DNA from: Candidatus Bathyarchaeota archaeon | Lineage (GTDB): Archaea; Thermoproteota; Bathyarchaeia; Bathyarchaeales; Bathycorpusculaceae | Assembly: GCA_963775685.1 (NCBI GenBank) | Contig: CAVZJV010000011.1 | Span: 27,546 to 91,545, forward strand | DNA length: 64,000 nucleotides | Direction: 5' to 3' | Shown: in pieces, positions 1-64,000 of the stretch | Layout: each line of letters begins with the position of its first letter | Numbering within the stretch: the first letter of the stretch is position 1 | The notes under the pieces: model-generated | What the model was told of the DNA's origin: nothing | What the model saw: the letters and a program-made list of their open reading frames with translations, nothing else | Databases searched by the model: none | Program-made: the position numbers and the translations under genes

Positions 1-63
1 ACCGGCGATAATTATCACGATAACTAAAACTGCGACTATAATGTACATAGTGTTTTTCTTCAA
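1..63 (-). CDS. N-terminus of a secreted or membrane-anchored protein (runs off the window)
   Basis: GGTGA RBS, then TTG AAG AAA AAC ACT ATG TAC ATT ATA GTC GCA GTT TTA GTT ATC GTG...: basic residues followed by a hydrophobic stretch. Confidence 0.6.
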   Translation of the reverse strand, partial: MKKNTMYIIVAVLVIVIIIAG

Positions 64-261
64 TTGTATCACCGAATTTTTCTGAACTATGTTTGATTCA
101 AAGCAAATATAAGCTTTTTCCAAGCGCTAAAATGTCTGGCTTCAGATAGGCAAATCCCCATTTTCCTTACTTCTTAATGCAGGACAAGTGTCATTGTGGA
201 AAAACAAAGGCTCCTGAAAGTTGCTTTACACAATAGGCTAAGCCTTTTCCTAACAAATAAC

Positions 262-2352
262 TTAACGTTCGATTGAGATTTGGCTTGCTCCCGCTTCTTT
301 TTGGAGAGTAATTACATGGTCTGCTTTTGCAGCGAACGCTTCACTATGCGTGACCGCGATTATTTGCTCAATGGCTTTGAATCGGCTTATAGCTTCCGCC
401 AGCCTCTCTATGCTGCCATCTTCGCTTCCCAAGTTTTCAGTAGGCTCATCAAGCATCAGCAATCCTAAACCGTGACCAGTCCTTGACTGCATAATCAACT
501 GCCCCAGCCCTAAACGGTAAGCAAACGCCAACAAAGTTCGTTCTCCACCTGAAAGGTTGCTGACTTCACGGTCACCCCCAGTTTCGCTCTTCACATATGG
601 CGTATAAGTCTCATCTATAACAACATTGAGCATCGGGAGTTCTCCACCAACTAACCCATCAAGTACTTGCTGAACAAAGTTGCGCAAAACCTTCACGAAT
701 TCGCTACGCAGTTTCGGCTGGATGCTGCGGTAAGCATCACGGATCGCACCCAAAACCTCCACGGTTTTGAGTATTTTCTCCATATGCTCCAGCTTTTCTT
801 GGCCATGGTTGATTCGTTCTTTGATGTCATCCAAACGTTGGGCTAAGTCTTTTTTGCGGTTCTCTTTGGTGCGTAAATCCGAGTCAACAACGTAAAATTG
901 TCTAAACAGCTGTTCTCGTTGCGTTCGTGCAGCTTCAACATCTTGGAGGTTGAACTTGCCGATTTCAAACAAAACAAATTCAAGCTGTGACTTCAAATCA
1001 GACTCAAGTTTCTGCTTTTCCTCGAACTCACTTAAAAGGGTAGACATGTTGTTTTCTTCTTCGCTGATTCTTGCCTTTAAATCCGCTTCACGAGTAACAC
1101 AAGTCTGCAGGTTTGTGTAGGCTTCAGAAGCATTAGCCTTGGTTTTCTGCAGGTCTGCAACCTGAATCCGAATTAGGTTAACTGTTTTTTCTCGTTCAAC
1201 GTTTTCCTGTTGAATTCTCAGCATCAAACCAGTCTTGTACTCACCAGTTAAAGGTTGAATACAGAGAGGACACTTGCTCTCTTCGGCTAACTCCACTATT
1301 CTTTTGTTGTCGGTTTGCATGCTTCGCGAAGTTGCTTCTTGCTCAGCTTTTAAGTTGCTGATTTTATCATCAAACATCATCAAACTTGAACCCAACTGCT
1401 CTAAGGGCAGATTAGCGGGTAACCCTGCTTGATCCAGCTTGAACAAACACATTTTCATCTGAGTACCAAGAGAGCTTTGGCGTTGACGGAGGTTTTCGAC
1501 AATGTTTTTTTTGCCTTCAATGCGCTGATTAAGTGATGCCAAGGTGTTTATCATGTTAGTTATGTAGGCGTTTAATCGGGCTTCTTTACGCCTAAGGTCT
1601 TCTACAGCGAATTTTTTCTCTTCCAACATTTTAAGCTTTGAGTTAGCTTCATCTAACGCTCTTTTGACAACAGCTAGTTTCTGTGCTGAATTCTCCAAAT
1701 CCATCTCTAAGAGAGTGAATTCTTCGCTTGCTCTGTTGTATTCATTGCTGAGTTTTTCTAAGCCGGTAACATCGGCATCCTTCTGGTAGAAGGATAGTTC
1801 ATTCTCGTAGTCCCTTTTGAAGGGGGCAACAGAGTTCCATGCTTCTTCATAATCAGAAAGACCGAATAATTCATCTAAACGAGTTTGCCTATCTCGAGGT
1901 TTAGCGTCAAGTAAATCTTTGAGGTGCTCCTGCCTGAACCAGACGATTTCACGGTAAAGGTCCTTATCCAAACCCGTGATTGCTTTCAGTTGTTCGGCAA
2001 TGGCTTCGGTTTTCATGCTGGCGACAAGCTTCTCGTCTTCATATAGCCTGAGCTGTTCCAGATCTTGGTTGATACTTTTGCCTTTTTTCCTCAGTCCTCT
2101 TGTAAGTTTATAGGTTCTGCCGTTATGAGTGAACTGCAATGTAACTTTGCTCCAGTCAGCGCCTTCACGCATCAAATATTCAAAACTTCTACTGCCAATC
2201 GTGTCTCCGAACAACCCAAAATCCACCGCTAACATCACGCTTGATTTGCCACGGCCAACACCTCCGACTATACAGTTAAACCCACGGGTAAAAGGTACTG
2301 TGGATTTGATGTGGCTTCGGATGTTTTCTAGCTGGACGATTTCGATTTTCAT
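262..2352 (-). CDS. rad50: DNA double-strand break repair ATPase Rad50
   Basis: Walker A GGVGRGKSS, central CPLC zinc hook within coiled coil, LSGGE signature, LLMLDEPT Walker B, VTH; overlaps mre11 stop. Confidence 0.93.
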   Translation of the reverse strand: MKIEIVQLENIRSHIKSTVPFTRGFNCIVGGVGRGKSSVMLAVDFGLFGDTIGSRSFEYLMREGADWSKVTLQFTHNGRTYKLTRGLRKKGKSINQDLEQLRLYEDEKLVASMKTEAIAEQLKAITGLDKDLYREIVWFRQEHLKDLLDAKPRDRQTRLDELFGLSDYEEAWNSVAPFKRDYENELSFYQKDADVTGLEKLSNEYNRASEEFTLLEMDLENSAQKLAVVKRALDEANSKLKMLEEKKFAVEDLRRKEARLNAYITNMINTLASLNQRIEGKKNIVENLRQRQSSLGTQMKMCLFKLDQAGLPANLPLEQLGSSLMMFDDKISNLKAEQEATSRSMQTDNKRIVELAEESKCPLCIQPLTGEYKTGLMLRIQQENVEREKTVNLIRIQVADLQKTKANASEAYTNLQTCVTREADLKARISEEENNMSTLLSEFEEKQKLESDLKSQLEFVLFEIGKFNLQDVEAARTQREQLFRQFYVVDSDLRTKENRKKDLAQRLDDIKERINHGQEKLEHMEKILKTVEVLGAIRDAYRSIQPKLRSEFVKVLRNFVQQVLDGLVGGELPMLNVVIDETYTPYVKSETGGDREVSNLSGGERTLLAFAYRLGLGQLIMQSRTGHGLGLLMLDEPTENLGSEDGSIERLAEAISRFKAIEQIIAVTHSEAFAAKADHVITLQKEAGASQISIER

Positions 2353-3551
2353 TTGGCAAGCTCCTCAATGGTTTGCTTGACTTTGTCGTCTTGTTTTCGG
2401 GTTAAGGGCTCAATTAGGTTGAGCGCTGCTTTTGAGATTTTTTCAGCCTCTTCTTTGCCATAACGTTCAGAGAAGATTTGCAGGAAATACTCGTATGCTT
2501 TAGTTTTCAGGTCCTTAAATCCGCTTTCAAATATGGATCGTACGATTTCGTCGGAAACCGCAGTTTCCATCAGAAGAACGATTGGGTGAACAAGTAAGGC
2601 TTTTTCACCCGCACAGCGAATTTTTGTTATGTCGATTTCCGTGCGGCTTGCTTCTGCTGGCAACGTTCCCTTCAACACCGGAATCACAATTGCACCTTCT
2701 TCATCAGCTTGCTTTACTATCTGAACTGCTAACTCTGTGATTTTAGCTGGGACCATGCCTGTGAAATCTTGTTCTGCAAGCACAAATCTGCGTGGAGACA
2801 TAAGCTCTATCGGTTCAGGGTGGGCTTCACCTTTCTCATTAACCTTAACATGGAAGAAACCTTTGGGGTACTTGGCTTCGTCATAACTCACAGTTTCAGT
2901 GCAGCCGCTGTAAACTAAGATGCCATCCTTGAACTTGCCCAAGAACCTTTCATGTATGTGCCCAGCCGCATAGTAGCAAAAACCACCAGGCAACTCGTCT
3001 GGCGAAATTTCTGCTTCAAAAGGTCCCTTAACGCTAGCCAAATCTATGGCCCCGTGAAAAACAAAGATGTTGGCAACTCCAGCTTTTGGAGTTGGAGGGT
3101 TATCTTCCATGAATTTCGGCAGTGCCTCTTGGGTTTTATGCCTATTATGGTAAGTTGGGATGCCGTAAACATAGCAGCAATCAGGTTTGCTCCAGCATGC
3201 CCCCAGATGCCTCGGCAAATGGATGATTAATCCTGCGCTGTCCAACGGATAGAGAATCGTGCTTGTTATGGTGTTTGGGGCCGAATCGTGCGAGCCGTCA
3301 ACCGTTAAAACCTGGATGCCTGCATCTTTTAGCCGCTTGAAACTTCTGATAGTATTCTCTAAGGTGTGGTTGGATGGTCTTGGCTGATGAAAAAGATCAC
3401 CTGCAATAATTATGAAGTCAGGTTTTAACTCGATTGCCTTGTCCACAAGCTCCGCAAAAGCGTTGTCGAAGTCTTGCCTTCTTGCTTCTAACCCATACTG
3501 CGGATACCCCAAATGCAAATCTGAAGCATGGACAAAACTGAAAGCCCTCAA
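2349..3551 (-). CDS. mre11: DNA repair nuclease Mre11
   Basis: Metallophosphoesterase motifs SDLHLG, AGDLF, GSHD, GHIH, YSG; adjacent to rad50. Confidence 0.93.
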   Translation of the reverse strand: MRAFSFVHASDLHLGYPQYGLEARRQDFDNAFAELVDKAIELKPDFIIIAGDLFHQPRPSNHTLENTIRSFKRLKDAGIQVLTVDGSHDSAPNTITSTILYPLDSAGLIIHLPRHLGACWSKPDCCYVYGIPTYHNRHKTQEALPKFMEDNPPTPKAGVANIFVFHGAIDLASVKGPFEAEISPDELPGGFCYYAAGHIHERFLGKFKDGILVYSGCTETVSYDEAKYPKGFFHVKVNEKGEAHPEPIELMSPRRFVLAEQDFTGMVPAKITELAVQIVKQADEEGAIVIPVLKGTLPAEASRTEIDITKIRCAGEKALLVHPIVLLMETAVSDEIVRSIFESGFKDLKTKAYEYFLQIFSERYGKEEAEKISKAALNLIEPLTRKQDDKVKQTIEELAK

Positions 3552-4522
3552 CCCTTAACCCTCATGCAGTAGTTAGAGTTTGTAATGGCAAGTTTTAAGC
3601 CTTTAGCATGTAACCGAAAAACGCAATGTTATTGTAGTTAGCTTTTTTTCTTTCCGGCAACAATTATTATGTTGACATATGAGAGAGAGAAGTCTCCTGT
3701 GCAGTCCTTCATTTGCACTTAGTATGATTATAAGCTCTTAAGGCAACGATTTTTTTGACCGATTTCACTGTAAGCTATGAGCTAAAGGCGCCTCTCAAAA
3801 TTCTTATTATTAACGGCATGATTTCGCTGTGACTTCCTGAAGTCATTTTCTATTAGTATTTAGACAATCCTCAATCAGCAAAACCATGCGGACTCATATT
3901 AATAAATTAAAAAAAGTGACCTGCCGTCTTTCAAGTTCAGATTGCTGAAGTTTACGGATTCACTAATCACATCTATTTTGACAAGAACGATTCTTCCATT
4001 GTTTCTTAGAACCGTTTCATTCGACGAAAACCTTGCGTCTACAGCTTTGGGGCGCACTTGGAATAGGCGATCTGCATCTTCCCTGTCGAATTTGCCACTG
4101 GCAAACGATAAGTCTTGAGTATTGCACTGAAGGGGCCATATTTTTTAGAACTATTGAGCCATTTAACTTCTGAGGTCGCTTTTTAACCATGTTTAGTTTG
4201 TTGTCAACGCCTACAATTTGCTCTCATTGCCAACGTATTATGTCAGCGCAGTGGTGTCGGTTGCAGGACAACCGCAAAGCTGGAAAAGGTGGAAGCTTCT
4301 GGTTTTGATTTGTTGGCGTTTTGACCGATTTTCTTAGGTGCTCGGCGGTGTCATAGCCTTTATTCTCAGTTACTTTGCTAAAAAACACATTTGCTCTTTT
4401 CTTATTATGTTAAGGGTATTAACTAGTGCCTTCTCTGATGTCGTTTTAAGGAGATTTTTGAGTTATTTTAACGTAAAAATATAAGAAACCCTTCGTATTA
4501 ACTATGGAAAGGCGCAAACCTA

Positions 4523-5347
4523 ATGAAATGCCAAGCATGCACCCAGGACGTTGTTCTACCTTTCACATGTAAATACTGTGGTGGGCAATTTTGCGCAACC
4601 CATCGTTTGCCAGAAAATCATGAATGCCCAAAAATCGACACAGCGCGTACCCAACGCAAAGAACAAGTCATGACCACCCAAAGCTATGGCTCCTACAATT
4701 ATAGTTATGTTTATGATCAAGACCCCTACAAACGAAAGCGTCCAATCATTTTCAGTCAAAAAGAAGTCAAACACATCAGCATTGCAGCAGCACTTGTTAT
4801 TGGTATCGGCTTCTCTATAGGATTATATGGCCAGTTTTTTGGTGGTTTCCTATTCAATTGGACCTATGAATTCATGGCTGTATTCGCAACTATAATGACA
4901 ACTTCGTTTTTGGCTCATGAAATCGCGCATAAGGTGTTTGCCCAAAGGAAGGGGTTGTGGGCTGAGTTCCGCTTGACTACTTGGGGTGCGGTGTTGACTT
5001 TCGCGTCGATTTTCCTGCCCTTTAGGATGATTGCTCCAGGAGCCATGATGATAGGCGGTCAACTCAAAGAAAGTGACGATTTACTGAAAATTTCGATAGC
5101 TGGACCAATAACCAACCTAATCTTTTCGGTCGGAATAATTGGCGTAGCCTTTTTTGCGCCCGTAACGATCGATTTCTCCCTGATGCTCATGTTTGCTGCT
5201 TACATCAATGCATTCATGGCTGTCTTTAACTTGGTTCCGTTCGGCGTTTTGGACGGTTACAAGATTTTTCAAGTTAACAAAAAAGTCTGGATTGCAACTT
5301 TTGTTCCAAGCGCTATTCTAGCGATTTTTACTTTCCTCTATGTTTAA
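4523..5347 (+). CDS. AN1-type zinc finger fused to M50 (site-2) intramembrane metalloprotease
   Basis: N-terminal CxxC...FTCKYCGGQFCATHRLPENHEC; HEIAH, AGPITN and NLVPFGVLDG motifs in TM region. Confidence 0.85.
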   Translation: MKCQACTQDVVLPFTCKYCGGQFCATHRLPENHECPKIDTARTQRKEQVMTTQSYGSYNYSYVYDQDPYKRKRPIIFSQKEVKHISIAAALVIGIGFSIGLYGQFFGGFLFNWTYEFMAVFATIMTTSFLAHEIAHKVFAQRKGLWAEFRLTTWGAVLTFASIFLPFRMIAPGAMMIGGQLKESDDLLKISIAGPITNLIFSVGIIGVAFFAPVTIDFSLMLMFAAYINAFMAVFNLVPFGVLDGYKIFQVNKKVWIATFVPSAILAIFTFLYV

Positions 5348-5360
5348 AAAGAAAGAGGCA

Positions 5361-5555
5361 CTATTGTCCTCTTTCGAAAAGTAAGTAATGGTTTACGGTG
5401 TAATTCCAAGCACCACCCATTCCGGCTGTGTTATAGCTGTGCAATCGCCAGCCCTGTTGCTCCCATTCAATGATTGATTTACCCACGTCGTCATGGTGAT
5501 TAAGGAGTATGCATCGCCATTCTTTCATAGTTTCACCTCTTGAACCGATTACCAT
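5361..5555 (-). CDS. small DUF4177-like protein
   Basis: EWEQQGWRL...YLLFER pattern; true start may be the downstream MKEW codon. Confidence 0.55.
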   Translation of the reverse strand: MVIGSRGETMKEWRCILLNHHDDVGKSIIEWEQQGWRLHSYNTAGMGGAWNYTVNHYLLFERGQ

Positions 5556-5619
5556 AGTAAAATTTAAGGAATTTCCTAAGAGGCTCTGAAAATTCTAAAA
5601 AGGGCTAAACTGAAAAAGT

Positions 5620-5928
5620 TTAGATAAGTTCAATTGTTACGTGCACTTCTTCAGGTACACGGATACGCATAATTCGGCGCATGACACGCTCTTCAGAGTC
5701 TATATCGATTAACCGTTTGTGAATGCGCATTTCCCATCGGTCCCATGTTGCTGTGCCTTCGCCTGATGGACCTTTAAGAACTGGAACACGGAGTCGTTTG
5801 GTTGGTAGTGGCACTGGGCCGTTCATTTTTACTCCAGTTTTTGAGGCGATACTTTTTAGTTCTCCACATACCTCTTCTAATTTACTATAATCCGTACTTG
5901 TGAGGCGTATTCGTGCTTTTCTGACCAT
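5620..5928 (-). CDS. rps10: 30S ribosomal protein uS10
   Basis: ARIRLTS...[10 protein letters not shown]...[11 protein letters not shown]. Confidence 0.98.
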
Positions 5929-6277
5929 GCTTTGATGTCAAATCCCGTTTGTTGCAAACCATAGACACAATAGCCAAACATAAAAACCTATCGACGCACA
6001 TTATTTCTTATCGTCTAGCATTTTTTTAATCCGCCGAATCGTTTGGGCTTTCGATAGAAATGCGCTGTAATACCGTTAAAGGTAGCTTCATCATTTTTGC
6101 TAGCCGGCTTTGCCTAAATCGGGGAACGATTATTTCTACAGTTATTGTTCTCGAACCTCAATAATCCCAGAAATCACTTCTAAGAAATTCAGCAAAAAAG
6201 AAAATAATATTTACTCTGTTACATGCAAATTGAAACTAAAAAAGGGGAACTCAAAGAGTAAGAGACACAAGTTCGCT

Positions 6278-6576
6278 TTATCGTGCCCAGCAGGGTCCAT
6301 AGTTGTATCCGTTGCCATAGCTGCCTTGATATGGCGCAGGGGGAGTTGTGGCGTCTGTTGGTGCTTGAGGCGCTGCATAACCGTTGCTGCAGGCTTGGTT
6401 TACTCCGTAGTCAAGGCAGTTGCCGATACATCTCCAGAATCCGTTGTTGGGGGGTTGGCTGGGGTTTGTGGTCGTGTCTAATTGGCTTGCGGTTAGTTGG
6501 GCTGAAGCTAAATCAAAGGCGTCCAGGGTCAGGCCGCCACAGTGATTAAGGCGATTGTGATTTTAGTTTTACTCAT
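6278..6576 (-). pseudogene. frameshifted small secreted Pro/Gly/Tyr-rich protein
   Basis: GGTGA RBS and ATG 6576 give MSKTKITIALITVAA; after a 1-nt shift near 6532 it reads LTLDAFDLASAQL...NNGFWRCIGNC...GYNYGPCWAR-stop. Confidence 0.65.
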
Positions 6577-7009
6577 TTTGTTTATCACCATGTTGCTATA
6601 GGTCATAGGGGCTTATGGCAGTTGGCTGAACAAGAATGAAACAGTTTGAGAAACGGTTTTGAAGCGTTTTGTTTTCTTCTTCACAGATCACTTTTAGCCC
6701 AATAAGCTTGAATAACTTCATTTTCATAGGAGACTCTAATATCTGCAAAGGTCCTTTGGAGTTACTGTTTAAAAACACAAACAGCATTTTTTGCTATTCT
6801 TCAACATGAGGGAGAATTAGGAATTTGAACCAAAACATGATTGTTAAGCTTATGATATCTGAGCGGGTTTTTCCATTTAGCATAAGAGGTGTTAAGGTAG
6901 TTTTTCCAGGGTTTGCGTTAGGTGATTTTACGTTTTCACAGGGTTCGTCTATTTTGTCATTAGAGTCCCTGTTATGCGTGAAAGTCCAGCTTCAGCCACA
7001 GCTTGGAGG

Positions 7010-7276
7010 ATTGCAGAGCAGCTAATCAAGGAAGGTTCCGACGTTCATGCAGGAAACAGTGAGCGTTTTGTTTTCACTGATTCAACAAACAAACGCTTTG
7101 AACGTCGCGTAAGGTAGCTCAGCTAATTGAGAAAGGGTTAGAACCTGACACTAAAAAGATACCTGCTAATTCTTTATTCAGCAATTGGCAAACATGCTAA
7201 GCTTCACGGGTTTAACACAAAATCAATCTACGAAGCTGTTAGAGAACAAAAACAAAACAGTCTCCAGCAATATTGA
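7010..7276 (+). pseudogene. decayed C-terminal fragment resembling a family B DNA polymerase (PolB2-like)
   Basis: Joining frames gives IAEQLIKEGSDVHAGNSERFVFTDSTNKRFERRV / AQLIEKGLEPDTKK / YLLILYSA / ANMLSFTG / KSIYEAVREQKQNSLQQY-stop, recalled as a PolB C-terminal pattern. Confidence 0.45.
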
Positions 7277-7280
7277 GGAA

Positions 7281-7480
7281 ATGCCTATGGTGAAACTTCG
7301 TTTTGACAAATCAAAAAGAAAGTACAAAAACGACAAAAAAATATACGCGTACGATCGAATCACACTTGTTTTCCCCAGAGAATACCATGACTTGCTAAAA
7401 GCAATAAACAACTTTCAATATTCATTGAAAAAAAGGATGAACGCCTAAACCTGTCGTTGTCTGAAGTCAAGAAACCTTAA
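7281..7480 (+). pseudogene. small basic hypothetical protein, probable frameshift in a poly-A run
   Basis: MPMVKLRFDKSKRKYKNDKKIYAYDRITLVFP...; alternative frame continues KKDERLNLSLSEVKKP-stop. Confidence 0.4.
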
Positions 7481-7845
7481 CCTTTGAAGGGTTCCCGCGT
7501 AATTCATCTTCACAACAAAATGTCAAAGCAAGAAGAATTGGTACAGTGGGAGATCGCCCACCGCAATCGAATTAGCTTCAGATTTTCCAAAGTCAAAAGA
7601 GCTAAATGTGCCCTACAAAATGTTTCGGCATGACAAAACCTACAAAGTGAAAACACAGGAAAAGACCTTAAACCTGCGGCTTTATTCGCGGAATCCTATA
7701 TTTTGTGTAAATGGGGTCTCAGAGAAAAATTTGCCCAAGGCATTTCTGCATGCCGAAGAATTTTTCCTCGAACCAAAGAGGCATTTTCAGCTCAAATAAT
7801 GTAATAAACGACCTTTGCCGTCTGTTTCTTAAGGCGAAATCAGCT

Positions 7846-8076
7846 TGCAAAAATAATTTACAAGAGAAGTAGAATCGATCCAGCTAAAATATCAGGTCCT
7901 TATTCTCTTTTTGCAGTGATGCTTTTGGTGGTAGAAATTTTTTTGCAATCTGGTTTTATAAATCTCAAAGTTCCATTGAAAGAATAGTTGCAGGTTCAAT
8001 AATGGCACTTGTTTTCATCGCTCTAATAATTTTTGCCATGAAAATAAACCGAACTGCCGACCAAGAAAAACCTTAA
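7846..8076 (+). pseudogene. frameshifted two-TM membrane protein remnant
   Basis: AKISGPYSLFAVMLLVVEIF / AIWFYKSQSSIERIVAGSIMALVFIALIIFAMK..., shift in a T run. Confidence 0.35.
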
Positions 8077-8439
8077 ATGGAATCAGAAGCGGGTCTGCTT
8101 AACTTTTTTTTAAATATTTCCAAAAACTATCTACGCTCCGACTGAGGTTTCGAGGACAAAAACTTTACAATTACTCTATAGTATCCGCTATTTCGTCAAT
8201 TTCAATCTTGCTTGTGGCTATATTCCAGCCTATTGAGTGAAAAATTAACTCCTTGAGCTTTGTTAGTGATTAGACACAATCACAATGCTATATGTAGCAT
8301 AACATTGTTCCCTAATTTGTTATCATTAAGTCAATCGGTTGGTAGTTGTCTGATTGGTTTTTTGAAAAAAGGGTAACATACGAGGCAGAGATTAAAACTC
8401 GCCTAATTTAAAGTTGGTTTATTGAGGAGGTGAAGAAGA

Positions 8440-9153
8440 ATAAGAGATATTGTTAATACACTTATTGAGGCGGGCTCTTTCAAGATGCTCGTCTCAGCAA
8501 TCCAAGCAGCCGAACTAGTAGATATGCTCAGAGACACAGGTAATTTTACGGTTTTTGCACCAGATGACGAAGCTTTTTCTAAACTGCCCCAAGGCACATT
8601 TGAAGACCTTCTAAAAAACCTACCAAGGTTAAATGCTATTGTAATGTATCACGTCGTTGCAGGAAAGCTCACCATCGATCAAATCAGTCAAATGGAAACT
8701 GCCAAAACAATCCAAGGCCAAGAAGTCAAAATTGACGCCCCCAAATGGCATCTCCACATGAACCCCAAAATCGATGACGCAAACATAACAAATGCAGATA
8801 TAGATACAAAAAATGGCGTGATTCATGTTTTGGATAGAGTTCTTATGCCAAATATGGCGTTAACTTGCCCAGTTTGTGGAATGGGGTTCGTAACAATTCA
8901 TGCTTTGAATACTCACACAAGAACGGTTCACCCAGAAGAAAGTAGACCAAAGCCAATGCCAAATGCTGAAACTAAGCCTACGGTTGAAAAAAACCCCAAA
9001 CACCTCTCAGCTATGTCGTCTCAAGATATACCGCTTAGGGGAGTAGAACCCAACCAGATCCCTTGTCCAGTATGCGGAAAAACCTTCAAGAGTTCGTCCG
9101 AAATGGAAAGACACATGGATACAGCACACCATGAAACAAAAGGACACGAATAA
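8440..9153 (+). CDS. fasciclin (FAS1) domain protein with two C-terminal C2H2 zinc fingers
   Basis: FTVFAPDDEAF, YHVV, NGVIHVLDRVL; CPVCGMGF..H...H and CPVCGKTF..H...H; GAGGAGGTGA RBS precedes in-frame ATA at 8440 (first ATG 8485). Confidence 0.85.
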   Translation: MRDIVNTLIEAGSFKMLVSAIQAAELVDMLRDTGNFTVFAPDDEAFSKLPQGTFEDLLKNLPRLNAIVMYHVVAGKLTIDQISQMETAKTIQGQEVKIDAPKWHLHMNPKIDDANITNADIDTKNGVIHVLDRVLMPNMALTCPVCGMGFVTIHALNTHTRTVHPEESRPKPMPNAETKPTVEKNPKHLSAMSSQDIPLRGVEPNQIPCPVCGKTFKSSSEMERHMDTAHHETKGHE

Positions 9154-9244
9154 ACCTGCATCTAACTATGTGAAGAAGGAACCTAATTGCTACTTTTTGC
9201 ATTGCTCTTAGCCTTAACCTTTTTTTGTTCTTCAGCTATTAATC

Positions 9245-9700
9245 CTATCTTTTCAAGCAGTAGTGGACAGTTTTCTGGGCATAGCCGTTGTAGTTGAAGT
9301 GGCCGTAGGCTTTTTTGACGTTGTTGGCTGTTTTTTGGATCTTTGGTACCCAGGGTTGCAGTTCTTCTTCGTTGTATTGGTAGTCAAACCAGATGTTTTT
9401 TCCTTTGCCTTGCCAGCGGAAATATGCAAAATCTGCTATTAGATGTATTTCTGGAGGTAGAAGCGGTTCATCGACAATGGTGGAAGCCACTCCATACTGC
9501 TTGAGGAGCGGGACTGTTTCGATGTTAGGTATGAGCCAGGTTGTATTTCTAAATTCTAAGGCGTTCCTGAATGTTGTGTCGAGCATTTGAAAGAAAGCTT
9601 CTAGGTTTTTAGGGTGTTTGAGTATTTTGGCGGCAGCTGGATGAGCAAGCAAACGATGGAGGACATAACCGCAGGCTCTCCTGACGATAAATCTGCTCAT
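9245..9700 (-). pseudogene. truncated and frameshifted DUF72 (YecE-like) protein
   Basis: ALEFRNTTW, VDEPLLPP, FAYFRWQG, YQYNEEELQPW; the preceding CLLIQLPPKY motif is in another frame; N-terminal half missing. Confidence 0.7.
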
Positions 9701-10041
9701 AATGATCGAGTCCCTTGAGCAAAACCAAAATAGACAAAGACCATTTTATTCTGAAAATAAAAAAGAAGGAATTATTGCGGGAGAACGGGTGATAATATAT
9801 AAAATCTATCGACGCACAAAAACAAAGGTAAGGACGAAATCCTCCTTAATTCCGCCAAGATAGCCAAACTAATAGCGTTCAGGCAACCATAACTCTCATT
9901 TAATGGTTCAAAAATGTCGACTGCAACTATCCCTTTAGAGAAGGAGCAGTTAGACAATCGTTATCTAATTAGGTGTTTTGTACTTGGGATGTCTATTATG
10001 CAAATTTTTAGGCGTTTGACGTGTAGGCAACGGGTTCCGAG

Positions 10042-10095
10042 AAGTTGTTGTTGCTGTTGTTGTTGCAACTGAATTTTGCACAAACAGTTGCAACT
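10042..10095 (-). repeat. dispersed CAA-rich intergenic element, copy 1
   Basis: 10042-10070 is the exact reverse complement of 41046-41074 (AGTTGCAACAACAACAGCAACAACAACTT); second GTTGCAAC palindrome at 10087-10094. Confidence 0.85.
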
Positions 10096-10262
10096 TTCAC
10101 ACACTTTAAAAGTTAAGAAAAGGAAGGGCGACAAATTCGTTAGAAATTGGTTTAAGCATATCGGCAATGAAAAAACAACTGTAAAACCCCTAATTCATTG
10201 GAGGTTTAACGGTTACAATGCAACATTCATTATAGTTCTGCAACGATATTCTATTGATCCAT

Positions 10263-10493
10263 CTAATAACCGCTCGCTCTTAAGCACTTTTCGAATCTGT
10301 CGTCATATCTTTTACTGAAAAAAGCTGCATTAAGTACTAGCTTGTTCCTGATTATTTCGATTTGTTCTGGTGTGAATACTTCTTCTTGGCATGCTGGGCA
10401 TCTGAGCGCTTTCACGTTATGCAAGATAACGCTATTAAATTCCAAGTCAAATTCCACTTCAATGAATTCGATACAGCAAGAAGGGCAAAGCAA
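10263..10493 (-). CDS. YgiT/MqsA-type zinc finger protein
   Basis: CPSC...VILHNVKALRCPACQEEVFTPE; likely TTG start at 10493, downstream of the flavodoxin stop. Confidence 0.7.
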   Translation of the reverse strand: MLCPSCCIEFIEVEFDLEFNSVILHNVKALRCPACQEEVFTPEQIEIIRNKLVLNAAFFSKRYDDRFEKCLRASGY

Positions 10494-10518
10494 GGCGTTT
10501 GCTTTTGTGGCAGTTGGT

Positions 10519-10992
10519 TTATTGGGTGAATTTTTTTCCAAGTTCTTCTGCCCAAGCTTCAACTTTAGCCAAATCGGTGTTATCTACCATGGTTTTTCTG
10601 AAGTATCTTATGCGTCCGCCGAAAGCTTCTGTGCTTACCGGATTAATTTTTGGGTATTTGGTTAATGTTTTTTCTACAAATTTGGTTTTTGCGTTCTCGT
10701 AGCTTCCAGGGGTTCCCGCCCAGGAGGAGGAAACAAAGAAAGCTACCTTCTTACCTGTTAAATCGTTCTCCAAAAACTTTAACACTTTACCGTAAACTTT
10801 TCCTCCCCTCACACCACCGCCAATTATAATGTTTTGGTACACTGATAGGTCAGGGTGCTTCTGCTTTTTGATGTCAACCAAATCGACTTCGAATCGAAAC
10901 TTTGAGCGTAGGGTTTCCGCTATTTTCATAGCAGCCTCCTTAGTAGCTCCGCCTTTACTGAAATACGCGATAAGCGTCTTTCCTGTGCTCAT
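10519..10992 (-). CDS. flavodoxin-domain protein (HemG-like)
   Basis: LIAYFSKGGATKEAA, IIIGGGV, KKVAFFV, AFGGRI. Confidence 0.8.
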   Translation of the reverse strand: MSTGKTLIAYFSKGGATKEAAMKIAETLRSKFRFEVDLVDIKKQKHPDLSVYQNIIIGGGVRGGKVYGKVLKFLENDLTGKKVAFFVSSSWAGTPGSYENAKTKFVEKTLTKYPKINPVSTEAFGGRIRYFRKTMVDNTDLAKVEAWAEELGKKFTQ

Positions 10993-10996
10993 CTTT

Positions 10997-11362
10997 TCAG
11001 GTGCTTCCCGAAGGCTCTTTCGAGGACGTTACCTTTCCGCCGCAGTTGTGACAAAAAACCGCGCCAGAAACATTCTTTGTCCCGCAGATAGAACATATGA
11101 CTGTTCCTTGGGGGTTGGAGGTGGTTTTTTGTTGAACGTTTTCGCTGACTTTCTTAAATGCTGCTTGAGTTTCTTTGGCCGCTATTGTGAATGCTTTTTC
11201 AAGTTCAAGTCCCACTTGGTAGAAGGCATCCCTTAATTCATCAGAGGGGTACATCGCTTTTGCAGTTTTGCCTTTTTGGGTTTTCGTTCCACATTTGAAA
11301 CAGAAATATGCGTTGTCATCTATTTTTGTGCCGCAGTTAGAGCAGTAAACCATTTTTTTCAC
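10997..11362 (-). CDS. double zinc-ribbon protein
   Basis: CSNCG..FCFKCG at N-terminus and CSICG..FCHNCG at C-terminus. Confidence 0.8.
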   Translation of the reverse strand: MKKMVYCSNCGTKIDDNAYFCFKCGTKTQKGKTAKAMYPSDELRDAFYQVGLELEKAFTIAAKETQAAFKKVSENVQQKTTSNPQGTVICSICGTKNVSGAVFCHNCGGKVTSSKEPSGST

Positions 11363-11454
11363 TAGTAAGTATGCATGTGTGCTGTGAATTTAAGCCTTTA
11401 CAAAAAATGAAGTTGAAGAAAAAACAAAAGAAAATTAATCGAAGACTAAAAAAG

Positions 11455-12816
11455 CTAATCTACAAGTTTTGCCCTTGCGTTCTCAATCAACTTGACCGTT
11501 TGCATGCGCCATGACTCAAACCCTTCAGGTGTTGTTGGATAAGTGTTGTAATGCGCACTAAGGCCTCTCATCATTGTAACCGTCAAGCGCAATCTGTTGA
11601 GGAATCCGACTCGGCGAAGACCTCGAAAGACTCGTTTAGCGGTTTCGGTGATGTTTAGGTGGAAGTCGTCGCCCATTCCTGCTTTGAGCACGTCGTCTTC
11701 GGTCATGAGTTTCTCGTTCATGCCGTAGTTTAGGTCTTCGTCGCTACAGGATAAAAGGAACATTTTGAAGATGTCTAAAGTGCCCTGTTTTTTGCCGTAA
11801 GTGTCGATGTATTTCTTGTTGTAGCCCCAGAGTGCTTCTTTGGTGGGTTCACCTTCGCTTAGGGCTTCAATGATTTGTCGTCCTGCAAAGTAGCCGCTTA
11901 GCATTGAGGGTCCGATGCCGCCACCGTGAATCGGGTTAACCAACGAGGCAGCGTCCCCAACTAACATTACGCCATTTGAAACCATGTTGTCTAGGGGTCT
12001 GCGGACTGGATCAAACCATGAGCCGGCAGTTAAGATTAAGGAGTCGTCAAAGATTGGTTTCTTGAAGGCGGTGCTGTAGAGTTGCTGTTTGGGGTTGGGG
12101 AAGTTTCCACGCATGCAGATGCCTAAGCCCACGTTGACTCGGGCGCCGCCTTTGGGGAAAATCCATATGTAACCGCCCGGTGACGCTTTTTGGTTAAGAT
12201 AGATCTCACAGAAGCGGGTGTTTTCGGTTTCCTGTTTGAGTTGGCGGATTTCTCGGTAGCATGCTTCAACATCTTGGTTTGCTATGTCGCGATCTATGCC
12301 CAACTCGGCTGGTAACTGTTTACGTACCATGCCCAAATAGCCGCTGGCGTCAACCACAACCTTGCTGCGAATCTCAGAGACTTTGCCTGTCTTCATGTTC
12401 TTTGCATTGATTCCTACAACTGCATTTTTCTCAAGTATGGGTGAACGGAAGTTCATGTTATCCTGAAGGAAGGCGCCTTTGTCGGTGGCTTTTTTGAGGA
12501 GCCACTGCCCAAATAGGCGTCTATTAAGCAAGTAGCCAATGAAGTCTTTGTCGGCGATTGTGAAAACTGTGTTTTCGTCTGGGCTGTAGATTTTGATGCC
12601 ATCGATTTTGGCTTCTAACTCGCCACCTGTAGGCTTCTCAAGGTTCAAGAATTTTAAGTGGTGCTCTCCTAGGGCGTCGCCGCAGATTTTTTCTCCGATT
12701 TCTTCACGCTGCTTCTTTTCAATTAAGCATACTTTTAAGCCTTTTTCAGCGATAGTTTTTGCTGCAAGGCAGCCTGCTGTTCCTGCGCCAACAACTATGA
12801 CATCATATTTATCCAC
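11455..12816 (-). CDS. geranylgeranyl reductase family (digeranylgeranylglycerophospholipid reductase)
   Basis: GAGTAG FAD motif, ICGDA, PGGYIWIFP, VGDAA..NPIHGGGI. Confidence 0.9.
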   Translation of the reverse strand: MDKYDVIVVGAGTAGCLAAKTIAEKGLKVCLIEKKQREEIGEKICGDALGEHHLKFLNLEKPTGGELEAKIDGIKIYSPDENTVFTIADKDFIGYLLNRRLFGQWLLKKATDKGAFLQDNMNFRSPILEKNAVVGINAKNMKTGKVSEIRSKVVVDASGYLGMVRKQLPAELGIDRDIANQDVEACYREIRQLKQETENTRFCEIYLNQKASPGGYIWIFPKGGARVNVGLGICMRGNFPNPKQQLYSTAFKKPIFDDSLILTAGSWFDPVRRPLDNMVSNGVMLVGDAASLVNPIHGGGIGPSMLSGYFAGRQIIEALSEGEPTKEALWGYNKKYIDTYGKKQGTLDIFKMFLLSCSDEDLNYGMNEKLMTEDDVLKAGMGDDFHLNITETAKRVFRGLRRVGFLNRLRLTVTMMRGLSAHYNTYPTTPEGFESWRMQTVKLIENARAKLVD

Positions 12817-12915
12817 GAGTATACGTCCTCAAGATTACTTTACTTTGTATACTTTGTTGTATATGTAAAGCTTAATAAATGGTGAAGTGAGCAAAACCAC
12901 ACCGAGTGTAATCCC

Positions 12916-13344
12916 ATGAGTGCTCCCTTAACATTGAGCGCAGAATTCCGCAAAATCGTTGAAGCCCGAATGAACCAGGTTCTTCGCGGCATAGAAGAAA
13001 CCTTTAACGCAATCATTGAGAAACAGAAAATCACTCCAACCGAGCTCAAAAACGAATTGGAGAGCCTTCAGGAGAGCTTCAACCTGCTTTTCCAGAAATG
13101 GAGCCTAGAAATTCTCTACACACTTATGCTTAAAGACACTATAGGCTTTGGAGGTATAAGAAAAATCTTAGGTGTTAACTCACGAACCCTCTCGGACAAA
13201 CTCAAAATGCTTCAAACACACGGTTACGCAAACCGAAAAGTCACTAATGGGCCACCATTAAGAGTGGAGTATTCGTTGACTTCTAAGGGAAAAAACACCG
13301 TGCTGTTGGCTTTGCCGCTACTATACTATTCAAGTTCAGCCTAA
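12916..13344 (+). CDS. HxlR-family winged-helix regulator
   Basis: KWSLEIL, NSRTLSDKLK, PPLRVEYSLTSKG. Confidence 0.85.
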   Translation: MSAPLTLSAEFRKIVEARMNQVLRGIEETFNAIIEKQKITPTELKNELESLQESFNLLFQKWSLEILYTLMLKDTIGFGGIRKILGVNSRTLSDKLKMLQTHGYANRKVTNGPPLRVEYSLTSKGKNTVLLALPLLYYSSSA

Positions 13345-13854
13345 TTATGGTTTTAGCACGTTTTTTCTAAACGTTTGCGGAAGACTCGTTGATTCTTTCA
13401 CAGTTTCAAAAACCATGCAGGTCAGAGTCTTATCTAAACCTTTAATCAGCCTCAACTTATCCACCACAAACTTGCCGACAGCGTCTACGTTTTCTGCACG
13501 CAACTTCACGAGTAAGTCCCAATCACCTGTGATTATATGGACTTCCTGCACTTCTGGGAAGCGGGCGATTTCTTCGGCAACTTGACGTTGGGAGACTGGG
13601 GGGTCGTCTTCGTTTTTCGCTCTGTAGGAGACAGCTGCTAGGATGAAGGCGGCGGTGCTAAGGTTGAGTTTTTCTGCTGAGAGGATGGCTCGGTATTGTT
13701 TTATTATTCCCATTTCTTCCATGCGTTTAGTTTTGGCGAAGACTGTTGTAATTGGGGTATTGATCTTTTTGGCGATTTGGTTAGCGGTAAGTTTGCTGTT
13801 TTCTTGGATAAGAGTTAGTATAGCGAGGTCTTTCTCGTCCAGTTTGATGCTCAT
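13345..13854 (-). CDS. Lrp/AsnC-family regulator
   Basis: LDEKDLAILTLIQEN HTH; PEVQEVHIITGDWDLLVK RAM domain. Confidence 0.92.
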   Translation of the reverse strand: MSIKLDEKDLAILTLIQENSKLTANQIAKKINTPITTVFAKTKRMEEMGIIKQYRAILSAEKLNLSTAAFILAAVSYRAKNEDDPPVSQRQVAEEIARFPEVQEVHIITGDWDLLVKLRAENVDAVGKFVVDKLRLIKGLDKTLTCMVFETVKESTSLPQTFRKNVLKP

Positions 13855-13939
13855 ATGTAAATATTGCAGGTTTCAGGTATAAAAGCTTGTATTAATTGTA
13901 AATTATCTATATTTTGTTATAAAAAATTTATTACCTGCC

Positions 13940-14944
13940 ATGCGCAGTGTACACAAAAACAAACTCACAGTGATTAAATTGCTAAAACAAGAAACAATAG
14001 AAATCCCAAAGCCGTTAGACCAGCTAACGGAAAAAGAAATAGAAAGAAAAGCCTGCATAGGCAAAGTTATGACTTACACACTCAAAAGCCTTTCAAACAC
14101 TTTTGTAAACAAAGGTTTCCAATGGCTTCTACCCGTGGCACTTAGCCAAAGCACTGACCCACTCTGGCCAGACCCAGGCGCATCCATAGAAAAACGCATC
14201 GAAGTCGACATCTACGGTAAGCCTGTCCGGACCACAGCCAGCATGATTATCCACAAACTCGTCGCCGCCTCAACTGCCTATCCCAAACTGTTTATCCTTT
14301 CACCCAATATACGTATCGAAAAAGCTGAACGCGCAAAAACTGGCAAGCACATATATGAGTTCACCCAACTAGACTTTGAAGCCAGAGATGCGTCCTCAAA
14401 AGAAATTTTCGCCTTGGTTGAAGAAGCCATGAACACCCTAGTCAAGGACTTGAAGCGTGAAATGAAAAGCGAATTAACTGCTCTATGTCGCTGCGACACC
14501 CTCAAAGCGCCAAAAGCACCATTCAAAATTTACGACCGCGTAGAATTAGAAGCTAAATATGGTGGAGACTGGGAAATAGGCATATCAAACGAAATAACTG
14601 AGCCAGTTTGGGTAACAAACATTCCCAGAGAATTCTATGACTTTGAAGACTTCAAGACGGGCAGATGGGACAACTACGATCTGTTCCTGCCGCAATTTGG
14701 AGAGGTCCTCTCAGGCGCCAAACGCGAATATGAATACAAAAAAATCCTGAGCAAGATTGAGCGCGACCAAGTTAAGAAAGAAAACTACACACTCGTACTC
14801 AAAATGGCAAAAGAAGGCAGACTAAAACCCACCGCAGGCGGAGGCATAGGTATGGAACGTTTAGTCGGCTGGCTTGCAGGCGTCAAACATATCGGCGAAT
14901 GTCAACCGTTCCCACGTGTTCCCGGAACAGTAAACGAGCTCTAA
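13940..14944 (+). CDS. asnA: archaeal-type asparagine synthetase A (AspRS/AsnRS catalytic-domain paralogue)
   Basis: TDPLWPDP, SMIIHK, SPNIRIE, HIYEFTQLDFE, EVLSG, GGGIGMERL, PFPRVPG; no anticodon-binding domain; start may be 13970 or 13979. Confidence 0.88.
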   Translation: MRSVHKNKLTVIKLLKQETIEIPKPLDQLTEKEIERKACIGKVMTYTLKSLSNTFVNKGFQWLLPVALSQSTDPLWPDPGASIEKRIEVDIYGKPVRTTASMIIHKLVAASTAYPKLFILSPNIRIEKAERAKTGKHIYEFTQLDFEARDASSKEIFALVEEAMNTLVKDLKREMKSELTALCRCDTLKAPKAPFKIYDRVELEAKYGGDWEIGISNEITEPVWVTNIPREFYDFEDFKTGRWDNYDLFLPQFGEVLSGAKREYEYKKILSKIERDQVKKENYTLVLKMAKEGRLKPTAGGGIGMERLVGWLAGVKHIGECQPFPRVPGTVNEL

Positions 14945-14957
14945 GGAAAACAACCCT

Positions 14958-16853
14958 ATGAATCCATACCTTGAAGCACTACAATCCAAACTGAGTTTAG
15001 CAGACTTCCAGAAGTTAAGCGCCATCGACAACCCAAACGTACACGAATTCATCGCTAAAGAAAGCGACCTTTGTCACCCCGAAAAAATTTTCATATGCAG
15101 CGACTCCGCAGAAGACATTGCTTACGTGAGGAAACAAGCAATCGCATCAGGTGAAGAAGAAGCCATACTAACAATACCTGGGCACACCGTTCACTTTGAC
15201 GGCGAACAAGATCAAGGACGCGACCGCCAAGCAACCAAATATCTTGTACCCAAAGGTCTGGGCTTAAGCAAAGCCCTAAACCAGATAGACCGACAAGAAG
15301 GTCTGTCAGAAGTTCGCGGCTTTCTGCGGGACTCCATGGTGGCCAAAACCATGATTGTCCGATTCATCGCCCTTGGACCCGCAGATTCTATATTCACCAT
15401 TTTAGGTTTACAAGCCACCGACTCATGGTACGTGGCCCACTCTGAATCACTTCTTTATCGACCAGGCTACGAACAATTTGTTAAGGCAGGACCAAAAAGT
15501 GACTTTCTCCGGGTTTTGCACTCTGCAGGAAAACTTAGCGGCGACATGGTGAGTGTAGATTTCGCTAAAAAACGCATCTACATCGATCATATGGATAACA
15601 CCATCTACAGTGTTAACACCCAATACGCCGGCAACTCGGTAGGCTTCAAAAAACTTGCCTTCCGACTTGCAATCCGCAAAGCAAGCAGCGAAGGTTGGCT
15701 AGCCGAACACATGCTGCTCATGGGTGTGTTTGGTCCAGGTGGACGCAAAACCTATTTTGCAGGTGCATTCCCTAGTGCATGCGGCAAAACCTCAACCGCT
15801 ATGCTGCCTGGCGAAACCATTCTTGGCGACGACATCGCTTACATCCGAGAAATTGACTCCGCAGCCCGCGCAGTAAACGTTGAGTCAGGCATCTTCGGCA
15901 TCATACAAGACGTAAACCCCAAAGACGACGCCTTAATCTGGAAAGTGCTAACTAATCCAGGCGAAATCGTGTTCTCTAACATTCTTGTGAAAGACGGCAA
16001 ACCTTACTGGCTAGGCATGGGACAGGAACTTCCAAAAGATGGTTGCAACTACACTGGAACATGGTATGAAGGCAAAAAAGACGAAAACGGCAATGACATT
16101 CCTGTAGCAAACAAGAACGCCCGTTATGCAGTGGCTCTAAAAGCATTGGAGAACGTTGACCCTGAACTTGAGAATCCTAACGGTATAGAACTCGGCGGCA
16201 TAATGTATGGTGGACGAGACGTCAAAGCTTACGTGCCTGTTCAGCAAAGCTTCAGCTGGGACCACGGTATAGTTGCTTATGGTGCATCTTTGGAAACAGA
16301 AACCACTTTTGCAACCATCGGCAAAGAAGGTGTTCCCGAAATTAACATGATGAGCATCCAAGACTTCATCTCCATCCCAATGGGCAAAAACGTCCACAAT
16401 AACTTGGACTTCGGACGAAAACTCAAACGTCAACCCATAGTTTTTGGCGTTAACTACTTCCTTAAAGAAGTCGGTAACGGCAAATACCTTAACAGTCCAC
16501 AGGACAAGCATGTTTGGATAAAATGGATGGAACTACGAGTCCACAACGAAATCGGTGCCCTAAAAACACCAACAGGGTACATTCCAAAATACGAAGACCT
16601 CCGCAAACTCTTCAAGCAAGTGCTCTGCAAAAACTACGTTAAAGAAGACTATATCAAACAATTCACAATACGTGTACCAGAAAACCTAGCAAAAATCGAA
16701 AGAGTTCATCGGTTCTACCAAGAAAATGTCACGGATACCCCGCTGGAAATGTTTGGTTTACTCTATCTACAGCGCCAACGCCTAATCGATGCCAAGACAA
16801 AGTATGGCGAATATATTTCGCCTGAAAACTTTGAAAAAGAAGCAGAGGCATAA
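14958..16853 (+). CDS. pckG: GTP-dependent phosphoenolpyruvate carboxykinase
   Basis: WLAEHMLL, AFPSACGKTSTAM, GDDIA, NARY. Confidence 0.95.
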   Translation: MNPYLEALQSKLSLADFQKLSAIDNPNVHEFIAKESDLCHPEKIFICSDSAEDIAYVRKQAIASGEEEAILTIPGHTVHFDGEQDQGRDRQATKYLVPKGLGLSKALNQIDRQEGLSEVRGFLRDSMVAKTMIVRFIALGPADSIFTILGLQATDSWYVAHSESLLYRPGYEQFVKAGPKSDFLRVLHSAGKLSGDMVSVDFAKKRIYIDHMDNTIYSVNTQYAGNSVGFKKLAFRLAIRKASSEGWLAEHMLLMGVFGPGGRKTYFAGAFPSACGKTSTAMLPGETILGDDIAYIREIDSAARAVNVESGIFGIIQDVNPKDDALIWKVLTNPGEIVFSNILVKDGKPYWLGMGQELPKDGCNYTGTWYEGKKDENGNDIPVANKNARYAVALKALENVDPELENPNGIELGGIMYGGRDVKAYVPVQQSFSWDHGIVAYGASLETETTFATIGKEGVPEINMMSIQDFISIPMGKNVHNNLDFGRKLKRQPIVFGVNYFLKEVGNGKYLNSPQDKHVWIKWMELRVHNEIGALKTPTGYIPKYEDLRKLFKQVLCKNYVKEDYIKQFTIRVPENLAKIERVHRFYQENVTDTPLEMFGLLYLQRQRLIDAKTKYGEYISPENFEKEAEA

Positions 16854-16997
16854 AACAAAAAGCGATGAATCCACCCATATTTTTCCTTTTTTTGCGTCAA
16901 CCTTTTAAATGGATTCCACATACTGAATAGAAATTCATAATCGTTAATTAATAAAAACGGTCAATGAAAAATAAAGAAAAAAACTGAGTGAAGGTAT

Positions 16998-17246
16998 ATG
17001 ATGATGAAAAAGCTGGACAAAAAAGGTTTGACGTACACGATAAACATGGCAACACTCGAAGGCGACGGCTCATTCCAATGTCCCAAATGCGGAAAGTCCA
17101 TTTCGCCCGACGATAACTCAGAAGACAACTATGAAATCTTGGATACTAAATGCGTCAACGACGAGCTTGCCGAGTTAGTCATCAGTTGCGCCAAATGCAA
17201 AAGTACCATAAAACTTACTGGCTTTCAAGAAGGCTTACACGATTAG
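16998..17246 (+). CDS. small zinc-binding hypothetical protein
   Basis: CPKC and CAKC pairs. Confidence 0.7.
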   Translation: MMMKKLDKKGLTYTINMATLEGDGSFQCPKCGKSISPDDNSEDNYEILDTKCVNDELAELVISCAKCKSTIKLTGFQEGLHD

Positions 17247-17373
17247 AGTTTAAGTTTTAACTAAACTTAAGTTTATAAGTAAATTTTGTTATATAGCTGA
17301 AAGTTGTAATTATCAATTCTTGAGAAAGGCAAATACTTTATTTCAACTTCAGCATATTTTATCATCGATTAGA

Positions 17374-17994
17374 ATGCTTGTTGAAACGTTTACCGTTGGC
17401 ATGTTATCAACCAACTGTTATGTGGCGAGTTGCCCCAATACAAAAGAGGCGATAGTTATTGACCCGGGACTGGACTATTCTTCCGAGGCTCAGCCAATCT
17501 ATGAATACATAGAGGAAGCCAAGTTAAAAGTCAAATTTATCGTCAACACACATGGACACCCAGACCACGTCAAAGGTGACACTGCCTTCCAAGAAAAATA
17601 CAATGTTCCAATATGCATTCACTCACTTGATGCCCATTTCATTGAAAGCCTTGAAAATGCCAAGACTTTAACAATCATCTTAGATGAAGGCAGTCTGCTC
17701 CAGTGTGGTAACGAGACACTCAAAGTAATGAATACTCCCGGACACACCCCAGGCAGCATATGCCTTCTTGGAAAACAACTCGTTTTCACAGGCGACACGT
17801 TGTTTGCTGGTGGAATCGGCAGAACCGATTTCCCAGGCGGCTCAATGAGCGACATGGGGAGATCTTTGCAAAAACTAACTATTTTGCCTGACTACCTTTT
17901 GGTGTATCCTGGGCATGGTGAAACTACAATGATTGGGGAAGAAAAAAGAACCAACCCTTTTTTGAACAATAGACGTGAGAATATACTTTTCTAA
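17374..17994 (+). CDS. MBL-fold metallohydrolase (glyoxalase II-like)
   Basis: THGHPDH, TPGHTPG, FTGDTLF, YPGHG. Confidence 0.92.
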   Translation: MLVETFTVGMLSTNCYVASCPNTKEAIVIDPGLDYSSEAQPIYEYIEEAKLKVKFIVNTHGHPDHVKGDTAFQEKYNVPICIHSLDAHFIESLENAKTLTIILDEGSLLQCGNETLKVMNTPGHTPGSICLLGKQLVFTGDTLFAGGIGRTDFPGGSMSDMGRSLQKLTILPDYLLVYPGHGETTMIGEEKRTNPFLNNRRENILF

Positions 17995-18986
17995 TTAAGC
18001 GTTTGGCGGTTTTGGCTTAGTTCCTGCAGAGCTCGCAACCTTTTGATTATGTTAGGATGGGTTGAGAAGATTTCGGCGAAATTGTCCGCGGATGTTGGCT
18101 GTTTTGTAAGTGCTTCTCTTAACAAGTCTTGCTTGTTTGTAATACGGTTAGCTTTTAATTCCGCTGCGTCTGCAGTTGCCCGTTCAGGATCAGCTATGAA
18201 GAGGGCTTTGTAGGAGCTGTTGCTTTTCTGTTTGTCTTTTTGTTGTTTAGTTGGATTTTTGCTTTCTTGTACGATTGTAACTAGACTCGTGGAGAGTTTT
18301 TGTGCACCATTTTCAACGATTTGGGCGCTGTGTCTGTCAGCATAGAATTCACGTAGACGGCTTAGGTACAGCGTGAATAATGTCAGCACCCATGAGAAAG
18401 CCATGAAGGCAATACCGAATAATGCATTGTTTCCGTCGCCTCCATTTTTGCGTTCTCCGCCGCCGAACATTCCTGATAGCATCAGTGAGTAGCCAATGTA
18501 GTAGAACAGTGCCGGCAAAAACGAAACCACCATCATGACCTGTACGTCACGATGTTTGAGGTGGCCAAGTTCGTGTCCTAAGACGGCTTCAACTTCTCCG
18601 TCATCAAGATTGTTTAAAAGCCCTTGAGTTACCGCCACCCGGCTTCCTGTTAAAGGTGAACCATAGGCGAATGCATTGGGCAGTGGAATTTGGGATAACA
18701 TGAGTTTTGGCGAAGATATTCCGCTTTTCCGGCTTAAATCTAAGACCATCTGGTGCACTTGAAGGTTTTCATTTTGAGGCATTTCTTTAACTTTGTAGAT
18801 CCATCCTACAAGGTAAGGTGACATTAACCATTGAGCTATGTTGAGAACTACCACAAATATTCCAATGGCATACAAGCTTAATCCTATTCCAGCCCAAGTT
18901 AAAAGAACTGCAAATACAAGTGTAGTTAAACCAAATATTACGGCCAAGGTTGCAGCCATAGAAACTTGAAGTTTCCAAGCGTTCAT
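17991..18986 (-). CDS. htpX: zinc metalloprotease HtpX (M48)
   Basis: PNAFAYG, HELGH, SRLREFYAD, FSTHP. Confidence 0.93.
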   Translation of the reverse strand: MNAWKLQVSMAATLAVIFGLTTLVFAVLLTWAGIGLSLYAIGIFVVVLNIAQWLMSPYLVGWIYKVKEMPQNENLQVHQMVLDLSRKSGISSPKLMLSQIPLPNAFAYGSPLTGSRVAVTQGLLNNLDDGEVEAVLGHELGHLKHRDVQVMMVVSFLPALFYYIGYSLMLSGMFGGGERKNGGDGNNALFGIAFMAFSWVLTLFTLYLSRLREFYADRHSAQIVENGAQKLSTSLVTIVQESKNPTKQQKDKQKSNSSYKALFIADPERATADAAELKANRITNKQDLLREALTKQPTSADNFAEIFSTHPNIIKRLRALQELSQNRQTLN

Positions 18987-19084
18987 TTTTCTTCACGGTC
19001 TGATTCTTCCTTGTTTCTTTCTAGGCGCTTATAACTTTTGTGCGATAAACCATGATAATCATCCTTACAGGACGGCACCAAAAA

Positions 19085-19846
19085 TCATTCTGCAACGGCC
19101 ACAAAGATAAGTCGCGCAGAGTTCGCGCTGAAGCTTTCCATTTCATAACCACCAAAAATCCGATTAACCCCAAAACTAGCGTTCTCTAGCAAACGCTTCA
19201 GTTCACACATCCCATACAAGCGAACTTTGTGCTCAAAAAACCTAACTTGTCCATCTTCCTTGTCGCGCATAATCCAAGAGTCACAAAGCCAATCATCAAT
19301 ATCGCTTATTGCTCGTTTTTGTTGAAAGAAAAAACTCGGATATTCTATCCACTTAGAGGAATTGTTTTTGTCTCTATTTTTGAGGGCTACTTCTTTTCGG
19401 TTAAAAACATCGATAACAAAAAAGCCCTCCTGAAACAACACTCTTCGCACTTCCCTCAAGCTAACCCTATCATCAACTGTTGAAGGCAGGTACCCAAAGC
19501 TTGTGTCCATGCTTATTGCAGCCACGAAAGTGCCCGTTTTGAAGGGCAAAAAACGCATATCACCCAAAACTGCCTCAACGCCCTTCGAACATTGCTTTGC
19601 AATTCTGAGAAGTTTTCGCGATGCATCCAATCCCACCATCCTATATCCATCAGCGTTTAGGGCAATCGAATGCCTTCCCGTTCCACAAGCAAGGTCTAAA
19701 ATGTATCCTTTAGGCTTGAGGCAAGTTTTCAAGAATTGAATTTGCATTTCTGTTTTGTTCCTATCCGCTATCTCCGCCCAGTAAATGCCCATTTCATCGA
19801 AAACGTTTGCCGTTAGTTTCGCCTCGGTTTTTCTCAGCCAAATCAA
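19085..19846 (-). CDS. class I SAM-dependent methyltransferase
   Basis: ILDLACGTGRH, GDMRFLPF, TSFGY. Confidence 0.88.
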   Translation of the reverse strand: MIWLRKTEAKLTANVFDEMGIYWAEIADRNKTEMQIQFLKTCLKPKGYILDLACGTGRHSIALNADGYRMVGLDASRKLLRIAKQCSKGVEAVLGDMRFLPFKTGTFVAAISMDTSFGYLPSTVDDRVSLREVRRVLFQEGFFVIDVFNRKEVALKNRDKNNSSKWIEYPSFFFQQKRAISDIDDWLCDSWIMRDKEDGQVRFFEHKVRLYGMCELKRLLENASFGVNRIFGGYEMESFSANSARLIFVAVAE

Positions 19847-19933
19847 TTAAGCATTGGTGCGACAAAGATTTAGTGGTTTGGTTTTCGAGCCGCTTAAATA
19901 TCCAACCTCGCATTTTCTAATCTGGAGACCCTT

Positions 19934-20629
19934 GTGTTGATTGAGAAGCAGGAGTGGCAGCACCTCTACATGCTCCTAAAAATCGCCGAGATGGGTGCAT
20001 ACAGGCGAGTTGCTAAAATTTCAACTGAATACCTAGCTAAGAAACTCGGCATTTCTCAACAGACCGCGTCCCGCTACCTAATCGAGCTTGAGCGCAAGGG
20101 TTGGATACAACGCAACATTACTCCAGATGGTAGCTTAATCAAAATCGAAGAACAAGGTACGAAAGAACTACAGAAATTATACTCGGAACTAAAGTTTTTG
20201 ATGGAAAAATCTTATCCACCATCTGTGACTTTAGAAGGAATCGTCTTTACAGGCTTAGGCGAGGGAGCCTACTATGTTACAAAGGAGCATTATTGCCAGC
20301 AGATTGTTGAAAAGTTAGGTTTTGAACCCTTTCCAGGCACACTTAATCTGAAATTGTCCTCAGACTACGACATCAAAACCAGAATGGAACTGGACGCTTA
20401 TCCCACAGTCGAAATTAAGGGATTTAAGAATGAGGACCGCACCTTTGGATTAGTGAAATGTTACCCTGCAATCATCGGCGGCACCGTTAAGGGCGCCTTG
20501 ATAACAGCGTTGCGTAGTCACTACGATGCTTCGGTTCTGGAGATAATTGCGCCCATCTGCCTTAGGCAAGCACTCTGTCTGAAAGACAGCAACAAAGTAA
20601 AAGTTGAAGTATATACGCTACCCAGCTAA
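19934..20629 (+). CDS. ribK: CTP-dependent riboflavin kinase with N-terminal HTH (RbkR type)
   Basis: SQQTASR HTH; GLGEGAYY, PFPGTLNL, LEIIAP. Confidence 0.92.
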   Translation: MLIEKQEWQHLYMLLKIAEMGAYRRVAKISTEYLAKKLGISQQTASRYLIELERKGWIQRNITPDGSLIKIEEQGTKELQKLYSELKFLMEKSYPPSVTLEGIVFTGLGEGAYYVTKEHYCQQIVEKLGFEPFPGTLNLKLSSDYDIKTRMELDAYPTVEIKGFKNEDRTFGLVKCYPAIIGGTVKGALITALRSHYDASVLEIIAPICLRQALCLKDSNKVKVEVYTLPS

Positions 20630-21240
20630 AACGGCAAATTCGAATTCCTATACTTAAATTCAGTTTTCTTATAGGTAGGCTTGCGTCTTGAAGCTATTAA
20701 GTAACCGGCGACTAAACCGAAGACCAGTCCGCCAAGGTGCGCTAGTATGTTTACCCCTGGCTCAACGTTAATAAAGAACAAGAAGAACGCGAAAACCAGT
20801 CCGCCCAGAATCGATTGTCTCACAGAACGTCGGTCGTATATCACGCATGCTCCAAAAAGTGCGAAGATTGCGCCTGAAGCTCCAATGCCAGCTACATTGA
20901 GTGGTCCAAACTCTAAGTAAAGGAGGTTGCCTGCTAAGCCTCCGCAAAGGTAGATTCCGAGGAATTCTGGCAAGGAAAACATTTCTTCTCCCCTCAACCC
21001 AAAGATAAGCAAGAAGAGCATGTTGCCAACAAGATGGAATATTGAGGCATGGATGAACATGGATGTAATTAGTTGGTAATACGCTCCTACGTAAAGCACT
21101 AAACCATTAACTTGACCCCACACTCCATAGATGGCGGGGCTTGTTTGAATTGCATCTCCTCCGACTATAGCCCCTGCAATGTAGATAGCTACGTTTAAGG
21201 CGATTAGAATATACGTTGGCTTGTATTTCTCGCAACTCAT
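20626..21240 (-). CDS. rhomboid intramembrane serine protease
   Basis: TSMFIH, HLVGNM, GASG, AHLGG. Confidence 0.92.
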   Translation of the reverse strand: MSCEKYKPTYILIALNVAIYIAGAIVGGDAIQTSPAIYGVWGQVNGLVLYVGAYYQLITSMFIHASIFHLVGNMLFLLIFGLRGEEMFSLPEFLGIYLCGGLAGNLLYLEFGPLNVAGIGASGAIFALFGACVIYDRRSVRQSILGGLVFAFFLFFINVEPGVNILAHLGGLVFGLVAGYLIASRRKPTYKKTEFKYRNSNLPF

Positions 21241-21253
21241 AAGTTTGCAACCG

Positions 21254-21715
21254 TTATTCGCCGAGTTTGTCGACTATTTTTTGCTTAATCTTGGACGAGC
21301 TATCTAAAGCATTCTCCCCATACTTGCCAATTCGCACGACCATAATGGGCATTTTATGGGTATCAATGTACTCTTTGACTTCATGCTCCATTTCCGTTTG
21401 GTCATAGCCCAATGCAATAACGTCTGGCTTGATTTTCTCTATAACTTCACCGATTTCAAGCCCTTCATAGCCAAGAACAGCTTCATCAACCACCCTTAGA
21501 GTTTCCACCAATGCGCAACGCTGTTCCTCACTCATAATCGGCTTTCTATCCTTGATCTTCTCTACCGTACTGTCCCTTGCGACAATGACTATGAGTTTTG
21601 CGTTTTTTCCACCTGCCATCTTGGCATCTTCCAAAAACCTCACGTGACCAAGATGAAGCAGGTCAAATACGCCTGAAGCTAAGACTACTCTTCGTTTTCT
21701 GGTTTTGTTGGCCAT
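21254..21715 (-). CDS. ribL: archaeal FAD synthase
   Basis: SGVFDLLHLGH, VARD, KPDVIALGYDQ, SSSKIK. Confidence 0.88.
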   Translation of the reverse strand: MANKTRKRRVVLASGVFDLLHLGHVRFLEDAKMAGGKNAKLIVIVARDSTVEKIKDRKPIMSEEQRCALVETLRVVDEAVLGYEGLEIGEVIEKIKPDVIALGYDQTEMEHEVKEYIDTHKMPIMVVRIGKYGENALDSSSKIKQKIVDKLGE

Positions 21716-21966
21716 TCAAATTTCACTGCGCCGATTAATCTTAGTGTGTCCAGTATGCCTTCACAGTAGGCAACGCTGGTTAAGCTGGTTTCAAGCTTGC
21801 CCTGCGCTTTATAATACTTTGCGTCCTCAAAATAATCCGTTGCCCAACGAAGAACGGTCGCCACCGACGCCTCATTTAAGCTGATAGGGGTTTTGTTTCG
21901 TTGGAGTTCGCTAAAGACTTTTTTAGCCATTGAAATGTACTTGGACGTAAGCTCTTCTAAATTCAT
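21685..21966 (-). CDS. DUF357 protein
   Basis: YFEDAKYY...SVAYCEGILD; usual neighbour of dph5. Confidence 0.8.
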   Translation of the reverse strand: MNLEELTSKYISMAKKVFSELQRNKTPISLNEASVATVLRWATDYFEDAKYYKAQGKLETSLTSVAYCEGILDTLRLIGAVKFEWPTKPENEE

Positions 21967-22760
21967 TTGGCAAGCCTCCTAAATGCAATTGGTGCACCCC
22001 CAAAAGTCATCAGAGCTTCGACTTCCATAAAATGCAGCACACTAGGAATTATTAGGCTGTAAGGTGGTTCACCGAAATCAAAGTTTGCCAAAGCTCTAAT
22101 AAAATCCGCTTTTAGCATTGGGTTGGTGTTCCCTGCCCTTGCAATTCCAACCGCAACAGTATCAGGGGTGACCACATTTAGCTTCTTTTTTTGTTCAATC
22201 TCAAGAAGCATGTTGAGGGCTTGATTGATTGACAAGTACTGGTTCTCGCTCGCTTTCAAATCCAGCAGGCAGAGGGTATGCAAGCCAATCTGTTTGTTCT
22301 GGGCAATCACGTTGTAAGGAGTTTCAGAAAAATTTTCTGGGAAAGGTATAGTGACGGTTTTTCCGAACTTATAGTTGTGCAAACCTGAAAGGCTAACAAT
22401 TGCAGAGATGATTGATGTGCCGTGAACTATGCGGGTTTTTATTCCCGACTTTTCCGCGTCGATTCGCAAAGTGACATGGGTAGTTGCGATAAATGGTTCG
22501 CCGGGGACCAGGAATACGGTTTTGCCCGTTTTGGCGGCTTCAAGGATGATTTTGCCGTTTTCTTCCTCAAGCGTCTGCCGCTTGACTAAGTGTACCTTTT
22601 TGCCACACAGCGCCTCGAAGCGTTCCAGATTGAAATCAGGCATGTGACTGGTATAAGTTTCTATGAAAACGGTGTTGGCGCTTTTGGTTTCTGCTAAGCC
22701 TTTGAGGGTTATGCCTTGTTCATCGTTTAATCCTAAGCCTACAAAGACAAGTTCATTCAA
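21963..22760 (-). CDS. dph5: diphthine synthase
   Basis: LVFVGLGL, ETYTS, ATTH, YKFGKTVT, LHTLCLLD, LHFME. Confidence 0.95.
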   Translation of the reverse strand: MNELVFVGLGLNDEQGITLKGLAETKSANTVFIETYTSHMPDFNLERFEALCGKKVHLVKRQTLEEENGKIILEAAKTGKTVFLVPGEPFIATTHVTLRIDAEKSGIKTRIVHGTSIISAIVSLSGLHNYKFGKTVTIPFPENFSETPYNVIAQNKQIGLHTLCLLDLKASENQYLSINQALNMLLEIEQKKKLNVVTPDTVAVGIARAGNTNPMLKADFIRALANFDFGEPPYSLIIPSVLHFMEVEALMTFGGAPIAFRRLAK

Positions 22761-22800
22761 CGCTAAAACCTTTCAAAATAATTGAGGGTTAAACCTAAAA

Positions 22801-22983
22801 TCATTTTTCTTTAATATCGCCGTTTTCAACCAAAATGTTGTAGTAGTACCTGCATGTACCCGAGGAAAGTCCATGTCGCGAGCAAAATATTGCGAGAAGT
22901 TCCTCCATTGGTTGGTTGGGGTCTTTCTCTTTAACCATTTCTCTTAGTTCTTGGATTTTGTGCTTGTCTAATTTGTCGGTCAT
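22801..22983 (-). CDS. small hypothetical protein
   Basis: 60-aa ORF with GGAGG RBS. Confidence 0.6.
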   Translation of the reverse strand: MTDKLDKHKIQELREMVKEKDPNQPMEELLAIFCSRHGLSSGTCRYYYNILVENGDIKEK

Positions 22984-23142
22984 TTTTATCCTCCGTGCGT
23001 TAACTTCATATTACCATTGTTTTACCCTCTCAAAAACCCTTTTATTGAAATGCATATTTGGATGGAACATCCAACCAAACCTTTATATGATTACATTAAA
23101 AAGAAAACCATACATTTAGCGGCTTACTGAAGGAACAAAATA

Positions 23143-24279
23143 ATGAAGCCTATAGAGAGCCTAGTTCGCGACAACGTAAAAAATCTTAAGCCCTGCGTGC
23201 ATGGCGCGGAGGTTTTGGGTGCCGCAGAGGAAAGTGGGCTTTTGCCGCAAGATATTTTAGATTTTAGCTCCAGCGTGAATCCGCTGGGTCCATCAAAGCA
23301 GGCACTTGACGCCGCAAAAGCTGCGTTCAGCCAAATCGCAGCTTACCCGGACTCTAACTCAAACGAGCTACGGCAAGTAATTGCCAGCCACTTTGGCATA
23401 GCTAAACAAAACATCGTGGTGGGCAATGGCTCCACCGAACTCATGTACTTGTTTGCGGAAGTTTTCCTAAAAAAAGGCGACACAACCGTTATGCCAGCGC
23501 CGACCTTTGGTGAATACGAAAGTGCCGTTTGCAAATCTGGTGAAACACCAAAATTCGTCAAGCTGAGCAAAACCTTTGCGATTGAGCCAGAAGCGTTCAA
23601 ACGTGAGATGGCTGGAGCAAAACTTGTTTTCCTATGCAACCCCAACAACCCAACCAGCATGCTTATTCCCCAAGAAACCCTGACAGAAATTATTGAAAGT
23701 GCTCTAAAACATGACACTTTTATTTTCCTCGATGAGGACTTCTTGGAGTTTGTGCAAGACGAAAAAGAGCTGTCGATGATTGGGAAAATAAACAAGTACC
23801 CAAATTTGTTCATTTTGCGGTCTTTCACAAAGATTTTTGGGTTAACTGGTTTGCGTGTTGGCTACGGAATCGCCAACCAAGACATAATCAACATGCTGTC
23901 ATGTGCCAAGATTCCATGGAACGTAAACTGTTTAGCGCAGGCTGCTGCCGTGGCGGCGCTGAAGGATGAGGCGCACTTGCGGTTAACGCGTGACCTTATT
24001 AAGAAAGAGAGGGCATGGCTGCGGGATGCACTCGCAAAATTTCGCACATTCGAGTTCTCGGAGCCCGATGCAAATTTCTTCTTCATAGATATCCGCAAAT
24101 CTGGCTCAAATGCCGCTGAAATCAAAAGCAAAATGCTTTCAGAGGGCATCCTGATCCGCGACTGTACTTCCTTCAAAGGCCTTGATGGATACCACATTCG
24201 CGTTGCCATCAAAACCCATGAAGAAAATGTACGGATGATTGATGCTTTCAGCCGGATAGTACAGCGGTTTGAGTCGTGA
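23143..24279 (+). CDS. cobD: L-threonine-O-3-phosphate decarboxylase (CobD; HisC-like PLP enzyme)
   Basis: HG...LDFSSSVNPLG, GNGSTEL, CNPNNPT, RSFTKIFGLTGLRVGY; next to cbiB. Confidence 0.8.
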   Translation: MKPIESLVRDNVKNLKPCVHGAEVLGAAEESGLLPQDILDFSSSVNPLGPSKQALDAAKAAFSQIAAYPDSNSNELRQVIASHFGIAKQNIVVGNGSTELMYLFAEVFLKKGDTTVMPAPTFGEYESAVCKSGETPKFVKLSKTFAIEPEAFKREMAGAKLVFLCNPNNPTSMLIPQETLTEIIESALKHDTFIFLDEDFLEFVQDEKELSMIGKINKYPNLFILRSFTKIFGLTGLRVGYGIANQDIINMLSCAKIPWNVNCLAQAAAVAALKDEAHLRLTRDLIKKERAWLRDALAKFRTFEFSEPDANFFFIDIRKSGSNAAEIKSKMLSEGILIRDCTSFKGLDGYHIRVAIKTHEENVRMIDAFSRIVQRFES

Positions 24280-24282
24280 CCT

Positions 24283-25254
24283 ATGTTTTGGTTTGACTTT
24301 TCATGGTTTATCGATTCCGGTCTAATCTTCACAATAGCCTTCCTGATTGACTTGGTTTTAGGCGAGTTTCCAGACAGAATTCACCCAACCATTGGCATTG
24401 GCAAAATGATTTCCTACTTTAAACGGAAATCGAAAAACGTAAATCCGCAGGTTGAGAAAGCAAACGGCGTATTAATGGCGCTGGTCATCATAATGGTCAT
24501 TGCGATTCCGGTGTTTCTGTTTCTTTTTTGGCTTAGAACTCTTCTATACGGCGAAATCCTCTACATCGCAGCAGGCGCCATACTATTCAAAGCAACCTTC
24601 GCTATCCGAGGAATGGGGCAATACACCAAACCTATCGCGAAGGCATTGAAAAACAACGATTTGTCTGAAGCACGAAAGTGGCTGCCCTACATTGTCAGAC
24701 GTGACCCATACGCACTCAATGAACACCAAATCATATCTGCAGCCGTCGAGTCAATTGCCGAAAGCACAACTGATGGGATTACTGCTCCATTTTTCTTTTT
24801 TGCCCTCTTTGGGGTTCCAGGAGCCTTTGCATATAGAGTGGTTAATACTTTGGATTCGATGGTTGGCTACAAGAATGCAGAATACAAAAACATCGGTTGG
24901 TTCTCGGCGAAACTGGACACTATTGCCAACTACGTTCCTGCACGTTTGACTGCTTATTTGATGGTTGGGGCAGCTTTACTTTCGGGCGAAGACTGGCGTG
25001 AATCTTACCGAATCCTTCAACGAGACAAACATAAAACTGCAAGCCCAAACGCTGGATACACTATCTCAGCCATGGCAGGGGCCCTAAACATCCAGCTTGA
25101 AAAACAAGGCTACTACAAACTGGGCGACAGCCACGGAATCTCGGCGGAACATATTCCTAAGGCTTTGCGAGTGATGACGGTTACGGCGGTGCTGTTTGGG
25201 TTGGTCGTGGTTGTGCCTATTTTGGCTTTAAGAGTTTATGTTGCTGGGCTATAG
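24283..25254 (+). CDS. cbiB: adenosylcobinamide-phosphate synthase CbiB
   Basis: AVESIAES, YRVVNTLDSMVGYK, SPNAG, MAGAL. Confidence 0.93.
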   Translation: MFWFDFSWFIDSGLIFTIAFLIDLVLGEFPDRIHPTIGIGKMISYFKRKSKNVNPQVEKANGVLMALVIIMVIAIPVFLFLFWLRTLLYGEILYIAAGAILFKATFAIRGMGQYTKPIAKALKNNDLSEARKWLPYIVRRDPYALNEHQIISAAVESIAESTTDGITAPFFFFALFGVPGAFAYRVVNTLDSMVGYKNAEYKNIGWFSAKLDTIANYVPARLTAYLMVGAALLSGEDWRESYRILQRDKHKTASPNAGYTISAMAGALNIQLEKQGYYKLGDSHGISAEHIPKALRVMTVTAVLFGLVVVVPILALRVYVAGL

Positions 25255-25482
25255 TTCTTTTTTTCCTATAGCCCCGTATAAAACGGCGAAGATCTCCTTC
25301 TTGAAAATGATTAATCTTTTAATGGTGACTGGGCCGTCTTAGGGTTCACCTAAACATAATTTGTTTAAAATCAGTGTTTAAAAGAGGCTACTTGGATGCA
25401 GGGCATTTAAAATTACTTGGTGATGGCTGTTTTCTCGCTAGACTTGATAATGTTTAAATTTCTGCCACAGATTAACGAAATT

Positions 25483-26127
25483 ATGAGTAAACCAAACCTT
25501 AGCATAACTAAACAAGCCTTTATCGGATTATCGGCGCTTGCAATCGTCATGTGGCTTGCGCTGTTTTTGCCTGCATGGTACTTAGTTATTGGCAAGGAAG
25601 GATCTATTGGCTTACATTTGTAAAAAAGATCGTACCCTTACTGCGAACAGATTAAAAACTGGTCCCATGGCGGAAAAAGAAAAGAGCCAAAAGGTAACTC
25701 AAGCGTTTGCAGCAGTTTTCTTCATCTTGTCGCTTCTGGTTCCACCCCTTGATTTTCATTCCATTGGTCAAACGTTTCCCTTTATTGGTTGTTGTCTCAG
25801 ATGTTTTGTTGTTCTTGGGCTTGCTTTGGTTTTTCTTGTTTTTAGAGAAAACAGCTTCACCTCAGACGTTATCGAAGTCTCCGCTGGACAAAGTGTAATT
25901 TCAACAGGTCCTTACTGTGTTGTTCGCTACCCCCTGTACACAAGCGCTCTTCTTATGCTGTTCTTCTCTCCTTTAGCGTTAGGCTCTTTTTGGGGGCTGC
26001 TCTTCTTCCCAAGGCTCATAGTAATTGGTTTTAGGCTTGTTAAAAGAAAAATTTCTGGAAAAAAAGCTGCCAGGCTACGCAGAATATACTAAAAAACCGT
26101 TACCGCCTGGTTCCCTTTATCTGGTAA
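25483..26127 (+). pseudogene. isoprenylcysteine carboxyl methyltransferase (ICMT/PEMT) family, several frameshifts and deletions
   Basis: VFRENSFTS, VISTGPY..VRYPLY, PLALGSFWG and terminal YRLVPFIW spread over different frames. Confidence 0.8.
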
Positions 26128-26283
26128 ATAACAGGGAAATTGCTCGTACAATTAGTAGGTTTCTTTCCTAAAAATGCTCGACAGATTCGGTGAATTATAA
26201 GATTGAATTCAAAGTAATATTTATGATGTGGTTTTTATTCTGGCTCGGCATAAATGTATAACTATTAAAGAGGTACATGGGGT

Positions 26284-27462
26284 TTGAATAGGAAACCACT
26301 TGTCAGCATAATCAGCGCGGGCATGTCAAAATTCGGTAGGCGTGACGGTTTACTTGCAAGAGAACTTTTCAGTGAGGCAATAAGTGAAGCATTCAGTCGT
26401 TGTCCTAAACTGGAGCCCAAATGCGACATTAAAGCCCTCTTCATAGGGCACATGGGTGAAGCATACGAGCATCAAGGGCACACTGGCAGCGCTATTGCAG
26501 ATTGGGCTGGTCTTGTAGGAATACCTGCAACTCGTACGGAGGCGGCGTGTGGTTCTTCAGGTGTTGCGTTAAGGTCGGGCATTTACGCGGTCATGTCTGG
26601 CCTTGCCGATGTAGTTGTTGTGGGCGGTGTGGAGAAAATGACGCATCGAACTACCTCTGAGGTTACTGAGTACTTAGCTATGGCTTCAGATTACCCATTT
26701 GAGCAGTTTCACGGAATCACTTTTCCAGGGTTATTCGCATTGATGGCGACTGCACATATGCACACTTACGGCACCACTGAGCAGCAGATTGCATTGGCCG
26801 CCGTCAAAAACCATTATCACGGTAGCCTCAACCCAAAAGCGCACATGCAAAAAGAAATCACTCTTGAAACTGTAATGAATTCCCGCTATGTGGCATGGCC
26901 CCTTAAACTCTATGATTGCTCCCTTATTACTGACGGCGCAAGTTGCATAATCTTAACCAAACCTGAACTCGCAGGCAAATACACAGACCAACCTGTCCAA
27001 ATCGTTGGCAGTGGACAAGCCAGTGACACAATTGGATTGTACGAACGCAAAAGCTTCACCTCGCTTAATGCCACGAAGTTGGCAGCGAAGACAGCCTATG
27101 AAATGGCACAAATCACTCCACATCAAGTAAACTTGGCTGAAGTTCATGACTGCTTCACATTTGCTGAACTTATGGCATACGAAGACCTCGGTTTTTGCAG
27201 CATAGGCAAGGGAGGCAAATTAATCGAAAGCGGCGAAACCCATCTTGGCGGCAGAATCCCCGTTAACACCAGCGGCGGCTTAAAAGCAAAAGGGCACCCA
27301 GTCGGCGCTACAGGAACCGCTCAAGCTTACGAAATTTACCTGCAGCTTACTGGGCAAGCGGGAAAACGTCAAGTAAAAGACGCCAAAGTCGGCTTAACTC
27401 ATAACGTTGGCGGCTCAGGTGCTACCGCAGTGGTTCACATTTACAGGAGCGCACAACAATGA
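26284..27462 (+). CDS. archaeal (SCP2-type) thiolase
   Basis: EAACGSS, EVHDCF, SGGLKAKGHPVGATG, HNVGG. Confidence 0.93.
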   Translation: MNRKPLVSIISAGMSKFGRRDGLLARELFSEAISEAFSRCPKLEPKCDIKALFIGHMGEAYEHQGHTGSAIADWAGLVGIPATRTEAACGSSGVALRSGIYAVMSGLADVVVVGGVEKMTHRTTSEVTEYLAMASDYPFEQFHGITFPGLFALMATAHMHTYGTTEQQIALAAVKNHYHGSLNPKAHMQKEITLETVMNSRYVAWPLKLYDCSLITDGASCIILTKPELAGKYTDQPVQIVGSGQASDTIGLYERKSFTSLNATKLAAKTAYEMAQITPHQVNLAEVHDCFTFAELMAYEDLGFCSIGKGGKLIESGETHLGGRIPVNTSGGLKAKGHPVGATGTAQAYEIYLQLTGQAGKRQVKDAKVGLTHNVGGSGATAVVHIYRSAQQ

Positions 27463-27857
27463 GCATGCAAGAGCCCTTCACGGTCGAGCAGTTCTACAAG
27501 TTCTTGCAACGGGGCAAGTTGATGGCTGGGAAATGCCTAAAATGCGGAAAAATCCATTTGCCTCCACGACCCTTATGTGATAATTGTTTCTCGCAAGAAT
27601 TTGAATGGGTCCCTGTTTCTGGAAAAGGCAAACTGCTCACTTACACGGTTATCAGCATTGCGTCTCAGCAGTTCCAAGCTTTGACACCATATGCAGTTGG
27701 AATTGTCCAGCTGGAAAATGCCTTAAAAATCCCTGGCATGATACAGGGCATAACTCGGGAGCAATTAAAAATTGGGATGGAGTTGACGTTGGATTTCGGT
27801 ACATGCAACACAACGCAGCAATGGCCTCAGTGGCAAAGATACTGCTTCAAACTCTAA
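27459..27857 (+). CDS. DUF35 zinc-ribbon/OB-fold thiolase partner
   Basis: CLKCG..PPRPLCDNC, GKLLTYT, PYAVGIV; ATGA overlap with thiolase. Confidence 0.9.
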   Translation: MSMQEPFTVEQFYKFLQRGKLMAGKCLKCGKIHLPPRPLCDNCFSQEFEWVPVSGKGKLLTYTVISIASQQFQALTPYAVGIVQLENALKIPGMIQGITREQLKIGMELTLDFGTCNTTQQWPQWQRYCFKL

Positions 27858-28098
27858 ACAACTAATAACCAAAGTAGGTGAGTTTTCCTGCCCCGCGATC
27901 GGAAAATAAACCTCGTTTTTTAGGAAGAGAGGGAAACATGCCCCAACCGCTTGGCAGGTAGTTCTCACCTAACAACTTAGCTATTGTATGCTTAATATAA
28001 ATTTTGTATATTTGAGATATACAAAATTTTTTAGCATTTTGCCGCAAAGTTTTATTTACAATTGAAAATATTAATTTTCTCTCAGAAGTTGAATTTGT

Positions 28099-28719
28099 GT
28101 GAAAGAAAAATCGAAGGGTTGTCTGGTTTCCTGCAGTGTTCTTAGGGAGGAACTTGAACAATTAGTCAAGCAGGGCGACCTTGAAGCTGAGCTGGTTTTT
28201 GTAGGCAAATTTTTCCACATTGATTATACAGCTCTAGAGACTAATTTACGCAAAGTTATAGAGCAAACACTTAAAAGATTTAAGGGCAGGGTGGTCTTAG
28301 TTTACGGCGACCTGTGCCTTGGCCAAGACAACGAGATGAAAAAATTATCTCTAGAATACGGCTTAGCAAAGGTTGACGCTGTAAATTGCATCGACTGCCA
28401 ACTAGGAGGAAAAGGAAAATTCTTCGAAGCAGACCCTGATCACAACTTGATGTTTATGGGTCCCGGCATGATAGGTTTCTTTAAGCATGCTAAAGAACAA
28501 ATGCTAAAAGAAGGTATTGATGAGGCAGCGTTTGCAGGTATGTTCGGAGGCATCAAAGGCGCCGTAATTTTGGATACATGTGGTGATGCAGAAAAATGCC
28601 GAGAAGACATAGAGGCATCTGGGATGGGCCTTGAGATTCTTGAAATAAGAAAGATAGGCACCGCGAATATTAAGCAGGTAGTTTTGGATGCAATAGACCA
28701 AGCATGCAGAATCAACTGA
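28099..28719 (+). CDS. DUF1638 family protein
   Basis: SCSVLREEL, VLVYGDLC, DAVNCIDCQLGG. Confidence 0.7.
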   Translation: MKEKSKGCLVSCSVLREELEQLVKQGDLEAELVFVGKFFHIDYTALETNLRKVIEQTLKRFKGRVVLVYGDLCLGQDNEMKKLSLEYGLAKVDAVNCIDCQLGGKGKFFEADPDHNLMFMGPGMIGFFKHAKEQMLKEGIDEAAFAGMFGGIKGAVILDTCGDAEKCREDIEASGMGLEILEIRKIGTANIKQVVLDAIDQACRIN

Positions 28720-28839
28720 CTGACTCTTTTTGCCCCAAAAATGGGTCTATCTGATTGTTTGAGCTATCTAAACTACCGTAAGTATTAAAGAGCCTTCCAT
28801 ACAATAATGCTACCTGTACTCTTGAGGAGTCATCCTTAC

Positions 28840-31800
28840 ATGACTGAAATTACTCCCTCCCTGCCAATGAAACGTATTGAAGATTGGAAAGCACGGTTAA
28901 TTGATCTCTCAAGAAAAAATAACCTTCTCTACTTCTATAGGGGTAAACGTGGAAACCTGCCTATTACTCAACCTGATATGCAAAGAGTTTTTGACGGATT
29001 GGTTTTAAAGAAGCATCGCTTGGAGTTTTGGCAGCCTCCCGAAGAAACTAAAAAAGTTGAGCATCTTGAGAAGACAAAGGGCAGAGGCGAAGGTAAAGCG
29101 GTCAAGGCACGTGCAAAAACGGTTCAACCTGAAGTTAAAGCCGCCCAAACTGAAGAACCAAAACGCCCCACGGCAAATCAACTATTGAGCGGCAGTTTGT
29201 CCCGCATTGATCTTGAGAGGGATCTCAAAAATTTGGAAAGACGCTCGTTGCTATATTACATGGAGCGTGGCGTACGCATCTTACATGTAGCTTTTGGAAC
29301 ATTAAACTGGATTGATGCTGAAACAAAAGAAAATGTCCAGTCACCGCTCATTCTTGTGCCTATAGAATTATCCAAGGTGACTATAATGCAGCCTTACAGC
29401 ATCGTAGTGCCGCCGGTTGAAGATGAAGTTGTCCTAAATCCCGCGTTGCTAGCTAAGCTGAAAAATGACTATAAAATCGAGTTGCCGCCCCTACCTGAGG
29501 AGTGGGAAGAAAAAAAGTTAGCTGACTACTTCAAACTGTTGGATGAAGCTGTGGCGGAGATGGGTTGGAAGACTGCGCCGTCAGTTGATTTGGGGTTGTT
29601 TTCGTTCCAAAAACTGGTTATTTACAAGGATTTGGAATCCAATGCATTACTGGCGACCCAGCATCCCATCATTAAAGCAATTGCAGGAGTAAAAGAAGAC
29701 AGCCTAATTTTGAATGGGCTGCCCGACGAGAAAGACGTGGACAAGATTGAAACACCAGCCAAAACCTACCAGGTTCTAGACGCAGACAGTAGCCAACGCG
29801 TCTCCATCGAATATGCCCTGCGCGGCCAAAGTTTCGTGATGGAGGGTCCTCCAGGCACCGGTAAGAGTCAGACAATTGCCAACATCATCGCAGAGTGCAT
29901 TGCAAATGGCAAAAGCGTACTCTTTGTAAGCGACAAAATGGCTGCTCTGGAAGTTGTTTATAAGCGGCTTAGCGAGGTTGGTTTGGCGCATTTTTGTCTT
30001 GAACTTCACAGCAGCAAAGCAAACAAGCAACAAGTTGTTGCAGAACTCAAACGAAGCCTAGACGAAAACTTGGTCCCTCGCAAGTTGCCTTCGGCGCATG
30101 AGTTTGAGCGAATGATAGAGTACCGTGAAGCACTAAATGGCTACGTCACCGCGCTACATGAGAAGCGTCAATACCTACAGAGAAGCGTATACGATGTCCT
30201 GGGTATTCTCTCGAGCCTTGAGCGGGTTCCTTTTGTGGCTGTTGGCTTAACCGAGTTGGGAACGTTGACTCCGCAGAAGATGCATGAACTCGAAGAGCTG
30301 GTTTCGCAGCTAAGTAAGGTTTGGCAGGTTATCGAGGAACCAGATTTTCCGTGGCTTGGTTACCGCGCAGACACATATAATCTTGAAATTCGAAGTGAAC
30401 TCCTCACCACACTTGTGGGCATAAACCAAACTTTTCGCGGGCTACAATTTGAAGTCGAGGGGTTCTCAGCGAGTTTAGGCGTTTCTCCTCCTGAAACTTT
30501 TACACGTATCAAGTGGCTCCTCGATGTCAGCAAACTCCTTTCTGAGAGTCCAAAACCTGAAGCGTGCTGGCTTACAAACTTGGATGTTGGAAACCTCTTA
30601 GACGAGGCTAAAAATTATCTTGAAACTAGTATCTGGATAAAGTTCACCCGCGTCAGCCTCATGGAACGCTATAACCTCTCCCTTTTCATTCTGGCACTAA
30701 ACAGATCAGCGGAGATTCAGCAAGCAGTTAACAATTTAGGCAAAATGTTGCCTTCAGTCAATGTAGAAACAGGTGTATTACTAGCAAAACGAGAAAAACT
30801 CTTATCCTACCTCAGAAGCACCCAGTTAGCCACCCATAAGTGGTGCGAAACTTCTCAAGCCCTCGCCCAACTTCTCGGACTAGACGGCGCCGACTTGACG
30901 GTTACACAGCTAAAGCAACTTTCTCGAATGGCTATCCTGTGCTTTGCCAATGATAAGCCTGAGCCGCAGTGGTTTGACGCAAAGTACTTTGAGCAGGTCC
31001 AAGCAACTGTCTCAAAAGCAAAGTTACTCTATCAAGAATACAACCTGATAAAGAGTCGGCTAGACCAGATTTACTCTGATGCGCTTTTTGATATGGACCT
31101 TGATGGTCTCATTGAACGTTATAGTGGAGAATATCAAAGTGGTCTAAAAATCTTCAACTCAACCTATCGAAAAGACCAAAAACAAATTGCCCAGATAGCC
31201 AATGAAGGAAAAGTTCCAAAAGAAATCCTAAATGACCTTGTCGATGCAGGAAAAGTCAAAAAACTCCGGGAAAAAATTGAAAAAGAAGCCGAAACCGTCC
31301 GGACCTTGCTGGGGCACTTCTACCGCAAAACCGGGACCGACTTCCAAGGCGCAGAAAAAGCCATAGCTCTAACCGACGAAATCAAAAAGCTGTCATGGGC
31401 AACCCAAATTCCCGAGAAGCTCTTGGCGATAATCACTAATTCTTCGAGCCCTTCGCCAATGATTAAGAATTTGGGTTTGGAACTCCAGGAGTCAGTTGAC
31501 AAATGGGAACTACAGGGCAAAGATCTTGAATCTCTTTTTCCAGTGGGCTTGCCAAGATCAGATGCATCTATCACTTGGACGCCGCTATCCCTGCTTGAAG
31601 AATGGACAAACGAAACAGAAAAACTACTATCTGCTCTGTGTACACTCACGAAAGATACCTTGGTGACCAGCAAGCAGGAACCCAAAACCTTCAAGCAACT
31701 CATCGGAGACCTCAAAAGCTCTGAAGAAATACGAAAAAAAGAAGCCCAAATTGTTGGTGAAAAGGTCCAGTTGCAGGCAAAATTCGGCAGCCGTTTCCAA

Positions 31801-34509
31801 GAGTTAGAAACCAATTGGCAAGACATCGTCTTTGTACTTGAATGGTGTAAAAAAGTGCAGACGGCGTTCGCCGATATTCCTGTACCGCAAGCTTTCGCAG
31901 ATCTCGCTGCTCAAGGACTCACTGCAGCGCCCTCAAGCTTAGAGCTGACCCAAAGAAGAGATGATGCGCTGGAGGGTTTGGCTGATTTTGAGCGACGCTT
32001 TGAAACTGAAATCAAGTACCAAAACCAGTTTCTGAAAGATTTAGAAATCAAGATCATATGCGAACGAATTCAAGTCCTTAGAGACCGCGTGGACGATTTG
32101 CAGGTTTGGATTGACTTTAAAGATGCCAAAAATCGTTTTGCGCTAAGAAATCTTGATCCGTTCTTTGGTCGTTTAGTTGAACAACATATTGTAGCAGCCG
32201 ACTTAGGTGATGTCTTCCGAAAAAGCGTTTACCAGGAATGGATAAACAACCTCTACAGCGAAGATCTTAAATTGGGCAAGTTCCGTCGCGAGAACCATGA
32301 GCAGCTAATCGCGGATTTTCGAAAACTAGATCAAGAACTAATTCACCTCTCTTCCAGTATGGTGATTGAATCCGCTAACCGCAGAAAACCTCAAAACATC
32401 CTCATCCAGGCGGCCGATTCAGAAGCCAGCATTCTGCTAAAAGAAGCTGCCAAAAAAAGGCGACTAATGCCAATCCGTACTCTAATGCAAAAGATGCCGA
32501 ATCTGCTAGTAAAGCTCAAACCCTGTCTCTTGATGAGCCCCATCTCGGTAAGCCAGTTCCTTTCCCCGGACAAAAAATTCGATCTGGTCCTTTTCGATGA
32601 AGCCTCGCAGGTTGTTCCCGAAGACGCCATTGGAGCAATCTACCGGGGAAAAACCCTTGTGGTTGCGGGCGATAACAAGCAGTTGCCGCCAACATCTTTT
32701 TTTCAGAAAAATCTAATCGGCGACGTTAATTGGGACGAACTAAGCGATGACGACATTGAAGTGTTCGACAGCATCCTTGACGAGTGCTTGGGCATCGGGT
32801 TGCCTGTTAAAACTTTGAGATGGCACTATCGTAGTAAACATGAAGAACTAATCGCGTTTTCCAACTACCGTTTCTACGATGATACCATGATAACCTTCCC
32901 AGCAGCTAAAAACCAGACTGATGGTTTAGGTGTAAAGCTCGTCTTTGTACAAGACGGTATTTATGATCGTGGAGGCTCAAGAAATAACCTCAAAGAAGCA
33001 GAAAGAGTCACTGACCTTGTATTTGAGCACTTTAAAAACCACCCAAAAAAAACCATTGGAGTTGTAACATTCAGCATCGCACAGATGAATGCTGTTGCGG
33101 AAGTCATAGACCGCCGGCGCAAAGAGCAGCCGGATTTTGAGTCCTTCTTCAAAGAAGACCGTCTAGAAGGCTTTTTTGTGAAGAACCTTGAAAATGTTCA
33201 GGGTGACGAACGTGACGTCATATTCTTCAGCGTCGGTTATGGCTTTGACCAGCAAGGACAAATGACTATGAACTTTGGACCCTTAAATAAGCCAGGCGGC
33301 GAACGTCGCTTGAACGTTGCTGTCACGCGCGCACGGGAAAAAGTTGTTTTGATTACCTCTATTCATGGCAGCGACATCGATAAGGAGGCCCAAGCATTGG
33401 GAGTACAGACTTTGCGCTCCTACCTTGATTACGCTGAGCGTGGACCAGAAACCCTCCAATCAGGTAAATGTAAAGCTGGCACATTTGATTCAGCCTTAGA
33501 CGACGATGTTGCAGCCGAAATCAAGAAGATGGGTTATGAAGTTGTTCCCGAAGTGGGATGCAGCGGCTTCAGAATTGACATTGGAGTCGTTGATCCAGTT
33601 AACGTAGGCAATTTCTTGCTTGGTGTAGAATGTGACGGCGTTACCTACAAATCCAGCAGTAGCGCTCGAGACCGCGATCGACTACGCGAACAGGTCTTAC
33701 GCCAACTGGGTTGGCATATCCACCGCATCTGGTCACCCTCATGGGTTGCAAGACGCGACTCAGAAATAAGGCGTCTAAAAGAAACCCTCGAACAAGCTCA
33801 AAAAACCCAGCTCGAAAAAGACGCCCAAAACCCTATAATCGACATCAAAGAAGGTTCAGCGCCCCAAACAGACATCCAAAAAAACAAATTTGCCGGAATC
33901 GAAAAAATCGGAGTTCCCTACATAATATACCCGCTAAAAGCCATTTACCGTCCCTACATCAAAATCGCCACAAACAAAGCCATCTACGACTCCAAACAGA
34001 AAAACCAGTTTCACTTCTCAGAAAACAGAGAAGAACAAACCAAACTCCTTTCCGAACTAATCCAAAACGAAGGACCCGTCCATTTTGACTACGCAGTTGA
34101 ACGATTATCGACTGCATGGGGCATAAAACAGGTAACCCCGAAAATTGCTCACGCAGTAAAAGAAGCATTAAACAACTTGATTAGGGAACAGAAAGTGACA
34201 ATCAGGGGCAGTTTTCTTTGGCCTGTTGGACTAAAAGAAACAACCGTTCGGGTTCCAATGCAGGGGGTTCCAGAATCCAGACGTAAACCCGAGTACATTG
34301 TACCTGAAGAAGTCGAATCAGCTATGACCACAGTTGCCCAGTATGCTTTAGGGATAAGTGCTGATTCTCTGGTTGCAGAAACAGCTAAAGTTTTCGGGTT
34401 AAATCATTCCGGCGAAGAAGCCAGAGTGGTGTTCTCTGAAGTGTTCAAGCGGTTGATTAGGGAAAGAAAGCTCTTCTGCAAAGAAGACGGCGTCGTTACT
34501 GTTGCTTAA
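28840..34509 (+). CDS. DUF4011 / SF1 helicase / Vsr-like endonuclease / DUF3320 protein (Hhe-like)
   Basis: WKARLIDLSRKNNLL, GPPGTGKSQT, FDEASQ, GDNKQLPP, WHYRS, VQGDERD, RLNVAVTRAR, VECDG..RDRDRLR..LGWHIHRIWS. Confidence 0.88.
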   Translation: MTEITPSLPMKRIEDWKARLIDLSRKNNLLYFYRGKRGNLPITQPDMQRVFDGLVLKKHRLEFWQPPEETKKVEHLEKTKGRGEGKAVKARAKTVQPEVKAAQTEEPKRPTANQLLSGSLSRIDLERDLKNLERRSLLYYMERGVRILHVAFGTLNWIDAETKENVQSPLILVPIELSKVTIMQPYSIVVPPVEDEVVLNPALLAKLKNDYKIELPPLPEEWEEKKLADYFKLLDEAVAEMGWKTAPSVDLGLFSFQKLVIYKDLESNALLATQHPIIKAIAGVKEDSLILNGLPDEKDVDKIETPAKTYQVLDADSSQRVSIEYALRGQSFVMEGPPGTGKSQTIANIIAECIANGKSVLFVSDKMAALEVVYKRLSEVGLAHFCLELHSSKANKQQVVAELKRSLDENLVPRKLPSAHEFERMIEYREALNGYVTALHEKRQYLQRSVYDVLGILSSLERVPFVAVGLTELGTLTPQKMHELEELVSQLSKVWQVIEEPDFPWLGYRADTYNLEIRSELLTTLVGINQTFRGLQFEVEGFSASLGVSPPETFTRIKWLLDVSKLLSESPKPEACWLTNLDVGNLLDEAKNYLETSIWIKFTRVSLMERYNLSLFILALNRSAEIQQAVNNLGKMLPSVNVETGVLLAKREKLLSYLRSTQLATHKWCETSQALAQLLGLDGADLTVTQLKQLSRMAILCFANDKPEPQWFDAKYFEQVQATVSKAKLLYQEYNLIKSRLDQIYSDALFDMDLDGLIERYSGEYQSGLKIFNSTYRKDQKQIAQIANEGKVPKEILNDLVDAGKVKKLREKIEKEAETVRTLLGHFYRKTGTDFQGAEKAIALTDEIKKLSWATQIPEKLLAIITNSSSPSPMIKNLGLELQESVDKWELQGKDLESLFPVGLPRSDASITWTPLSLLEEWTNETEKLLSALCTLTKDTLVTSKQEPKTFKQLIGDLKSSEEIRKKEAQIVGEKVQLQAKFGSRFQELETNWQDIVFVLEWCKKVQTAFADIPVPQAFADLAAQGLTAAPSSLELTQRRDDALEGLADFERRFETEIKYQNQFLKDLEIKIICERIQVLRDRVDDLQVWIDFKDAKNRFALRNLDPFFGRLVEQHIVAADLGDVFRKSVYQEWINNLYSEDLKLGKFRRENHEQLIADFRKLDQELIHLSSSMVIESANRRKPQNILIQAADSEASILLKEAAKKRRLMPIRTLMQKMPNLLVKLKPCLLMSPISVSQFLSPDKKFDLVLFDEASQVVPEDAIGAIYRGKTLVVAGDNKQLPPTSFFQKNLIGDVNWDELSDDDIEVFDSILDECLGIGLPVKTLRWHYRSKHEELIAFSNYRFYDDTMITFPAAKNQTDGLGVKLVFVQDGIYDRGGSRNNLKEAERVTDLVFEHFKNHPKKTIGVVTFSIAQMNAVAEVIDRRRKEQPDFESFFKEDRLEGFFVKNLENVQGDERDVIFFSVGYGFDQQGQMTMNFGPLNKPGGERRLNVAVTRAREKVVLITSIHGSDIDKEAQALGVQTLRSYLDYAERGPETLQSGKCKAGTFDSALDDDVAAEIKKMGYEVVPEVGCSGFRIDIGVVDPVNVGNFLLGVECDGVTYKSSSSARDRDRLREQVLRQLGWHIHRIWSPSWVARRDSEIRRLKETLEQAQKTQLEKDAQNPIIDIKEGSAPQTDIQKNKFAGIEKIGVPYIIYPLKAIYRPYIKIATNKAIYDSKQKNQFHFSENREEQTKLLSELIQNEGPVHFDYAVERLSTAWGIKQVTPKIAHAVKEALNNLIREQKVTIRGSFLWPVGLKETTVRVPMQGVPESRRKPEYIVPEEVESAMTTVAQYALGISADSLVAETAKVFGLNHSGEEARVVFSEVFKRLIRERKLFCKEDGVVTVA

Positions 34510-35266
34510 TTTCCTCATTTATTTTCTTTATTAGAATTGGCAAATCGGTTAGCGATGTTATTAAATAATTTGCGCCGTTGTCCATCAATTGTTCAGTTGT
34601 GGATAAACCCGTTATTAACCCAACAGCAACGGCTTTTAGCTCTAAGGCACTTTGCATGTCAACAGTGCTGTCCCCAATTATCAGTGCGTCTTTGGGGCGA
34701 ACATCTAAGATTTTGAGCGCTAATTCAAACTGTTCGGTATGAGGCTTTACATACTTCACTTTGTCGCGAGGAACAACAACTTTGAAATAGCTGTCAATTT
34801 TGAATCGTTGAAGAATATATTTGGCTGCTCTTTCGCTGTTTGTCGTGCATAAACCAATTTTCAGGTTCATCTTATGCAGGTCTTTGAGTGTTTCAATCGC
34901 GCCGGTGAGCAAACTGGTTGATTCGGCGGCTTCCATCTCGTATTTTTCAGCAATGACTAATGCGCGGGATCGCAGTTCTTCAAAGGCTTCTGTTGATTTG
35001 GAGCTGTTTTTAACGAAAATTTCGGTTTTCTTTAGCATTTCAAAAATGCTCTCGTTTACTTCTAAAACGGAGATTGGGACACGCATACTTATTAGGAAGC
35101 TTCTGACCTCTGAGCGTAAAGCTTTGAAATCCAAGTTGAAATTTGCAAGAGTTCCATCTAAATCAAATATTACCGCTTGTATAGCCAAACTGTCAGCTCC
35201 GTTTTTCTGTGATAGGTTTGGGGTTAACACTTCGCTAACAGAAATATACCTTGCGGTAAGTGCCAT
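34496..35266 (-). CDS. HAD-superfamily hydrolase (phosphoglycolate phosphatase-like)
   Basis: FDLDGTL, CTTN, KPH, IGDSTVD. Confidence 0.9.
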   Translation of the reverse strand: MALTARYISVSEVLTPNLSQKNGADSLAIQAVIFDLDGTLANFNLDFKALRSEVRSFLISMRVPISVLEVNESIFEMLKKTEIFVKNSSKSTEAFEELRSRALVIAEKYEMEAAESTSLLTGAIETLKDLHKMNLKIGLCTTNSERAAKYILQRFKIDSYFKVVVPRDKVKYVKPHTEQFELALKILDVRPKDALIIGDSTVDMQSALELKAVAVGLITGLSTTEQLMDNGANYLITSLTDLPILIKKINEEIKQQ

Positions 35267-35276
35267 CCCAACGGCA

Positions 35277-36248
35277 TTACTGCTTTATGACAACTTTCAA
35301 AGGCTTCTCAGCTGGACTATCCGCCGTCTGCAATGCCTTCTCAAATTCCTCTAACTTGAACCGATGCGTTATAAGACCCTTAACATCCACAAGTTTTCGG
35401 GCAATTAACTCAACTGCCGCTGGGTACTCGACAGGTGAAATGTAAATCGTAAAAAAAGTGGCTTCATCTGCATCCTCTAAGTTCAAATAGCCTTTAGATT
35501 CACCCACCAGTGCGACTTTGCCTGCTTTTCTTACCAAAAAAGGCGTTTGTTCCACCGCCTGCGTGGTTCCTGCAGCTTCAATCACAAAGTCAGATCCCAA
35601 TTTGGTTAGTTTGCGTATAGTTTTTCGTACATCCTCTTTTTTAGCATTTATAATCGCGTCGGGGCCGTATTTTTCTGCGAGTTCCAGTCTATAATCCTCC
35701 AAATCCACCGCGATGACTCGGCAACCCTTCATCAAAGCGATTTGCGTCATGAGTAAGCCAATTGCTCCTTGTCCTAGTACGGTAACCCAGTCGCCCAGAT
35801 TTGGTTGCAAGTTATTTAATACTCGAAGTGCCAAAGCTACTGGTTCCACTATGGCAGCTTCTTCGTCGCTAACATTGGAGGGGAGGCGAATGAGGCTTCG
35901 AGGGAGCATCACTTTAGATTCGGCGAAGAAACCGTCTCTTGTTAAACCATAAAATTTTCCGCGTGCGCAGTAGGTTGGTAGTCCTCGGAGGCAGAAGTAG
36001 CAGTGTCCACAGTTTACTATAGGAACCATAACAACACGCTCGCCCGTGTCTTCCCTGACTCCGCAGGCATCATGCCCAATGATTCTGCCTTTTTTCATCC
36101 ATTTCCAGTCGCCCCTGTAAAAGTGCATGTCGGTTCCGCATATACTCCCAGCCGCAAACTTCACAAGCACTCGGTTTCCTTTGACTTCAGGTTCAGGAGC
36201 GTTTTCGATTTTAATGGCGTGTGATCCACGATAAACAGCGACTTTCAA
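35277..36248 (-). CDS. zinc-dependent medium-chain alcohol dehydrogenase
   Basis: ICGTDMH, GHD, CGHCYFC..C, GQGAIG; likely TTG start at 36248. Confidence 0.9.
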   Translation of the reverse strand: MKVAVYRGSHAIKIENAPEPEVKGNRVLVKFAAGSICGTDMHFYRGDWKWMKKGRIIGHDACGVREDTGERVVMVPIVNCGHCYFCLRGLPTYCARGKFYGLTRDGFFAESKVMLPRSLIRLPSNVSDEEAAIVEPVALALRVLNNLQPNLGDWVTVLGQGAIGLLMTQIALMKGCRVIAVDLEDYRLELAEKYGPDAIINAKKEDVRKTIRKLTKLGSDFVIEAAGTTQAVEQTPFLVRKAGKVALVGESKGYLNLEDADEATFFTIYISPVEYPAAVELIARKLVDVKGLITHRFKLEEFEKALQTADSPAEKPLKVVIKQ

Positions 36249-36358
36249 AAGAGTCAACTCTAAGTAATTGAAAATGTTTTGGTGGAGTATTAAGTTTGTT
36301 GTACCGTTCTCAAACGTAGTTTGCGGTAAACTAATAACTCTTACCACACATCAAAAGG

Positions 36359-36571
36359 TTGATTCGCATGAACTTGGATGAATATACCAAAGAGAAACTC
36401 TGGCAGTTACTTGTCGAAGCGGTCCACGCATCCGTTATGTATCCGACTCATAAGGCTTACACCCGCGACAACGTATTGCCGCAGAAACCTGGTGTTTCGG
36501 CAAGTGAGCTTGCAGAAAGGTTGGGGATGCCCATTGGGGAAGCGATGGTAATTTTAAGTGAGTTATCATAA
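36359..36571 (+). CDS. small hypothetical protein with HTH-like C-terminus
   Basis: SASELAERLGMPIGEA. Confidence 0.6.
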   Translation: MIRMNLDEYTKEKLWQLLVEAVHASVMYPTHKAYTRDNVLPQKPGVSASELAERLGMPIGEAMVILSELS

Positions 36572-36648
36572 GAAAGGAAATAATTGGGCTTGAAGCATTT
36601 TTTGACCTTGTTTTTGCTATTGATATGTGGTTTAAAGTGCTTCCTATT

Positions 36649-36672
36649 CGATATGCTTAAATATGCATAACG
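36649..36672. promoter_or_regulatory. ModE-like operator overlapping the tupA TATA box
   Basis: CGATATGC-TTAAATAT-GCATAACG: 8-bp arms with one mismatch, ending 16 bp before the tupA start. Confidence 0.6.
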
Positions 36673-36687
36673 CATCAAAGGAAAACA

Positions 36688-37857
36688 GTGAAAAAAATGA
36701 AGAAAGCTACCACCCTACTGACAGTAGTACTCATAATTGTGATTGTAACAGCGATAGGTGCTTACGCTTACCTGCAAAGTACACATCAGACCTCATATTC
36801 ACCTACAACATTAACTGTTGCAACTACCACTAGCCTTCATGACACAGGACTCGAAGATAACGGAACGGGTAACATAAAAGATGCTTTCCAATCTAAATAC
36901 CCATGGATAACGGTTAATTTTGTTGCATTGGGAACAGGTGCCGCAATAGCACAAGCTCAGAGAGGCGGTGCAGACATGATACTGGTTCATTCGCCTTCCC
37001 AAGAGAAGAATTTCTTGAGTGGCGGCTACGGAGTTGACCGCAAAATTGTTGCCTTTAACTTCTTTATCATCGTTGGACCTACAAATGACCCTGCCCATAT
37101 CAGCGGAATGAGTAATGTATCTGAAGCTTTATTGGCCGTATACAATGCTGCTCAAACCGACAGCAACATTAAGTGGGTCTCAAGAAACGACGGTTCAGGT
37201 ACAAACACTGCAGAAATAAATCTTTGGAAGGCCGCCGGTTACACCTATGCTGACCTTACCCAACAGACTTCATGGTTCAAATCAACAGGTCAAGGCATGG
37301 GCGCCAGTTTGCTAGTGGCTGACCAATTGGACGGGTACATCTTAGCAGATACAGGAACATACCTAGCATATTATAACGCAGGCAACATCCAATTAACAAC
37401 AACGATTCAAGCCCAACGATCACTGCTAAACGTGTACAGCGCCATAATTGACAACCCCCAAAACGCCAACTTGACCAGCATAAATTTTGATGCCGCCATG
37501 ACGTTCGTAAACTATCTAGTTTCCAATGAGGGTCAACAGTTATTTGCAAACTATGGAGTATCGACTTATGGACAGCAACTTTTCAGCCCATTTGTGCCCT
37601 TAGCTACCGGAACTGCGGCCAATGGTACGCTACTGACTTGGGTTCAAAACTACGCGTACATCAATGGAACCGAATGTCCAGCTGCATACCGATACAACGC
37701 AGAAGACCTATATTTGCCATCATATGATACACTGGCAAGCAGTAACCTTGGGGCTTCAATCAGCGTTCCCAACTATTACTCAACAGGCGGACAACAAGTT
37801 GCGCTCGCTGCTCCATCTATACCCACTCTAAGTAACGTTAAATTAAACAAGGTATAG
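36688..37857 (+). CDS. tupA: tungstate ABC transporter substrate-binding protein
   Basis: N-terminal anchor, ATTTSLHDTGL, GTGAAI, LVHSP, SRNDGSGT, GQGMG. Confidence 0.9.
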   Translation: MKKMKKATTLLTVVLIIVIVTAIGAYAYLQSTHQTSYSPTTLTVATTTSLHDTGLEDNGTGNIKDAFQSKYPWITVNFVALGTGAAIAQAQRGGADMILVHSPSQEKNFLSGGYGVDRKIVAFNFFIIVGPTNDPAHISGMSNVSEALLAVYNAAQTDSNIKWVSRNDGSGTNTAEINLWKAAGYTYADLTQQTSWFKSTGQGMGASLLVADQLDGYILADTGTYLAYYNAGNIQLTTTIQAQRSLLNVYSAIIDNPQNANLTSINFDAAMTFVNYLVSNEGQQLFANYGVSTYGQQLFSPFVPLATGTAANGTLLTWVQNYAYINGTECPAAYRYNAEDLYLPSYDTLASSNLGASISVPNYYSTGGQQVALAAPSIPTLSNVKLNKV

Positions 37858-37907
37858 GTCAAAGAAAAAGCTCAAATAAACTTCCCTTTATTTTCTTTGT
37901 GATATGC

Positions 37908-38664
37908 ATGGCCGATATTATCGTCCAGTCTTTACAGCAAGCATTCAACTTAATTATAAGCGGCGACCCTGAATTTTACGCCACCGTTTACCGAACAATC
38001 TACGTCTCAGGCGTTGGAACACTATTGGCATGTACTTGGAGTATTCCTATTGCGGTAGTTTTAGGGTTGTATTCTTTTAGGGGGAAATGGTTCATCAAAG
38101 GCCTCTTTAATGCGCTGATAGGTATTCCTACGGTTGCTCTAGGTTTAATCTTGTTCTTACTTTTGTCGCGACAGGGTGAATTCGGCTTTCTCCACATGCT
38201 TTACACTCTTAACGGGATAGCAATTGGCCAAGCTTTGCTCGTGACGCCGATAATAGTAAGTTTCACCGCTAAAGCATTGGGAGCTGCAGATACTCAGCTC
38301 AGAGATTTAGCTAGAACTCTTGGCGCATCAGATTTCAGGACTAATCTAACTTTTGATTCGCGAGATCGTTTGGTCTATGGTGCTTTCTGTTACGGTTGCC
38401 TTCAATAGGGGCTTTGGAGAACTCGGTGTAGCCACAATCGTAGGTGGTAGTTTGATTGGCGAAACAAGGGTACTAACCACTTCCATTGCCCTTCAAATAA
38501 ACTTTGGGCGATTCGACCTTGCCATGGCTTACGCAATTGTCCTTATGACAATCGTAATTGCACTAGCTTTAACCATAAGCCTAATCGAGCGTGTAAGAAA
38601 CGAGGACATATCATTGAGTGAACTGGTTTTTTGGAGAGGTTTAAAGGGGAAGTTAGAAACTTGA
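37908..38664 (+). pseudogene. tupB: tungstate ABC permease, single frameshift near 38351-38354 (T run)
   Basis: LIGIPTVALGL..LLSRQG in one ORF, FNRGFGELG..VGG..TRVLTTSIAL in the next frame. Confidence 0.85.
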
Positions 38665-39377
38665 GCGTTAACTTGCAAATATTAGACCTGCAAAAGATCT
38701 ACCAATCCACAAAAGCCCTAAAATCAGTATCCTTAAACCTTCAAGGCAACAAAATAATAGTCCTCCTCGGAGTAAACGGTGCAGGCAAAACCACCCTCAT
38801 GCGTATCTTGGCTGGTTTAGAGAAATCTGACTGTGGAAAAATCCTCTTCAACAACCAAAATATAAACGCTAAAGCTTTGCGCCAGGTATCAACCTTGGTT
38901 TTTCAGAAGACAGCAATGTTCAGCCTCAACGTTTATGGCAACTTGGCGTTTGGGCTTAAAATCAGAAATGTTTCTGAAGAACAAATTCCCAAAAGGGTAA
39001 GCGAGGCGTTGCAAGCTGTTAGGCTTTCTGGGTTTGAGAAAAGACGCGCAAAGAAACTTTCAGGGGGCGAACAACAGAGAATTGCTTTGGATAGGGCGTT
39101 TTTGCTTGAGTCTCAAGTTTTGCTTTTGGATGAGCCCACTGCGAATTTAGATCCTAACAGTGCAATAATTATAGAGAAGGCAATTGTAAACCACAAAAAC
39201 AGCCAACGAATTATAATAATGGCGACCCACAATCTTAACCAAGCAAGACGCATGGCTGATGAAATTGTCCACATCCATAATCGAGAAGTGGTAGAAGCTG
39301 CTAAAGCATTGGATTTCTTTGAAAATCCCAAAAGCGATATAACCCGCAAATTCATCAATGGCGAATTAGATTTCTAA
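38661..39377 (+). CDS. tupC: tungstate ABC transporter ATPase
   Basis: GVNGAGKT, LSGGEQQR, LLLDEPTANLDP. Confidence 0.9.
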   Translation: MSVNLQILDLQKIYQSTKALKSVSLNLQGNKIIVLLGVNGAGKTTLMRILAGLEKSDCGKILFNNQNINAKALRQVSTLVFQKTAMFSLNVYGNLAFGLKIRNVSEEQIPKRVSEALQAVRLSGFEKRRAKKLSGGEQQRIALDRAFLLESQVLLLDEPTANLDPNSAIIIEKAIVNHKNSQRIIIMATHNLNQARRMADEIVHIHNREVVEAAKALDFFENPKSDITRKFINGELDF

Positions 39378-39650
39378 AGTTTATGCGGGCTTTCTTCAAT
39401 TGTTTAGTTATTTTTTAGACCCTTTATTTTTATGCATTAATTGCTGTTTTGGATGCTTTCACATCAAGATAGCACTTTTTTCATCCTTTTCGGATGGTGA
39501 AAAGTGACAAGCGGCGCTTTGTGTTGATTGTTGTGCGGCAGGTGGTTTCACATAAAACTTCTATTTGAAAACAACCCTTATCCTACTTTAGAAACCAGCG
39601 ACTTCGCCTGCTCTTGCTGAGTACCTTTATATGGGTTTTGCCACATAACC

Positions 39651-40217
39651 ATGATTAGAATGCTTAGCAATAGAAAACATACGCTCTCATGCAAAGCCTG
39701 GATTGAAATCAAAGGAAAACCCATAATCGGCAAAGGCGGCGCAGAAATACTTGAAGCAATCGACAAGGAAAACTCGCTTTCTAAAGCAGCAGAAACGCTG
39801 GGGATGTCTTATCGTTACGTTTGGAATTACGTACAGGAAATCCAAACCGTGATGGAAGAGCAAATTGTTGACACATATAAGGGTGGCAAATCCGGCGGCG
39901 GCGGCGCAAAACTGACGGATTTGGGCAGAAGTTTGCTGGCAGAGTATAAGCAAGTTGAGACTTATTTGAGTAAGGCTTTATCTGTTCAAGGTAATTTGGA
40001 GGTGAATGGTTTGAAGTTAAGTGCACGCAATCAATTTAAGGGAAATGTTGTTGCCGTTGAAAAAGGTGTCATAACAGGCAAGGTTAAAGTTGAAATCAAG
40101 GTGCCGGCGACCATTACGGCTGTAATTACAAAAGAAGCCATTGAAGAATTAGACATTAAAGTAGGAGATGAAGTGTCTGCGATCGTGAAATCAACAGAGA
40201 TCATGATTGCAAAATAA
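39651..40217 (+). CDS. modE: ModE-family regulator (wHTH plus one TOBE/Mop domain)
   Basis: SLSKAAETLGMSYRYVW, GGKSGGGAKLT; C-terminal KLSARNQFKG...ITAVIT...AIVKST. Confidence 0.88.
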   Translation: MIRMLSNRKHTLSCKAWIEIKGKPIIGKGGAEILEAIDKENSLSKAAETLGMSYRYVWNYVQEIQTVMEEQIVDTYKGGKSGGGGAKLTDLGRSLLAEYKQVETYLSKALSVQGNLEVNGLKLSARNQFKGNVVAVEKGVITGKVKVEIKVPATITAVITKEAIEELDIKVGDEVSAIVKSTEIMIAK

Positions 40218-40227
40218 TTTTTTTATT

Positions 40228-40779
40228 TTATTCGACAACGTACCTGTAGGTTACATGTTCGCCTGCAGTTGTGCTTTTGCGGGTAATTTTCAGTACGTCG
40301 CCTGGTTTTGCACCTATCGCTTTGACGGCAGGGTCGCCTGATTTGATTTGTGGCATCTGGTAGGGTTTAACTTTGAATTGTGCAAGTAGTTGATTCTTTT
40401 CTTTTTCGGTTAAGATTTCGTGGAATGGGACAAGTGCATGTTCAAAGATGTCAAAGACTGGGAACGATTTGGGTAGTAACTCTACTTTTTTCTTCTTTGC
40501 ACCTAGTTTGACGGCGTGGGTGTAGCGTCCTTCGGTAACTACTATGGCGCGATCGAGTTCTTTTTCTTTCATCACTTTGTAGAGCGTATTCATGGCGGCG
40601 ATACCGACGGTGGCTTCGCCAAGGATGCACCAAACGATGGCTTTTTCTTTGTCTTGTGGAATGTCGATGATGTAGGCGTAGGCGCCTTCAAATTTTTCTT
40701 TTTCGATAAGCTTGTATTTTCTTAGTTTTATGAGAACTTCCGCTTTCCGTTCTTCGATTGTTTCCATTTTGGTGCTCAA
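40228..40779 (-). CDS. rpo5: RNA polymerase subunit Rpo5 (H) with about 100-aa N-terminal extra domain
   Basis: C-terminal [39 protein letters not shown]. Confidence 0.92.
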
Positions 40780-41025
40780 ACCACAAACCTCAAGGTAGAA
40801 TTACTCGCAACCTAAAACAAACATTTACCCTTAAACTTTATGGTGTACAAAACGTAAGACCGTGAACAACTTGGTTTTTATCTGGGCGAACTCTAAGTTA
40901 TTATGTATTTAGATGGGTTGATTCAAAGATTTTTGAGCTTCGTTTTTCTCTTTCGGATCGTTTTGACGGCGCTTTGTGTTATCATATTTTTTCTTTTTTA
41001 AGCAAAGTTTTTGCTAGGTTTGATT

Positions 41026-41074
41026 GTTACAACTGGTGTGCATTAAGTTGCAACAACAACAGCAACAACAACTT
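41026..41074 (+). repeat. dispersed CAA-rich intergenic element, copy 2
   Basis: GTTACAACTGGTGTGCA..AGTTGCAACAACAACAGCAACAACAACTT; 29 bp identical to copy 1. Confidence 0.85.
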
Positions 41075-41142
41075 TTATGTTGTTGATTCGGTTAAGTTTT
41101 TTTTAAGAAACGGTCAAATCGCTATAACAGAAAAGTTTGACT

Positions 41143-41736
41143 TCAGGCTTTTGCCAGTTTGTAGCCCATATTGTTGCCCATTCTATAGGTATATGCTAGA
41201 TTGATTATCAAAATCGCCATAGCTTCAAGGTAACGAGGAGCCTTTAGCGGTCCGCAGTCAACGGGGTCAAAGCCGATGTCTCGGGTTAACTGCGCTACTG
41301 TCTGTTTAGCTTTAAAATCGTCTCCGGCGATGAAAGCGGTCAACTGTTCGACGCCGACTTTGCCTGTGCTCTGGTTTGGTGCAAATACTGTGTTGAAAGC
41401 TTTTACCACTCGAGCTTTGGGTAGCTTCTTTTGTGTTTCCTCCGCACTGGAGGTTGTGCAGCTGATTGTCAACTCCATGATGGTTCCAACCGCGTTCATG
41501 ACGTCTATCACGATTTTTCCGTCAGCATAAGGCTTTATGGCTTCTCTTGCATCGTCTGCATTTTCATGTGGTACAGCAAGGATGATTATATCTCCCCATT
41601 TTGCGGCGTCAGCGACTGGTTCTGCTGGGTCGCGGTGACCAAACTTTGTTTCGTGCTTGTTGGTTAGACCTTTGTTTAGTGCGTTACCTACGTTGCCTTT
41701 TCCGATAATGGCCATTTTCATAGCTTTTGTCCTCAA
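41143..41736 (-). CDS. NADP oxidoreductase, F420-dependent family
   Basis: IIGKGNVG, IILAVP, IDVMN, VVKAFNT, AGDD, GFDPVDCGPL. Confidence 0.85.
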   Translation of the reverse strand: MRTKAMKMAIIGKGNVGNALNKGLTNKHETKFGHRDPAEPVADAAKWGDIIILAVPHENADDAREAIKPYADGKIVIDVMNAVGTIMELTISCTTSSAEETQKKLPKARVVKAFNTVFAPNQSTGKVGVEQLTAFIAGDDFKAKQTVAQLTRDIGFDPVDCGPLKAPRYLEAMAILIINLAYTYRMGNNMGYKLAKA

Positions 41737-41955
41737 AGAACTATTCTTGTTTGGGTTCCTTAGAAGTTGTTATTGATTTGTGTCTACAACAAGGGCTTCT
41801 GTGGGAAACAAGGGTTAGTGTAATTTCTGATTTGTGTCTTTTCTCAAATTGTTTTCTGCCAGTGTGAAGGATGATAAAAAATTTATAAAATCCCTTAAAT
41901 GTTCGGGGCAATACCTATTTATGAAAAAGTGCACTATATACTTATTGTGATAGTT

Positions 41956-43572
41956 ATGAGTCAAACCCCAATGTTTTGTTTTCAATGTGAACAAACAGCC
42001 AAGGGCACAGGCTGCACCGTTGCTGGTGTCTGCGGAAAGACAGCCGATGTCGCAAACCTCCAAGACCTTTTAGTTTACAAGCTAAGGGAACTCAGCCAAC
42101 TGGTAATCGAAGCCCAAAAAGCAGGCATAAGAGACGAAAAAATCAGCGTTTTTACCGCTGAGTCACTTTTTGTAACGTTGACTAACGTGAACTTTGATCC
42201 CGAAGCTATCTCCTCCTACATAAGAAAAGCAGCCCAGATGCATGACCAACTGCACAAGCAGCTAAAAGTTAAAGTTGAATATTTGCCCTTAGAGCCAACC
42301 CTTGAAGGGCTAATTGCACAGGGAAAACAACACGGTATAAACTCCGACCCAACTATGGACTCTGACCTGCATGGGTTACAGTGGCTACTAACCTTCGGAC
42401 TAAAGGGAGTCGCCGCTTATGCATATCATGCTTACCTGTTGGGTAAAAAAGATTCCAAAGTCTTCGAGTTCATCCATGAAGGCTTAGTTGCGCCCTTCGA
42501 CAAGTCGCTTGGCGTAAACGAGTTTGTCGGTTTAGTTTTCAAATGCGGCGAAATTAACATCCGTGCAATGGAGCTGCTTGACGCAGGAAACACTGAAACA
42601 TACGGTCATCCTGTTCCAACCAAAGTACCCTTAGGACACAAAAAGGGCAAAGCCATCGTGGTTTCAGGACACGACCTCATTGATTTAGAACAAATACTAA
42701 AGCAAACTCAAGGCACAGGAATCACCATCTATACCCATGGCGAAATGCTGCCCACACACGGCTACCCAGGGCTCAAAAAATATCCTAACTTCTACGGACA
42801 CTTTGGAACCGCATGGCAAAATCAACAAAAAGAATTCGCGCAATTCCCAGGAGCCATCTTAATGACTACTAACTGCATCCAGCGACCCGTAGAAAGCTAT
42901 AAGGGTAACATTTTCACTTCTGGACCTGTTGGTTTCCCAGGCGTACCGCACATCGAAGGTCAAGACTTCTCACCTGTAATCCAGAAAGCCCTGTCGCTTC
43001 CAGGCTTCCCCGAAGATGTCGAAGGCAAAACAGTCTTGGTTGGTTTCGGCAGAAACGCAGTTCTGAGCGTTGCAGGCAAAGTCATCGATTCAGTCAAGAG
43101 CGGAAATATTAAACGCTTCATACTTGTGGGTGGATGTGACGGTGCAAAACCCGGACGCAGCTATTATACTGAATTCGTGGAAAAGGCACCCAAAGACACA
43201 ATCATTTTAACGTTGGCATGCGGCAAATTCCGCTTCTTCGACAAGGAACTTGGAACAATCGATGATATCCCACGATTACTGGATATCGGACAATGTAACG
43301 ATGCTTACTCAGCAGTCAAAATTGCCTTGGCGCTTGCGGACGCGTTTAAAGTTACCGTCAACGAGTTGCCTCTGTCACTGGTTCTGTCATGGTATGAACA
43401 GAAAGCCGTCGCCATCTTACTGTCGCTACTCTACTTGGGCATAAAAAACATACGAATCGGCCCAAGCCTACCTGCGTTCATAACACCAAACATACTAAAT
43501 GTGCTAGTTGAAAAATTTAACATAATGCCAATAAAGACACCCGACGAAGACCTCAAGGCAATAATGGAATAG
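41956..43572 (+). CDS. hcp: hybrid cluster protein (hydroxylamine/NO reductase)
   Basis: MFCFQCEQTAKGTGCTVAGVCGK, SGHD, YTHGEMLP, GGCDG, TLACGK, GQCND, SWYEQKA. Confidence 0.96.
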   Translation: MSQTPMFCFQCEQTAKGTGCTVAGVCGKTADVANLQDLLVYKLRELSQLVIEAQKAGIRDEKISVFTAESLFVTLTNVNFDPEAISSYIRKAAQMHDQLHKQLKVKVEYLPLEPTLEGLIAQGKQHGINSDPTMDSDLHGLQWLLTFGLKGVAAYAYHAYLLGKKDSKVFEFIHEGLVAPFDKSLGVNEFVGLVFKCGEINIRAMELLDAGNTETYGHPVPTKVPLGHKKGKAIVVSGHDLIDLEQILKQTQGTGITIYTHGEMLPTHGYPGLKKYPNFYGHFGTAWQNQQKEFAQFPGAILMTTNCIQRPVESYKGNIFTSGPVGFPGVPHIEGQDFSPVIQKALSLPGFPEDVEGKTVLVGFGRNAVLSVAGKVIDSVKSGNIKRFILVGGCDGAKPGRSYYTEFVEKAPKDTIILTLACGKFRFFDKELGTIDDIPRLLDIGQCNDAYSAVKIALALADAFKVTVNELPLSLVLSWYEQKAVAILLSLLYLGIKNIRIGPSLPAFITPNILNVLVEKFNIMPIKTPDEDLKAIME

Positions 43573-43652
43573 GTCTGCATCGCCCTTTTAGGGCCACTTC
43601 CTTTTTCTTGAAGCCCCTTTTATTAAAAAAAATAGTGGATTATAAAAATGTA

Positions 43653-44234
43653 TTAACTCGGTGGGCTGAGTTTTTCGAGAAGCCACGCCATGTTTTTGCC
43701 CAAGTCATCCATTGTTTTTAGTCCTTCCTCGTCTTTTTCCACATCGCCCTTGCCTAGTCCGATGCCTATGTTCCAGTAGGATGAGCCAGGAATAATCAAT
43801 TGGCTTATTAGGAAAAAGTGGTTTATAGCGTCAAAGGTGGGTATGCCGCCTGCTCTACGCACAGCTACCACAGCCGCACCGACCTTTCGCTTAAACAAGT
43901 CTCCGTTTGCCCTGCCCACAAATCCCGCTCGGTCGATAAGCGCTTTCATATCCGAGGTCATCATGGAAAAGTACGTTGGGGAACCAAGAATTATGCCGTC
44001 GGCTGCAATCATCTTTTCAATGTAGAGGTTGACGTTGTCGTTTACGATTTTACATTGTTTGTTTTGAATTTTTAGGCAAACTCCACAAGCGGTGCAGCCG
44101 TGGATTTGTTCACCTGATAGCTGGATTAGTTCGGTTTCGATGCCTTCAGCCTCAAGGACCCTTAAGACTCGGCGGATTAATATGGCTGTGTTTCCATCTT
44201 TTCGTGCGCTTCCATTAAAAGCAACAACCTTCAA
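43653..44234 (-). CDS. iron-sulfur flavoprotein (Isf-like flavodoxin family)
   Basis: GSARKDGNT, CTACGVC....C, GSPTYF, RRAGG. Confidence 0.9.
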   Translation of the reverse strand: MKVVAFNGSARKDGNTAILIRRVLRVLEAEGIETELIQLSGEQIHGCTACGVCLKIQNKQCKIVNDNVNLYIEKMIAADGIILGSPTYFSMMTSDMKALIDRAGFVGRANGDLFKRKVGAAVVAVRRAGGIPTFDAINHFFLISQLIIPGSSYWNIGIGLGKGDVEKDEEGLKTMDDLGKNMAWLLEKLSPPS

Positions 44235-44287
44235 ACATAAACCCTCTAAAGGTAAAGTTGAGGGTTAAGAATAAAAGAGTAACGCAA

Positions 44288-45245
44288 TCAAGTGCTATGT
44301 TTTTTGGTTCTTCGCCAATAAATAAGCATTGTAGCAACCGCAACAATCGTTGCCGCTAAAAAGGCAGCAACTATTGCTTCAACCGGCAATTTCGCCACTG
44401 CTACATGTAGTTTGACGGGGCTCTGCAGCAACGGATAGCGGTCCATGTTCAAAGCATCAATCACATAGGGCGCGTCGCCTATGCCATCGTTGTTGCTGTC
44501 ATTGCCATTGTAGTCGCTCCAGAAGTTACCCTCCCTACCGTCATCCCAATTATGTGGCGGTTCAGACGCATTTAATGAGTCGCATCCACATCCGTTAAGC
44601 TGAACCACGTTGTTTTCAAAGTCGTTATGGTTGACTTCGATGTCTGTAGGAACAGAGGTAGTTACTTTGTTGTTGAAGCCAAAGAAAAGGCCTCGTTGAT
44701 TGTTGGCGATATAATTCTCTATGATTGTTTGATTTGAGCCTGAAACCAAAATCCCCACGATGTTGTCTGAAACATCATTTCCCCTTACGGTGTTGTTTTT
44801 GGTCCAAACGTACATGCCGATGCTGAAGTTCTTGATGTTTATGTTCTTAAGGGTGATGCCATCAACGTTTGCTCCTCCAAAATCTATCCCTATGATATAA
44901 TCCGCGAAAGTTCCATTGGTCTCCTGGTTTGGTCCCTCGCCAACAACCCAATTGTTTGTTGCTGTGCCATTGTAGGGTCCCCTAAGAGTGTAGCCTCCCC
45001 CGTCGAGTATTATGTTGCTTTTTTGGATTATGATGCGAGCATAGAGATCGTTTGTAAAGGTATAGGTATGACCGTTTTGTGCAATTGGCGTCGTCGAAGG
45101 CGAAACTGTGCCGTTTGGAAGAATAATGACCGTTGAGAAAAACTCTTGGGCGCTTGCAGGCCCTACCGAAATCAACTGGTGCAAAAGCAAGTATTAAGAA
45201 AATTGCCGCTAAAACTAGCATTTTCCCCGTGCTACGAGCTCTCAT
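44288..45245 (-). pseudogene. secreted NosD/CASH beta-helix protein with C-terminal TM anchor, frameshift after the signal peptide
   Basis: MRARSTGKMLVLAAIFLILA in one frame; SNIILDGGGYTL, GNFWSDYNGND..DGIGD.PY in the other. Confidence 0.75.
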
Positions 45246-46868
45246 TATTCCAACCTAACGCTATCAGACTTATTTAACCAATTCCTCGACCGACAAACGG
45301 TCTTTCCAATGAGCTTAAACTGCAAACAGTCCTCGTTGGGACACATTTCCACACAACGTAGACAATAGATGCATTGTGAAGAGGCAACGTCGCCACTTTT
45401 TTGCTCGTAGACTTCCTTTACTTGTGTGGGGCAAACCCGTTTGCATATGCCACATTTGGTGCATTTCTCCTCTATTTTGTTTAGGCGTACGCCGCTTATC
45501 CATTTGAAGGGTGGAAAACGGTTAAAGAGCGCAATCAAGCCTCCCAGAGGGCAGATTCTGCACCATGATCGGCGGAAAAAGAACGCTGCCGCAGTTACCA
45601 GGCCTAAAATGATGAGGTTGGTTGAGGTTATGTAGTAGCCTAGCTGCCAGAATTGGCCTGTTGTGTTCTGGGTTATCCAGTTGGGTCTCATCAGTCCAAC
45701 GGTTGTTTCCGATAGAATGCATATTGGTTTCATTGGGCAAACTTGGCAGAACGGGGCGGAGAAGTAGGTGTAGACAAAACCGCCTTTCTGGGTTCCGTTG
45801 ACCATTTGGGTGCATGTGAGGGTTTGTGAAGCGAAGACCACGCTTAAGATTATTATGAACGCCAATATTAGGTAGCTAAGTTGATGGAACCTCTCGTTAA
45901 ATTTATCAGAAAAGTTTCGTCTCTTAATCTTGAGTGCTTTCCGCAATCGAGTCATCAAATCAACGTATAAACCAAAAGGACAAACCCAGCCGCACCATAC
46001 TCGCCCAAAAGCACCGCCGCTACAATGATTATGCCTAAAACCACAGCCAATCTTGTCAAGCCCGTTGAATCGTAATGTACGCCCCAGCCTCCTCCCACGT
46101 CAAAAAATGGGTAAATATAGGCTTGAATTTGCCAGAGTGCGCATGTTGTGATTCTGCCGCATGGATAGAAGCAGCCAAAGAAGGGTGCTGGAAGCCCATC
46201 AGGCATGCCGACTCCGAACACATTGGTTCCAATGTCGAGTTCGTGTGGAGCTATTTGGGCCGCAGGCACAGGTAAGCCATAGTGGTCTATGAATATCCCT
46301 GCAAAAGTACAAAGATTAAGCCAATTTGGATAAACAAACGTAGCGAGCTTATTTTTCGAGTTTTATTTCGTGTTCCAAAATAAAGCACAATTGTGCCTAT
46401 GCTTAACAGGGCTGCTGTGACACCTATGACGCTCCAATTTGGTTTGTAGGTTTGGGATGTGATGGGGCTTGGCGCTGGGGCATTTGGGTTCGCTTGGTCA
46501 GTCACTTGAGCAAATAATCTATCACATATGTGCCCGTCTATGGCGAATATATTCCAGTACCCATCCATGTCAAGTTTCTGGGTGGCTGAGAAATTTCCAG
46601 TCACGGGGTCAGTTAGTACGTACTGTTCCACATAACTGTAGTCTGGTCTGGTGAAGGCGATTCTTATGATTTTGTTTTCCGCAGGCGGACATGCCTGCCC
46701 GGTTACGGTTACGGTTTGATTGAGTTCAACTTGGGTGTGATCGATGTCTGAGGTTATGCAGGGACCATAACAGGAGTCAACTGGAGCAACCTGTACTGTA
46801 AAATAGTAAAAGGCGATGAGGGTTAAGATAGATAAACAGAGAATTGTTCGCTGTTTAATGCCCAACAC
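45245..46868 (-). pseudogene. membrane 4Fe-4S protein (NapH/MauN-like) with N-terminal exported domain; two frameshifts
   Basis: Joined frames give GRVWCGWVCPFG, FCQVCP, WCRICPLG, CTKCGICKRVCP, CIYCLRCVEMCP; shifts near 46300 and 46000. Confidence 0.8.
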
Positions 46869-47010
46869 CGCCCATGCTTCTCCATAGGCGTTCTTTATTC
46901 ATATATCTTTGTAAACAACCGCTTGACAATCCAATTTGAAGCATAGCAGTCTTTGTCATTCTTACTCAATTTATTTTTTGAGTAGTGCCCATAAAAGGGT
47001 TCTTGTACAG

Positions 47011-47047
47011 GATTCTTGACAAAAAACATTTTTCTTAGTCAAGAATC
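47011..47047. promoter_or_regulatory. perfect 10-bp inverted repeat (operator or terminator hairpin)
   Basis: GATTCTTGAC-N17-GTCAAGAATC between the amt 3' end and the 4Fe-4S gene start. Confidence 0.5.
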
Positions 47048-47156
47048 ATTGACAAATATCTATCTTGTTCGGTTTTCTAACTAAGGATATAAAAACGAGA
47101 TCAAAATCAGCAAAACCGCTTCAAATAAGTGGGCTATGGATTGCCTCATCCAAGAG

Positions 47157-48449
47157 TTAGTCTAGATGGTATGCTTCTTCGCCGTGTTGGCTCAAATCTA
47201 AGCCTTCATCTTCTTCTTTGGGACTGACCCGCAAAGGCGAAAAGACGTCTACCAACCGTAGTAGCAAGTAAGAGCCAACGAACGCGAATGCCGCTACAAC
47301 CGCCACCGCAAGCACCTGGATGCCTAGTTGTGCTGGGTTGCCAAAGAACAGTCCTCTCACGACCGGGTTAACTGCCGCAGTGGCAAACAAGCCAACGGCA
47401 ACTGCACCGATAATTCCGCCGATTCCGTGGCAGGCAAAAACGTCAAGTGTGTCGTCGATTTTGGAGCGTCCAGCGCGCCAGTTAGCTACCAAATTGGAAA
47501 TTATGCCTGCAGCTAAGCCGATGATGACTGCTGCAGTGAAGTTGATGTAGCCTGCAGCAGCCGTAACCGCAGCCATACCGCAGACCGCGCCAACTGAAAT
47601 TCCTATTGCAGAAGGCTTTCCCTTGAGCAACCAATCCAGAATCATCCAGCTAACCGCTGCTGCTGCTGCCGCTAAATTCGTTGCAATAACCGCGGAAACT
47701 GCAATTCCATCTGCGGCTAATGCGCTGCCTCCGTTGAAGCCAAACCAGCCGAACCATAACAGTCCTGCGCCTAAAATTACGTATGGGATGTTCGTTGGTT
47801 TAAATTCAGTGCCTAGCGGTGCAGAGAGCCCTTTATCTTTGCGGTCTAATGCTTTCATTTGGTCTTTCCAGTAAACACAACCTTTCCTTCTTCCGACAAT
47901 TAGTGCTGCTGCCAAAGCTGACAAACCTGCTGCAACATGTACCACTATGCCGCCTGCAAAATCCCAGGCGCCCAATACATGTAACCAACCGTTGACGTTC
48001 CAAAGCCAATGGGCGATTGGAGAGTAAATAAGAGTAGACCATAGAACCACAAAGATAAGTAGAGATCTGAAGCGGATCCTTTCTGCGCAGGCGCCGATGA
48101 TTAGTGCTGGTGTGATGGCGGCGAATTTTAGTTGGAAAGCAAAAAATAGGATTTCTGGTATACCTGAAGCGTAAGTGGCGTTAACTTGGTTTATGGTTAT
48201 TCCATTTAAGCCTGCAAGCGAAAGATTTCCGAGAATGCCTCCGATGCTGGGACCAAAAACGAGGCTGTACCCCCAGAAGAACCATACGAGGCTAACGACG
48301 GCGAAGATGACGATGCATTGAACTAACGTTGAGACCAGGTTCTTTCGGCGCACTAAGCCTCCGTAGAAGAAAGCTAAGGCTGGAGTCATCAGCATGACTA
48401 AGGCTGTTGACATGAGAACCCATGCAACGTCCGCTGGATTGTACGACAT
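47157..48449 (-). CDS. amt: ammonium transporter (copy 2)
   Basis: FFYGGLVR, FQLKFAAIT, DFAGGIVVH, WFGWFGFNGGS, DDTLDVFACHG, GLDLSQHGE; start MSYNPAD at 48449. Confidence 0.96.
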   Translation of the reverse strand: MSYNPADVAWVLMSTALVMLMTPALAFFYGGLVRRKNLVSTLVQCIVIFAVVSLVWFFWGYSLVFGPSIGGILGNLSLAGLNGITINQVNATYASGIPEILFFAFQLKFAAITPALIIGACAERIRFRSLLIFVVLWSTLIYSPIAHWLWNVNGWLHVLGAWDFAGGIVVHVAAGLSALAAALIVGRRKGCVYWKDQMKALDRKDKGLSAPLGTEFKPTNIPYVILGAGLLWFGWFGFNGGSALAADGIAVSAVIATNLAAAAAAVSWMILDWLLKGKPSAIGISVGAVCGMAAVTAAAGYINFTAAVIIGLAAGIISNLVANWRAGRSKIDDTLDVFACHGIGGIIGAVAVGLFATAAVNPVVRGLFFGNPAQLGIQVLAVAVVAAFAFVGSYLLLRLVDVFSPLRVSPKEEDEGLDLSQHGEEAYHLD

Positions 48450-48715
48450 CTCTTCCCCTTTTCTTATTTGATTATTTCCAGTTTTGTCAAAACAAATATT
48501 TAAACTATACATTCGCATCGAATAAGGTACTAAAAATCGATAAATGTCCAACACGTGGCTATCATGCGGCATAGTCATGCAACAAATTATCCATATTAAA
48601 GCTGTTAATAGCAAAATTGTTCAAAAAAATGAGTTCAAAAAAGCTTCTTGTCTAAATTAAAAGAAACCAAAATTGAAAACAAACAAAAGGGAGGAAATTG
48701 AGCCTTTGGTTGGCT

Positions 48716-49999
48716 CTAATCTAGTTGGTACGCTTCTTCGCCATGTTCGCTTAGGTCGAGACCTGCATCTTCTGCTTCGGGGCTCACCCTTAGAGGCGAG
48801 AATACGTTCACCAGCTTTAGCAGTCCGTAAGAGCCAAAGAACGAAAACGGCACAACCACGGCGACAGCTATTAACTGATCGACGAATTGGCCTACGTTTC
48901 CGTATATCAGACCACTTACTCCACCTACTGCTGCGGAAGCGAATATGCCCGTACCGATTGCTCCCCAGATACCTCCGACACCGTGGCACGCAAAGACATC
49001 CAACGTATCGTCGATTCTTGATCTGCCTGACCGCCAGTTAGCAACGAGGTTAGAGATTATGCCTCCAACTAAGCCCATGATTATTGCTGCTGTTGGACCA
49101 ACGAATCCTGAAGCGGGTGTTATGACTACTAGACCAACGACTGCACCGACGGCCATGCCAACTGCGGATGGTTTGCCCTTAATGAGCCAGTCCATTAGCA
49201 TCCAGCTTACGGCTGCTGCGGCTGCGGCTAAGTTTGTTACTACCAGCGCTGAGACTGCGAGGTCGTTTGCGGCTAGTGCGCTGCCTGCGTTAAAGCCAAA
49301 CCAGCCGAACCACAATAGTGCTGCGCCTAAGAGTACATATGGGATGTTGGTTGGTTTGAACTCGATTTTCTTCTCTTTATCAATCTCTTTCATGTGTTGC
49401 TTCCATGGAATTGCACACCCTTTTCGTCGACCGACCACAAGAGCAGCCGCTAGAGCAGAGACTCCTGCTGATATGTGGACTACTAGCCCGCCTGCGAAGT
49501 CAATGGATCCTAAGCCTTTGAGCCAACCATCTGGGTTCCATACCCAATGTGCGATTGGTATGTAGATGAGTGTTGACCATAATATGATGAATATCAGCAG
49601 TGATCTAAAGCGAACTCTTTCTGCGCAGGCGCCGATGATTAGTGCTGGTGTGATGGCGGCGAATTTTAGTTGGAAAGCGAAGACTAGTAATGTTGGTATA
49701 GTTGGTGCTAAGGCCATGGTGACGTCGTGTATGCCTATGTTGGTTAATCCTGCGAGAGACAAGTTGCCTATTATTCCGCCGATGCTGGGTCCAAATGCTA
49801 AACTGTAGCCGTATAATGCCCATATGATGCTAATTACTGCAAAAATGATGAAGCACTGAGCAATTGTGGATACGAGGTTTTTCCTTCGCACTAAGCCTCC
49901 GTAGAAGAAACCTAGTGCTGGGGTCATTAACATGACTAGGGCTGTTGATGCTAGAACCCATGCTATATCTCCAGAGTTTGTGGTTACTGTTACGCTCAT
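48716..49999 (-). CDS. amt: ammonium transporter (copy 1)
   Basis: Same Amt motifs, twin His retained; GGTGA RBS. Confidence 0.96.
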   Translation of the reverse strand: MSVTVTTNSGDIAWVLASTALVMLMTPALGFFYGGLVRRKNLVSTIAQCFIIFAVISIIWALYGYSLAFGPSIGGIIGNLSLAGLTNIGIHDVTMALAPTIPTLLVFAFQLKFAAITPALIIGACAERVRFRSLLIFIILWSTLIYIPIAHWVWNPDGWLKGLGSIDFAGGLVVHISAGVSALAAALVVGRRKGCAIPWKQHMKEIDKEKKIEFKPTNIPYVLLGAALLWFGWFGFNAGSALAANDLAVSALVVTNLAAAAAAVSWMLMDWLIKGKPSAVGMAVGAVVGLVVITPASGFVGPTAAIIMGLVGGIISNLVANWRSGRSRIDDTLDVFACHGVGGIWGAIGTGIFASAAVGGVSGLIYGNVGQFVDQLIAVAVVVPFSFFGSYGLLKLVNVFSPLRVSPEAEDAGLDLSEHGEEAYQLD

Positions 50000-50484
50000 T
50001 TTTTAAATCACCGTTTGACATATGTTTAGTATTTTTTATAATTACTGTGCATTTATTACAAACAAGTATTTAAGATTATCCACTTGAAAAATTTTAAACT
50101 TAAATGATGAACATGTGTCTGAGAAAATAGTGAATGTTTGCTCATCTATCCAATTTCAATCAAGCAACCAACTAAAAATTCAAAACCTTTTCAAAAAAAC
50201 TTTGAACAACAAAACAAACGACTGATGCACAAAAAACGTCTCACCTCAATTATTACAAGTATTAATAAATTATTTGCTGTTTACTCCGAACATTTAACAA
50301 TTAATAGAAATATTACAAAAAATCCACAAACAAATCGAACATAAGCTTTTCTTTGAATCTTTGGCAATCGGCATACTAAGCATGATTTTTTAACAGCTCA
50401 GGAGAGCTAAAACGGATTCATTTCTCTCAGCGCAAAACCCTTATAACGACACTACCGCTTCTTGCATAAAAGGCGTCAAGAATT

Positions 50485-51393
50485 ATGAACTTTGGCTCAT
50501 TTACCTTTAAACCCGAAAAACCCCAAGGGTTCGACTTTCATGTTCTAAGGGTTAAACCTGAAACTGGCCTAAGGCTTCAGCCAGTGCAAGACATGGCCAG
50601 CAATATCGCTGTTTTCGCAGACACATTAACAGTGCAAAATCATCCTGACTGGGTTTCGCAGTCGCCGCTTGGTCCAGCCAAATTCGGAAACAATAACTTC
50701 AACATCTACTGGAGCGTTGTTTGCCCCACCCAGCCCGAATACCGAGAAGAACAGCTAAAATACATTGCAGAAGTGGACAGACAATCTTCTAGCATCTGGC
50801 TGAACAGCCAGTACTTCGCTGACCACGACCATTGTACCTGTCCCCGATGCCAAGAAAGATGGCAAAAGAGAGGTTCAAATTGGCTTGAATGGCGCAGAAA
50901 CGAAATTAACGATTACATGGATCAAATACGCAGTGTAGTCAAAAAAGAACTTGTTTTCTGTTTGCAACCTGACCCTGTAAGTTCATACGAACGTTACGGC
51001 GTGGACTTTGATGGTTTCGCAAAATATGCCGATAAGTTTTGCGTTGTGATGTTTAGTAAGAATTATGCGACACCTTGGTATTGGGAAATGTTGGCACGTG
51101 GATTTAAGAAACTACTTAAGAGACCTTTCTACATCAACTTTTACGTTTTCGGTCCAGGTGACAACCCACAGGATGTGCCAACCGCCGAGGAACTGCTAAC
51201 CGTTACGGTTCGATGTGCACGAGCAGACATTGACGGGTTTCTCTACACGGCTGATGGTGCCCAACAAATGGTTGACTTTCAAAAAGTAGCTGTCAAAAAT
51301 AGTCCTCTCAGGGAGAAGCTCAAGAGTTATGGAGGAAAACCAGTGCAAGAATTCCTTGAACGTGTTGCAAGCTGGGAAAAAATTTTTACATAA
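50485..51393 (+). CDS. hypothetical protein, possibly glycoside-hydrolase-like TIM barrel
   Basis: 302-aa ORF with HPDW, VCP, HCTCPRC..W..WRR pattern. Confidence 0.55.
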   Translation: MNFGSFTFKPEKPQGFDFHVLRVKPETGLRLQPVQDMASNIAVFADTLTVQNHPDWVSQSPLGPAKFGNNNFNIYWSVVCPTQPEYREEQLKYIAEVDRQSSSIWLNSQYFADHDHCTCPRCQERWQKRGSNWLEWRRNEINDYMDQIRSVVKKELVFCLQPDPVSSYERYGVDFDGFAKYADKFCVVMFSKNYATPWYWEMLARGFKKLLKRPFYINFYVFGPGDNPQDVPTAEELLTVTVRCARADIDGFLYTADGAQQMVDFQKVAVKNSPLREKLKSYGGKPVQEFLERVASWEKIFT

Positions 51394-51933
51394 TTTTTTC
51401 TATTTTCACTATCAGGTTTGCCTTTTTTTACTGTGTCTCGACTAGGGTCTCAGCCCAGTTTGAAATGCCTATTTCGATGCCGTGTCGGAACTCGCTTAGG
51501 CTTCAAGTGCGCTTCTCATAATCGCTATCCAATTGATGACATCCATATTTCATAAGGTTAACCGATAAGATGGAATATGTACGAAAGAAAGTTTACAAAC
51601 CTTCAACCCTGGTGGGTTTTGTTTTGCTTCTTGTTTTTGAGTTCTTGGGCGGAAGATTTGGTTTTTTTGTTTTTGCCAATTTGTATTTTTGAAGTTGCGG
51701 ATGAAATTTGTTGCTTAAGCAAAATATTCGAGTTTTTAGGAAAAAAGGCATTTATTCATAGCCAGAGTTAAGTCGTTGCTTATTGCACTAATTTGCCAAT
51801 AAATGTTGACTGACTTAACATTTTCTGGCGCCTCAGTAATTTTGAAGGCCATTGTCTCTTATTTCAGAAACAAGCATTTTATATCCTTTGCAGTCAAACA
51901 ATAAATAAAAGCTTACCGAATGTAATTTCCAAA

Positions 51934-52437
51934 GTGAACATTATGCGGTCTGAATGTTTTAGTTGCAAGAAATCCTTCTCCGGCTCAGGTTTAATTGTCA
52001 ATATAAATGGTAAAGAGCAGACGTACTGTGCGGGTTGTCTCTGGAAGCTTCAGAAGGAATATGCTCAGAAGAAGAGCTGTGAAGACTGCGGCTACTTCGA
52101 TGAGGAATCATGCGGTAAGCGTGGGAAAGCGATAGTTCCTGTGAAAGCAGGATTTAACATGTATTTCGTTGAAGCAGGAACCTGCCGAGACTATTCAACT
52201 GAACAAAAAGCAGGTTCAAAAAAGAAAGATGACTTGTCTGAGGAACAAAAAGAAGCAATTGCACTTGTCAAAAAGCTTGCAGAAAAAGGACAAAACCTAA
52301 CATATTACTGTTGCCACTGTGGGGCTCCGTTGAAAATAGGCGCAAAAACACCTCAAATTCAAAATGTCTGCCCACGATGCCGAGGTGACCTAGAAATTAT
52401 AAACCTTGCCAAATTCATCAAACAGCACCAACCTTAA
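51934..52437 (+). CDS. multi-CxxC zinc-binding protein
   Basis: CFSC, CAGC, CEDC, CCHC, CPRC. Confidence 0.7.
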   Translation: MNIMRSECFSCKKSFSGSGLIVNINGKEQTYCAGCLWKLQKEYAQKKSCEDCGYFDEESCGKRGKAIVPVKAGFNMYFVEAGTCRDYSTEQKAGSKKKDDLSEEQKEAIALVKKLAEKGQNLTYYCCHCGAPLKIGAKTPQIQNVCPRCRGDLEIINLAKFIKQHQP

Positions 52438-52745
52438 TTTTTGCGTGGCAAAATTTTGGTAGTGAAAAGGTTACATGGATTCTCGCGGCCATTTTTCTAT
52501 ACTGCTCTATTTTTTCGGTTATCTCATTTGTGGGCAACGGTATAGTTTGGATTCTAAATTGAAAAGTTTCACTGTCCACTCAAAATCTATAACCTCTTTT
52601 TTTAACTCGGATTAACGCAAATGTCCTATTTTTAAAAAAGGATAGCTTTCTTGTCAGTTCCCTTCACTTCATCATGTAAAGAAAGATTGATCAGTTCCTC
52701 CTCGCGTTAGGGTTTCAACGCTTACGGTAAAGGGTCCCGCGTATT

Positions 52746-54458
52746 CTAAGTCAGAGGGAACTCTAAAGTAAACCGTGTGCCCTTTCCAACTACGCTTTCA
52801 ACAATTATTTTGCCGCCCAACGCTTCAGTGAGCTTCTTTACAACAGCTAGGCCGAACCCTTGACCTTTAGCTTTGGTGGTAAACAATGGCTTGAATAGCT
52901 TTTCTTTCACTTCGTCAGACATGCCTTCGCCTGTATCTTCCATAATGATGCATACATTATCTTCTTTGCATTTCGAAGCTATATTGAGTTTGCCTCCGTT
53001 AGTCATTGCTTGTACCGCATTAGATGTTAGGTTTGTCAGTATTCTCTTTAGGTAAAGTTGGTCTGTGATGATTTTTGGAAAGTCTGCTTCAAGGGCGCAA
53101 GAAATAGCTATATTGTCTTGGATATTCATCGATGCTAAAACATCTTGGATGGTTTTTTCAAGGTCAGTTTCTTGTAATTGGGGCTTTGGCATTTTAGCGT
53201 AGTCTTGGACGTCTTGCACGATTTTGTTCACGTAGGCAAGTTGTTCTTCAATGTAGCTGATGCTTTCTTTTACCTCTTCTTTAGCGTCACTATTAGGCAA
53301 AGTTGCAAGGCTATTTCTTGCCAAGTAGAGTTCGCCTACGATCGATTGGAGAGGATTGCGGATGTCATGTCCAACCATTCCTGCTGTCTCGCCGATTGCG
53401 GCCAGACGTTCAGAGTCCCTGAGCTTCTTTGTTCGTTCTTCAACCAGTGCCTCCAAATCTTCTGTGTGCGCCTTCAGTTCTTTTTCACTTGCTTCCAACA
53501 TTTCCAGCATTTGGCTGTTTGCTAAAGCAACGGAAGCGATTTCTCCAAATGCCAAGGCCATTTCAGCATCACGTTTAGTGAAGCCTCCTGTCTTATTAGC
53601 CAAACCAATTACGCCGACAGTAGTTTGTTCAATTAACAATGGCGCGAACAATACGTTCTTGAGATGAACATGACCTTTAGGCATAAATCTAATCCATTCG
53701 CTTTGATTAAAATCATTTTCAACTGACACTTGCCCCGAATTATATGCCTGAGCGCGGAGTCCACGAATAGGCATCGGAAGCGTAGGGTCAACGGTGCAGG
53801 GCAGATTCCCTGAATCCAAAAATAAGACTTCATTTTCTTTTCCGTCGTCACTTAAGAGGGCAACGTATCCTGCTGTGGCTCCGAGTAGTTCTTTGCAAGA
53901 ATTGAATATTGCTCGAGCGGAATCTGGAAATTCTTTGTTTTGCAAAACTGATCTTGATGCTTTTAATAGCGCTGAAATCTCGGTTTCTCGGCGACGTGAT
54001 TTTTCAAAAGAGATAGTTAATTCCTGCTCCATATTTCTGCTTTCAGTGATGTCTATGCAGGTGCCGACCCATTCAAGGACACCTCCGTCTTGATTGAACA
54101 CCGGAACTCCACGTACAGCAAAAAGACGGTAAACGCCGTCGCGTCTTCGAATTCGGTATTCAACCTCATATTTGCTTTTTGTTTTGACGGCTTGGTTCCA
54201 GATTTGTTTTGTATGTTCTAAATCGGTTGGATGTATAGCGTAGGACCAGCCCCATCCCTTAACTTCTTCACAAGTCTGGCCGGTAAACTTTCTCCATGAT
54301 GGTATATCTTCCTCGACTTCTCCGTCGGCGTTTGCAACCCATCCAAGTTCTCCTGAAACCTCAACAAAAGAGCGGTATCGCTCTAAAATTGCGCTTTCAG
54401 AAAGATTCAGGATGTTAGAGTCGTGTTTTCCCCTTGAATGCATAAATCCCGCACCCAT
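52746..54458 (-). CDS. PAS-GAF sensor histidine kinase
   Basis: PAS (IHPTD, EYRIRRRDG..W.GTCIDIT), GAF, GHDIRNPL, NLTSNAVQA, DTGEG, FTTKAKGQGFGL. Confidence 0.93.
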   Translation of the reverse strand: MGAGFMHSRGKHDSNILNLSESAILERYRSFVEVSGELGWVANADGEVEEDIPSWRKFTGQTCEEVKGWGWSYAIHPTDLEHTKQIWNQAVKTKSKYEVEYRIRRRDGVYRLFAVRGVPVFNQDGGVLEWVGTCIDITESRNMEQELTISFEKSRRRETEISALLKASRSVLQNKEFPDSARAIFNSCKELLGATAGYVALLSDDGKENEVLFLDSGNLPCTVDPTLPMPIRGLRAQAYNSGQVSVENDFNQSEWIRFMPKGHVHLKNVLFAPLLIEQTTVGVIGLANKTGGFTKRDAEMALAFGEIASVALANSQMLEMLEASEKELKAHTEDLEALVEERTKKLRDSERLAAIGETAGMVGHDIRNPLQSIVGELYLARNSLATLPNSDAKEEVKESISYIEEQLAYVNKIVQDVQDYAKMPKPQLQETDLEKTIQDVLASMNIQDNIAISCALEADFPKIITDQLYLKRILTNLTSNAVQAMTNGGKLNIASKCKEDNVCIIMEDTGEGMSDEVKEKLFKPLFTTKAKGQGFGLAVVKKLTEALGGKIIVESVVGKGTRFTLEFPLT

Positions 54459-54608
54459 AAGCCTGTTATAAGGCTTTATTCTAAAAATATGTTCCTGCTA
54501 CAATTAATACATTATTGATGTTGAATTGAGCGTTTGTAACCTAAATCTGCATAATTCCTTATTTCCAATACCCGGAGACTAGCATTTTAGCTTTTTTTTA
54601 ACAATACC

Positions 54609-55883
54609 ATGATTTTCAGCTTGAGAATGCTTATTTGCATAGTCGCTGTAAACTTGTTAGGGAACCTTTTGGTCAATGACAATCAGAAAACCAGCGGTGT
54701 TTTAGCTAGTCGGTCAACTTTCGGGGTCCTTTTTTCCGTTGTTTTCCTCGACAACTTGGGCTTCGCTATCGTCGTGCCCTACTTATTCTTCTATGTGCTT
54801 GCCCTCGGCGGCTCTACCCTCGTCTATGGCGTGCTCTTGGCTTCCTATAGTTTGATGTCGTTTATTTTTACGCCGCTGGTTGCGCGTTTTAGCGATCGTT
54901 ATGGCAGAAGAAAAATCCTTCTTGTAGCGTTGGTGGTGGCGTGCTTTAGCTATTTCTTGTTTGGGGCGGCGCAGGCAATTTGGCTGCTTTTCTTGGGCAG
55001 GATGTTGTCTGGAACAACCGCTGCCACAGTGCCTGTTGCGCAAGCCTATGTTGCAGACGTTACCACCCGCGACGCAAGATTGCGGTACTTGGGGCTTTTA
55101 GGTGCAGCGGCGGGTTTGGCGTTCATTTTCGGTCCGGCAATCGGCGGAACACTCAGCACCCTATTTGGCTATGGCGTGCCCTCTTTCTTGGCGGCGGCTT
55201 TAGCGTTTATAAACTTGATAGTGACATATTTTTTCTTACCTGAACCCGCAAGTTTTAACATAAAAAGAACAGTGATTTCCTTTAGCGCTCTTCTGGGTGT
55301 TCTTAGGAAGCAGAAGGTTGCTTTGTTGTTGGGAATTTATTTTTTGTTTTTTGTTTCGTTTGTTTTTCTGCAGTCAGCTCTCTCTCCCTGGTTGCAGGCG
55401 GTTTTTGGGTTTAGCTCGTTTGAGACGGGGCTGGTTTTCTTCTTCATTGGCGGCGTCAGCGTATTTACCCAGGCAGTTTTGTTGCCTGCGCTGGGCAAGA
55501 GGTTTAACCGGTTGAATTTGACTTTGCTAGGCATCATTTTTTTTGTTGTTGGGCTGGTGGCTTTGTCAGTGACGCATAGTCTCGCGGTTTTGGTGATTGT
55601 TGCAGCTGTGTTTTCTTTTGGCTTCGGAATCCAAATAGTTATACTCAACACGTTGATATCCACAAACACACCCGAAAACGCACAGGGCGGCGCACTCGGC
55701 GTTTCATGGGCAATTGCAGGTCTTGCACAGACTATAGTTCCTATTTTAGCAGCCACTGCTTTTTCCTTCGGCGCATCAGTGGGCTTTGTCGGCTTGACAT
55801 TTGCGATTTCAGCCTTAATTTCACTTGGAACGCTGCCCATGGTTATGCACTTTAGAAAAATCTCTGAAAAACCCGGTAATTGA
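54609..55883 (+). CDS. MFS transporter (TetA/DHA1-like)
   Basis: FSDRYGRRKIL, GRMLSG, AYVADVT, GPAIGG; many TM segments. Confidence 0.9.
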   Translation: MIFSLRMLICIVAVNLLGNLLVNDNQKTSGVLASRSTFGVLFSVVFLDNLGFAIVVPYLFFYVLALGGSTLVYGVLLASYSLMSFIFTPLVARFSDRYGRRKILLVALVVACFSYFLFGAAQAIWLLFLGRMLSGTTAATVPVAQAYVADVTTRDARLRYLGLLGAAAGLAFIFGPAIGGTLSTLFGYGVPSFLAAALAFINLIVTYFFLPEPASFNIKRTVISFSALLGVLRKQKVALLLGIYFLFFVSFVFLQSALSPWLQAVFGFSSFETGLVFFFIGGVSVFTQAVLLPALGKRFNRLNLTLLGIIFFVVGLVALSVTHSLAVLVIVAAVFSFGFGIQIVILNTLISTNTPENAQGGALGVSWAIAGLAQTIVPILAATAFSFGASVGFVGLTFAISALISLGTLPMVMHFRKISEKPGN

Positions 55884-55930
55884 GTTAACTCTGAAAATGA
55901 AACCACGTGACGTCTAAGTGCTAAGCTCAA

Positions 55931-56237
55931 TCATTTATTTAAAGTGAAAGAGTTGTCTTCATTGTAAGTCTTGGTTATTCCAACTAAGTCCTTGAAATTA
56001 ACATCGTATTCATAGGACTTTCCTAGTAACTCTTTGAAGGCTTCAGATCAATGGTAGGCACAATTAATGTTTTGATATTGTCTGTTCTATCTAAGTCTAC
56101 AATTTTGCTGAGGAGTTCTAACCTTTGCAATAAATATTTGCCTGACCACTGGAATATTTTCCTTTAGGTATTTATGAAAAGGTATCAAAAAGCGGTGTGT
56201 GGAAGTTGTGGCGCGGGATGTTAGATTTACAGCCACA
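55931..56237 (-). mobile_element. att-like copy of tRNA-Ser 3' end followed by a decayed integrase-like fragment
   Basis: TGGCGCGGGATGT at 56209-56221 equals tRNA 57226-57238; downstream frames read RLELLSKIVDLD..IKTLI / SEAFKELLGKSYEY / GLSWN. Confidence 0.55.
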
Positions 56238-56530
56238 TTTGAATTCCACACGAAAAGCAAGGATAATTGGAATTTGGTGGAACCGGTGGAATGATTAAAA
56301 CAAGACCTCATATAGCATCCTAATGCACCCTGCATAAGCGAATATTTAGCTGAACAGGTTCTTGTTCGAGCAGCTGAAATCGGCGATACACTTAGCAAAG
56401 AACCCGCCATAACCCTGCACTGCGGACGCGGCACAGTAAACTCTTTTCCATTTTTTGTCGGCTATTTTCGGTTGGGCTTTTTCAAATGGTTTTTATGTAA
56501 GACTGTATTAGTTACGAGTGGTGTTTTGGA

Positions 56531-56812
56531 ATGGTTGAAGATTTTGAACAAGACGATTTCGACATGATTGACCCGACAGCCAAAAGAGTTCTTGTAGCTC
56601 TTTCCCAATTTGAGAAAGGTCTCTTGGTGACGGTAGATCTCTTACACAGAAAAACTGGTTTGATGCCTGAAGCCCTAAACGACGCCGTTCGGCACCTGTC
56701 AAAATCCAAGCTCATCGACATACCTGACCCGGAAAAAAGATATGGCCCCTACGATTTCAATACCGTCGAAATATCCGACTTTGGAAGGCAAGTGCTTGCG
56801 AAATTCGGATAA
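56531..56812 (+). CDS. hypothetical winged-helix-like protein
   Basis: LHRKTGLMPEALNDAVRHL..VEISDFGR. Confidence 0.6.
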   Translation: MVEDFEQDDFDMIDPTAKRVLVALSQFEKGLLVTVDLLHRKTGLMPEALNDAVRHLSKSKLIDIPDPEKRYGPYDFNTVEISDFGRQVLAKFG

Positions 56813-57225
56813 CACTTTGCAACTTATCACTCATCTTAACTAGCAACGATACTTTTTCTTTTTTTAAGAATAAACAAAAAATGGAGATAATCCCTTTACA
56901 CCGCACGCTGTCTGGAATGTTTGGAGGTTGCGGCGGCGTCATCTTAATTATTGTATGAGCTGAACGGAATCGATATTTTTTATGGCTTATTTGCTAAAAT
57001 GGCTGATGATCAAGCCTGATTTTCCAAAAGGCGCATATACAGAGTTGATAACCGTCGGACCCGAACCTTGCGCGGATTGACCCCAAAATAGGTTCGGCTG
57101 CCGTTCGAATTCGTGTGCAATTTAAACGCTAAGGGGAAACAGGCGCTTAGTAAAATTCAGGGGTAAATAATTCAGCCTTTTTTTAAAAATAAGCCATGTT
57201 TAAGCTTTAATTGGGAAAAGAAGCT

Positions 57226-57312
57226 TGGCGCGGGATGTGGGAATTGAACCCACGCGGCCTTTCGACCACAGACTTAGCAGGCCTGCCCCATACCAGGCTT
57301 GGGGAATCCCGC
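57226..57312 (-). tRNA. tRNA-Ser(GCU), encoded CCA, long variable arm
   Basis: GCGGGAT/ATCCCGC acceptor stem, CAGGC-CTGCTAA-GTCTG anticodon arm, GGTTCAATTCC T arm, G discriminator. Confidence 0.95.
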
Positions 57313-57463
57313 ACGCCAGTTCAGCCAATCCATTATGCTGTATTTCAATTAAACCTTTCTGGAAATTAAAACTAGTGGATTCCAAAAAGATTTCTCACCC
57401 ATACTTACCACTAAATCTAAATCAGGGTTCACCAAAAATAAACAGCGGATAACAACACTTATT

Positions 57464-57838
57464 TTGCATAGGAAGCATGGTGCTAAGAAACAATTTCAAA
57501 ACATAGATGAATATATCTCAACTTTTCCTAAGGATATCCAAATTATTTTATAAGAGATGCGGCAAGCGATTAGAGCAGATGCACCCGAAGCGGAAGAGGT
57601 GATTAGTTATCAGATGCCTGCATTCAAACAAAACGGTGTTCTGGTATGGTTTGCCGTGTTCAAAGATCATATTGGGTTTTTTCCGACTGCTTTAGGTGTT
57701 GAGGAGTTTAAAGAAGAATTGTCTGGTTATGTAGTGAGCAAAGGAACAGTCAGGTTTCCTTTAGATAAGCCAATTCCGCTCGATTTGGCGAAGAAGATAG
57801 TGACGTTTCGCGTGAAGGAAAATTTGGGTAAACGCTAA
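57464..57838 (+). pseudogene. DUF1801 (YdhG-like) protein with in-frame TAA at 57551
   Basis: KKQFQNIDEYISTFPKDIQIIL-stop-EMRQAI..EVISYQMPAF..HIGFFP..KGTVRFP. Confidence 0.8.
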
Positions 57839-57971
57839 TTTATGTAGGCTAATAGAGATAGATTTTTTAGAAGGATTTGGTTTAGCTGTTTCAATATAGT
57901 TTAAAAGGTTGACTTTGTTAACTATTGTCTTGCAGGTTTTTCTGCAAAAATGATGCCGTGTTGGTGCCTAA

Positions 57972-58403
57972 ATGGGGATTAAACTTTCAAAATCCGATAT
58001 TGCGTTTATTAAACAGTTACCAGTTTGCCGCCTTGCAACCGCAACCGAAGAATGCGAGCCTGTAGTGAGACCGGTTTGGGCTATCTTTGACGGCGCAAAC
58101 ATCTACATAGCCTCTGACCCTGACACACCCAAGTTGGAGCACATCGAGGCAAACCCTCAGGTATCGCTGGTTTTTGATGACTACGACGAAAAAAACTGGT
58201 CTATTTTTAAAGGAATCCGGGTTCAAGGTGAAGCGGAGGTTATGTGGAACGGCAAAGAATACCGCTACGCCCATGACCTGCTCAAAGAAAAGTACCCTGA
58301 GTACGCGAGCCCCGAAGGCAGCTGGAAAGAAGGCGACATACCCATAATCAAGGTAACGCCGACAGACTTCAACAAGTGGAGCCAAGGAAACTGGAAAAAA
58401 TAA
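57972..58403 (+). CDS. pyridoxamine 5'-phosphate oxidase-like (PPOX/F420-binding) protein
   Basis: CRLATA..PVVRPVW, KLEHIEANPQVSLVFD, LKEKYPEY. Confidence 0.85.
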   Translation: MGIKLSKSDIAFIKQLPVCRLATATEECEPVVRPVWAIFDGANIYIASDPDTPKLEHIEANPQVSLVFDDYDEKNWSIFKGIRVQGEAEVMWNGKEYRYAHDLLKEKYPEYASPEGSWKEGDIPIIKVTPTDFNKWSQGNWKK

Positions 58404-59068
58404 CTATAACTAAACCTGTAGTTAAACTCAATTTTTCCCTTTAAACAAAACGACACATTTCTGAGGTTTCTAGTTGCCATAAAAGTATCAGGCAGGGCTA
58501 CAGAGATGCAGAAAAAATTGTGACTTCTGTTAAAATTATACTTAGTAACGGTTGTAATGCAAATTATCGATCCCATCTTTATTGTTCATCCAGTTGCCGT
58601 AATTATCATAGTCTCTGCCCTGAGGGTGAATTGGTATCTTAACCGCCGCTTTCACAAGTGCCCTCTCCCTGGTCAATTTAGTTGCCTATTGTTTTATTCT
58701 CTCTCCCTTCCACAAACCCTCCACCCCAGCCGAGTGAAAGTGCTTATGGATTTTTTGTATCCACCTCTGAGGCTTCGCGGTCAGTGGCTTTGGGCACTCT
58801 GAGAGGTTTTCTTTGATTTTGATTCATTTTGCATGAGGTTACCTCTGCGTGATGGTGGCCATTTACCGAAAAATTAGGTTGTTTTTGATTGCTGCCCATG
58901 GGGTTTGTTGATTTTCTGGTGCCCTTCCGCCCAAATGCCCTTGTTCCCTTTGAGGCTGTGTTTTTCGGTTTGTCCGTGCTTTCAGTTGTGGTTGCTTGGT
59001 ATGCAACAAAACGAGTAAAAGAGAGCGTGGACTTTCAACCAACCTCTATAAGTAACTGAAGGAAGAGA

Positions 59069-59308
59069 TTATTTAGACCATTGATAGTTTGAGAACTCGA
59101 TTGCGTCAAGGAGTATCTGAGAAAAATCAGTGTTTTCGCATTGGTCGCAGTACATTGCAAAACCGTCGTAAGCGAAGAAGTGCATGTTTTTTCGGCGGTA
59201 AATAATTCTTGGTCTGGCTATCCCGACAAGTTCTAGAAAGTTTTGTTTATCAAATTTTACTCTATAGGAGCTTGCGTTCATTTCGCTTCCTGCGGTAGCT
59301 GCTTCCAA
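59069..59308 (-). CDS. small hypothetical protein
   Basis: 79-aa ORF with GAGGTTG upstream of the start. Confidence 0.5.
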   Translation of the reverse strand: MEAATAGSEMNASSYRVKFDKQNFLELVGIARPRIIYRRKNMHFFAYDGFAMYCDQCENTDFSQILLDAIEFSNYQWSK

Positions 59309-59429
59309 AGTATCAACCTCAATTGCAGAGGGGGCTTTAGGACTTTAATATTTATCTATGTAGCGAACATAGGTCATTTTTAATAGTCGTCGAAAACCTT
59401 ATCCCTAAATCGTAACTATAGCTTTTAAT

Positions 59430-60206
59430 GTGAAGAATATGTCGTTGGAATTAGGGAAGAAATTTGGCTTAACCGCCAGCTTAATCAGTGTTATCTTGCC
59501 AGTTGTAGCGATAATTGGATTTGCAGGTATTGTTCTGTCTGTTATTTCTGCAGTTGCAGCTGAAATCGGAAGAGGCACATTGATACCTGGCTTTTTTGGT
59601 TTTTCCATCGGCGTAATAGTTTTCATCGTTGCAACCGCGGTTTTGGGAATTGTCGGCTTTGTCCTGTTTGTGGTGGCTATGTATAACCTGTCGCACTACT
59701 ACAACGAACCAGGCATCTTCAAGAATGTACTTTACGCTTTTTTCCTCACGATTTCATAAGTTGTGGTTATTTTCGGGATTTACCTGGCGATTTTTTTCTT
59801 ATCGATAGCAAACATCCCGCAAACAGCCCAAAATCCCCCAACCGCTTTTGCTCAAGCAATGCTAAGCTACGTCGCGGTTATTGTGGTGTCGATAGTTTTA
59901 GGTTTAGTTAACGGGTTTCTTTACATGCGAGCCTTCAACAAACTGAAAGAAAAATCGGGAGTGGACTCTTTTGGTACCCCAGGGATTCTTTACTTAATCG
60001 GCATGATCATACCTTTAATCGCTTGGATCGGCTGGATTTTTGCGGCCATAGGATTCCAAAGGCTCCAGCCAACCCAAACATCTCCCATCTCTTATCCTGC
60101 ACAGCCACCCCAAAACTTTACACAAACAAAACGTTGCCCAAATTGTGGCACAGAAAACTATGGTGATGCCTCTTACTGCCGCACCTGCGGTAAAACCCTA
60201 CAATAA
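59430..60206 (+). pseudogene. DUF996-like membrane protein with C-terminal zinc ribbon, in-frame TAA at 59757
   Basis: LSHYYNEPGIFKNVLY, KSGVDSF, WIFAAIGF, CPNCG..CRTCG; both ORFs are in the same frame. Confidence 0.8.
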
Positions 60207-60314
60207 CAGAGTAACTAATCAAGCAAGCAATGGCTTTTTCCATATTTGAATTTGCTTTTTACAAAAAATTTTATATCTCAGTGCCTTATCCTTTTAAACA
60301 CAAGTTGTGATTAT

Positions 60315-61295
60315 ATGTCAGTTAAAATTTCACCAGACTATATTGACCTTCTAAACAAGGCAGTCGAACGCGAAATCCAAGTTTCTCTCCAGTACATTTT
60401 TCAACACGCAAAAATGGAGAAACTTGTACAACGAACCATCCCGGAAAACATCCTCCTGGACAAAACCACATATGATGCGGTTGGAAAGTTCCTCCGTGAA
60501 ATCGCAATCCAAGAAATGAAGCATGCAGCCTCGATAATGGAGCGCATCTACTATCTTGGGGGCGCGGCAACAACTAAATCAGCCAAACCTACTATTGGTG
60601 ATAGTTTAAGTGAATTCGCCAAACTGGGCGTAAAAGCTGAGGAAGAAGCCTTAGTGCTCTATCGTCAAATCATCGAGACTGCTGCCAAAGTGGGTGATTG
60701 GGGTACACGGGAGCTTTTCGAGAAAATCTACAGTGAGGAAGAAGGGCACTTATTCAAGTTCCAAGAATACACCAAGTTTCAAGACGAAAAAGAAGAACCA
60801 AGCAAGGTGCCTCTGCCTGAGTGGCGTAAAATTTACACCGACGACTACTTCACACTGCTAAACAAGGCTGTCTCCGCGGAAATCACCGGAATAATCCAGT
60901 ACACTAACCAGCATGAGAAAATGGCGTACCTCGCACTGCGAATGAAAAACTCTGCACTTGAAGCAATTACGGAAACCAACAAAACTGCAGTCATAAGCAA
61001 AATCCTCAAAGAAGTCTTCATGCAAGAAATGGACCACCTAGAAAAAATCAGCGAACGCATCTACCTACTCGAAGGAGAAGCCACATTCAAGCCCGATCCA
61101 CTCCCAGTCGTCGGCGAAACAGCCCAAGACTTCCTGGTTTTAGATCACGCACTTGAAAGCAGCGCAATAACACTCTACCGACAAATCATCGTTGAAGCCC
61201 TAAAACGCGGCGACACAACCACAAGACGCATGTTCGAAGACATCATCCTCCAAGAAGAAGAACACTTCTGGACCTTCGACGACTTCGTAAGATAA
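60315..61295 (+). CDS. tandem two-domain ferritin-like (bacterioferritin-type) protein
   Basis: Two repeats: LLNKAV..E..LQY..QEMKH..ERI..EEEGH and LLNKAV..E..IQY..QEMDH..ERI..QEEEH. Confidence 0.88.
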   Translation: MSVKISPDYIDLLNKAVEREIQVSLQYIFQHAKMEKLVQRTIPENILLDKTTYDAVGKFLREIAIQEMKHAASIMERIYYLGGAATTKSAKPTIGDSLSEFAKLGVKAEEEALVLYRQIIETAAKVGDWGTRELFEKIYSEEEGHLFKFQEYTKFQDEKEEPSKVPLPEWRKIYTDDYFTLLNKAVSAEITGIIQYTNQHEKMAYLALRMKNSALEAITETNKTAVISKILKEVFMQEMDHLEKISERIYLLEGEATFKPDPLPVVGETAQDFLVLDHALESSAITLYRQIIVEALKRGDTTTRRMFEDIILQEEEHFWTFDDFVR

Positions 61296-61453
61296 AAAGT
61301 TCAACCTCATCCCTTTTTGGGATAACTCTTATTTTTTTCTTCTGCCTTTTTCTTGAACTATTAGATATGAAATTTAAGCCTATTTTATTGTTGTTAGCTT
61401 TTTTTCGGCTCAACTACGGTACTTTAGCTTCTTATTTAAGGGCAAAACAATAG

Positions 61454-62823
61454 TTAATTTTGCTTAGGATCTCGCCTTTTTAGAAAAAGCACAATCAAAA
61501 CGCCAAGAAGCGCAATTATGATGATTAATGCACTGAAGATTCCGAGTTCTAACACGTTAGCATCGAAATTGAAGTTCCAGTGCCCGTTTGGTTTGGCGAT
61601 TGGGTTAGTGTCGGATTACTGGCTACTTCTGAAGTGGGTGTTACGGTTGGTTGCGTGGCAGGAGTCCTAGTTGGAGAGTTTAACGGTGAAAGCGTTGGCA
61701 TGGGCGCGTTGGGGTCTGGAACAGCTTGGGCGTTTTCGCAGGTTAAAAAGGGCTCAAAGTTTACGGTGCCCAAGTTAAAGTTACGGTTGCTATCGTAAAT
61801 TGTTTGGCTTATGGCGGATTTGTCGGTTGTTCCCCACCAGTTGGATGTTGCAGTAATGTTTCCGTATTCGCCCGATGCTAAGCGGACATTATATTCAGGG
61901 TTGTCTTGAAGATTATTGTCCTTGAATATTAAATCCCGAGCTATCCCATCAATGTTCACTCCGATTTGATTTTGAGAAATTGTATTACTGTCCATTGTAG
62001 GGTTTGCGTTGCCGTACAACATTGCTTTGTAAAGCTCAAGATGCACCCCGTGAGTATTGCCGATTATTTTATTTCTTTCCACTATAGCGTTTTGGTTGGT
62101 ATCCCCCATTGTTCTATTGATAGTTCCTAGCGAGATGCCATAGGTGCAGCCAGAGATAGTATTATCAGCAATCAGAGCATAACCTGAACATGAAATTCCC
62201 GCCTGCAGATAGCCATTGTTGCCGGATATTTTGTTACTAGAAATTATTGGATAGATCTGTGGTGGTGTTCCTATTCCGAGAGCGCTTATGCCAACCTGTA
62301 ATTGGGTTGCTCCACACTACGGTGGCGCCTAGAATATGCAATTGACCAACAATTGGTATTGCTTGAAATAATCGATAAACCCTGAACTTGAATATATCCA
62401 GTAATGGAATTTTGGTTAATTTTTATTGGATTTTGGCTGCTCGTAATCGACACCGAGTTGAGCGCACAGTTTTCAATTATGCAGCCGGTCCTGTTTGCTG
62501 GTTCCAACCGATACCGCTTTCTGTGAACTTTAAGCTTCCCGAGTTGAACTGGACCTGGTAGGAACTGTTGCCTATTGCTCGTAGAGTGCCCTCGACTTGT
62601 ATGTAGTAATTGTTGAGGTCGATTGTGAGCTGGGGTCGATTGTTAATGTTACGCCAGTGTTTACATTGATGGATCCGGTAAGTGTGTAGAGGCTGTTGGC
62701 TTTAGTCCATGTGGCGTCTGAAGTTATTCTGCCTATTGCATCGGTGGCGTGGACATTTGTGATAAAGAATGTTGCAGCAATTATACTCACTGCAAAGAAC
62801 ACAATTAGTAATTCTCTTTTCAC
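61454..62823 (-). pseudogene. fragmented secreted beta-helix (pectin-lyase/NosD-like) surface protein
   Basis: Signal peptide, ITSDATWTKANS.YTLTG, NWWGTTD, PT-rich linker and C-terminal TM spread over several frames. Confidence 0.75.
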
Positions 62824-62941
62824 GGAAGTTCTCCAAAATACAAGTGCTCGGTTGCAAATATTAATCTATTCAGAAAACCAATTTTTCCGAAACCTTAAAT
62901 TCCTTTGGCAACACAGATTATTTTAGCAGAGGCAAAAGAGG

Positions 62942-63079
62942 TTGAGCGAAGATAGTCAGCCTCGCTGCGTGAACTGCGGAAACTTTATCGACGACTGCAA
63001 CTGCGTTTGCCCATACTGCGGCGAAACCGCAAAATGCACCTGCTGCATCGGATATGATAAAGCAACTGGCGGCGGATAA
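62942..63079 (+). CDS. 45-aa Cys-rich peptide ending in GGG (below the ORF track cutoff)
   Basis: TTG...TAA gives MSEDSQPRCVNCGNFIDDCNCVCPYCGETAKCTCCIGYDKATGGG; GAGG upstream; 35 bp before next gene. Confidence 0.7.
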   Translation: MSEDSQPRCVNCGNFIDDCNCVCPYCGETAKCTCCIGYDKATGGG

Positions 63080-63114
63080 CTCCGCAAACAAAAAAATTTT
63101 CAGTGTGAAGCAGA

Positions 63115-64000
63115 ATGGTAGTTGAAAGTATAAATTGGATGGCAGGCGGACCACAGGGAAGCGGCGTTGATTCAGCGTCCAATATCTTCGGGCGAGCCTG
63201 CGGTTACGGAGGATTGTACGTTTTTGGCAGACGTGAATACCACTCAAACATCAAAACTATGCACAGCTATTTCTTACAGCGCATATCCAAAGAGCCTACG
63301 TTAGCCAACATTGCCGATGTGAATTTGCTTGCGGCTTTTGACGCGGAAACCATAGTGCGGCATATCGATGAGGTCGTGAGCGGCGGCGGCATAATCGTTG
63401 ATTCCCGCGACCTAGGCATTAATGTTCTAAAAGACATCGCTACTTTCAGTGAAGATTACAAAAACCACATCCAAGCCTTCATGAAGGAAAACGGTATCGG
63501 CGAAACCATCAACGACTTCCTTTCCTACGCCAAACAGAAAGGCATTCAGGTTTTCGCTGTTCCATACATGGACTTGCTTAAACAAATCGGCGAAAAACTC
63601 CAAATAGAAAAAATTAGCCAACTTACAAAAATGATAAATGTCCTCACAATCGGCGTATCCTTCGCTTTGTTAAAGTATGACCGAAAACTCGTTGAAAACG
63701 CAATCAAAGCTACTTTCCACGAAAAAATCGCCGACATGAATGTTGCAGCCGTGGATGCAGCTTTTGGCTATGCGGAACAGAACTTTAACGTAAACAATTT
63801 CAAGCATAAACTCGAAAAAGTGGAAATTAAGGAACCAAGGATTTTCCTGACGGGAAACCAAGCTGTCGCGATGGGCAAGGTTCTGGGCGGATGTAGAGTC
63901 CAAACGTACTACCCAATCACCCCCGCTGCTGACGAGAGCGAATATTTAGAAGCCCACGAAATCCTGAAAACCAAAAACGGCAGCCAAGAAGCCATAATCG
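63115..64000 (+). CDS. korA: 2-oxoacid:ferredoxin oxidoreductase alpha subunit (gamma-alpha fused, partial)
   Basis: WMAGGPQGSGVDSA, REYHSNIK, TGNQAVAMG, YYPITPAADES. Confidence 0.9.
   Translation, partial: MVVESINWMAGGPQGSGVDSASNIFGRACGYGGLYVFGRREYHSNIKTMHSYFLQRISKEPTLANIADVNLLAAFDAETIVRHIDEVVSGGGIIVDSRDLGINVLKDIATFSEDYKNHIQAFMKENGIGETINDFLSYAKQKGIQVFAVPYMDLLKQIGEKLQIEKISQLTKMINVLTIGVSFALLKYDRKLVENAIKATFHEKIADMNVAAVDAAFGYAEQNFNVNNFKHKLEKVEIKEPRIFLTGNQAVAMGKVLGGCRVQTYYPITPAADESEYLEAHEILKTKNGSQEAII

Follow-up and report, generated by a model that had tools for sequence, protein, structure and literature searches.

Rpb5 (RPABC1) is shared by the RNA polymerases Pol I, Pol II and Pol III of eukaryotes and by the plant polymerases IV and V, and solved polymerase structures from archaea and from eukaryotes show the Rpo5 assembly domain docked on the largest subunit. 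The eukaryotic protein (PDB 1dzf, 5iy6_E, 7eu0_E, 9mu7_E) carries an N-terminal jaw domain of ~135 aa in front of this assembly domain, whereas the canonical archaeal Rpo5, or RpoH (~75-90 aa; PDB 8cro_H, 4qiw_H, 7ok0_H), has no N-terminal domain and lies upstream of rpoB in the loci examined. Two-domain Rpb5 homologues of ~185-205 aa, a length similar to that of the protein described here, are also found in the Nucleocytoviricota (NCLDV), for example in African swine fever virus (ASFV; 8q3b_E) and in vaccinia virus (6rfl_E). In the available sections of PMC1802627 Rpb5 is presented as an archaeal-type core that bears a eukaryotic module at its N-terminus, those of PMC3906176 likewise treat the module as eukaryotic, and in the accessible part of PMC3424549 the corresponding Pfam family PF03871 (RNA_pol_Rpb5_N) is tabled as Eukaryota only. 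The available parts of two recent surveys of archaeal polymerase subunits (PMC13257274, PMC7289017) make no mention of a long Rpo5, and Rpb5, RpoH, PF03871 and PF01191 are absent from the accessible portion of the supplements of PMC10307638. We found no prior report of a long archaeal Rpo5 in the literature searched, a point on which the first-pass annotation of this DNA had left its claim of an archaeal Rpo5 with a jaw domain dependent; the supplements of other papers on Asgard archaea, bioRxiv supplements or subscription journals could hold one.

The long rpo5 gene and its assembly domain

The window, that is the whole 64,000-nucleotide stretch of contig CAVZJV010000011.1 from a Candidatus Bathyarchaeota archaeon that was analysed, carries an rpo5 gene with the following features.

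40228..40779, minus strand: long form of the rpo5/rpoH gene, starting at TTG and running to 183 codons and a stop (open reading frame list and translation)
40471..40779, minus strand: N-terminal domain, residues 1-103, predicted catalytically dead Mrr-type PD-(D/E)XK fold and probable counterpart of the Rpb5 jaw core
40456..40470, minus strand: inter-domain linker KSFPV, residues 104-108, its length conserved with eukaryotic Rpb5
40237..40455, minus strand: C-terminal assembly domain RNA_pol_Rpb5_C, residues 109-181 (Pfam; HxLVPxH motif)
40787..40791, minus strand: GAGGT 7 nt upstream of the TTG, a putative Shine-Dalgarno-like motif
40830..40839, minus strand: A/T element AAAGTTTAAG lying ~50-60 nt ahead of the start codon, a candidate TATA-like sequence

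The stop-to-stop frame comprises 190 codons, and the position of the putative GAGGT favours the TTG start at 40779 over an ATG at 40767; close relatives likewise begin with 'MS...' and use TTG or GTG as start codon. The convergent neighbour is a ModE-like gene (39651-40217, plus strand) with HTH_1 and TOBE domains, and rpoB-rpoA (rpo2/rpo1) sit on another contig. The first-pass annotation had thus read the locus correctly, as an Rpo5 C-terminus preceded by ~100 extra residues in a gene that converges on modE and is not followed by rpo2/rpo1. It had left two options for the role of the protein, as the sole subunit or as a swappable paralogue of a second, short rpo5 in front of rpo2. The long-form gene gives the only match to PF01191 (Rpb5_C) and the only match to the N-domain profile in the genome, which is 96.9% complete, so that the former option is borne out and the swappable paralogue has to be rejected. 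Since this is the genome's sole Rpb5_C gene, its product may also be expected, by an indirect argument, to be present in the RNA polymerase complex.

The assembly domain matches PF01191 over profile positions 1-73 of 73 (E 5.4e-30, 103.4 bits against a cut-off of 23.5) and the protein exceeds the cut-off of the NCBIfam RpoH equivalog NF007129 (105.1 bits against 83); on these profile matches residues 109-183 are a textbook Rpo5/RpoH. Canonical archaeal Rpo5 chains match the C-terminal 75 residues over their full length (E 5e-24), with the HxLVPxH motif and the YRYV end present in both. The domain is ~59-60% identical to the Pyrococcus and Thermococcus Rpo5 chains among the structural matches; the identity to eukaryotic Rpb5 chains is 24-34% over the whole match. 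Residues H110, V113, H116, Y174, R175 and Y176, in the numbering of the first row of the alignment, are invariant in 30 of 30 sequences. In polymerases of solved structure, HxLVPxH and the C-terminal YRYV are in contact with Rpo1, as described in the available part of PMC1802627. Because of its family membership, the C-terminal part of the present protein (75 residues) would dock on the largest subunit, Rpo1.

An N-terminal domain related to Mrr nucleases and to the Rpb5 jaw

The N-domain matches Pfam Mrr_cat (PF04471) at residues 38-102 with 26.8 bits against a cut-off of 21, and it matches NA-iREase1 (PF22722), a family of inactive restriction endonucleases, better still (28.0 bits, cut-off 27). 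The AF2 model (pLDDT 88.5 for the whole protein, 94.7 for the N-domain) gives it the topology alpha-beta-beta-beta-alpha-beta-alpha-beta. With Mrr_cat and NA-iREase1 the domain shares the fold and the motifs G-Y, VG[IV], GI[IV].T, [FY]T..A and IEL[IL]; it differs from Mrr_cat in that the catalytic D...D and Q-x-K are gone, and in being fused to a polymerase subunit where Mrr_cat is fused to DNA-recognition or helicase modules. We take D...D and (Q/E)-x-K to be the catalytic motif of the PD-(D/E)XK fold. The same naming of the motif is found in the accessible part of PMC3424549. When the sequences are aligned jointly, Bathyarchaeia have non-conserved residues and W-C-[IV] opposite the Mrr consensus DgGiD ... 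QCK; the catalytic Mrr positions are W-C-[IV] in Bathyarchaeia, variable in Asgard archaea and V-F-F in eukaryotes (MAFFT), and RGY, VG[IV], GI[IV]v, [YF]T..A and [IL]E are shared. The RxY motif keeps its Arg in 30 of 30 sequences, and mutation of the counterpart of this Arg in yeast Rpb5, R26 of DRGY, is lethal according to the available sections of PMC1802627. Judged from its sequence, the N-domain is a catalytically dead Mrr-type PD-(D/E)XK domain, and since the catalytic Asp and Gln/Glu-x-Lys are lost, it would be a structural module and not an enzyme.

When PDB sequences were searched with a profile of the N-domain alone, containing no residue of the C-domain, the eight best matches were eukaryotic Rpb5 (best E 8e-5, seven of the eight below 0.005), and no nuclease appeared among the PDB sequences up to E 10. 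Eukaryotic Rpb5 was aligned by phmmer from residue 43-54 to the C-terminus, archaeal Rpo5 chains only over 108-183, and the ASFV homologue aligned by sequence only in its C-domain, at residues 109-182; with the full-length profile eukaryotic Rpb5 aligned from position 28-37 onward. The alignment between the archaeal long form and eukaryotic Rpb5 is colinear and gap-free across the domain junction. In the last strand of the N-domain a conserved Glu (E100) lies 14 residues from the His of HxLVPxH (H114), a spacing found in 30/30 Bathyarchaeia, 15/21 Asgard, 13/13 eukaryote-type and 4/4 P0268-family sequences, the last being a compact Rpb5_N + Rpb5_C family of 184-207 aa that lacks the eukaryotic insert. 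A 34-residue stretch of the N-domain pairs with EEPK[IV]GIKTIK...MQEENI.RA[IL][IV]VVQ.GMT of Drosophila and human Rpb5 in the phmmer and profile alignments. The LCHDRGY helix of Rpb5 is the partner of the first helix in the MAFFT alignment, in the structural alignment (residues 1-99 of the model on 8-131 of the chain) and in a stretch that HMMER aligns colinearly with -3.2 bits, a score that alone is not significant. The first-pass annotation had lined up these two stretches with human RPB5 by eye, with a similar spacing to HxLVPxH; the phmmer, profile, MAFFT and structural alignments return the same register, and the spacing equals the eukaryotic value. On this evidence the N-domain, standing directly before the assembly domain, is homologous to the jaw at the level of sequence profiles.

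The structural comparisons are consistent with this placement. Foldseek with the whole model ranks Rpb5 chains 1-34 over up to 209 columns with TMq 0.65-0.78. Both domains superpose on eukaryotic Rpb5 at TM 0.70-0.78, a superposition to be read in the knowledge that AF2 may copy the domain orientation of Rpb5 from its training. Archaeal Rpo5 is aligned over about 75 columns, and the NCLDV homologues appear at ranks 12, 17 and 49 with 14-19% identity in the structural alignments. VIA places 94 of 99 N-domain residues on human Rpb5 residues 8-131 with Z 9.8, the values for the nucleases EndoMS and AF1548 being 10.7 and 10.5. These tie with Rpb5, and the predicted structure alone does not discriminate between Rpb5 and nucleases.

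The protein has the layout of Rpb5, with a jaw-like PD-(D/E)XK domain, a linker of equal length and the assembly domain. The domain order, the junction spacing and the lost active site are those of the eukaryotic protein, and RxY, VG[IV] and [YM]T..A occur in both. The N-domain is ~100 aa long as against ~135 aa, and lacks the ~25-30 residue helical insert that follows helix 1 of the eukaryotic jaw; unlike eukaryotic Rpb5, it has a clear Mrr_cat signature and no Pfam Rpb5_N. The 89 positions of PF03871 cover helix 1, the insert of the eukaryotic jaw and its initial strands, as judged from the match in P0268; the model gave no match to the protein up to E 10, and none of the best 120 relatives has it in the precomputed Pfam column. 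Where eukaryotic MTPSAK has Pro, Bathyarchaeia have His or Gln, with mostly TP[AN]A in Asgard archaea, and the archaeal form serves one polymerase where eukaryotic Rpb5 serves three. The description of the protein as a full-length Rpb5 in a TACK archaeon was therefore right as to the two-domain layout and linker length, and has to be qualified in that the Rpb5_N match and the helical insert are missing and the form is not special to this archaeon, being widespread in Asgard archaea.

Profile comparisons place the N-domain nearer to Mrr. By hhalign, with the Mrr side represented by a 40-sequence alignment, the Bathyarchaeia N-domain scores 118 with Mrr_cat (99.4%) and 45.5 with the eukaryotic jaw (94.0%), and the Asgard N-domain scores 104 with Mrr_cat and 59.8 with the jaw (96.8%, 88 columns). 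The eukaryotic jaw scores 44.6 with Mrr (93.8%, 41 columns), so its best partner among the three profiles is the Asgard N-domain, in a comparison where the Mrr sample was picked by likeness to the N-domain profile and the eukaryote-type set consists mostly of animal sequences. A search of 1.84 billion proteins returned true Mrr nucleases from E 6e-12, the first carriers of Rpb5_N following at ~1e-5. The first-pass annotation had named Rpb5_N and Mrr_cat as the families to distinguish here, with grouping with Mrr-type nucleases as a sign of an independent fusion: Pfam recognises Mrr_cat and not Rpb5_N and the profile score is nearer to Mrr_cat, yet the same superfamily counts Rpb5_N among its diverged members, so this nearness is no proof of an independent fusion.

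Distribution and origin of the two-domain form

All 46 other genomes sampled from the order of this archaeon carry the fused frame uninterrupted, and it occurs also in two further families of the class Bathyarchaeia; N-domain identity to the window protein ranges from 84% down to 27%, and public data hold 1222 related proteins. The Bathyarchaeial N-domain profile matches 157 of 251 sampled Asgard genomes, and in the ~30 of these that were inspected by eye each match lay directly upstream of Rpb5_C in the same frame. Records named Helarchaeota and Heimdallarchaeota are among those with the long form. The rpoB gene adjoins all four short-form loci (Asgard), the short gene lying directly upstream of it, and adjoins none of the 26 Asgard or 48 Bathyarchaeia long-form loci. 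Stand-alone Mrr-like, Cys-rich paralogues are present in the same archaeal groups as the long form.

We propose, with a probability of roughly 70%, that the protein is the organism's single, two-domain Rpo5, made of a dead Mrr-like, jaw-like module and the assembly domain and derived from one archaeal fusion. A dead Mrr-like domain would have been fused once to Rpo5 in archaea, the gene would then have left the rpoH-rpoB-rpoA operon, and the long form would have been kept in one whole order of Bathyarchaeia and in the majority of the Asgard archaea sampled. Its much-diverged descendant would be eukaryotic Rpb5, with the helical insert as an addition. In the polymerase the Mrr-type restriction-nuclease fold of the N-terminal 103 residues would act as a structural module; it is placed before the assembly domain as the Rpb5 jaw is, the linker is equally long, and the two domains are predicted to be oriented to each other as in Rpb5. 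In Pol II, residues 1-140 of Rpb5 lie next to the jaw of the largest subunit and face downstream DNA. We infer that in the archaeal polymerase the N-domain may serve as a lower-jaw module next to the downstream-DNA channel and may offer extra surface for contacts with DNA or factors, the jaw position and any DNA contact being predictions. That the fusion has a single origin shared with eukaryotic Rpb5 is likely though unproven, and is favoured because of the colinear junction and the presence of the long form in Asgard archaea. The N-domain tree (76 rows, 106 columns), which was to relate Bathyarchaeia, Asgard archaea and eukaryotes, has a backbone without support in both its quick and its careful version; the eukaryotic clan sits on one long Asgard branch with support of 40/7 and a long-branch warning, and the AU test does not reject a grouping of eukaryotes plus Mrr against all archaeal N-domains (p 0.528), so that no inference on origin is drawn from it.

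Alternatively, an Mrr-like domain could have joined Rpo5 in archaea and a different PD-(D/E)XK domain, independently, Rpb5 in the stem of the eukaryotes; the resemblance to the jaw would then be that of two members of one superfamily. Such a convergence would fit the AU result, the higher score of the archaeal N-domain with Mrr_cat than with the eukaryotic jaw, the missing Rpb5_N match, the tied structural Z-scores and the stand-alone Mrr-like paralogues, possible donors in the same archaeal groups. We consider it unlikely, because it would have to reproduce the same domain order, the same 14-residue spacing and a gap-free junction alignment, because the long form is found in Asgard archaea including Heimdallarchaeota, because the Asgard N-domain gives the eukaryotic jaw profile a better alignment, with more columns, than Mrr does, and because the N-domain profile finds only Rpb5 among PDB sequences.

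Two further explanations carry far less weight than convergence. The archaeal form could have come from eukaryotes or from giant viruses (Nucleocytoviricota) with two-domain Rpb5 homologues, and indeed the Atlas clusters nearest after the Bathyarchaeota ones are labelled Nucleocytoviricota and contain Rpb5_C with Mrr_cat or Rpb5_N, and the compact P0268 family shows a two-domain protein without the eukaryotic insert. Transfer is nevertheless very improbable, since the C-domain is most like archaeal Rpo5 (59-60% to Thermococcales against 24-34% for eukaryotic chains), the form is fixed across the whole order and most sampled Asgard genomes, and archaeal N-domains keep far more of the Mrr signature than eukaryotic or P0268-type ones, which fits an archaeal form nearer to the ancestral state. 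The naming of the region as Mrr_cat above its gathering score might also suggest a working nuclease, a defence or mobile-element module riding on Rpo5, or an artefact of assembly or gene calling. We give such readings hardly any credence: other residues stand at the catalytic Asp and Q/E-x-K positions in the whole family, Pfam scores an inactive family higher than Mrr_cat, the frame is uninterrupted in every sampled genome of the order with 1222 related proteins in public data, and the long form is the genome's only Rpo5.

Meaning for the polymerase lower jaw

The jaw is called eukaryotic in the papers cited above, and a domain that matches it is present here in an archaeal Rpo5, so the finding bears on the rise of the eukaryotic polymerases. 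A two-domain Rpo5 in Bathyarchaeia and in ~6/10 sampled Asgard genomes moves another 'eukaryotic' feature into the archaea. We lean, if only slightly, towards the view that the jaw of Rpb5 is an archaeal invention that reached the first eukaryotes by way of the Asgard lineage, gained its insert there and came to be shared by Pol I, II and III. If this is true, the polymerases of Bathyarchaeia and Asgard archaea would already own a eukaryote-like lower jaw, and the stand-alone Mrr-like, Cys-rich paralogues could mark the donor family. The matter is also one of annotation, because long-form genes are simply named 'subunit H'. The jaw would gain a concrete origin in a disarmed restriction nuclease, its role for the polymerase would become testable where a cell has one polymerase, and one could examine in which order the steps in the evolution of the lower jaw took place.

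The rpo5 gene and its genome

The window gene encodes a long-form Rpo5 (RpoH), in which an N-domain (residues 1-103) precedes the assembly domain (C-domain, residues 109-183, with the HxLVPxH motif) that alone makes up the short form. Its stop-to-stop frame holds just 190 codons. We place the probable start at the TTG at 40779 and not at the ATG four codons downstream, because GAGGT is read 7 nt 5′ of the TTG and close relatives have TTG or GTG at the matching position (M-S in more distant ones). Gene callers annotate many near-identical relatives as 198 aa from an upstream ATG, a start ruled out here by an in-frame stop. The following features surround the gene or hold the genome's rpoB-rpoA locus (L085).

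40228..40779, minus strand: long-form rpo5, 183 residues, TTG start (ORF listing and translation)
39651-40217, plus strand: ModE-like regulator (HTH_1 and TOBE), convergent with rpo5
37899-38664, plus strand: putative ABC-transporter permease, two overlapping ORFs of 169 and 103 aa
41899-43572, plus strand: 557-aa ORF, just upstream of the F420_oxidored gene
43653-44234, minus strand: flavodoxin-like NADPH-dependent FMN reductase-type ORF, just upstream of the F420_oxidored gene
L085 6943-10776, contig C14, minus strand: rpoA, Rpb1 domains 1-5 in one frame, not split into A′/A″
L085 10778-14143, contig C14, minus strand: rpoB, 1121 aa, unsplit

The convergence on modE described in the first-pass annotation is as listed, and an F420_oxidored-type gene lies upstream of rpo5 across a 363-nt gap. 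The permease, upstream of the ModE-like gene, is flanked by a substrate-binding protein (36688-37857) on one side and by an ATPase (38631-39377) on the other; a frameshift, faulty sequencing or a genuine split may explain its two ORFs. The 557-aa ORF, a putative hybrid-cluster protein, and the FMN reductase-type ORF fit an anaerobe.

The long protein is the only Rpo5 of its genome (3.06 Mb, 14 contigs, 96.9% complete), because a single Rpb5_C match is found genome-wide and nothing Rpb5-like lies upstream of rpoB. The single match to the N-domain profile also falls within the window rpo5. A separate contig carries rpoB (1121 aa) and rpoA (1277 aa), with the genes for L30e and a NusA-like KH protein after them, so the reported separation of rpo5 from rpo2/rpo1 is correct. 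The search for a second, short rpo5 ahead of rpo2 returned only a 105-aa ORF of no family and a DNA methylase upstream of rpoB. The earlier proposal of either a sole subunit or a swappable paralogue is thereby settled for the former; a spare copy is ruled out by the lack of a second Rpb5_C or N-domain match in this 96.9% complete genome.

An inactive Mrr-type domain that resembles the Rpb5 jaw

A complete assembly domain is present, with RNA_pol_Rpb5_C at residues 109-181 (Pfam, E 5.4e-30) and the NCBIfam RpoH equivalog above its cut-off. Within residues 20-102, Pfam matches NA-iREase1 (28.0 bits, cut-off 27) and Mrr_cat (26.8 bits, cut-off 21), and RNA_pol_Rpb5_N gives no match up to E 10, so the suggested comparison of these two families went to Mrr_cat. 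Modelled by AlphaFold2, the whole protein reaches a pLDDT of 88.5; the N-domain by itself reaches 94.7 and has the topology alpha-beta-beta-beta-alpha-beta-alpha-beta. Conserved and well folded, the N-domain has no working catalytic site.

Its likeness to RPB5, seen at first by eye, is also found by sequence and structure comparison. In single-sequence searches archaeal Rpo5 chains of the PDB cover residues 108-183 only, and the match to eukaryotic Rpb5 chains begins at residue 43-54 and continues to the C-terminus with one 4-residue gap; a full-length profile pushes that start out to profile position 28-37. When an N-domain profile ending ahead of any Rpb5_C residue was run against PDB sequences, the top eight were all eukaryotic Rpb5 (Drosophila, the best, at 8e-5, Arabidopsis at 1.3e-3, five mammalian-type at 3.7-4.5e-3) and no nuclease appeared up to E 10. 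Superposition of the whole model by Foldseek ranked Rpb5 chains of Pol I-V and ASFV at 1-34 (TMq 0.65-0.78, 140-209 columns), with archaeal Rpo5 next at ~75 columns, and the N-domain model placed 94 of its 99 residues onto human Rpb5 8-131 (VIA Z 9.8, rmsd 2.7-2.9). In a joint alignment the DRGY motif of eukaryotic Rpb5, in which the yeast mutation R26E is lethal according to the accessible part of PMC1802627, pairs with the helix-1 RxY of the N-domain, and colinearity extends to VG[IV], [YM]T..A and the strands GI[IV]v and [IL]E, the latter being the last. The RPB5-like spacing to HxLVPxH was also recovered: 14 residues separate the last-strand Glu from the His in 30/30 Bathyarchaeia, 4/4 members of the P0268 family and 13/13 eukaryote-type sequences, and in 15 of 21 Asgard sequences, the other six having 13. 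The P0268 family (P0268 and P0284-P0286, 184-207 aa, from NCBI, JGI and Logan) comprises compact Rpb5_N + Rpb5_C proteins, perhaps from a protist or a giant virus, without the eukaryotic helical insert; their 'KGTYTSSATKG' recalls the archaeal YT motif, and by hhalign their N-domain is intermediate between archaeal and animal ones.

The N-domain is at the same time an Mrr-type PD-(D/E)XK fold. In structural Z-score Rpb5 is tied with EndoMS/NucS (10.7) and with the Mrr-like AF1548 (10.5); MspJI and AspBHI come next. A2, a profile from 30 Bathyarchaeia N-domains, matched 407 of 1.84 billion representatives at E <= 1e-3; by Pfam, the best 150 include 34 proteins with Rpb5_C, mostly long forms of 172-196 aa and two of them with Rpb5_N, and ~47 bona fide Mrr_cat nucleases (79-173 bits, from E 6e-12). 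By profile-profile comparison the archaeal N-domains are intermediate between Mrr and the eukaryotic jaw (the N-terminal module of Rpb5), which has diverged strongly.

Profile-profile comparison of N-domains (pair; probability; score; columns)
Bathyarchaeia vs Asgard; 99.8%; 148; 101
Bathyarchaeia vs Mrr; 99.4%; 118; 92
Asgard vs Mrr; 99.2%; 104; 94
Asgard vs eukaryote; 96.8%; 59.8; 88
Bathyarchaeia vs eukaryote; 94.0%; 45.5; 49
eukaryote vs Mrr; 93.8%; 44.6; 41

The Mrr consensus has catalytic positions D..D and Q-C-K, whereas no polymerase-linked group keeps them (W-C-[IV] in Bathyarchaeia and V-F-F in eukaryotes in the joint alignment), and the N-domain is a dead nuclease. Rpb5_N has already been classed as a PD-(D/E)XK fold, for Eukaryota only and with 'no HGT observed' (PMC3424549, accessible part).

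A stand-alone paralogue family of ~180-280 aa (L086 1491-2042, plus strand, in G155, a genome of the window genome's family; L089 656-1294, minus strand; P0166, P0180, P0183, P0170 and P0211 among others) has a closely similar N-domain, its Mrr-like site also dead, and a Cys-rich C-terminus without Pfam family, C..KCG..P...(E/D)C ... C.[IV]R..S.NA.FH...GW..L...DL. Similar clusters in the Atlas come from Bathyarchaeota and Methanobacteriota, and the N-domain profile finds no member in the window genome. This family may point to the donor from which Rpo5 took its N-domain.

Distribution and earlier reports

Residues 1-108 were matched by tblastn in 50 of 401 genomes of the phylum. All 46 other sampled genomes of the order have strong A2 matches, as do genomes from two further families of the class, and none of 11 genomes from six other families of that class does; elsewhere in the sample only weak Mrr-like matches were found, in frames of differing sizes. 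Each strong match is one frame of ~180-230 aa alignable to the whole window protein, with N-domain identity from 84% down to 27% and R16, G55, E96 and L97 invariant. Public protein data hold 1222 relatives, the best 120 of them 93-99% identical, annotated 'subunit H' in the source databases.

Several variants occur. L031 1159-1800 (minus strand, genome G264 of the same order) has a ~33-residue insert between the domains with a zinc-ribbon-like CxxC...CxxC motif, and shorter charged inserts sit at this junction in L025, L026, L049 and L050. Some genomes of the order have a second long-form copy: G053 (L036, L045), G125 (L038, C225:168-467) and G013 (L051), where the second copy is broken into two frames. 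In P0137 (220 aa), P0126, P0141, P0203 and P0174 the N-domain is joined to an Smr domain, unrelated sequence, a Cpn60 fragment or an MS-channel fragment and not to Rpb5_C; these may be frameshifts, chimeric contigs or genuine fusions.

Distant matches extend to Asgard archaea (P0243, from Candidatus Helarchaeota Hel_GB_B; a Candidatus Heimdallarchaeota protein in the cluster of P0167). Rpb5_C is present in 237 of 251 sampled Asgard genomes, and among the 150 matches listed 38 frames measure 81-125 aa, one 142 and 111 171-315. The Bathyarchaeial N-domain profile matches 157 of the 251, and in each of ~30 genomes compared by eye the match lies 15-25 nt upstream of Rpb5_C in the same frame (e.g. 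G442:C4, 787431-787706 then 787722-787940). At 30 Asgard loci with flanks of 1-1.5 kb, short forms are directly upstream of rpoB in 4/4 cases and long forms in 0/26; with the same flanks, rpoB adjoins 0/48 Bathyarchaeia long-form loci. Long-form Asgard genomes mostly have a single Rpb5_C match, and those with two often have tandem long copies. Such pairs, ~650 nt apart and each copy with its own N-domain and C-domain, occur in at least a dozen sampled genomes, including:

G610:C111 1732-2897, tandem long-form rpo5
G488:C32 8016-9172, tandem long-form rpo5
G553:C186 2626-3796, tandem long-form rpo5
G631:C3 92088-93260, tandem long-form rpo5

Our literature check turned up no account of a long-form Rpo5 in archaea, whether in the supplements of PMC10307638 or in the accessible parts of PMC7289017, PMC13607799, PMC13556214, PMC13545438 and bioRxiv 10.1101/2023.07.11.548585, though subscription journals and further supplements may mention one. 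In their accessible parts, PMC13257274 models Bathyarchaeota and Helarchaeota Rpo5 with Rpo1 and Rpo6, leaving the N-domain uncommented, and PMC3906176 and PMC1802627 describe RpoH without an N-terminal module, calling the module eukaryotic. The bare architecture is open to any viewer because databases carry it in precomputed Pfam annotation.

Origin of the fusion and place of the N-domain

Did the archaeal long form and eukaryotic Rpb5 arise from one fusion or from two? Eukaryotes are thought to derive from the Asgard phylum. We favour a single origin, at a probability of about 0.6, because domain order and junction spacing are identical, the alignment across the junction is gap-free, the long form is present in the archaeal phylum thought ancestral to eukaryotes, and the eukaryotic jaw matches the Asgard N-domain over twice the columns of Mrr. 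Against it, archaeal N-domains are more like Mrr, and the sampling is biased, with an Mrr set chosen by likeness to A2 and a eukaryote-type set of 10 animal sequences and 3 others. By profile score the N-domain is nearer to Mrr than to the jaw (118 against 45.5), which bears on the first of the two refuting conditions in the first-pass annotation; for the second, no record of the architecture turned up in the literature searched. In a tree of 76 N-domain sequences over 106 columns, the Mrr sample stands apart with support of 100/99 and the eukaryote-type set with 100/97, and the backbone among archaeal groups is unsupported; the eukaryotic clan attaches to one long Asgard branch (40/7, with a long-branch warning), and forcing eukaryote-type and Mrr sequences together against all archaeal N-domains carries no likelihood cost (AU p 0.528).

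To judge by polymerase structures solved in other organisms, the C-domain would bind Rpo1. Because the N-domain has the same tether as in Rpb5 and its orientation is predicted to match, it would then lie at the lower jaw, beside downstream DNA. In the window protein, the YT motif is followed by a basic helix (consensus AAK..AKK), and we speculate that this helix may suit a DNA-facing surface.
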